Of a stretch of DNA of 27,022 nt, positions 1 to 27,022 are shown piece after piece. This DNA comes from a virus (Duplodnaviria; Caudoviricetes). Position 1 is the first letter of the stretch. The number at the start of each line of letters is the position of its first letter. The stretch spans positions 1-27,022 of IMG/VR virus record IMGVR_UViG_3300017780_003508. One strand, written 5' to 3'. The notes beneath the pieces are model-generated. The model was given only the letters and a program-made list of their open reading frames with translations, made no database searches and was not told where the DNA came from. Made by a program: the position numbers and the translations under genes.

Positions 1-165
1 TGTAGCGTCAAACCAATACTTTGGAACAGGGTTACCAGGACTTAGAGACAGGTCGAACCACACTCCAGTTGTTGTAACTTGAGATGGAACTTTACGCCAC
101 ATATATCTGCGTACGGCTCCACTGATTTCTGCATTTACTAGTTGTTGTACGCTATTTGCTGACAT
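1..165 (-). CDS. Partial hypothetical virion/tail-associated protein (N-terminus MSANSVQQLVNAEISGAVRRYMWRKVPSQVTTTGVWFDLSLSPGNPVPKYWFDAT...), runs off the window
   Basis: Manual translation from ATG at 165; open to position 1; starts 4 nt after the stop of the upstream small ORF. Not in the ORF track. Confidence 0.75.
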   Translation of the reverse strand, partial: MSANSVQQLVNAEISGAVRRYMWRKVPSQVTTTGVWFDLSLSPGNPVPKYWFDAT

Positions 166-169
166 TTAA

Positions 170-310
170 TTATTGTAGTCCACCTTGTCCAATCATTGTT
201 GCTGTAGCATTTGCTACGATAGGTTCATTTGCACATTCTGCTGGACATGCTCTGATTATTTCAGAATTAAGTATTATTACCCCCTTATTACACTTAGTGC
301 ATGTATACAT
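170..310 (-). CDS. 46-aa Cys-rich small protein (MYTCTKCNKGVIILNSEIIRACPAECANEPIVANATATMIGQGGLQ)
   Basis: Manual translation; ATG 1 nt after the TAG of 312..719; CxxC...CxxxC; fills the gap exactly. Confidence 0.7.
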   Translation of the reverse strand: MYTCTKCNKGVIILNSEIIRACPAECANEPIVANATATMIGQGGLQ

Positions 311-311
311 A

Positions 312-719
312 CTAGTCTTCAGTTACTGTAAGTGCTGCAATCGCAAACTGTGGCTGAATAAGGTTAGCAACAGCGAGTGATGAGTTAAGTGCTCCAGAGT
401 AAAGGATTGTTCCTGCTCCTGATGCTGTTGTTACAACTGCTACGTGAGTAAGAGTTGCTCCTGTTACGCCACACTGTGGGAACTGAATAAGAGCAGCATT
501 AGTAAATGAAGCGCCTCCATCAGTCCATGCTGATGCTTTTACAAGTGTCTGACGAGCATAGTTTGTATACGCCGTTTCGTTGGTAATAGCTGTTCCTGCC
601 TCTCCTGGATCAGCTGTGTAAAGTGCTAACCAGTTGTTAGCATTTGTTCTAAAAGATGGGTCTGTTCCTTGTAGAAACATCTTTAAAGTATCATTTTCTG
701 ATGTATTTGACTTTGACAT
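312..719 (-). CDS. Putative phage tail/virion structural protein (135 aa)
   Basis: ALYTADPGEAGT...E..Y..YARQ...F..... pattern typical of small phage tail-associated proteins; located in the tail gene cluster. Confidence 0.6.
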   Translation of the reverse strand: MSKSNTSENDTLKMFLQGTDPSFRTNANNWLALYTADPGEAGTAITNETAYTNYARQTLVKASAWTDGGASFTNAALIQFPQCGVTGATLTHVAVVTTASGAGTILYSGALNSSLAVANLIQPQFAIAALTVTED

Positions 720-778
720 AAATTATTTTTAATTAGTAAACTCTACTTCCTCAAGTAGTAATTTAAGTATAACAAAGT

Positions 779-1492
779 TTAAGAATAAGTTATACCCATG
801 ACATCACCGGAAGAGTACGTCAATGTCTTAGTGAGTGATATACCGCTAGGAGTAGAGCCGGAAAGTACAATACTAGTAACGTCTCCACTGGTATAGTTAA
901 GTGTCTTAGTGACTCCGTTTGAGTATACAATAGTTGAAACATCACCGGAACCGTTGTAGTTGATAGTATAGTCATATGCTGATAGGTTAGCTGATACTGT
1001 TTCAAATGAATTAGTTGATCCGCCCCCACCAAGATCATATTTACCGTTAGTTTTTGTAAGGCCTGATAAATCTACATCATCAAGCTCAGAAAGTGACACA
1101 GTTTTTGATGACTGAGTAGCCACTCTTATGATCTCTTCTACCTTTGGAGCGTTAATAACCTGCTTGTAGTCAATAAACACCTCCTCAATCTTAGGAGAAA
1201 CACCGTCTTTACCTGCCGGTCCTTGATCACCTTTCTCACCTCTTTTGCCGTCCTTGCCATCTTTACCGTTCTTACCGTCTACTCCATCACGTCCATCCTT
1301 GCCGTCTATACCATTATCTCCTTTATCACCCTTAGCGCCGTCTATTCCTGCCGGTCCTTGATTGCCTTGTTCACCGGTATCTCCTTTTTCTCCCTTGTCT
1401 CCCTTAATAAATTGTACAGCTAATTCAGCAACATCTTTGAGTTGTTCATCGGTATCTTTTCGTGATGTTACTTTTAGTTGTAGTTTAGTCAT
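779..1492 (-). CDS. Collagen-like (Gly-X-Y) repeat fibre protein with C-terminal beta-hairpin repeats
   Basis: Long GxY run (GDKGEKGDTGEQG...GKDG). Start moved to ATG 1492 (MTKLQ), 1 nt after the upstream stop. Confidence 0.8.
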   Translation of the reverse strand: MTKLQLKVTSRKDTDEQLKDVAELAVQFIKGDKGEKGDTGEQGNQGPAGIDGAKGDKGDNGIDGKDGRDGVDGKNGKDGKDGKRGEKGDQGPAGKDGVSPKIEEVFIDYKQVINAPKVEEIIRVATQSSKTVSLSELDDVDLSGLTKTNGKYDLGGGGSTNSFETVSANLSAYDYTINYNGSGDVSTIVYSNGVTKTLNYTSGDVTSIVLSGSTPSGISLTKTLTYSSGDVMGITYS

Positions 1493-1493
1493 G

Positions 1494-2162
1494 TTACATG
1501 TTACCACCAGTTATCTGCATCATGTGTATCATAGGTGTTGGGGTGAAGGATGCTCCAGCTGTGTAAGTAACTGATAAATAAGGGTCTTTACTAGTACCTG
1601 TGTTGTCAGAAAAGTACCACAGCCCTGTTAACTGATTGATACCCGTTGGTGCTGAGTTGTTTATTTCTCTTAAAGAAATAATACCTAGCTTAGAAAACCC
1701 AGTTTTATTGATATAGGTAAGACCTGTTGCATTTAAAGTCCATACCCAGTACTGGTTAGCAACAGAGAATGAAGCAAGTGTTTTATTTCCACCATCTGTA
1801 AACGTTACAGAACCAAAATCAGAATTAGCAAGTGAAGAAGTTGAAGCTTGTGATGTCTGTACAACTGAGAGAGAGTCAGAATCTGCATTGTTTATAGCAG
1901 TAACTTCAATGTACTGATTAACTGTGGCGCTTGATATTGTTGCACCTGACCCAAGAGCAGAAGTATCAAATGGGAAAAACCCACGAGATGAATAGTACAA
2001 ACCACCGAACAAAATAGAACGGGCAACAATAGACCCATCAATACTTGTAACCGTATAACTAAATCCGTTACCTGTACCAGCTGTCCTACAAGTCGAATAA
2101 GTTGCATTACTATTATTTACATATCCGTCACCATTGTCTGAATAAAAATCTGTTACTGCCAT
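1494..2162 (-). CDS. Virion structural protein, DNRLRE-like beta-sandwich domain
   Basis: RGFFPFDTSALGSGATISSATV ... KDPYLSVTY resembles the F.FD.S.L....I.SA.L ... P.L.V.Y pattern; Ser/Thr/Asn-rich. Start moved to ATG 2162 (MAVTDF). Confidence 0.55.
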   Translation of the reverse strand: MAVTDFYSDNGDGYVNNSNATYSTCRTAGTGNGFSYTVTSIDGSIVARSILFGGLYYSSRGFFPFDTSALGSGATISSATVNQYIEVTAINNADSDSLSVVQTSQASTSSLANSDFGSVTFTDGGNKTLASFSVANQYWVWTLNATGLTYINKTGFSKLGIISLREINNSAPTGINQLTGLWYFSDNTGTSKDPYLSVTYTAGASFTPTPMIHMMQITGGNM

Positions 2163-2163
2163 A

Positions 2164-2559
2164 TTATTTAATTTCTTGTAAAACAAGATTTTCTTTTACG
2201 GTTTCTTTTTGAGTTTCTTGTGGTTCTCTTATTTCATCTTTAGCTAATTCTTTATTTAAAAAGATAATAACATCATCTAAGTTAGATGTTACGCCAAAAT
2301 CTTGTGAGGTGTAAACAGCACAATCATTACTGTCTTCTTCTTGAACAAATTTAGTATTTATGTGTGGCAAATCTGCTTTTTGCAGTCTTTTTGTTCTTAC
2401 ATATTTAACAGTCTCTATCGGTGTAATTTTGTTAGAAATAACATCTAGATATTCTTGCTGTACTGCAAGCATTTCTCCTTCATAGAATCTAACAGCGACC
2501 TCACTAATATGAATGTCATCACTTTTATGGACATACCAGAATTTATAAGATGTTTTCAT
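2164..2559 (-). CDS. Hypothetical protein, possible fibre chaperone/accessory
   Basis: ORF track; start moved to ATG 2559 (MKTSYK), coupled to the upstream TAA. Confidence 0.65.
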   Translation of the reverse strand: MKTSYKFWYVHKSDDIHISEVAVRFYEGEMLAVQQEYLDVISNKITPIETVKYVRTKRLQKADLPHINTKFVQEEDSNDCAVYTSQDFGVTSNLDDVIIFLNKELAKDEIREPQETQKETVKENLVLQEIK

Positions 2560-2560
2560 A

Positions 2561-5023
2561 TTAGATTGCATTAGCCCAAAGTGTCTTCCAGTTAGTTCCG
2601 TTGTACTGAGCAGACATCATAAATGTCTTACCTGCTGTTGTAGTAGCTGGAAACGCTGCACCAAAAGCAACGTATGTAGCGTTTATTGTAAGTGTCTGAG
2701 CACCTACTGAATCAACGTAAATCATGATTGTCTCACCTATTACTGGTGTACCTGTAGGAGCATCAATAGTAAGTGTTGCTGTCTGTGTTGTTCTAAAGTA
2801 TACGTTAGCTGTTGAAAGGTCTGGAGAGAGGTTAGATGCTGTCGTAGAAGAAGCTGTACGAGGTTGTACACGCTTGTTTGTAAGCGTAGATGTGCTTGAG
2901 ATTGTTGGTACTGCCACACCTTCTACAGCAATAACACCAGCAGCACTTCTTGTAACAGAGGTGTCTGTGTTACCCATATCAATCTGTGTGATTGTCTGAG
3001 TTCCTGTGAAAGTGTTAGCAGCGTCTGTTCTAGCAAGTTCTGCGTCTGTTACAGCTGTGTTAAATTGTGCAAGAGTACCTGTGATACCCACGATAGATGT
3101 CTGGTCTCCTGTGTTTGTTCCTGATAAATTACTACCAGTAATAACACCTGCTCCTGTAATACTTGCTGTCGTTGTTCCTGCTCCATTTTGACAGTCAAGA
3201 ACTTTGTCTGTATCTGCTGCACTTCCTCTTCTAAGAGTAAAACCATCTCTTGTAGCATCAGTCAGAATCTCTGGGTCTATAGAGTTGTCATACGCTTGCT
3301 GTAGTGTTGTGGTAGAAGCTCCTGCCCCAACAGATGCTTCTCCAAACTTACCTGCATCAATAAACTGTGCTATTCCTGCCGCAACATCTGCTGCGAGGTC
3401 TGTACTGCCCTTCTTTACAATGAGATATGCTCTGAATAATCCGAACCCTACATTTGGTGCATTTACAAAGGTTTCTGTTCTAACACCAGATTGTGCAGCT
3501 GCAAAAGAGCTGTATATATTTTGACCGTATTGAACAGAGGTTGTCCCATCTGCAAATAGCACAATATGTTGTACTGTCCACTTGTTATTGCTTACAGCAG
3601 TAAGAACACCAGCAAGGTCATAGTTGTCTGGGTCAATAAATGTAGAAGTCGTAGCCGTGCCACCTCGTAGAAGTCTAAGAACAGTTGGAGCTGTAGCAGA
3701 TGAAACAGTAAGAATATCAGGTACTTTATTATCTGTAGCCCAGTTGGCTCCAGCGTTGTAAAGACTACCAGATGACTTGTTTATTGAAAGATTCGCTCCA
3801 TTAGCTGAAAAAGCATTACCTGATATATTGAATAACCCAAGAGCCAGAGTAAGATGTCTTGTTCTTGGGTTTGCGTGGACTATAGGGCTTACAGTAGAAA
3901 TTACAGAAGTAACTGTTGTTAAATTCGGGTGAACCAGTACACCGATAGGTAGATAGTCAACAAAGTCTGTATTTGTAAATGGGGCTGATTGTTGTATAAC
4001 TGTTCCAGTTGAGTCAATCTTAACGTATGTAAGTTGCTGTGTTGCGATATTAGTTACTGTGATATTAGTCTTTCCTGTCCAAGAAACAGCTGTAGCGACA
4101 TTAGTTACAGCATTAACAATTATTCCAGTACCATCAGAGATAGTAAATGTAGAAGTAGGAGAGCCCACTGAAAGATAACCACCAGAAATTACCCCAGTAG
4201 AAGTTACTGCATTTGCAGTTAATGCAGAGTTCTTGATTAACTTACCTGTAGTTCCGTTGTAAAGGGGAATGGCTTCTGCCGTAGCACTAGCTGGACCAAC
4301 TACATCACCTGAACCAGCATTGGCTGAAGGAATGACATACTTACCATTTGTCTTTGTAGCTTGTGAATAATCCACGTCATCAAGTTCTACAAGTGATACA
4401 GTCTTAGACGCTCTTTTAACAGCGAAGTCTACCCCTTCCTTAAGATCTTTGACTGTCTTTTCATCAACACCTTTACCATCACGCCCTGGTTCACCTTTAA
4501 GGCCACGAAGTCCACGTTCACCACGAGGTCCTTGTTCACCCTGAATACCTTGTATACCCATCTCCCCATTCACACCGTCTATTCCATCGTTACCGTCCAT
4601 GCCGTCACGTCCATCAAAGCCAGCCGGTCCTTGTTCTCCCTGATCACCTTTTTCTCCTTTTACCGCAGACTGAAAAGCCTCATCACCCTTTATATTATCA
4701 ATAGCCTCTTCTATGTTGTGGAAGGCGTTGTCTCCTTTGTCTCCTTTATCTCCCTTATCGCCTTTGTTACCTTTAGGGCCACGGAGTAAGTTCCAGAGAG
4801 CGAGTGAGTTCTGATCATTAGCTTCAATCTCAAATGACTGATTCTTCTGTTCGTCACCCTGCATTAAGAGTTGCTCAGCTGTTAAGTTCAAGTCCCTAAT
4901 CCCCTCTGAGATCTCGTCCTGCTTCATGAGCTGCGCCTCACTAAGACTTTCAACACCTTTAAGTGTCTCATGTCGTTCATCATTCTGCATTATTAGAGGA
5001 TCCAAGTTATCTGTTGGTTGCAT
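2561..5023 (-). CDS. Large collagen-repeat tail fibre/virion protein (820 aa)
   Basis: N-terminal helical region, two GxY tracts, then a long Thr/Gly/Ser-rich beta region with GDVVGPASAT and TNTGDQT fibre-type motifs. Confidence 0.8.
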   Translation of the reverse strand: MQPTDNLDPLIMQNDERHETLKGVESLSEAQLMKQDEISEGIRDLNLTAEQLLMQGDEQKNQSFEIEANDQNSLALWNLLRGPKGNKGDKGDKGDKGDNAFHNIEEAIDNIKGDEAFQSAVKGEKGDQGEQGPAGFDGRDGMDGNDGIDGVNGEMGIQGIQGEQGPRGERGLRGLKGEPGRDGKGVDEKTVKDLKEGVDFAVKRASKTVSLVELDDVDYSQATKTNGKYVIPSANAGSGDVVGPASATAEAIPLYNGTTGKLIKNSALTANAVTSTGVISGGYLSVGSPTSTFTISDGTGIIVNAVTNVATAVSWTGKTNITVTNIATQQLTYVKIDSTGTVIQQSAPFTNTDFVDYLPIGVLVHPNLTTVTSVISTVSPIVHANPRTRHLTLALGLFNISGNAFSANGANLSINKSSGSLYNAGANWATDNKVPDILTVSSATAPTVLRLLRGGTATTSTFIDPDNYDLAGVLTAVSNNKWTVQHIVLFADGTTSVQYGQNIYSSFAAAQSGVRTETFVNAPNVGFGLFRAYLIVKKGSTDLAADVAAGIAQFIDAGKFGEASVGAGASTTTLQQAYDNSIDPEILTDATRDGFTLRRGSAADTDKVLDCQNGAGTTTASITGAGVITGSNLSGTNTGDQTSIVGITGTLAQFNTAVTDAELARTDAANTFTGTQTITQIDMGNTDTSVTRSAAGVIAVEGVAVPTISSTSTLTNKRVQPRTASSTTASNLSPDLSTANVYFRTTQTATLTIDAPTGTPVIGETIMIYVDSVGAQTLTINATYVAFGAAFPATTTAGKTFMMSAQYNGTNWKTLWANAI

Positions 5024-5039
5024 ATATGTTAATTATAAC

Positions 5040-7358
5040 TTATTTTTTATTATTTGCCTTGTTCCAGATGTCAGTGAGTTGGGATTTGGTTTTAATATCT
5101 TTAGGGTCAAAAACAACTATTTCATAAGCTTCCGTACCGTATTTATCTACTCCTCCACCGTCTACTTTAATTGCCTTGTACCCCATCTCTTTTGCTTTCT
5201 CTGTTATTTTTGGGGACTGTTCTTTAAGGAAATCAGTAAGCGTTATGTTTGAAGGACGTTTAGAAGATTTTGGTAAATACAAAACGTCTTCCAGTTCACT
5301 GAAATCTTTAACCTCAAGTATCCTTTCCTTTGGAATGTCAATGTAGGTTTCAATAACTCTTCCACTACTAGTCTTGCCCTGTGTCTTAAACACATCTTTA
5401 CCACTCGCAAAAGTGTCTGCTACCTCTTTAGAGTTGGTTAAATATATTCCTTTACCAGCAAAACCAGAATCAGCACTATTACGTGTCCCAGCTTTAGATA
5501 AATCAAACTCCTTAAAATCTTGTGTTGTTCCATGCAGTAATGGCTGACCTTTAGACTTAACAAACTCCTCCGCAGTCTTGTACTTAGTAGCTTCTTGTTC
5601 TAGTGTTTTAGGAAAAACTCCCATCCTTTCCTTCATTATGTCCTGACCAATAGGTTTTTTTGTACTATTCACAGACCCCTTCTTTACAGCGTTGTTCGCA
5701 CGAGGTAGACTGTTAGGTATGGAAGCCTTAATTGTAGTTTGTGCATTATTATATTGCATCTTTGGAATACCACGGTTATATTCCTGATTAGGAACAAAAT
5801 CACGTCCAAACTTAGGTGCTGGAAGCGCTAAAGGTAATTTAGCGGCACTTTCTTCTGCTTTTTGTAGCACTTTTGACTTCTCAGCTGTTTTACCAAGAGC
5901 TTTTCCAAAAGTATTAGCCATCTGACTACCCAAGATTCTACCTGATACCTCTCCTCCGATTGCCGCACCAATGGCACCGCCAATAGGACCACCAGTAGAC
6001 ATTCCAGCGAGTCCTCCAATAATGTTTCCTGTGCCTGACGCAAAATATTTACCAAGTCTGCCTCCCTTTACCTTTTTACCATCAAGATCAGCAAGCATCT
6101 CTATATCAGAGTAATATTTAGCAAGTTCATCATTGATTTCTTTAATGTTCTGAGCAGAACTGTTCTCAATAAGTTCTTTGAGAGCACGAGCTACAGCTTT
6201 AGCCTCAGCCTTTGATGAAGGTACACTGTAGTTAATGTTTGCTGTCTCTGAGATTTTAGCACTATGAAGAAGATCTAGTGGAATGTTTCCATTAGCATCA
6301 GCCTTACGCTCTAGTCCTTTTACAGTAGAGTTAATTCTTGAGTACGCACTTTCAAGACTACCTCCAGCTAGTTTTTCATCTTCAAGGATTGTCTTTTCAA
6401 GATACTTTGTGACATCACTTATGTTGATTTGCTTACCTTCTTTCTTAAGTAAATCTTTTACAATAGCCTCTCTTCCATCTATTGTCTGAGACTTATACTG
6501 ATCAATAGCGCCTCCTTTTGCCTTTGTATTTATCTTACCATCAGCATCCACAGTGTTTACAAGTACGTCAGTATTAGCAATACGACTTCGTGACTCATTT
6601 CTAGCATCTTCTTTGTATGCGTTCTTCTGGTTAAGTTTAGTATAACCAGTTTCAATATCATAGATGTCTTTCTCTCTACTTGCTACGTTTCTTGCAAGTC
6701 TGCCTTCTTTATTTGAAAGCTCTCCAATAGTTTTTCCTATAGACCCAACAGCTTTTGGAGCATAATGACCTAATAAAGGAACTCCAGCAGCTCCAACAGC
6801 AGCTCCAATAGCTCCTTCACCTAATGAAGTACTTATATCCTTATTTTCTTGTAGAGCTGATCCTGTTCCAATAAGACCTCCAGCAATAGCTCCTTCAGCT
6901 GCAAGAGTTCCAACTTTAGGAGCTATTTTTTGTGCTATCTTAGTCCCAGTTAAAGCTTTCCCAAAGAGCTTAGCTCCTTGCACAGCAAGTCCACTCATAG
7001 GTAAATATGAAGCTCCTTCCATAGCTGTACCAACTAAATCTTTAGTGTACTCAGATCCTTTAAGTTCTCTTCCATCTCTGTAACCAACAAGATTAACATC
7101 ATCACCAAAAACACTTTTTACTTTCCCACTAGCAAGAGACCCTTCCATAGACTTTGGCAGTAGTGCTTTTGCAACAGAGCCTCCTATCTTAGACAGTGGA
7201 TCTACAACAGCCTTAGCAAATGACTTAACAAGCCCTGGCTCTTCTGGTTCAGGAGCATCCGGTAGAGCATTTACTTCGTCAAAAGAATACCCCTGTGAAC
7301 CGCCTGCCGTAGGAGCATCTGGGAAAGCATTTACTTCATCAAGTGTATATCCTGCCAT
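5040..7358 (-). CDS. Putative internal virion/DNA-ejection protein with C-terminal ADP-ribosyltransferase-like (ART-PolyVal-type) domain
   Basis: Gly/Ala-rich membrane-like segments and helical body typical of podovirus ejection proteins. C-terminus has LLHGT..F.EF, GKGIYLT, GYKAI and YEIVVFDPKDIK (H-Y-E pattern). Confidence 0.7.
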   Translation of the reverse strand: MAGYTLDEVNAFPDAPTAGGSQGYSFDEVNALPDAPEPEEPGLVKSFAKAVVDPLSKIGGSVAKALLPKSMEGSLASGKVKSVFGDDVNLVGYRDGRELKGSEYTKDLVGTAMEGASYLPMSGLAVQGAKLFGKALTGTKIAQKIAPKVGTLAAEGAIAGGLIGTGSALQENKDISTSLGEGAIGAAVGAAGVPLLGHYAPKAVGSIGKTIGELSNKEGRLARNVASREKDIYDIETGYTKLNQKNAYKEDARNESRSRIANTDVLVNTVDADGKINTKAKGGAIDQYKSQTIDGREAIVKDLLKKEGKQINISDVTKYLEKTILEDEKLAGGSLESAYSRINSTVKGLERKADANGNIPLDLLHSAKISETANINYSVPSSKAEAKAVARALKELIENSSAQNIKEINDELAKYYSDIEMLADLDGKKVKGGRLGKYFASGTGNIIGGLAGMSTGGPIGGAIGAAIGGEVSGRILGSQMANTFGKALGKTAEKSKVLQKAEESAAKLPLALPAPKFGRDFVPNQEYNRGIPKMQYNNAQTTIKASIPNSLPRANNAVKKGSVNSTKKPIGQDIMKERMGVFPKTLEQEATKYKTAEEFVKSKGQPLLHGTTQDFKEFDLSKAGTRNSADSGFAGKGIYLTNSKEVADTFASGKDVFKTQGKTSSGRVIETYIDIPKERILEVKDFSELEDVLYLPKSSKRPSNITLTDFLKEQSPKITEKAKEMGYKAIKVDGGGVDKYGTEAYEIVVFDPKDIKTKSQLTDIWNKANNKK
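5683..5711 (+). promoter_or_regulatory. sigma70-like promoter antisense to the ejection-protein gene
   Basis: TTTACA (5683-5688), 17-nt spacer, TAGACT (5706-5711); ATG 7 nt downstream. Confidence 0.55.
5719..5787 (+). CDS. Nested antisense 22-aa hydrophobic peptide MEALIVVCALLYCIFGIPRLYS (putative single-pass membrane peptide)
   Basis: Manual translation ATG 5719 to TGA 5787; leaderless position behind the promoter; about 16 consecutive apolar/uncharged residues. Confidence 0.5.
   Translation: MEALIVVCALLYCIFGIPRLYS
7251..7352 (-). repeat. Two-copy 60-nt-period repeat encoding GY(T/S)(L/F)DEVNA(F/L)PDAP
   Basis: 7251-7292 and 7311-7352 align at DNA and protein level. Confidence 0.8.
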
Positions 7359-7361
7359 AAG

Positions 7362-9026
7362 TTATTTTTGTGGATAGTATTTACCGTCAGCCTGTCTTAC
7401 AAGTACGGTAGGTACTCCGTTAATTATTTTGTTAATAGTTGCTGGTGCTGCATTAGGAGTATTAGCAGCTGATGTCTGTACACCATTAGCCTGATCAACT
7501 GCTGCTTTCGCTCTGGTAAATACATCTTTTGCCTCAGTAACATATTTTTTAACTTGTGCCGGTGTCATTTTCTGTATGTTAAGAGGTGTAGCAGCAGATG
7601 TCATGAGAGTAACGTCATTGTTAGACATTTGTGGACCGAAGAACTTTTTAACAGCTGGATCTGTGTTAAGTGTTAGTAAGTTTGTTCTAACAGCATCTGT
7701 TAAAGCCTCAAGCTGTCTGAACTCTGAGTCACCTTTGAATGTGTCACCATACATTCTTTCTATAGATCCTGCTCCAGCTGCATTAGATAGCTTGAGCGCC
7801 TCATTTGTTGTGCCGATAAGACTTGTCAATTTTATAGATGATTCAGCAGGAGAAACATTACCAGTCATACCTGTAGAACTGAGTGTATCACCGTCCTTTG
7901 GGGCGTATGTCTTTGCTCTACTAGCTAGAAGTACAGGTTTACCATTTGCATCATAACCATACTGTGCTTGACCCTCACTAATAGAGAATCCTTTTGCTCT
8001 TTCAAATGCTACCTTATCAGCTTGTTCCTGAGCTCTAATAGCATCCTCACGTGCAATCTTATCTGTCTTAGCTTTTTCCGCCTGTGTTGTCTCGTACTTC
8101 TTAACTAGAAAGGCCTTCTTTATCTTGTCTAGTGTTGTACCTGCGTCTTTTGCATCCTTGTCTGTTATAGAGTCTGGTGTAGCTTTGTTAGCGATAAGAT
8201 ACTCTACAGCGGCATTTGCTTGAGAGTCTCCATATTCTCCCTCGTTCTTCTTAAAGGCGATTCTTTCCTTGTAGCCAGCTTCTACTGCAGCTCTTTTATC
8301 TTCGTAGTATGACTTTGCAAGGTTTGCTATCCCTGCTCTGATAGCTCCTTCTGCGGCTGCTTTTTCTTGTTCTATAGAATTATAAATATCCTGATTAGCA
8401 AACTGCTCTGTCTCTACTGCGGCACTACCAAAACTGCCACCAACAGCTCCACGTGATTGATTTCTTGCCATTGTGCCACCGAGTCTTGCGTCTCCTGCTA
8501 CTTTAGCCTGTCTTAGTTTTTCAGCGTAGAGTGCATTACTTGCGTTGATCTGTCTCTGCATTTCATCAGCCAAACTAGCCTTTTCAGCAGCTTCTGTTAC
8601 ACCCTGGCCTGCGAGCCATGAGTTTCTGTCATTATAAAATGAAGCATCTCCGTAGATGTCTTTAATGTTGCCTGTCATTCCACCAAGGCCTGTAGTAGTT
8701 ACAGTTGACGCCGGTGTTGCTACTGTTGTAGGAGTAACTACTGGTGCAGTTACAGTTGCAGCAGGTGTGATTGACGCTTTTGTAGCTGTGCCAGATGTAG
8801 CGAGTACATTCTGAGGTGCCTGGTATGCAGTCTTAATTGTAGGTGCAACTGGTTTAGGAGCTACAGGTCCAGCTACCGGAGCTGGATTGTTCATTGGCTG
8901 TGGGAAAGTAGCGCCGTTTGCCATAGGAAACTGCATAGAAGGGGCTTTTGGTGTAAGATCTGGCAGCATAGGCGTACTGAATGTAGTAGGCGCTTGTTTG
9001 TTTAGAAAATCGTAAGGTGTTTTCAT
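7362..9026 (-). CDS. Putative DNA-ejection/pilot protein (554 aa)
   Basis: Pro/Thr-rich disordered N-terminus, Ala/Gln/Lys coiled-coil middle; position after the tail nozzle genes as in podoviruses. Confidence 0.55.
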   Translation of the reverse strand: MKTPYDFLNKQAPTTFSTPMLPDLTPKAPSMQFPMANGATFPQPMNNPAPVAGPVAPKPVAPTIKTAYQAPQNVLATSGTATKASITPAATVTAPVVTPTTVATPASTVTTTGLGGMTGNIKDIYGDASFYNDRNSWLAGQGVTEAAEKASLADEMQRQINASNALYAEKLRQAKVAGDARLGGTMARNQSRGAVGGSFGSAAVETEQFANQDIYNSIEQEKAAAEGAIRAGIANLAKSYYEDKRAAVEAGYKERIAFKKNEGEYGDSQANAAVEYLIANKATPDSITDKDAKDAGTTLDKIKKAFLVKKYETTQAEKAKTDKIAREDAIRAQEQADKVAFERAKGFSISEGQAQYGYDANGKPVLLASRAKTYAPKDGDTLSSTGMTGNVSPAESSIKLTSLIGTTNEALKLSNAAGAGSIERMYGDTFKGDSEFRQLEALTDAVRTNLLTLNTDPAVKKFFGPQMSNNDVTLMTSAATPLNIQKMTPAQVKKYVTEAKDVFTRAKAAVDQANGVQTSAANTPNAAPATINKIINGVPTVLVRQADGKYYPQK

Positions 9027-9032
9027 ATATTT

Positions 9033-10712
9033 TTAATTGTCGTGCTTAATTAAAAGTGATGTAGTTGTTAGAGCAATACCTATCTTTTTACTGTTTGTAC
9101 CTGCAGATGTAGATATTATTCCTGATGTATTTGATAGATAATAAGTAGCTAAAGGAATCAAACCAGATAAACCAGTAATAATACCATTTGTTTTAACTGT
9201 TGCGGTTGTGCCAAGTACTCCTCCTCCAGTAATAGCAGAGACGAAACCAACAAAACTATCATACTTATTTTTATTACACGCATTAGCTGTTGTTGATGCA
9301 GATGTTTTTGTTATATATCCAAAAGTAGGTGCTGTGACAGGCTTAAGCTCTGTTAAAAGAACTGCATCAGACCCTTGATTTGAATATGTGAAAGATGTAG
9401 ATAACTTAGGGACAATAATACCACTATCTCCACTATACCCAGTTGCAGAATTACTGTTATTTTGAGTATTATTAAAAACATTTGCTGTTAATGTTGCAGT
9501 TCCTCCTGAGTAAAAAGAAGAATATATAGCACCCTCAACTGTTGGGGTTGCTGTTGCAGACCATGATCCTGTTGATGATGTGAAAGGAACACTTTGATCT
9601 ACATTATAATAAGTTTGAACATGAGCCACTCCAGTTGCACTTACTCCTGAGTTTGGAAATGTAATAACTACAGGTCTACTTGCTCCACTATTTGGTGCAA
9701 GGATGGTAAAAGAATATAAATAACGTGAAGCCGCAGGGTTGAAATTATTAACTCTTACAGTCATTGCTACTCCATCACATGTAGCTGTTACACCAGAAAT
9801 ACTAGAAGAAGCAGAAAATGCTACATATACAACTGCAATTCTATTAGAATTTGCTGTTATGTTTAGGTTAATAGTTGAAGTGCCTCCAGAAGAAGCTACT
9901 GAAAAAGTACTCATTCCTTTGTTATCAAATAGCGCTCCATTGTCTGCTTGATAAAAATAGCTAGCAACTGGATCACCTACTGCCAGTGTTTCAGCACATG
10001 TTCCTGACATAACAAGATTATCTGCATTTAAGTTTGCATTTGCATCAAATCTTACAACCTTACTAGCAGCTGGTGTGGCCGATGTATCATCATTTGTTAC
10101 ATATTTATTAGTACTACTTGGTGTTCCTACTGTCCCCACCAAAGCATCATTCTCTCCTTGTGTTGGTACACGAGGGTCATTGTCACCCATAAAGATAGGG
10201 ATAGTTGGAGAAGCTGGAGCGACTGAGACCTGACCGATACCTTTTACTGATGTACTTGAGTCTGGCGCACCTGCAATGGCTACACCATCTACATATGCCT
10301 TAGTAGCAAGCTGGTTAGCAGTGATAATGGTAGCTGTACCGTCATATTCTAGTGGATCAGTAGCGTCAAGGTTGGTTGTACCATTGACAAGGTTGTTAAT
10401 CTGTAGGATATGAGCAAAGTCTGTGATAGATACTGACGCTCCGATTCTGTGCTTTCGTAGTGTGCCGGCTGTCTCTACACCCTGACGTGAGACTGTCTTG
10501 ATGTTTGTTAATGCTGTGCCTGTTAGAGTACAAGAGATGTGCTCTTTGCTAGAGTTTGAACCATCAACTGTAAAAAAGTAACGACCTGTTGGTAATGCTA
10601 CTCCATCATCATCTGTTGCAGATGAAAGTGTCGCAGTTGTTCCCCCAACTGATAACTCAGAAGCTAATACTGTTGTAAAATCTGCTACTATTTTTGCTGT
10701 TAATGTTGCCAT
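9033..10712 (-). CDS. Tail/virion structural protein, possible receptor-binding (559 aa)
   Basis: ATKAYVD and ...KGI... fibre motifs; C-terminal GL..LA.YYLSNTSG.IST.AGT...KIG.A pattern; beta-rich. Confidence 0.6.
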   Translation of the reverse strand: MATLTAKIVADFTTVLASELSVGGTTATLSSATDDDGVALPTGRYFFTVDGSNSSKEHISCTLTGTALTNIKTVSRQGVETAGTLRKHRIGASVSITDFAHILQINNLVNGTTNLDATDPLEYDGTATIITANQLATKAYVDGVAIAGAPDSSTSVKGIGQVSVAPASPTIPIFMGDNDPRVPTQGENDALVGTVGTPSSTNKYVTNDDTSATPAASKVVRFDANANLNADNLVMSGTCAETLAVGDPVASYFYQADNGALFDNKGMSTFSVASSGGTSTINLNITANSNRIAVVYVAFSASSSISGVTATCDGVAMTVRVNNFNPAASRYLYSFTILAPNSGASRPVVITFPNSGVSATGVAHVQTYYNVDQSVPFTSSTGSWSATATPTVEGAIYSSFYSGGTATLTANVFNNTQNNSNSATGYSGDSGIIVPKLSTSFTYSNQGSDAVLLTELKPVTAPTFGYITKTSASTTANACNKNKYDSFVGFVSAITGGGVLGTTATVKTNGIITGLSGLIPLATYYLSNTSGIISTSAGTNSKKIGIALTTTSLLIKHDN

Positions 10713-10728
10713 ATACTATAATTATAAG

Positions 10729-12594
10729 TTAATAATCTGGATTATCCAAATCTGTTTGCTCCCCATCAAGTGATACATTTTGCTTAAGTCTGAAACGTGA
10801 CGGAATCTTACCTTCATACTGATCTATGTCTAGATCAAGCTGACTATTTATGTCCACGTAACCAATACCAGTAGCCACAAAAGACACCTGTCTCTTTCTA
10901 AACTTAGGCACTTTCTTAAGTCTGATTTCAATAAAATAGTTGTACACTTCTCCTACATCATCACCTCCTATCTGAGCCTGACCAATTAAGTTAGCACCAA
11001 TAGACTGAGGGCTACTATAGTCCACATAACTACCACTACCAAGCACAGTGCCTACAAGCTGAGGACCTGATCCATCATAGTTTACATAGACTTGATACTC
11101 TTGAGAGGCACTTATCTGACCTAATAGGCGAATCTTTCTATACTTCTTAAGGTTCTCACTGCCCCATAGTTCACCTTTACCGATCCACTCATTATCAATA
11201 GTAGACCCATCATCATCATAGCCACTAAATAGCTTGTACACTGACTCTGTTATAGAAGACCCCATATATAAGTCACCGTCTGTCTTAGCAAATGTTCTTC
11301 CTGCGTATTTTGTAACGTCTACTGTCTTATTTTCTATATCACAGAGAAGAATCGTATCATTAGTAGTTGATCCAATAGATCTGCAAGCAACAAGAACGTA
11401 CTTATCATAAGTATCAATAGTAGCGTCTTCATATGTATAATCAGCGAACTTAAATTGAGTAAAAAGAACCTTTGGAGAAACCTGTCCGCCGATAGGGTTC
11501 TTCTCTAGGATGGTCATTTCTGGACGCTCCTCGTTTGCTGTGTTCATAAAAATGATACCAAACTGCATTGAAGTCGCTGATCTGTATGAAGCTATACCGA
11601 GTTCTCTCATAAACACTTCGTTTGTTACGTTAAGATCATCATCTGATATAACAAGTTTGTAGATTGAGTTCTTTTTAATAGAGTAGTACGCACCGTCTAG
11701 GCCTACAAGTACGTTAAGTATTGCATCACCACCAATATCCTGTGATTGTGAGAATCCTTCGTTAGCAAGTCTAGTAGCTGACTCCGAAAAATCAGTAAGT
11801 CCGTTGATGTTTGAGTTCTCGTACTGATATGTAGCAGTTCCTACCCCAGCGTTAGACATAGTGTACGCTCCTGACATGTAGTTGATTGTCCCTGTCCCAC
11901 CAAGAGAGCCGGTAAGAACACCAAGAGCACCATCACGGTAGATTTCACCCGTGCCTGTTAGCGTGATTGTTACGTTGAAACAATTTCTGAGAGCAGATCC
12001 TGCCTTAAAAGCGAGTGTTCCAGTGAGTGATGTAGTCGCTTCACCTGCTACTGTGGTGTAGTAGCCAGCCAAGTTGTCTTGTCTGTCATTTCTTGATCCG
12101 TAGATGTTTGTCTTATTCTGCGCATTATTCCAGAGAATCATTCTACCTTTGTTGATAAATGATAGTCCTTTAGTATCGACTGTCATGTTATTGAAACTGC
12201 CAGGGTTAGCATTGTTCATCTTATAGATACCATCTATCCCTGTAGCAAAGGTAAACGTACCAGCTAGTGACGAGTAGTTACAGAAAGCGTAGTCAGCGTC
12301 AGAAGTGAGTCCTGTGACTGTTGTAGTCCATGTAGAGCCGTTAAGATACTCAATAACAGTGCCTCTTTTTCTCCAATGTACCTTAGATCCGTCTGTTTTG
12401 TAGCCAAAAATCTCACCGGTAATCATACCAGCTGCTCCTTGAGCTCCTACGAGTTCTTTTCCAGGAATGAGTTTAATTCTACCGTCTCTGGTGTACCAGT
12501 TAGATGAATAACTAGCAGCATCCTCTGGAATAATCTCCTCATCAAGTATATTGTTGATACCTGACCTGAATAGTTGGATAGCTTTATCTGCCAT
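10729..12594 (-). CDS. Tail nozzle/head-stabilisation protein (P22 gp10 / tail tubular B-like)
   Basis: 621 aa, beta-propeller-like composition, directly after the adaptor gene (GTG/ATG coupling TAATATG). Confidence 0.6.
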   Translation of the reverse strand: MADKAIQLFRSGINNILDEEIIPEDAASYSSNWYTRDGRIKLIPGKELVGAQGAAGMITGEIFGYKTDGSKVHWRKRGTVIEYLNGSTWTTTVTGLTSDADYAFCNYSSLAGTFTFATGIDGIYKMNNANPGSFNNMTVDTKGLSFINKGRMILWNNAQNKTNIYGSRNDRQDNLAGYYTTVAGEATTSLTGTLAFKAGSALRNCFNVTITLTGTGEIYRDGALGVLTGSLGGTGTINYMSGAYTMSNAGVGTATYQYENSNINGLTDFSESATRLANEGFSQSQDIGGDAILNVLVGLDGAYYSIKKNSIYKLVISDDDLNVTNEVFMRELGIASYRSATSMQFGIIFMNTANEERPEMTILEKNPIGGQVSPKVLFTQFKFADYTYEDATIDTYDKYVLVACRSIGSTTNDTILLCDIENKTVDVTKYAGRTFAKTDGDLYMGSSITESVYKLFSGYDDDGSTIDNEWIGKGELWGSENLKKYRKIRLLGQISASQEYQVYVNYDGSGPQLVGTVLGSGSYVDYSSPQSIGANLIGQAQIGGDDVGEVYNYFIEIRLKKVPKFRKRQVSFVATGIGYVDINSQLDLDIDQYEGKIPSRFRLKQNVSLDGEQTDLDNPDY

Positions 12595-12595
12595 A

Positions 12596-13228
12596 TTAGT
12601 TCATTTGTAACTGACTATTCCAATAAGACATATCATCCATAATACCTTGGTATTTTGTCTGATTTTCATCTTTATAACTTGTAGCCTTTGGAGACATTTG
12701 TATGATTGCATCATCTGTAGCCATACCATATACGAGAATATCGTGGAAACGTGGAGGAAAGATAGGAGAAAGTGTAGTAGCGAGGGCTGTAGGTGTCTTT
12801 ATATAGTCAAACTCATAGGTATACCCAGCAAGAGTGGCTCCTGTGAAGCGGATCTGACCATTTGTGATGTCATAGTAAGCGTAACCAGCCTTATTTCTGT
12901 ACTGTCTGCGGTCTGACCAGTTCACAATAATGTAAGGGTCATATGTAGAACCAATAAAGATAACTTTTGGAGTGTCTGTGCTGATATAATCCTCTGTATT
13001 ATTATGGTTATTTGCAAAGTAAGCAAAGTCTGCCGGCGCTGTGATGTAGAATCCGTCAGCATCTGATAGGATTGCTCCTGACGCACTTGTTTTTAGGAAC
13101 TCCCACGGTCTAAAGTTACAGATCTTATTATAAACACGGTTGAGCACTACATACTCCTCACTGGTTGATAACTCAGTAACGTCTGATACTTGAAGCTCGA
13201 ACTGTGTGATGATAGTGTCTGATGTCAT
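12596..13228 (-). CDS. Head-tail adaptor (P22 gp4 / tail tubular A-like)
   Basis: 210 aa right after the capsid gene; W.FL and P.FP.RFHD.LVYG motifs typical of podovirus adaptors. Confidence 0.65.
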   Translation of the reverse strand: MTSDTIITQFELQVSDVTELSTSEEYVVLNRVYNKICNFRPWEFLKTSASGAILSDADGFYITAPADFAYFANNHNNTEDYISTDTPKVIFIGSTYDPYIIVNWSDRRQYRNKAGYAYYDITNGQIRFTGATLAGYTYEFDYIKTPTALATTLSPIFPPRFHDILVYGMATDDAIIQMSPKATSYKDENQTKYQGIMDDMSYWNSQLQMN

Positions 13229-13251
13229 ATATATATTTTAGCATTATTAGA

Positions 13252-13288
13252 CTGCTATCCCAACCCCTATAAAGGGACTGAGTAGTAG
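13252..13288 (-). terminator. Stem-loop immediately after the capsid stop (terminator or mRNA-stabilising hairpin)
   Basis: CUACUACUCAGUCCCU-UUAU-AGGGGUUGGGAUAGCAG pairs with G-U wobbles; no clear U-tract. Confidence 0.45.
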
Positions 13289-13289
13289 A

Positions 13290-14447
13290 CTAAGCTACGA
13301 GAATCTTCACATCAAGGAACTTCTTTGCTCCGTCAGCGAATGTCTTGATACCAGCGAGGTATGAAGAGAATACGTTTGTACCACGGCGGTCAGCTGTAGG
13401 ACGCATTTCTACTTCCTTCATATCCTGAACAACGAGGTCAATAGCTCCCTTCTTACCGTAGTAGCAGTGTAGGAAGTTAGTAGCCCATGACCAGTTAGTT
13501 GCAGCCTCTGAAAGAGTAAGTCTTCCTGTTCCTGTACCAACAATAGTCATTACAGTTGCTGATGTAGCTGTAGCTGTAACCTTACCAATGATTTCAAGAT
13601 CACTTGTACTTGTAAGAGCAACACCCTGTGCAGTTGTAACTGTAGGAGCGTTGATAAGAGCTGTAAGGTTCTGGATAGAGTTAGTTGCAGCAGCACCGAT
13701 AAGAACGTTTCCAGGTGTAACACCAAGAGTTGTCTTCATTGTGAATACAACACCGTTGATTGTTACAGTATCATTGTCTGAGAAAGTACCTGTTGAAAGG
13801 AGAGTTGCCTCACCTGAAAGGTTTTCTGAAACGTAGAGCTGTGCATTGTTCACATCACCTGTGTAACCATTCTTGAATACGTTACCAGCGAGGTCAATGT
13901 TCTTACCAAGAAGGTACTGTGTAACATCTGACGCAGCGTATGAATCAACAACGAGAACCATATTAGTCATAACCTCCTGGTTATTCTTGTTACGGAGCTT
14001 TGCTGACATACGTGATGTCATTTGTGGAACAGTTGTACTTGAAAGAGTGATTGCTGTACCTGATGAAGTGCCAGTTGTAAGGTCACCGTTATCAAATGCA
14101 AATGAAGCGTTACGAACTTCTGCGAAACAACGACCGTCAAGGTCAAGAGCCACTTTACGTCCGATCTGCTTTCCAATAACTTGTCCAGGGTTAAGTGGAC
14201 CAGCTTGCTTAGCTTCACCGTCTGAAATGTGGAAAGCTGCTTCCTTCTCAAGGTTGATTGTAAGAAGTTCTGAACTGTCAGTTACAGAATCAATAGTTGA
14301 TGCTGAACCACGAGTTACTGTACGAACTTGTACACCTGACATATCATAAGCAACACGTTCTACTGACTCTCCAAAACGGAGTGTACTCTCGAAACGAGTG
14401 TTCATGATTTCTTTTGCTACTAATGTCTTCTGGAACACTTCCTGATA
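13290..14447 (-). CDS. Major capsid protein, exon 2 (P22 gp5-like coat); spliced product 398 aa
   Basis: Begins YQEVFQKTLVAKEIMN right after the intron's terminal G (14448); follows the scaffold gene; coat-like motifs (GESV.R, LTINLEKEAAFHISD, GIKTF). Confidence 0.85.
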   Translation of the reverse strand, partial: YQEVFQKTLVAKEIMNTRFESTLRFGESVERVAYDMSGVQVRTVTRGSASTIDSVTDSSELLTINLEKEAAFHISDGEAKQAGPLNPGQVIGKQIGRKVALDLDGRCFAEVRNASFAFDNGDLTTGTSSGTAITLSSTTVPQMTSRMSAKLRNKNNQEVMTNMVLVVDSYAASDVTQYLLGKNIDLAGNVFKNGYTGDVNNAQLYVSENLSGEATLLSTGTFSDNDTVTINGVVFTMKTTLGVTPGNVLIGAAATNSIQNLTALINAPTVTTAQGVALTSTSDLEIIGKVTATATSATVMTIVGTGTGRLTLSEAATNWSWATNFLHCYYGKKGAIDLVVQDMKEVEMRPTADRRGTNVFSSYLAGIKTFADGAKKFLDVKILVA

Positions 14448-14529
14448 CAGGTTGTTATCGTGAGTCTTCTATTTCTCACTTCAGTATATTCCTATACTGT
14501 TCAGGTCATATCATGTAAAACAGATTTGA

Positions 14530-14988
14530 TTAACACTGGTTGTTTGCAATTTTTATGCATTGACCGATAAACTGTTCTTCTGTATATACATTTTTCATGT
14601 AATTACACATTGAACAACAAGCAACAGAATTATATACAGTATAACCTTTTGAGCTATCCCTTCTATCTATTCCAACAGGATCAGAACTATCACAGTAGTG
14701 GCATTTTTGATTAAGAATATATAGCGCTTCCCAATCTTCTAGACTGTACTCAATTTTTCTAGTTCTAGCACTAGATTTTGTTGAGTTTAGTCTACCTTTT
14801 GGTGTTTTCATATAAAGTCTGCGTGTTTGTAACGCTTTTTCTTTATTGTTTTTTACCCAATTAGTTGCGTTTATTATTCTTGCTTCTCTATGTTCTTTAT
14901 AATAAGCATCTTGTATTTCCTTTATTTTTTCAGGATTTTCAAGACGGTATTTTTTATTCTGTTCCGCTTGTTTTTGTTTATCTTTCAT
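14530..14988 (-). CDS. Intron-encoded HNH-superfamily homing endonuclease (152 aa)
   Basis: CHYC...GIDRRDSSKGY..YNSVACCSMCNYMK zinc/beta-beta-alpha nuclease motif; basic helical N-terminus; lies between the two P8 strands. Confidence 0.85.
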   Translation of the reverse strand: MKDKQKQAEQNKKYRLENPEKIKEIQDAYYKEHREARIINATNWVKNNKEKALQTRRLYMKTPKGRLNSTKSSARTRKIEYSLEDWEALYILNQKCHYCDSSDPVGIDRRDSSKGYTVYNSVACCSMCNYMKNVYTEEQFIGQCIKIANNQC

Positions 14989-14994
14989 ACTTTG

Positions 14995-15022
14995 ATTATA
15001 CCATAGTATGATGTGTTATCAA
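14995..15022 (-). promoter_or_regulatory. Intron-internal sigma70-type promoter for the endonuclease (leaderless)
   Basis: TTGATA-16 nt-TATAAT with extended TG; ATG 6 nt after the -10 hexamer. Confidence 0.65.
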
Positions 15023-15183
15023 AGAGCTATCTTACCGGGTTATTAGTGAGGATTATATTTATTCACCTCTGACCGTCACACATGCCCGGAGAGCCTTTCG
15101 CTATCTCTCCTGCTAGCTCGGTATTGCCCGTTCTGGGGTTCCACCGAATTAAACCCGTTTTACAACGCCTATCGGTTAGGTCA

Positions 15184-15222
15184 AGCGTTATCGAACTCAG
15201 GACGAAAATCTGTTAATGCCAT
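15184..15222 (-). CDS. Major capsid protein, exon 1 (MALTDFRPEFDNA)
   Basis: ATG 49 nt after the scaffold stop; 13 codons followed by an in-frame TGA that is the first intron triplet. Confidence 0.85.
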
Positions 15223-15271
15223 AAATTTGGGTTAAATTAGAAACTAATAACCCCCCATTTAGATTTGGCAA

Positions 15272-15982
15272 TTAGAATCCACTTGTGAGCATAATACTGT
15301 TGTACTCTGCTTTTCTCTTCGGATCCTGCATAATTTCATTGAAATATGCTTTATCTTTCTGAGCACGAGCGTAATCTAGCGGCTGAGGATCCTTCCCTCC
15401 TCCTGGTGTTGTTGATACTATGGTACGCTTTCCAGTGATAGCATTACCATAGGTTTCCTCAATAAGTTGAGCAAACGTCTTGTCCCCATTCTGAGGTAGC
15501 ATTGAGAGAGCTTTAATGACACCAGGATTAACAACTTCTTTGAACTCAGGCATTGATGCAATCGCTGCGTTATAGTGAGTATCAAAGGCCTTATCAATGG
15601 CGACTTGCTTCTCTTTTTCCTCCATAGGCTTAAACTTTGACGAGATCTTGTCCTCTACTTCTCGTTCTGTTTTAGAGCGAATTGATTTCTCTAACTTATC
15701 TAGAAAGCTAGGATCAATATCGAACTCCTTAGCGATTGAAGCTATATCCTCTGACACTTCACTACGGGGAGCATCATTTGAGCGGATTTTTTCTTCAAGC
15801 TCTTTAATCCTTTTCTCTGCATCCTTGCGAGCCATCTTTTCTTTAAGAAAAGCGCTTTCCGGAACATGATTAGGCTGTTTTTCAACTGGAGCTTCTAGGA
15901 CTTCGCTAATTGTTTGTACTACTGTTGGCTCAGGTGTTGCAGGCGCCTCCGCAACTGGAGTGTTTATGTCTTGTTCAGCCAT
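15272..15982 (-). CDS. Putative capsid scaffolding protein (236 aa)
   Basis: Acidic/Pro-rich N-terminus, VP...F...K coiled coil; located just before the capsid gene. Confidence 0.7.
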   Translation of the reverse strand: MAEQDINTPVAEAPATPEPTVVQTISEVLEAPVEKQPNHVPESAFLKEKMARKDAEKRIKELEEKIRSNDAPRSEVSEDIASIAKEFDIDPSFLDKLEKSIRSKTEREVEDKISSKFKPMEEKEKQVAIDKAFDTHYNAAIASMPEFKEVVNPGVIKALSMLPQNGDKTFAQLIEETYGNAITGKRTIVSTTPGGGKDPQPLDYARAQKDKAYFNEIMQDPKRKAEYNSIMLTSGF

Positions 15983-16071
15983 TGAAATAACATTTTAGCG
16001 ATGATGCACATCGGAGCATTATTACCGCCGCTCACACGTGTAAAAGTTTAGAGACCTCCGTCTATACATTT

Positions 16072-16100
16072 ATTATACAAAGATAATGATGTATGTACAA
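16072..16100 (-). promoter_or_regulatory. sigma70-type promoter for scaffold/capsid
   Basis: TTGTAC-17 nt-TATAAT; the -35 region (TTGTACATAC) nearly matches that of the terminase-operon promoter (TTGTGCATAC). Confidence 0.6.
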
Positions 16101-16144
16101 CATAAGATCAACGAATGGGGGATGCGTCAATCATTATGCTGTAC
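16095..16144 (-). other. 19-bp RNA stem-loop with 11-nt C-rich loop
   Basis: GUACAGCAUAA(U)GAUUGACG / CGUUGAUCUUAUGUUGUAC, three G-U pairs, loop CAUCCCCCAUU. Confidence 0.65.
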
Positions 16145-16152
16145 GCACAGCA

Positions 16153-16452
16153 CTAGGCTGTAAGCGTATCTGCGTCTAATAACTCTTCAAGTAACCCTTT
16201 TAAGAACTTTTCATTAGCTGGTGCCTTCTTAAGAACCTTAACAACATCTAACTTTGCTTTAATATCAGATGCTATTGTTATGTATTGATTATGAGTTAAT
16301 AACTCTCTACCTTCAACAATCTTTGTTATGTCAGCAACTATATCAACAACAAGAGTGTCAATAAGCTCCTTGCCCCCTGCTGTGTTAGCTAGAATTACTA
16401 TGTCCTTAATCTTGTTAAGGTCTTCAATAACTTCATCCTTATTTACTTTCAT
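16153..16452 (-). CDS. Hypothetical helical protein between portal and scaffold (99 aa)
   Basis: ORF track; T.GGK.L motif common in small post-portal proteins. Confidence 0.7.
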   Translation of the reverse strand: MKVNKDEVIEDLNKIKDIVILANTAGGKELIDTLVVDIVADITKIVEGRELLTHNQYITIASDIKAKLDVVKVLKKAPANEKFLKGLLEELLDADTLTA

Positions 16453-16798
16453 TTAGTTCTGGGATCTGGTTAATTATTTCCTTCACCTCTGCTTCATCTT
16501 CCTTGATCTGCTTCTTAAAGGCTTTTACTTTAGGATATAGCTCACCAAGTTTTAGCTTAGCATCAACGTACATATGTACTGCGAACTGTTGCTCTTCTGA
16601 TAGCTTTGCAAAGGACTTACCGTGATGCTGTTCAATGTTCTTCATCTTTGACTCATGGTATGCAGCATTAGCTACTAGCTCTCTGAGTGTCTTCTTATGT
16701 GACTCAATGTTTTCCTTTACTTCTTCTAGAGTAAATGTTGGTACGAATCCGTGCTTCTCAATAATCCCCTTCTTTTTATTGTAAGTGTATATGAACAT
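16439..16798 (-). CDS. Hypothetical coiled-coil protein (119 aa)
   Basis: ORF track; co-oriented within the head operon. Confidence 0.7.
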   Translation of the reverse strand: MFIYTYNKKKGIIEKHGFVPTFTLEEVKENIESHKKTLRELVANAAYHESKMKNIEQHHGKSFAKLSEEQQFAVHMYVDAKLKLGELYPKVKAFKKQIKEDEAEVKEIINQIPELNESK

Positions 16799-16822
16799 AT
16801 GTATATAAGTATAGGATTAGCC

Positions 16823-18739
16823 CTATACTGCCCCCATTGGGCTTACTGGTTGTTCTTCTGCTGGAGGTAGTGGCTGTGACATCTGCGCCATCTGTTGATT
16901 AAAAAGCATTTCATTAGCATTTCTTACCATGTTTCTCGCTATAATCTCGTTTAGACTCTCAGCGTATGCAACTATTGTTCTAAACTTATCCATTGGTATG
17001 CTTTCCTGGTTGTTTGTTAGGAAGTCTACGATCCTTTGCTTGTATGCTGTAGTAGCTGCCTGATTAGGTTCTACTTTCTCACCATCAAGTATCATTTCAA
17101 TATCACGCTCAGCCTTAGCCATAAGTGAAGCATTACCATATTCTGACGTGTCTTGGAGCTGTCTAATAGTCTCGTCATCAAAACCAGCGATACCAGCTGC
17201 AATCTCATACGCCTTCTTAGCGTTCTGTACCGGAGGAACTGCCACAGCTTGCGCTGCAAGGAAGTCCATCTTCATCTTCTTCTCACCTTCTGAGAGGGCA
17301 AGCTCAGCATTTGACGCTTCAACTGTGATACCGAAGTCCTCGTTCTTTCTAAAGATGTCTCTACGTGATACATATTCTACCTTTACACCTTCTGGGCCGA
17401 TAATGTCTACCGCTGTCTTCTTAATGAGGTGCTCATCTACTCCGTTCTTATATAGTTCAGCGAATCTCTTGTAGCCAAAAGAGTATGACTTGTTAAGGAG
17501 TCCGAAACGATCAGCAACTGCCGCCTGATTACCTTCATAGATAGATACCTTATCGCCGGAACTATTATCAGCGAGTCCTTGTGCTGCCGCTGTAACACCT
17601 GACGCCTTCTCCTGAATAAGATCAAGAGTTTCAAACACTCTAATAGGTGTATCAATAGCAGGGACGTTCACAGTCTGGTACGCCTTGTTGATGTCAAACG
17701 CTCCTTTCACCTTAATAACACCGTCACGTCTGTACTTAAGCTCAGCCATGTTCTCAATAGCTGTGATATTTACTAGGCGCTGTGGCTTTGTGATCTGCTC
17801 ACCGTTGTCGAGCATTTGATTGATTGACACAGCTTGCGCCATGAAGATTTCACGAACGTAGTCACAGTATGATGGAGTCCAGAACTCAGTGAGGTCAATA
17901 AATGCTGCCCATGACCAGTACCACCACATACCTGATGCAAACTTCTCTTCTAGCTCACATACTTCAATAGCTGTAGCTCCGTCCTCACATAGGAGTAGGA
18001 AGTATCTCTTTCCTCCATAAGTTGTACCCCATCTCCAGAACTTGAACTTATCTTTACTTTGTAGATCCTTCTCAGCTGTAGCGATACCAGTAGCATATGT
18101 ACGTGATTGCTTGTTCACCTGTTCCTGGTTTACTTCTGTGTTGTTTCCTGGACCGTTAAGCAGTCTCTCTGACTCAGTCTTTAAGAAGTTCTTACTCTTT
18201 ACACCTTCTTTGATCTCATCTCGTGATAGCACTACACCATAGTCACCTAAGTAGTTAGCTCTCTCCATATCAAGGCCACCAGCAGCAGGATCAATAAGGA
18301 AGTCGTACACGTCCACGTTATCAAGATGTGGCTTATACCCATTTTCTGAGTCTGCATAGTATGAGTAGATAGCTCTACCATAAATAACACCTTGCTTCTT
18401 GCCGGCAATATCTTTGATGTCCCAATTATCACGCTCAGCATCTGTTACACGTACAGCATTAAGTCTCTTTACTCTGTCTAACTGTGAGTCCTTCTTCTTT
18501 GAGAACTTAAACACAAGAGGGTTGTCGATCTTAGATAGGATAGTATGTACAAAAGATGACATCTGACCTAGATCTACGTTAGCCCTAGCTTCTACACCCT
18601 TAGTTTTGCGACCATAGTATAGATCCTCATTGATTTTCCAATTACCAACCTTAGATTGCTTGTAATTACGAGCAAACTCTATCTCAGTTATCGCCTGACT
18701 AATAATTTTTGCACGTGTTTCGTATGGGACTGTGGACAT
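16823..18739 (-). CDS. Portal protein (P22 gp1-like, 638 aa)
   Basis: Follows terL; size; DFLIDP.A, Q...N...DN and E.ASGV...QG motifs. Confidence 0.85.
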   Translation of the reverse strand: MSTVPYETRAKIISQAITEIEFARNYKQSKVGNWKINEDLYYGRKTKGVEARANVDLGQMSSFVHTILSKIDNPLVFKFSKKKDSQLDRVKRLNAVRVTDAERDNWDIKDIAGKKQGVIYGRAIYSYYADSENGYKPHLDNVDVYDFLIDPAAGGLDMERANYLGDYGVVLSRDEIKEGVKSKNFLKTESERLLNGPGNNTEVNQEQVNKQSRTYATGIATAEKDLQSKDKFKFWRWGTTYGGKRYFLLLCEDGATAIEVCELEEKFASGMWWYWSWAAFIDLTEFWTPSYCDYVREIFMAQAVSINQMLDNGEQITKPQRLVNITAIENMAELKYRRDGVIKVKGAFDINKAYQTVNVPAIDTPIRVFETLDLIQEKASGVTAAAQGLADNSSGDKVSIYEGNQAAVADRFGLLNKSYSFGYKRFAELYKNGVDEHLIKKTAVDIIGPEGVKVEYVSRRDIFRKNEDFGITVEASNAELALSEGEKKMKMDFLAAQAVAVPPVQNAKKAYEIAAGIAGFDDETIRQLQDTSEYGNASLMAKAERDIEMILDGEKVEPNQAATTAYKQRIVDFLTNNQESIPMDKFRTIVAYAESLNEIIARNMVRNANEMLFNQQMAQMSQPLPPAEEQPVSPMGAV

Positions 18740-18758
18740 AAATATATTATATACAATT

Positions 18759-20246
18759 TTAAATGCCTATACTAGAGTAAAGTACAGCTGTTTCATCCTC
18801 CACATAATCATTTCTACTGTCATACGGCTTGTATGCCACCTGTTCAGCGTATGCTAGTGAGTCTAGGACGTCATCATTCATGCCACGAGGGAACACTCGC
18901 ATCTCATTGAACAGTGCATCATTGTCTCCTACGAAAAATATACCCTTGTTAGCCATCCTAGGAATCAATCCACGTATTCTTTGCTCTTTATTGTTGCCAT
19001 TATGCTTAAGAGGGGTCACTACGAACCACTCGCCACGCTTCGCCATCTCTTCTTCTAGGAAAGGCTGTACTGCAAGCGTAAAGGTTGTCTCTTCTATACC
19101 TATCAGCTCAGGCTTGTATGTCTTTACTAGGTAGAACATATGATCAATCAGCTCAGCACTGTTCTTCTTAAGCTGTTGTGTACTAACATACCACTTGTTA
19201 TCTTTCGTGACTCTAATTATTGAGATACCAGTGAAGTCCGCCTGATCCTTCTTACTAGCAGCAGGGTCAATAGTAATGAAAGTATTGTACTGCATATGCT
19301 CTATTACATCAGCATTAGTCTTCTGCATCCACTCTTTCTTAAACTCAGCAAGCGCCTCATCAACTGGTTGGTTCATCATCTCATAGGAGAACACATAAGG
19401 ACCAAGTTGTCTCTGCTTATCTTCAATAGATACCTTACCTGTTGCCTGTGCTTCCTCATCTGTGAGCGCATACTTAGACTCCCATGCCGGTTTACCATCA
19501 ATCAGGACCGGTATGTTAAGGATCTTAATCTTATGGTCGCTCTTAGCTCTATCAATCAAGAACTGTATGTTGCCATACTCTGAAATATAGTTACCGAGGT
19601 ACAAGATAGCAGCCTCTGGACTCATACCAGCGAGCGCTTCTGATATATGCTCTCTGATCTGCTTAGTATATGCTGCACTATCTTTTGTCTTATTAGTCTC
19701 AAAGTCATCAAGCAAAAGGAAATCAGGACGTTGATTAAGATGTATACGTCCACGCATAGACTCTTGTGTACTGTGTGCCTCAACACGTATACCGTTCTCA
19801 GTCATGAAGTTACTGATCTTAGTCTGCTTGATGTCATCCTGTGACTTCTTACGTGAGAATAGTAGACCATAGTCCTTGATGATTCTTTTATTGTTACTCA
19901 GCTCATATGCAACATCAAATAAGATACGCTCAGCGTTTTCTTTATCAGCCGAGTCCACGTTGATATATAGTTTCTTTTTAAATGTGATCAACCATATGAT
20001 GTACAACTTAGAGAGTGTTGTCTTAGCAGACTCACGGAACATAATGAAAGCTAGTTCTCTTATCTCTTTGCCTTCTTGCAAGAGTTCTAGCGAGTCAATC
20101 ATCTCAAAGTGATACGGCGCTAGTGAGTATTTAAAATAATCTCTGAAATAATACACCGCAAACAGTCCGAAAGACTCCTCTGCAAGGATTCTCCGTTGCT
20201 TGTCTGTCCCATCAAGCATCATGTCTATAGCTTCTTTAGTTATCAT
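18759..20246 (-). CDS. terL: Terminase large subunit
   Basis: FRESAKTT Walker A variant, RG...RPDFLLLDDFE Walker B, nuclease motifs IDPA...DFTG, GIEE and NDDVLD. Confidence 0.93.
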   Translation of the reverse strand: MITKEAIDMMLDGTDKQRRILAEESFGLFAVYYFRDYFKYSLAPYHFEMIDSLELLQEGKEIRELAFIMFRESAKTTLSKLYIIWLITFKKKLYINVDSADKENAERILFDVAYELSNNKRIIKDYGLLFSRKKSQDDIKQTKISNFMTENGIRVEAHSTQESMRGRIHLNQRPDFLLLDDFETNKTKDSAAYTKQIREHISEALAGMSPEAAILYLGNYISEYGNIQFLIDRAKSDHKIKILNIPVLIDGKPAWESKYALTDEEAQATGKVSIEDKQRQLGPYVFSYEMMNQPVDEALAEFKKEWMQKTNADVIEHMQYNTFITIDPAASKKDQADFTGISIIRVTKDNKWYVSTQQLKKNSAELIDHMFYLVKTYKPELIGIEETTFTLAVQPFLEEEMAKRGEWFVVTPLKHNGNNKEQRIRGLIPRMANKGIFFVGDNDALFNEMRVFPRGMNDDVLDSLAYAEQVAYKPYDSRNDYVEDETAVLYSSIGI

Positions 20247-20692
20247 TTACCAAGTAGTGTCTTAATAGCTTGTCTTTCCTCGTCCGTTATAGCTTCTGGT
20301 ATCAGGTCTTTGCCGTCCTTGCCTGTGACTTCTTGTCTATCAGACCATTTAGCCTTCTGAAGACCTTTAAGAGAGAACTCAGTAGCTCTCATCTGTAATG
20401 GCTTACCTCCCTTCTCAGGATCATCTAGACCACCTACAAGGGCAACTTCTAGGTTCTTAGTGGCCAATGTAACCAGACGAGCGTCACTGACCGCCTCAGA
20501 CAACCAGCTTCTACCCCTTGTAACAACTTGAGCATACTCATCACTGTAACCAGCTTTCAGTGCAGACTGGTAAGCATTACTAAAAGTTTCACTGTTAGGA
20601 TCAAGATAGTGTGACAAAAACAAGTCCTGACGTGGATCAGGAACCCACTGATTAGCACCATTTGGATTACTTACCGTAGTAGGGACTTCCAT
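20243..20692 (-). CDS. terS: Terminase small subunit
   Basis: RQ.LF...Y......NAYQSALKAGYS HTH-like region; C-terminal EVTGKDGKDL; overlaps the terL start (ATGA). Confidence 0.8.
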   Translation of the reverse strand: MEVPTTVSNPNGANQWVPDPRQDLFLSHYLDPNSETFSNAYQSALKAGYSDEYAQVVTRGRSWLSEAVSDARLVTLATKNLEVALVGGLDDPEKGGKPLQMRATEFSLKGLQKAKWSDRQEVTGKDGKDLIPEAITDEERQAIKTLLGK

Positions 20693-20706
20693 TTTTCTTT
20701 GGTTTT

Positions 20707-20907
20707 TTAGTTTCCTTCCGTTGTGAGTTGTTGCCTTTCGCCATGTTTTTTATTCTTACGACCCTCTTGTAACATCTTAATAAGTTTTTCTTTATCCATT
20801 TCAGTCATCATACTGTGCCGGATATTGGCTGCAACCCTTGCCCTCTCGACCCTTTCCTCCTTTGGTATGGTAGACCAATAGTGTCTTCTTGCTTCTGATC
20901 TATTCAT
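20707..20907 (-). CDS. Small basic helical protein (66 aa, MNRSEARRHYW...), possible DNA-binding
   Basis: Start moved to ATG 20907, 6 nt after TATAAT; the ORF-track extension overlaps the promoter. Confidence 0.6.
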   Translation of the reverse strand: MNRSEARRHYWSTIPKEERVERARVAANIRHSMMTEMDKEKLIKMLQEGRKNKKHGERQQLTTEGN

Positions 20908-20913
20908 ATCCAC

Positions 20914-20951
20914 ATTATAACATTTACTATTTGTATGCACAATGATAGACT
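20914..20951. promoter_or_regulatory. Overlapping divergent sigma70-type promoters
   Basis: Minus: TTGTGC(20942-37)-17-TATAAT(20919-14), TG-extended. Plus: TTTACT(20923-28)-17-TAGACT(20946-51), TG-extended. Each -10 is 6 nt from an ATG. Confidence 0.65.
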
Positions 20952-20957
20952 ACTTAT

Positions 20958-21461
20958 ATGCACGATATAATTATACCAAACACAATAAATAACGACAAAG
21001 ACTTTGATGTAGCAAAGTCACTTATCAATAAACTTAAAGGAGAGCTTAAAATTATAGAAGCTAAGAAGGAGACCGTGAGCCGTCCACTACTAGACGCTAT
21101 AGCAGCACGTAGAGCCGAATTTGCCCCTACAATGAAGAAATACGAGGGAGCCATAGTTTCTCTCACTAAGATGCTTACAGAGTACCAGACAGCCAAGATG
21201 AGGCTAAAAGAGGCACAGGAAGAAAAGATACTAAGTGACGGCAGACTTAAGGACTCTACAGCTATCGCTAAGCTATCAGAACTAGAAGAAGTAGACAAAT
21301 CCGGTTTCAGAAAGCATCAGGTTCTTAAAATGACAAACGAACTTCTCATACCTCGTGAGTATCTCATAGTAGACGAAAAGAAAGTGCTTGATGACCTCAA
21401 AAACGGTAAAATTGTCCCAGGTGCCGAAATTGAGATCAAATACATACCGTTTCATGTGTAA
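20958..21461 (+). CDS. Gp157-like coiled-coil phage protein (167 aa)
   Basis: Coiled coil plus C-terminal IPREYL..DEKK....LK.G..VPGAE motif. Confidence 0.55.
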   Translation: MHDIIIPNTINNDKDFDVAKSLINKLKGELKIIEAKKETVSRPLLDAIAARRAEFAPTMKKYEGAIVSLTKMLTEYQTAKMRLKEAQEEKILSDGRLKDSTAIAKLSELEEVDKSGFRKHQVLKMTNELLIPREYLIVDEKKVLDDLKNGKIVPGAEIEIKYIPFHV

Positions 21462-21470
21462 CGGAATCTG

Positions 21471-21721
21471 TGTACCACCCCTGGTACAGGCAGAAAATGG
21501 AAATCCTTATTTTATAAGGGTTTTTATTTTGTGTACCACCCTGTACCACCCTAACCAGGCACTCTATAGAGTTCCCCACAGGAATATATATATATCATAC
21601 TCTTTTACTAGAAAGAGGTGGTACAGGGTGGTACATGGAAATCCAGCCTTTTCCTATAAGGGTTTTTTACTGTACCACCCCTCAAAATAGGGGTGGTACA
21701 GGGGTGGTACAGGGTGGTACA
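21471..21721. repeat. Iteron array, putative replication origin
   Basis: TGTACCACCC at 21471, 21532, 21542, 21671; inverted GGGTGGTACA at 21616 (1 mismatch), 21626, 21691, 21702, 21712; central (AT)n tract; next to the helicase gene. Confidence 0.8.
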
Positions 21722-21729
21722 CAAAAATA

Positions 21730-21773
21730 TGGGGATAACCCTATATGCACGATTAAAAGTAGTATGATACACT
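21730..21773 (+). promoter_or_regulatory. Helicase promoter region with DnaA-box-like site
   Basis: TGGGGATAA (21730-38, reverse complement TTATCCCCA), TATGCACGAT motif (21744-53), extended -10 TGaTACACT (21765-73). Confidence 0.45.
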
Positions 21774-21779
21774 CGTAAG

Positions 21780-21862
21780 TACAGTCGTAAGATTGTATTA
21801 CAAATAGTCGTATCTTATATGTTGCTTATCAAGCGACTGGTAGGCAACATATAGGATTTTTT
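21780..21862 (+). ncRNA. Structured 5' leader/attenuator upstream of the helicase
   Basis: Hairpin UACAGUC-GUAA-GAUUGUA, then a 20-bp stem (21812-21857, three G-U pairs) ending in a U run 5 nt before the ATG. Confidence 0.55.
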
Positions 21863-21867
21863 AATCC

Positions 21868-23184
21868 ATGCAAGAAATAGTAACAACCCAAAGTCCAATA
21901 GATTATGATCCAGATTCAGCTCCGTTTATTACCACATACACAAAGTCAGCTGGAGAAGTAGTCATCAGGTGTCAGGAGAATGTCCTAGTAGCCCTAAGAC
22001 ATGACCCACAATTAAAAGGTAAGTTTAGATACAATATGTGGCTAGAGCGTAAGGAGACCACCTTAGACTGGCACACATGGCGTCCGGTACGTGATAATGA
22101 TTACAATATAATTAAGAGCATCCTAGCTAATAGTTATACCCATCAGGCCCTCATTTCTGCCTCCACAGAGTACATAGTGTCAGCTACTGCGCAATACTGT
22201 GAAGAGAACTCATTTGACCCTGCTAAGGACTATTTTGAGTCCCTTGTATGGGACCAGACTCCAAGACTAGATGACTGGTTAATCTCCGCTTACAATGTAG
22301 AAGCTACAGATGAACACAAAGCGTTTGGATCACAGTGGCTTAAAGCTATGGTTAAGCGTGTCGTAGTTCCAGGGTGTAAGTTTGACCATGTTCTAGTTCT
22401 TGAAGGAGATCAGGGAGTAGGTAAGTCTACATCACTCAAAGAGCTAGGGAACATCATGAATGAAGACTGGCACCTTGAAATGGTAACGACTCCAACAGAT
22501 AAGGACTTCTTCATGCTTATGAGAGGTAAGATGATTGTAGAGTTCTCAGAAGGAGAAATACAAGAGAGATCATCAATGAAACTACTCAAGAGTATTATCA
22601 CTCAGCAAGTAGATGTATACCGTAACCCATACGGAAGAGAGACAGAAGAGCATCCAAGACGCTGTGTATTTGCTATGACTACAAATGACAATAGATACCT
22701 TAAGGACGAGACAGGAAACAGACGCTGGCTACCTATTGAGTGTAACGGCACTGTTAATATGGCATGGCTCAAAGAGAACAAGGAACAGCTTTATGCTGAG
22801 GCGTATCACAGAGCCATCACACTTAAGGAATCACTCTATGAAGGACTGTACACAGACAAGGTTCGTGAGATACAAGAGTCAAGACGCATTGAGCGTGTAG
22901 AAGAGGAACTTATTGTTACATGGTTTATAAATACATCATACAAAGATAAAGAGAACGGCTATTCTGTTCGTGACGTGTTTGATCTTGCTATCGGTAAAGG
23001 TAAAGAAGGCCAAGTATTTAATCAGCTGCACAATGCGATCATACCTCCTATCATTACCAACATACTTAAGCTCAAGCAAGAAAGAAGACTTAACGAAGAT
23101 GGTCAGCGCCTCCGTAAGTATTACCCAACAGAAGCTACGTATAAATTATTCCCTAAGGAGTTAGATGATCCATTTGCTCTATGA
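21868..23184 (+). CDS. VirE/VapE-family P-loop ATPase (SF3-type replicative helicase)
   Basis: PGCKFDHVLVLEGDQGVGKST Walker A, IVEFSE Walker B, R.PYGR...HPRRCVFAMTTN, YLKDETGNRRWLP, QLYAEA. Confidence 0.9.
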   Translation: MQEIVTTQSPIDYDPDSAPFITTYTKSAGEVVIRCQENVLVALRHDPQLKGKFRYNMWLERKETTLDWHTWRPVRDNDYNIIKSILANSYTHQALISASTEYIVSATAQYCEENSFDPAKDYFESLVWDQTPRLDDWLISAYNVEATDEHKAFGSQWLKAMVKRVVVPGCKFDHVLVLEGDQGVGKSTSLKELGNIMNEDWHLEMVTTPTDKDFFMLMRGKMIVEFSEGEIQERSSMKLLKSIITQQVDVYRNPYGRETEEHPRRCVFAMTTNDNRYLKDETGNRRWLPIECNGTVNMAWLKENKEQLYAEAYHRAITLKESLYEGLYTDKVREIQESRRIERVEEELIVTWFINTSYKDKENGYSVRDVFDLAIGKGKEGQVFNQLHNAIIPPIITNILKLKQERRLNEDGQRLRKYYPTEATYKLFPKELDDPFAL

Positions 23185-23699
23185 TGCTCTACTATAACCA
23201 ATCAACAGATGACTTCACTTGTATCATTGATACTAAGCTAGGGTTCTCAGTAGAGATAGTCACTCATGAGGATCTAGACTATAGACAGTCACTCTACACT
23301 AAGCCTGAGTACAGATCATGGTATGACCTCATGAAAGATTTTCCTACTGCTATACCATCTATCAAGAGACAGCTCATGGAAGACATCAGAAATAAAGTAA
23401 ACGTAAAGGATGCGAGACAGAAGCTGGCGTATCTATCGCCTATGAAGAACAAGACAGGACAGATAACACCGGACCTCATACATCAGGCAAAGCAGAGGAA
23501 CATATCAGACTTCATCAAGGTACCATCATCTAGAAAAGTACAGTGTATTTTCCACAGCGACAAGGCGCCGTCACTACATATATACCCACGGTCTTTTTAC
23601 TGTTTTTCCTGCCAGGCGCACGGATCTACAATAGACTTTATTATGAAGCAACAGTCAAAAACCTTTAAGGAATCGGTCTTATTATTGGTTAACCAATAA
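23181..23699 (+). CDS. CHC2 zinc-finger protein (primase zinc-binding domain without TOPRIM)
   Basis: CIFHSDKAPSLHIY...FYCFSCQAHG..IDF at the C-terminus; ATGA overlap with the helicase. Confidence 0.85.
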   Translation: MMLYYNQSTDDFTCIIDTKLGFSVEIVTHEDLDYRQSLYTKPEYRSWYDLMKDFPTAIPSIKRQLMEDIRNKVNVKDARQKLAYLSPMKNKTGQITPDLIHQAKQRNISDFIKVPSSRKVQCIFHSDKAPSLHIYPRSFYCFSCQAHGSTIDFIMKQQSKTFKESVLLLVNQ

Positions 23700-23708
23700 T
23701 TAAAAAAG

Positions 23709-23764
23709 TTATCCACACCCCCTAAAGCAAAATCGCTTGCGTTATTTTGTATGCACGATATACT
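23709..23764 (+). promoter_or_regulatory. Consensus DnaA box followed by sigma70-type promoter
   Basis: TTATCCACA (23709-17); TTGCGT-16 nt-TATACT (23737-64); TATGCACGAT in the spacer. Confidence 0.6.
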
Positions 23765-23818
23765 GTATTCATAGCCAAAAAAGCTATGTTAATAAATTAA
23801 GTTTATCTAAATAAAGAT

Positions 23819-24037
23819 ATGACAACAACATACCCTAACGGTGCTGGTTACCATGATTATGAAGACGTAGGTCTACAACTACATGACATGGTCGAAAGAG
23901 TAGAAGTGTCCGACTGCTGTGATTACAAAGTGACTGTTATCTCAAAGACATGTCTCAAGTGTTTCAAGAAAGCAGACTACACTAACTACAAATACTTTAC
24001 CAACACAGAAAACGGATCAGAAGAAGTATATGTCTAA
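23819..24037 (+). CDS. Small Cys-containing hypothetical protein (SDCC...C..C)
   Basis: ORF track; first gene after the promoter. Confidence 0.65.
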   Translation: MTTTYPNGAGYHDYEDVGLQLHDMVERVEVSDCCDYKVTVISKTCLKCFKKADYTNYKYFTNTENGSEEVYV

Positions 24038-24269
24038 TAAAAATCAAATTGTAGAAGATGCAATTTATTTCCAAAAATTAAAAAATACTTATATATCTAA
24101 AAAGATTACTGCGGACATTAAAGGTTACATTAAGTCAGTAGTAGATCTTGAAGAAAGAATTATGTGGGCCAAAACACCGGAGATAACAATACCGGACATG
24201 AAGTACATTGATAACACTAAAAAAGGATCAGTAGGAATGTGGAACTTTATCAAAGGTTGCTTACCTTAA
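24030..24269 (+). CDS. Hypothetical protein (79 aa)
   Basis: ORF track; overlaps the upstream stop. Confidence 0.6.
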   Translation: MSNKNQIVEDAIYFQKLKNTYISKKITADIKGYIKSVVDLEERIMWAKTPEITIPDMKYIDNTKKGSVGMWNFIKGCLP

Positions 24270-24274
24270 ATAAC

Positions 24275-24883
24275 ATGAAAAAATACTCACACAGTAGAGA
24301 ATATGGTTCACGTATCAACTGGAGAACATTAACAATAGCGTTTACATTAGCATTCTGTTTCTTTATAGGTAGTCACGCAGATAGAGATGACACTTATGTA
24401 GCAGAACAAGAAGTATTTATGAAGCCTGTAGTTATGGAAGTGATTCATGAATGCGGTATTATGCTTGAAGATGTATGTTCTACAACAAGAGGTAAGCTTG
24501 GTAAGTTTAGCGACAAAGACATAGAAGACAAAATTAAGCATTACTTTCCTCGTAACTGGAAAACTATGATTGCCATTGCTCATGCAGAATCAAACATGAA
24601 CATGGATGCTAAAGGGTACAACTGTTACTACAACAAGGATAAGACTATAGTATATGAGACAAGAGTAAAAGGTTCACACAGTGCAGCGTGTAAAAAGGAG
24701 CATAGAAAGTATGCATGGAGCGTGGACTGCTTCGCCCTACAGCGTAACTATATAGGTAAATCATGTCCTAAAGGTGTAACGCTAGACCAGCACCTTAAGG
24801 AAGTAGCAGAACTATCAAGAGTACAGGGCTTGTCGGCGTGGAGTTCGTATAATCAAGGAAAACATTTAGCTTACACAAAATAA
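24275..24883 (+). CDS. Membrane-anchored lytic-transglycosylase/lysozyme-fold-like protein
   Basis: N-terminal hydrophobic helix; AIAHAESNMN catalytic-Glu motif, DC...Q.N, G.SAWSSY. Start moved to ATG 24275. Confidence 0.6.
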   Translation: MKKYSHSREYGSRINWRTLTIAFTLAFCFFIGSHADRDDTYVAEQEVFMKPVVMEVIHECGIMLEDVCSTTRGKLGKFSDKDIEDKIKHYFPRNWKTMIAIAHAESNMNMDAKGYNCYYNKDKTIVYETRVKGSHSAACKKEHRKYAWSVDCFALQRNYIGKSCPKGVTLDQHLKEVAELSRVQGLSAWSSYNQGKHLAYTK

Positions 24884-25013
24884 CTATGAAACTAAAACAG
24901 TGGCTAAATGAAAAGCCAGACATGACAAGGTTAGAGATGTATTCATCTATGTTTATCGGAGTGCTTATTGCAAACATACTAATGGATTTAACTAAATAAC
25001 TATGAAACTAAAA
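24878..25013 (+). repeat. 20-bp perfect direct repeat AAATAACTATGAAACTAAAA at two consecutive gene junctions
   Basis: Copies at 24878-24897 and 24994-25013. Confidence 0.85.
24886..24999 (+). CDS. 37-aa peptide with hydrophobic C-half (MKLKQWLNEKPDMTRLEMYSSMFIGVLIANILMDLTK)
   Basis: Manual translation; fills the gap with 2-nt spacing on both sides. Confidence 0.65.
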   Translation: MKLKQWLNEKPDMTRLEMYSSMFIGVLIANILMDLTK

Positions 25014-25346
25014 ATTGGAGATATTATTACAAACGATGGTGAATCAAGAAAAGTATTAGAAGTATTAACACAGACAGTATTATTATCTTTTGTTTGTGAT
25101 TTTGATTCAGCTGATACTTTCTACACAAAAAAAGAACTACTAAAATACGGCTGGGTATTCCCTGAAGTAAAGTGGAAGCCAGAAGAAGGAAAAAAGTATT
25201 GGTATACATGTAGTGATGGAACCATTGAGTATACATACAATAACTCACTAGCAGATAGATTAAGAATATCAGTAGACAACTGCTACCAGACAGAAGCACT
25301 GGCACAAGAAGCACTTAAGAGAGTATTAGCAGCTTATAAGGGGTAG
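25002..25346 (+). CDS. Hypothetical phage protein (114 aa)
   Basis: ORF track; WKPE.G.KYWY...D..R....NCY.T...A motif. Confidence 0.7.
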   Translation: MKLKIGDIITNDGESRKVLEVLTQTVLLSFVCDFDSADTFYTKKELLKYGWVFPEVKWKPEEGKKYWYTCSDGTIEYTYNNSLADRLRISVDNCYQTEALAQEALKRVLAAYKG

Positions 25347-25347
25347 T

Positions 25348-25689
25348 ATGAAAACACTAGCAACCCTACACACAGAGCAGAAGATGAACTTTGATGAAAA
25401 GTTACTTAACCCTGCACAAGAATCATACCGTACAGCTGTAAATGACCAATCAGCACCTTATAGACACCAAGTAGAAAATCTATTAGAAGCAAGAAGTTTA
25501 TCTACAGTAAATTTCCTCTCCCACATAGACCTAATGATAGAGATAGTGGAGAGTAAGAAGAAAGAGTATGTTGAATTTGGAAAAACCATGAAGTATGTAT
25601 TACCGATTAAACATATTGGCTATAACGAAGCTTTATCAGACCTCTCTACCCTATTATCAGCCCAGAGAAAACTAATTGAGGAACAATAG
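25348..25689 (+). CDS. Hypothetical protein (113 aa; GYNEALSD motif)
   Basis: ORF track; tight coupling to neighbours. Confidence 0.7.
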   Translation: MKTLATLHTEQKMNFDEKLLNPAQESYRTAVNDQSAPYRHQVENLLEARSLSTVNFLSHIDLMIEIVESKKKEYVEFGKTMKYVLPIKHIGYNEALSDLSTLLSAQRKLIEEQ

Positions 25690-25690
25690 T

Positions 25691-25840
25691 ATGAAATATA
25701 TTATTGTAGGATTAACTGGATATGAACACGAGGTTAGTAAAAAAGAGTTTTATTTCCATTTAACACTTGATTACTTCGTTATAATTTCTCTTGGTCTTGT
25801 TGCTTGTCGTGTGCTGTTTGAAATTATTAGAGGGTATTAA
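25691..25840 (+). CDS. 49-aa putative membrane peptide
   Basis: Manual translation MKYIIVGLTG...YFVIISLGLVACRVLFEIIRGY; starts 1 nt after the upstream stop. Confidence 0.6.
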   Translation: MKYIIVGLTGYEHEVSKKEFYFHLTLDYFVIISLGLVACRVLFEIIRGY

Positions 25841-25854
25841 TTAACTAAAACACC

Positions 25855-26133
25855 ATGAAAGAAACATCAATAGAAGAACTTTTTGAAGAGTACCATCAAG
25901 AAAGATTAAATGATGAACATGACTACCCTTGGACAAGAGACCCAGAAGAAATCATCAAAGAAATCACCACTAAAATCGAGGAGAATGTGCTGAGGGAGGT
26001 GGTGAAACAACCAATTTATGAAGTTAATGATGATGTAAAAACTGCTGATAATAATTGGGTTAGTATGGAGAATAAAGTTATTACTGTAGACGACATCAAA
26101 TCCCTTGCAGAGAGTAAGAACATAAAACTATGA
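25855..26133 (+). CDS. Hypothetical acidic protein (92 aa)
   Basis: ORF track. Confidence 0.65.
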   Translation: MKETSIEELFEEYHQERLNDEHDYPWTRDPEEIIKEITTKIEENVLREVVKQPIYEVNDDVKTADNNWVSMENKVITVDDIKSLAESKNIKL

Positions 26134-26222
26134 CAACAGAAACAATTTTACTAACTGGGATACTGCTAATGTTAGGAATAGTTGTCGATAGGTTGAGGGA
26201 AATTATTCGCATACTTAAATAA
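26130..26222 (+). CDS. 30-aa putative membrane peptide (MTTETILLTGILLMLGIVVDRLREIIRILK)
   Basis: Manual translation; ATGA overlap with the upstream gene. Confidence 0.6.
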   Translation: MTTETILLTGILLMLGIVVDRLREIIRILK

Positions 26223-26226
26223 ATCT

Positions 26227-26517
26227 ATGTCACTATCAAAAATCGTACAGGAGAGTTTGTCAGAGTGGGAACAGATAGGTACTGGTGGACACAGAGAGCA
26301 GATTCAATCTAGCTTACATAAAATGGCAGTTTCCATCATAGAAGCAGAGATATCAAGAAAGAAAGGGATGTTGAAAGAATATAGCAAGAAATACACATGT
26401 ATATGCGACTACGGTGAACCTTGTGAGAACTGTTTAAGTGGATATTATAACCAAGCTATCCAGGAAGACATCACCTATCTACAAGAGCAGATAGAACTAA
26501 TCAAAAAAATGGCATGA
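26227..26517 (+). CDS. Hypothetical protein (96 aa; CxC...CxxC, YNQAI motif)
   Basis: ORF track. Confidence 0.7.
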   Translation: MSLSKIVQESLSEWEQIGTGGHREQIQSSLHKMAVSIIEAEISRKKGMLKEYSKKYTCICDYGEPCENCLSGYYNQAIQEDITYLQEQIELIKKMA

Positions 26518-26687
26518 AAATACAAATACTAAGTGTAAAAGCAGAAAAGAGCATAGACAAAAGATATGGCTTTGCAGTTTTACCAACAATCGCTATTGAG
26601 GCACACCCCACGCATAAAACATGGCACTTAATATGGCTGGAGTGTTACGAAGTGTATCAAGGTAGAAAGTGGTTAATTACTAACTAA
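26514..26687 (+). CDS. 57-aa hypothetical protein
   Basis: Manual translation MKIQILSVKA...RKWLITN; ATGA overlap. Confidence 0.6.
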   Translation: MKIQILSVKAEKSIDKRYGFAVLPTIAIEAHPTHKTWHLIWLECYEVYQGRKWLITN

Positions 26688-26698
26688 CTTATAAAGAA

Positions 26699-27022
26699 AT
26701 GAAAGAAAAATGTCAAAATGGAGCATGTAAAGTATGCCATAAGGGTACAGGTAAGTGTTACCTGTATTCCCCACAATCAGAAGGATGTAGTGGAAGTGGA
26801 GGATTAAACACACCAGGTACAGTAAACATAAACTTAAATCTAGCTTCCCCACAACCAAAAGAGACAGTACAAAAAAACGAAGAAAACTGTACTGAACAAG
26901 TTTCACAGTTCAAAGAAGTTGATAATGTTGAACTGGAAGAGTTGGAGAGTAGGTTTAAAGACTTATATTGTTCATACATGGACGATGAAAGACATTTTAG
27001 TCACCTTATGCCATTTATCAAA
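26699..27022 (+). CDS. Partial hypothetical protein with Cys-rich N-terminus (MKEKCQNGACKVCHKGTGKC...)
   Basis: Manual translation; open to the window end. Confidence 0.6.
   Translation, partial: MKEKCQNGACKVCHKGTGKCYLYSPQSEGCSGSGGLNTPGTVNINLNLASPQPKETVQKNEENCTEQVSQFKEVDNVELEELESRFKDLYCSYMDDERHFSHLMPFIK

Follow-up and report, generated by a model that had tools for sequence, protein, structure and literature searches.

The window, by which we mean the whole 27,022-nucleotide stretch analyzed, is a 27-kb virus record whose minus strand includes genes for terminase, SU10-type portal, and adaptor proteins. The same strand carries a major capsid gene whose first 13 codons are separated from the remainder by an insertion, and the features of this locus are collected in Table 1. 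The inserted segment is a real and probably mobile group I intron, and its loop L8 holds a gene for a putative PacI-like nuclease behind a predicted promoter. No family match was found for the gene upstream of the capsid gene, which by its position is likely the capsid scaffold gene. Elsewhere in the window, positions 5040 to 7358 (minus strand) encode a 772-aa protein with a C-terminal domain resembling ART-PolyVal ADP-ribosyltransferases (E = 1e-11); its position makes it a likely ejection protein.

Table 1. Features of the capsid locus, in order along the minus strand (positions are those of the window)
Feature	Position	Strand	Remarks
Upstream gene, likely capsid scaffold	15272..15982	-	position between portal and capsid
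Exon 1, major capsid gene	15184..15222	-	13 codons, last GCT; start of N-terminal helix (residues 3-21 in model)
Group I intron	14448..15183	-	736 nt; first codon UGA; terminal G at 14448
Internal guide	15162..15173	-	P1: 15169-15162 with exon-1 end; P10: 15173-15170 with exon-2 start
Core 5' half	15027..15157	-	lineage model 145 bits
P3 5' strand	15157-15151	-	core 5' half
P4	15147-15142 with 15123-15118	-	then P5, P6/P6a/P6b
P7 5' strand, bulged C	15076-15070	-	core 5' half
P7.1	15069-15048	-	core 5' half
P3 3' strand	15042-15036	-	core 5' half
P8 5' strand	15035-15027	-	core 5' half
Predicted sigma-70-type promoter in L8	14995..15022	-	11/12 consensus, extended -10
PacI-like (His-less HNH-fold) nuclease gene, putative homing endonuclease	14530..14988	-	loop L8, 152 aa
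Core 3' half	14448..14523	-	lineage model 59 bits; ends in terminal G
P8 3' strand	14523-14515	-	then J8/7
P7 3' strand	14508-14503	-	core 3' half
P9, GGAA loop	14499-14482	-	core 3' half
P9.1	14479-14460	-	core 3' half
Exon 2, major capsid gene	13290..14447	-	385 codons and stop; HK97 fold

The window phage has a syntenic relative (capsid 67%, portal 62%, and terminase 53% identical) in a 0.7-Mb genome labelled Saccharibacteria, on a 568-kb contig where it is accompanied by a tyrosine recombinase and surrounded by tRNA-ligase, murG, L9, dnaB, and rsmH genes. Six of the 12 genome matches fall in Patescibacteria bins and the other 6 in other phyla, mostly on short contigs; the host of the window phage is likely a Patescibacterium. 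An apparently whole prophage of the window family, about 42 kb long, was also seen in a Patescibacteria chromosome (L164:17621 to L166:19374; G001:C1, about 267600 to 309400) and carries two tRNA genes and several genes that are, in our judgment, glycosyltransferase-like.

Joined in frame, with exon 2 read from position 14447, the two exons encode a protein of 398 aa. Sequence searches of Pfam, PHROG, and PDB gave no match that would name this protein, and the Atlas offers only partial capsid labels for it. A structure model for an intronless twin of the L001 type (L001 is 95% identical to the window capsid) reached a pLDDT of 86 and has the HK97 fold, its top PDB matches being the capsids of cyanophage A4, P22, and T7 (E = 1e-10 to 1e-8), which bears out the capsid identity proposed in the initial annotation. 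Residues ~222 to 340 make up an inserted domain that folds separately and varies more across the family than the rest of the protein; this domain was modelled confidently even from an earlier set of 12 sequences, whose overall model (pLDDT, 49) was not used for the structure search. The intron cuts the first helix of the modelled capsid, and residues M1, L3, F10, D11, and N12 of exon 1 are nearly invariant among 149 homologues. A 382-codon frame is open from the GTG at 14438, where gene callers had been expected to truncate the protein, and the database protein for this gene is indeed 382 aa long.

Sixteen of 18 relatives carry the 13-residue N terminus joined directly to exon-2 sequence; of the other two, L002 has an intron at the same site and L003 a sister intron after codon 5. 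Among 92 related capsid loci, 87 are uninterrupted at the window insertion site and the remaining 5 carry an interruption, at codon 13 in 4 cases and at codon 5 in 1. The loci comprise the 80 best of 185 viral matches together with 12 genome matches, a sample that under-represents alleles broken in mid-gene. The in-frame exon join first read from the window alone is the one found at these 87 loci, and alignment to intronless homologues, suggested at that stage as a check, places the N-terminal 13 residues straight against exon 2. Homologues beginning at VFQKTL with no MALTDF-like N terminus, the pattern named then as contrary to an intron, were not seen at the 87 of 92 loci. Exon 1 ends in GCT in 9/9 distinct alleles with the intron after codon 13 (site-13 alleles) versus 15/86 intronless alleles, and in T in 9/9 versus 30/86.

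All of the elements claimed in the initial annotation (P1, P10, P3, P4, P6, P7 with its bulged C, P7.1, P8, P9 with a GGAA loop, and the terminal G) lie where it had placed them. In the window, P1 pairs at 8/8 positions with U-G at the splice site, P10 at 4/4, and P8 at 9/9, and the terminal G is fixed at 14448 by the intronless twins. Across 16 ORF-less sister introns, 98.6% of 784 cells are paired and both partners vary in 31 of 49 pairs; slid controls were 29 to 45% paired, and 0/500 shuffles reached the observed level, a test inflated by the relatedness of the 16 sisters. The structure was drawn from the same sequences. The P3-P9 core with its P3/P7 pseudoknot is present and supported by this covariation. 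Both-side changes occur in 1 of 6 pairs of P7 and in 2 of 4 pairs of P7.1, the extra stem-loop between P7 and P3 that serves as the criterion for IA2/IA3 introns. The G-C pair after the P7 bulge, which is the guanosine site, is invariant in 16/16 sisters and in 30/30 cores of the wider lineage. Single-strand folding of the 5' half was no better than chance against shuffles (z = -0.97), and the 3' half gave z = -1.96. The loops of P7.1 (14 nt, 15065 to 15052) and P9.1 (14474 to 14465) are almost invariant lineage-wide and unpaired in the model; a tertiary contact or a protein site is possible there.

A lineage model built from the 16 sisters, with the window left out, finds the window in two halves of 145 and 59 bits and also matches group I introns called by Rfam, in L025 (64 bits) and L030 (40 and 29 bits). 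The Infernal scan with the Rfam group I model that had been proposed as a check fails on the window and across the lineage: RF00028 gave no match on the window region at E up to 10, let alone one of 50 bits, and missed the lineage intron in 9/9 lineage loci tested (E up to 1), as well as L026 and the variant copy in L028. The same model gives 25 to 55 bits to more distant introns with the same P7 (L024, L025, and L030), and it is known to miss subgroups (PMC11878797, PMC6125680). We rejected its silence on the window as a sign that no intron is there, since it misses 9/9 lineage loci. This silence and three P7 pairs that depart from the RF00028 consensus could point to some other structured element merely resembling a group I intron, but such an element is exceedingly improbable given the U-G splice site, terminal G, P1-P10, P3/P7 pseudoknot, and G-C pair after the bulge, the match of the lineage model to canonical introns, and the Rfam scores of the distant members with the same P7. 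The earlier description of a complete group I intron holds for boundaries and fold; the element is not a bare ribozyme, as a nuclease-like gene takes up 459 of its 736 nt, and it is better called a composite mobile intron.

Full-length capsid depends on splicing, as had been proposed: the unspliced RNA runs into the UGA that opens the intron. In metatranscriptome X19, a relative with ~91% identity across the intron (67 of 752 nt differ) is present as three contigs. The first (depth, 49) holds the upstream gene, exon 1, and one further base and forks at the predicted 5' splice site; the second (depth, 13.7) joins exon 1 directly to exon 2 at 14447; and the third (depth, 9.85) runs through exon 1 and the intron and stops 2 nt past the terminal G. 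The exon joining is seen in contigs rather than raw reads, in one run, and in this ~91%-identical relative. In another study (X20 and X21, probably DNA), a phage nearly identical to that of X19 is a single unbroken intron-bearing contig. The joined form of X19 could also stem from an intronless allele in the sample, and an intronless allele was seen as DNA in X2; in the joined form, the last codon of exon 1 is GCT, as it is in the intron-bearing alleles but not in their closest intronless twins. X22 to X24, guessed to be RNA, gave intron-bearing pieces only and no exon joint, with missing cover not counted. One low-depth contig of X21 (2.3) omits the whole L8 insert (window 14515 to 15035) and has 8 other letters between the P8 strands; it is an ORF-less form of the window intron, in a relative.

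These features suggest that the intron likely splices itself out of the capsid mRNA, restoring the 398-residue coat protein. Were the intron instead dead or dispensable, the capsid would have to be translated from an internal start (GTG 14438 or ATG 14405), perhaps off an intron promoter, and both the 382-codon frame open from 14438 and a predicted intron promoter pointing towards it fit that account. We consider it very improbable, as the nearly invariant exon-1 residues of the 149 homologues are part of a modelled helix, exon 1 is intact in all 9 site-13 alleles, the fold is maintained by compensatory changes, and the joined form is present in one RNA library.

The 152-aa ORF of loop L8, its predicted promoter, and P9.1 were absent from the initial annotation, and all are present in the insert. 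The ORF matches PHROG 1035, 3118, and 3322 (endonuclease VII and HNH families), with loose agreement from a second search, and has no Pfam or NCBIfam match; its similarity to PacI (3LDY) is weak (E = 0.007 over 41 residues). Its Cys pairs, a DR-x-D-S-x-x-G-Y motif, and a length of 149 to 152 aa are kept in 6/6 intact copies despite much divergence, and the aligned DR and GY residues are conserved in all six. In PacI, a tyrosine replaces the usual catalytic histidine (PMC5714182, PMC3384342), and from the weak PacI alignment we infer that the L8 nuclease may use a tyrosine in the same way. The -10 box of the predicted promoter ends 6 nt before the nuclease ATG in 6/6 intact copies, a spacing that suggests a leaderless nuclease mRNA; promoter-like sites over the region are not above shuffles (10 found, shuffle mean 7.9). 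We also considered whether a hairpin masks the start codon of the nuclease gene, but the predicted fold lacks the expected pairing and no such hairpin is claimed.

The nuclease gene exists in several states among the 9 distinct site-13 alleles: it is intact in 6, broken by an assembly gap in 1 (L116), reduced by internal deletion to a 38-aa remnant in 1 (L021), and lost in 1 (L107), the near-copy of which, L127, carries an intact ORF. In a quick 84-row capsid tree, made without bootstrap after dropping duplicates and rows with fewer than 270 aligned residues (L127 and L151 were too short), the 7 site-13 rows occupy at least 6 separate positions, and at 4 of these they neighbor close intronless sisters. 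In the two ~99%-identical pairs compared, the few differences are silent and gather within the final 7 nt of exon 1 (3 of 7 differences in L078/L050; 2 of 4, plus one at +3, in L107/L087); the same bases would be expected under selection for P1 pairing. The mix of intact, eroded, and lost copies, the scattered gain, and the altered exon bases beside the insertion point together form the pattern predicted by homing, a cycle in which ORF loss and short co-conversion are expected (PMC3984707).

Our reading, to which we give a probability of about 85%, is that the capsid gene is interrupted by a group I intron whose loop L8 holds a nuclease-like gene, that the intron likely self-splices, and that the nuclease likely spreads it by cutting capsid alleles that lack it, which then receive a copy. 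P1 would offer the U-G pair, guanosine bound in P7 would attack the 5' site, and P10 and the terminal G would define the 3' site, all of which is established group I chemistry. The nuclease would be made from its own leaderless transcript, starting at the ATG, and would cut with a tyrosine in the place of histidine, as PacI does. Repair off an intron-bearing genome would then transfer the intron together with a few bases of exon 1, either in a co-infected cell or with a prophage as the partner.

It is also conceivable, though unlikely in our estimate, that the intron splices but the L8 protein is not its mover, being inactive, a passenger, or a splicing aid, and that spread occurs via free-standing HNH genes by the capsid start (collaborative homing) or by plain recombination. 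The L8 protein lacks the usual catalytic His, ORF-less intron copies persist (L021 and L107), and a different free-standing HNH gene lies between scaffold and capsid in 5/90 loci, one of them beside the ORF-less codon-5 sister intron of L003. PacI itself, however, has Tyr for His (PMC5714182, PMC3384342), ORF loss is an expectation of the homing cycle (PMC3984707), and the Cys pairs, motif, length, and promoter spacing are kept in 6/6 intact copies; homing by the L8 nuclease remains the preferred reading.

At L003 (2085 to 2976), the ORF-less sister intron follows capsid codon 5, and a free-standing 208-aa HNH gene lies directly upstream, with a promoter-like sequence 6 nt ahead of its ATG; the arrangement is that of collaborative homing. 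At four further loci (L096:2501, L109:2364, L075:2501, and L047:2501), the scaffold-capsid gap is filled by a free-standing HNH gene, and capsid codon 1 comes right after the HNH stop as ATT (L075, L096, and L109) or TTG (L047). L096 and L109 have no upstream in-frame ATG, GTG, or TTG, so the capsid would start at AUU or via coupling to the nuclease gene. HEGs near capsid genes have been noted (PMC10448857), and the free-standing HNH genes just upstream of the capsid start (5/90 loci) suggest that cutting near the start codon may favor introns there.

The wider lineage was searched with a 25-letter pattern on P7 and the P7.1 loop, which is blind to the host gene. It matched 29 metagenome and 12 viral loci, which with L116 give 32 distinct cores. 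Twenty-six of these lie in major capsid genes of four families (10 in the window capsid family, 11 in PHROG 9953, 3 in SU10-type, and 2 in PHROG 267 major head genes), 17 of them assigned by search match and 9 by visible likeness to those; 5 others lie in a small gene that follows the scaffold (and precedes the capsid gene in L155), and 1 is in an unknown gene. Approximately 23 of the 26 fall within roughly the first 30 codons, as judged from exon-1 frames and profile positions rather than mapped splice sites. With a looser pattern, the same P7 also appears in portal, terminase, and other genes (the terminase, polymerase, and tape-measure labels are our judgment), and the head-gene bias is therefore confined to the close clade. 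In 151 host-phylum genomes, the lineage model gave 10 weak matches of 22 to 41 bits versus 128 to 229 for members and no close member, and a motif check of those 10 yielded nothing; no chromosomal source was found among them.

The P7 of this lineage departs from the RF00028 consensus at pairs 265-310, 266-309, and 267-308 (Tetrahymena numbers), which are G-C, U-A, and C-G instead of A-U, C-G, and U-A. Positions 265 and 310 covary in 30/30 cores (28 G-C and 2 A-U). G261 occurs only with G-C (23 cases), and A261 occurs with G-C in 5 of the 30 cores and with A-U in 2; a strict three-way coupling of 261, 265, and 310 was rejected on account of those 5. Two of the three altered pairs belong to base triples that sandwich the guanosine (PMC9943679).

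Small, ORF-less members of the lineage are ~240 to 300 nt long. In other capsid families, an HNH ORF lies antisense in the 5' loop region of the intron (L123, L137, L144, and L147); in L125, L130, L138, L139, and L140 the HNH ORF is in the sense orientation. This variety of strand and position indicates that the type and place of the nuclease are not tied to the ribozyme. At L153 (1382 to 2120), an HNH ORF reaches P6 and no 5' half of P3-P5 stands directly before the core; either the ORF is placed within P6 or the intron is possibly damaged. L025 (1562 to 2897) and L030 (1354 to 2417) each crowd four to five group I introns into a single gene region, with canonical-P7 and variant-P7 introns side by side. 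L123 (50 to 294) has a second, Rfam-detectable group I intron (44.7 bits) ~1.1 kb downstream of its lineage intron.

We tentatively propose, at somewhat less than even odds, that these introns form an undescribed phage group I subgroup with a rebuilt guanosine helix (G261 with G265-C310, U266-A309, and C267-G308), unseen by standard searches and specialized on the first codons of major capsid genes in at least four families, driven here by an intron-encoded tyrosine-type (PacI-like) homing nuclease from a leaderless mRNA. If so, the capsid start would be a contested target for which codon-5 and codon-13 introns and free-standing HNH genes compete.

Capsid genes of these phages are mis-called, at 382 instead of 398 aa. 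The Rfam group I model seeded at least one recent intron database (PMC11835236), and phage intron counts are likely too low because introns such as this one are invisible to it. For RNA catalysis, three changed guanosine-helix pairs, small ORF-less members, and a covarying position 261 offer a direct test of how much the base-triple stack tolerates. For mobile elements, one site displays the whole series of gain, decay, and loss beside near-identical intronless twins, and the twin pairs are ready substrates for testing a His-less homing nuclease.

What appears to be new is the set of three P7 pairs off the Rfam consensus, the failure of Rfam at 9/9 loci, and the placement of 26/32 members in major capsid genes. 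The sister intron has no close match among 50,697 GenBank phage records (best, 74% over 41% of the query), and the literature consulted, which includes few subscription papers, holds no account of the P7 variant, a head-gene-biased lineage, or an intron-encoded PacI-like nuclease. Introns of this kind may nevertheless be present in the database of PMC11835236 and in the supplements of PMC11878797. The location itself is not new: the initial annotation had called capsid insertions less common, which needs qualifying now that published examples are at hand in LittleE (PMC3706429) and crAss-like phages (PMC7886860).

For the mycobacteriophage LittleE (Cluster J), splicing of the capsid intron was shown by RT-PCR and N-terminal sequencing, and the same paper cites a capsid intron in lactococcal phage Tuc2009 (PMC3706429). 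As in the window, the LittleE intron lies near the mature N terminus, is preceded by U, ends in G, contains a nuclease ORF, and has an intronless twin; unlike in the window, its ORF is on the opposite strand, and its type was left unsettled (PMC3706429). The window ORF is in the sense orientation, in L8, and PacI-like, and the whole core is resolved by covariation. The crAss-like phages likewise have group I introns that break gene calling in major capsid genes (Yutin et al. 2021; PMC7886860); they are large gut phages with many introns, found via endonuclease domains (PMC7886860), whereas the window phage is small (relatives about 40 kb), has a likely Patescibacteria host, and carries one intron.

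The introns of T4 td, SPO1, and Twort are phage group IA introns. The window intron resembles this group (IA2/IA3-like) in its P7.1 hairpin between P7 and P3, short P5, and nuclease ORF in a peripheral stem (PMC3984707, PMC11878797), but it differs in having one P7.1 hairpin with an almost invariant 14-nt loop, in its altered P7 pairs, and in being silent to RF00028; the existing subgroup scheme and models are described as under-covering phage introns (PMC11878797). As for the nuclease, free-standing PacI-like genes occur in Skunavirus, outside introns (PMC12724721). PacI is a bacterial restriction enzyme, whereas the window gene is intron-encoded, with a long helical N-terminal part and weak similarity (E 0.007); what it shares with PacI and His-Me finger group 20 (3LDY) are the Cys pairs, the DR..GY stretch, and the absence of a catalytic His (PMC5714182, PMC3384342).
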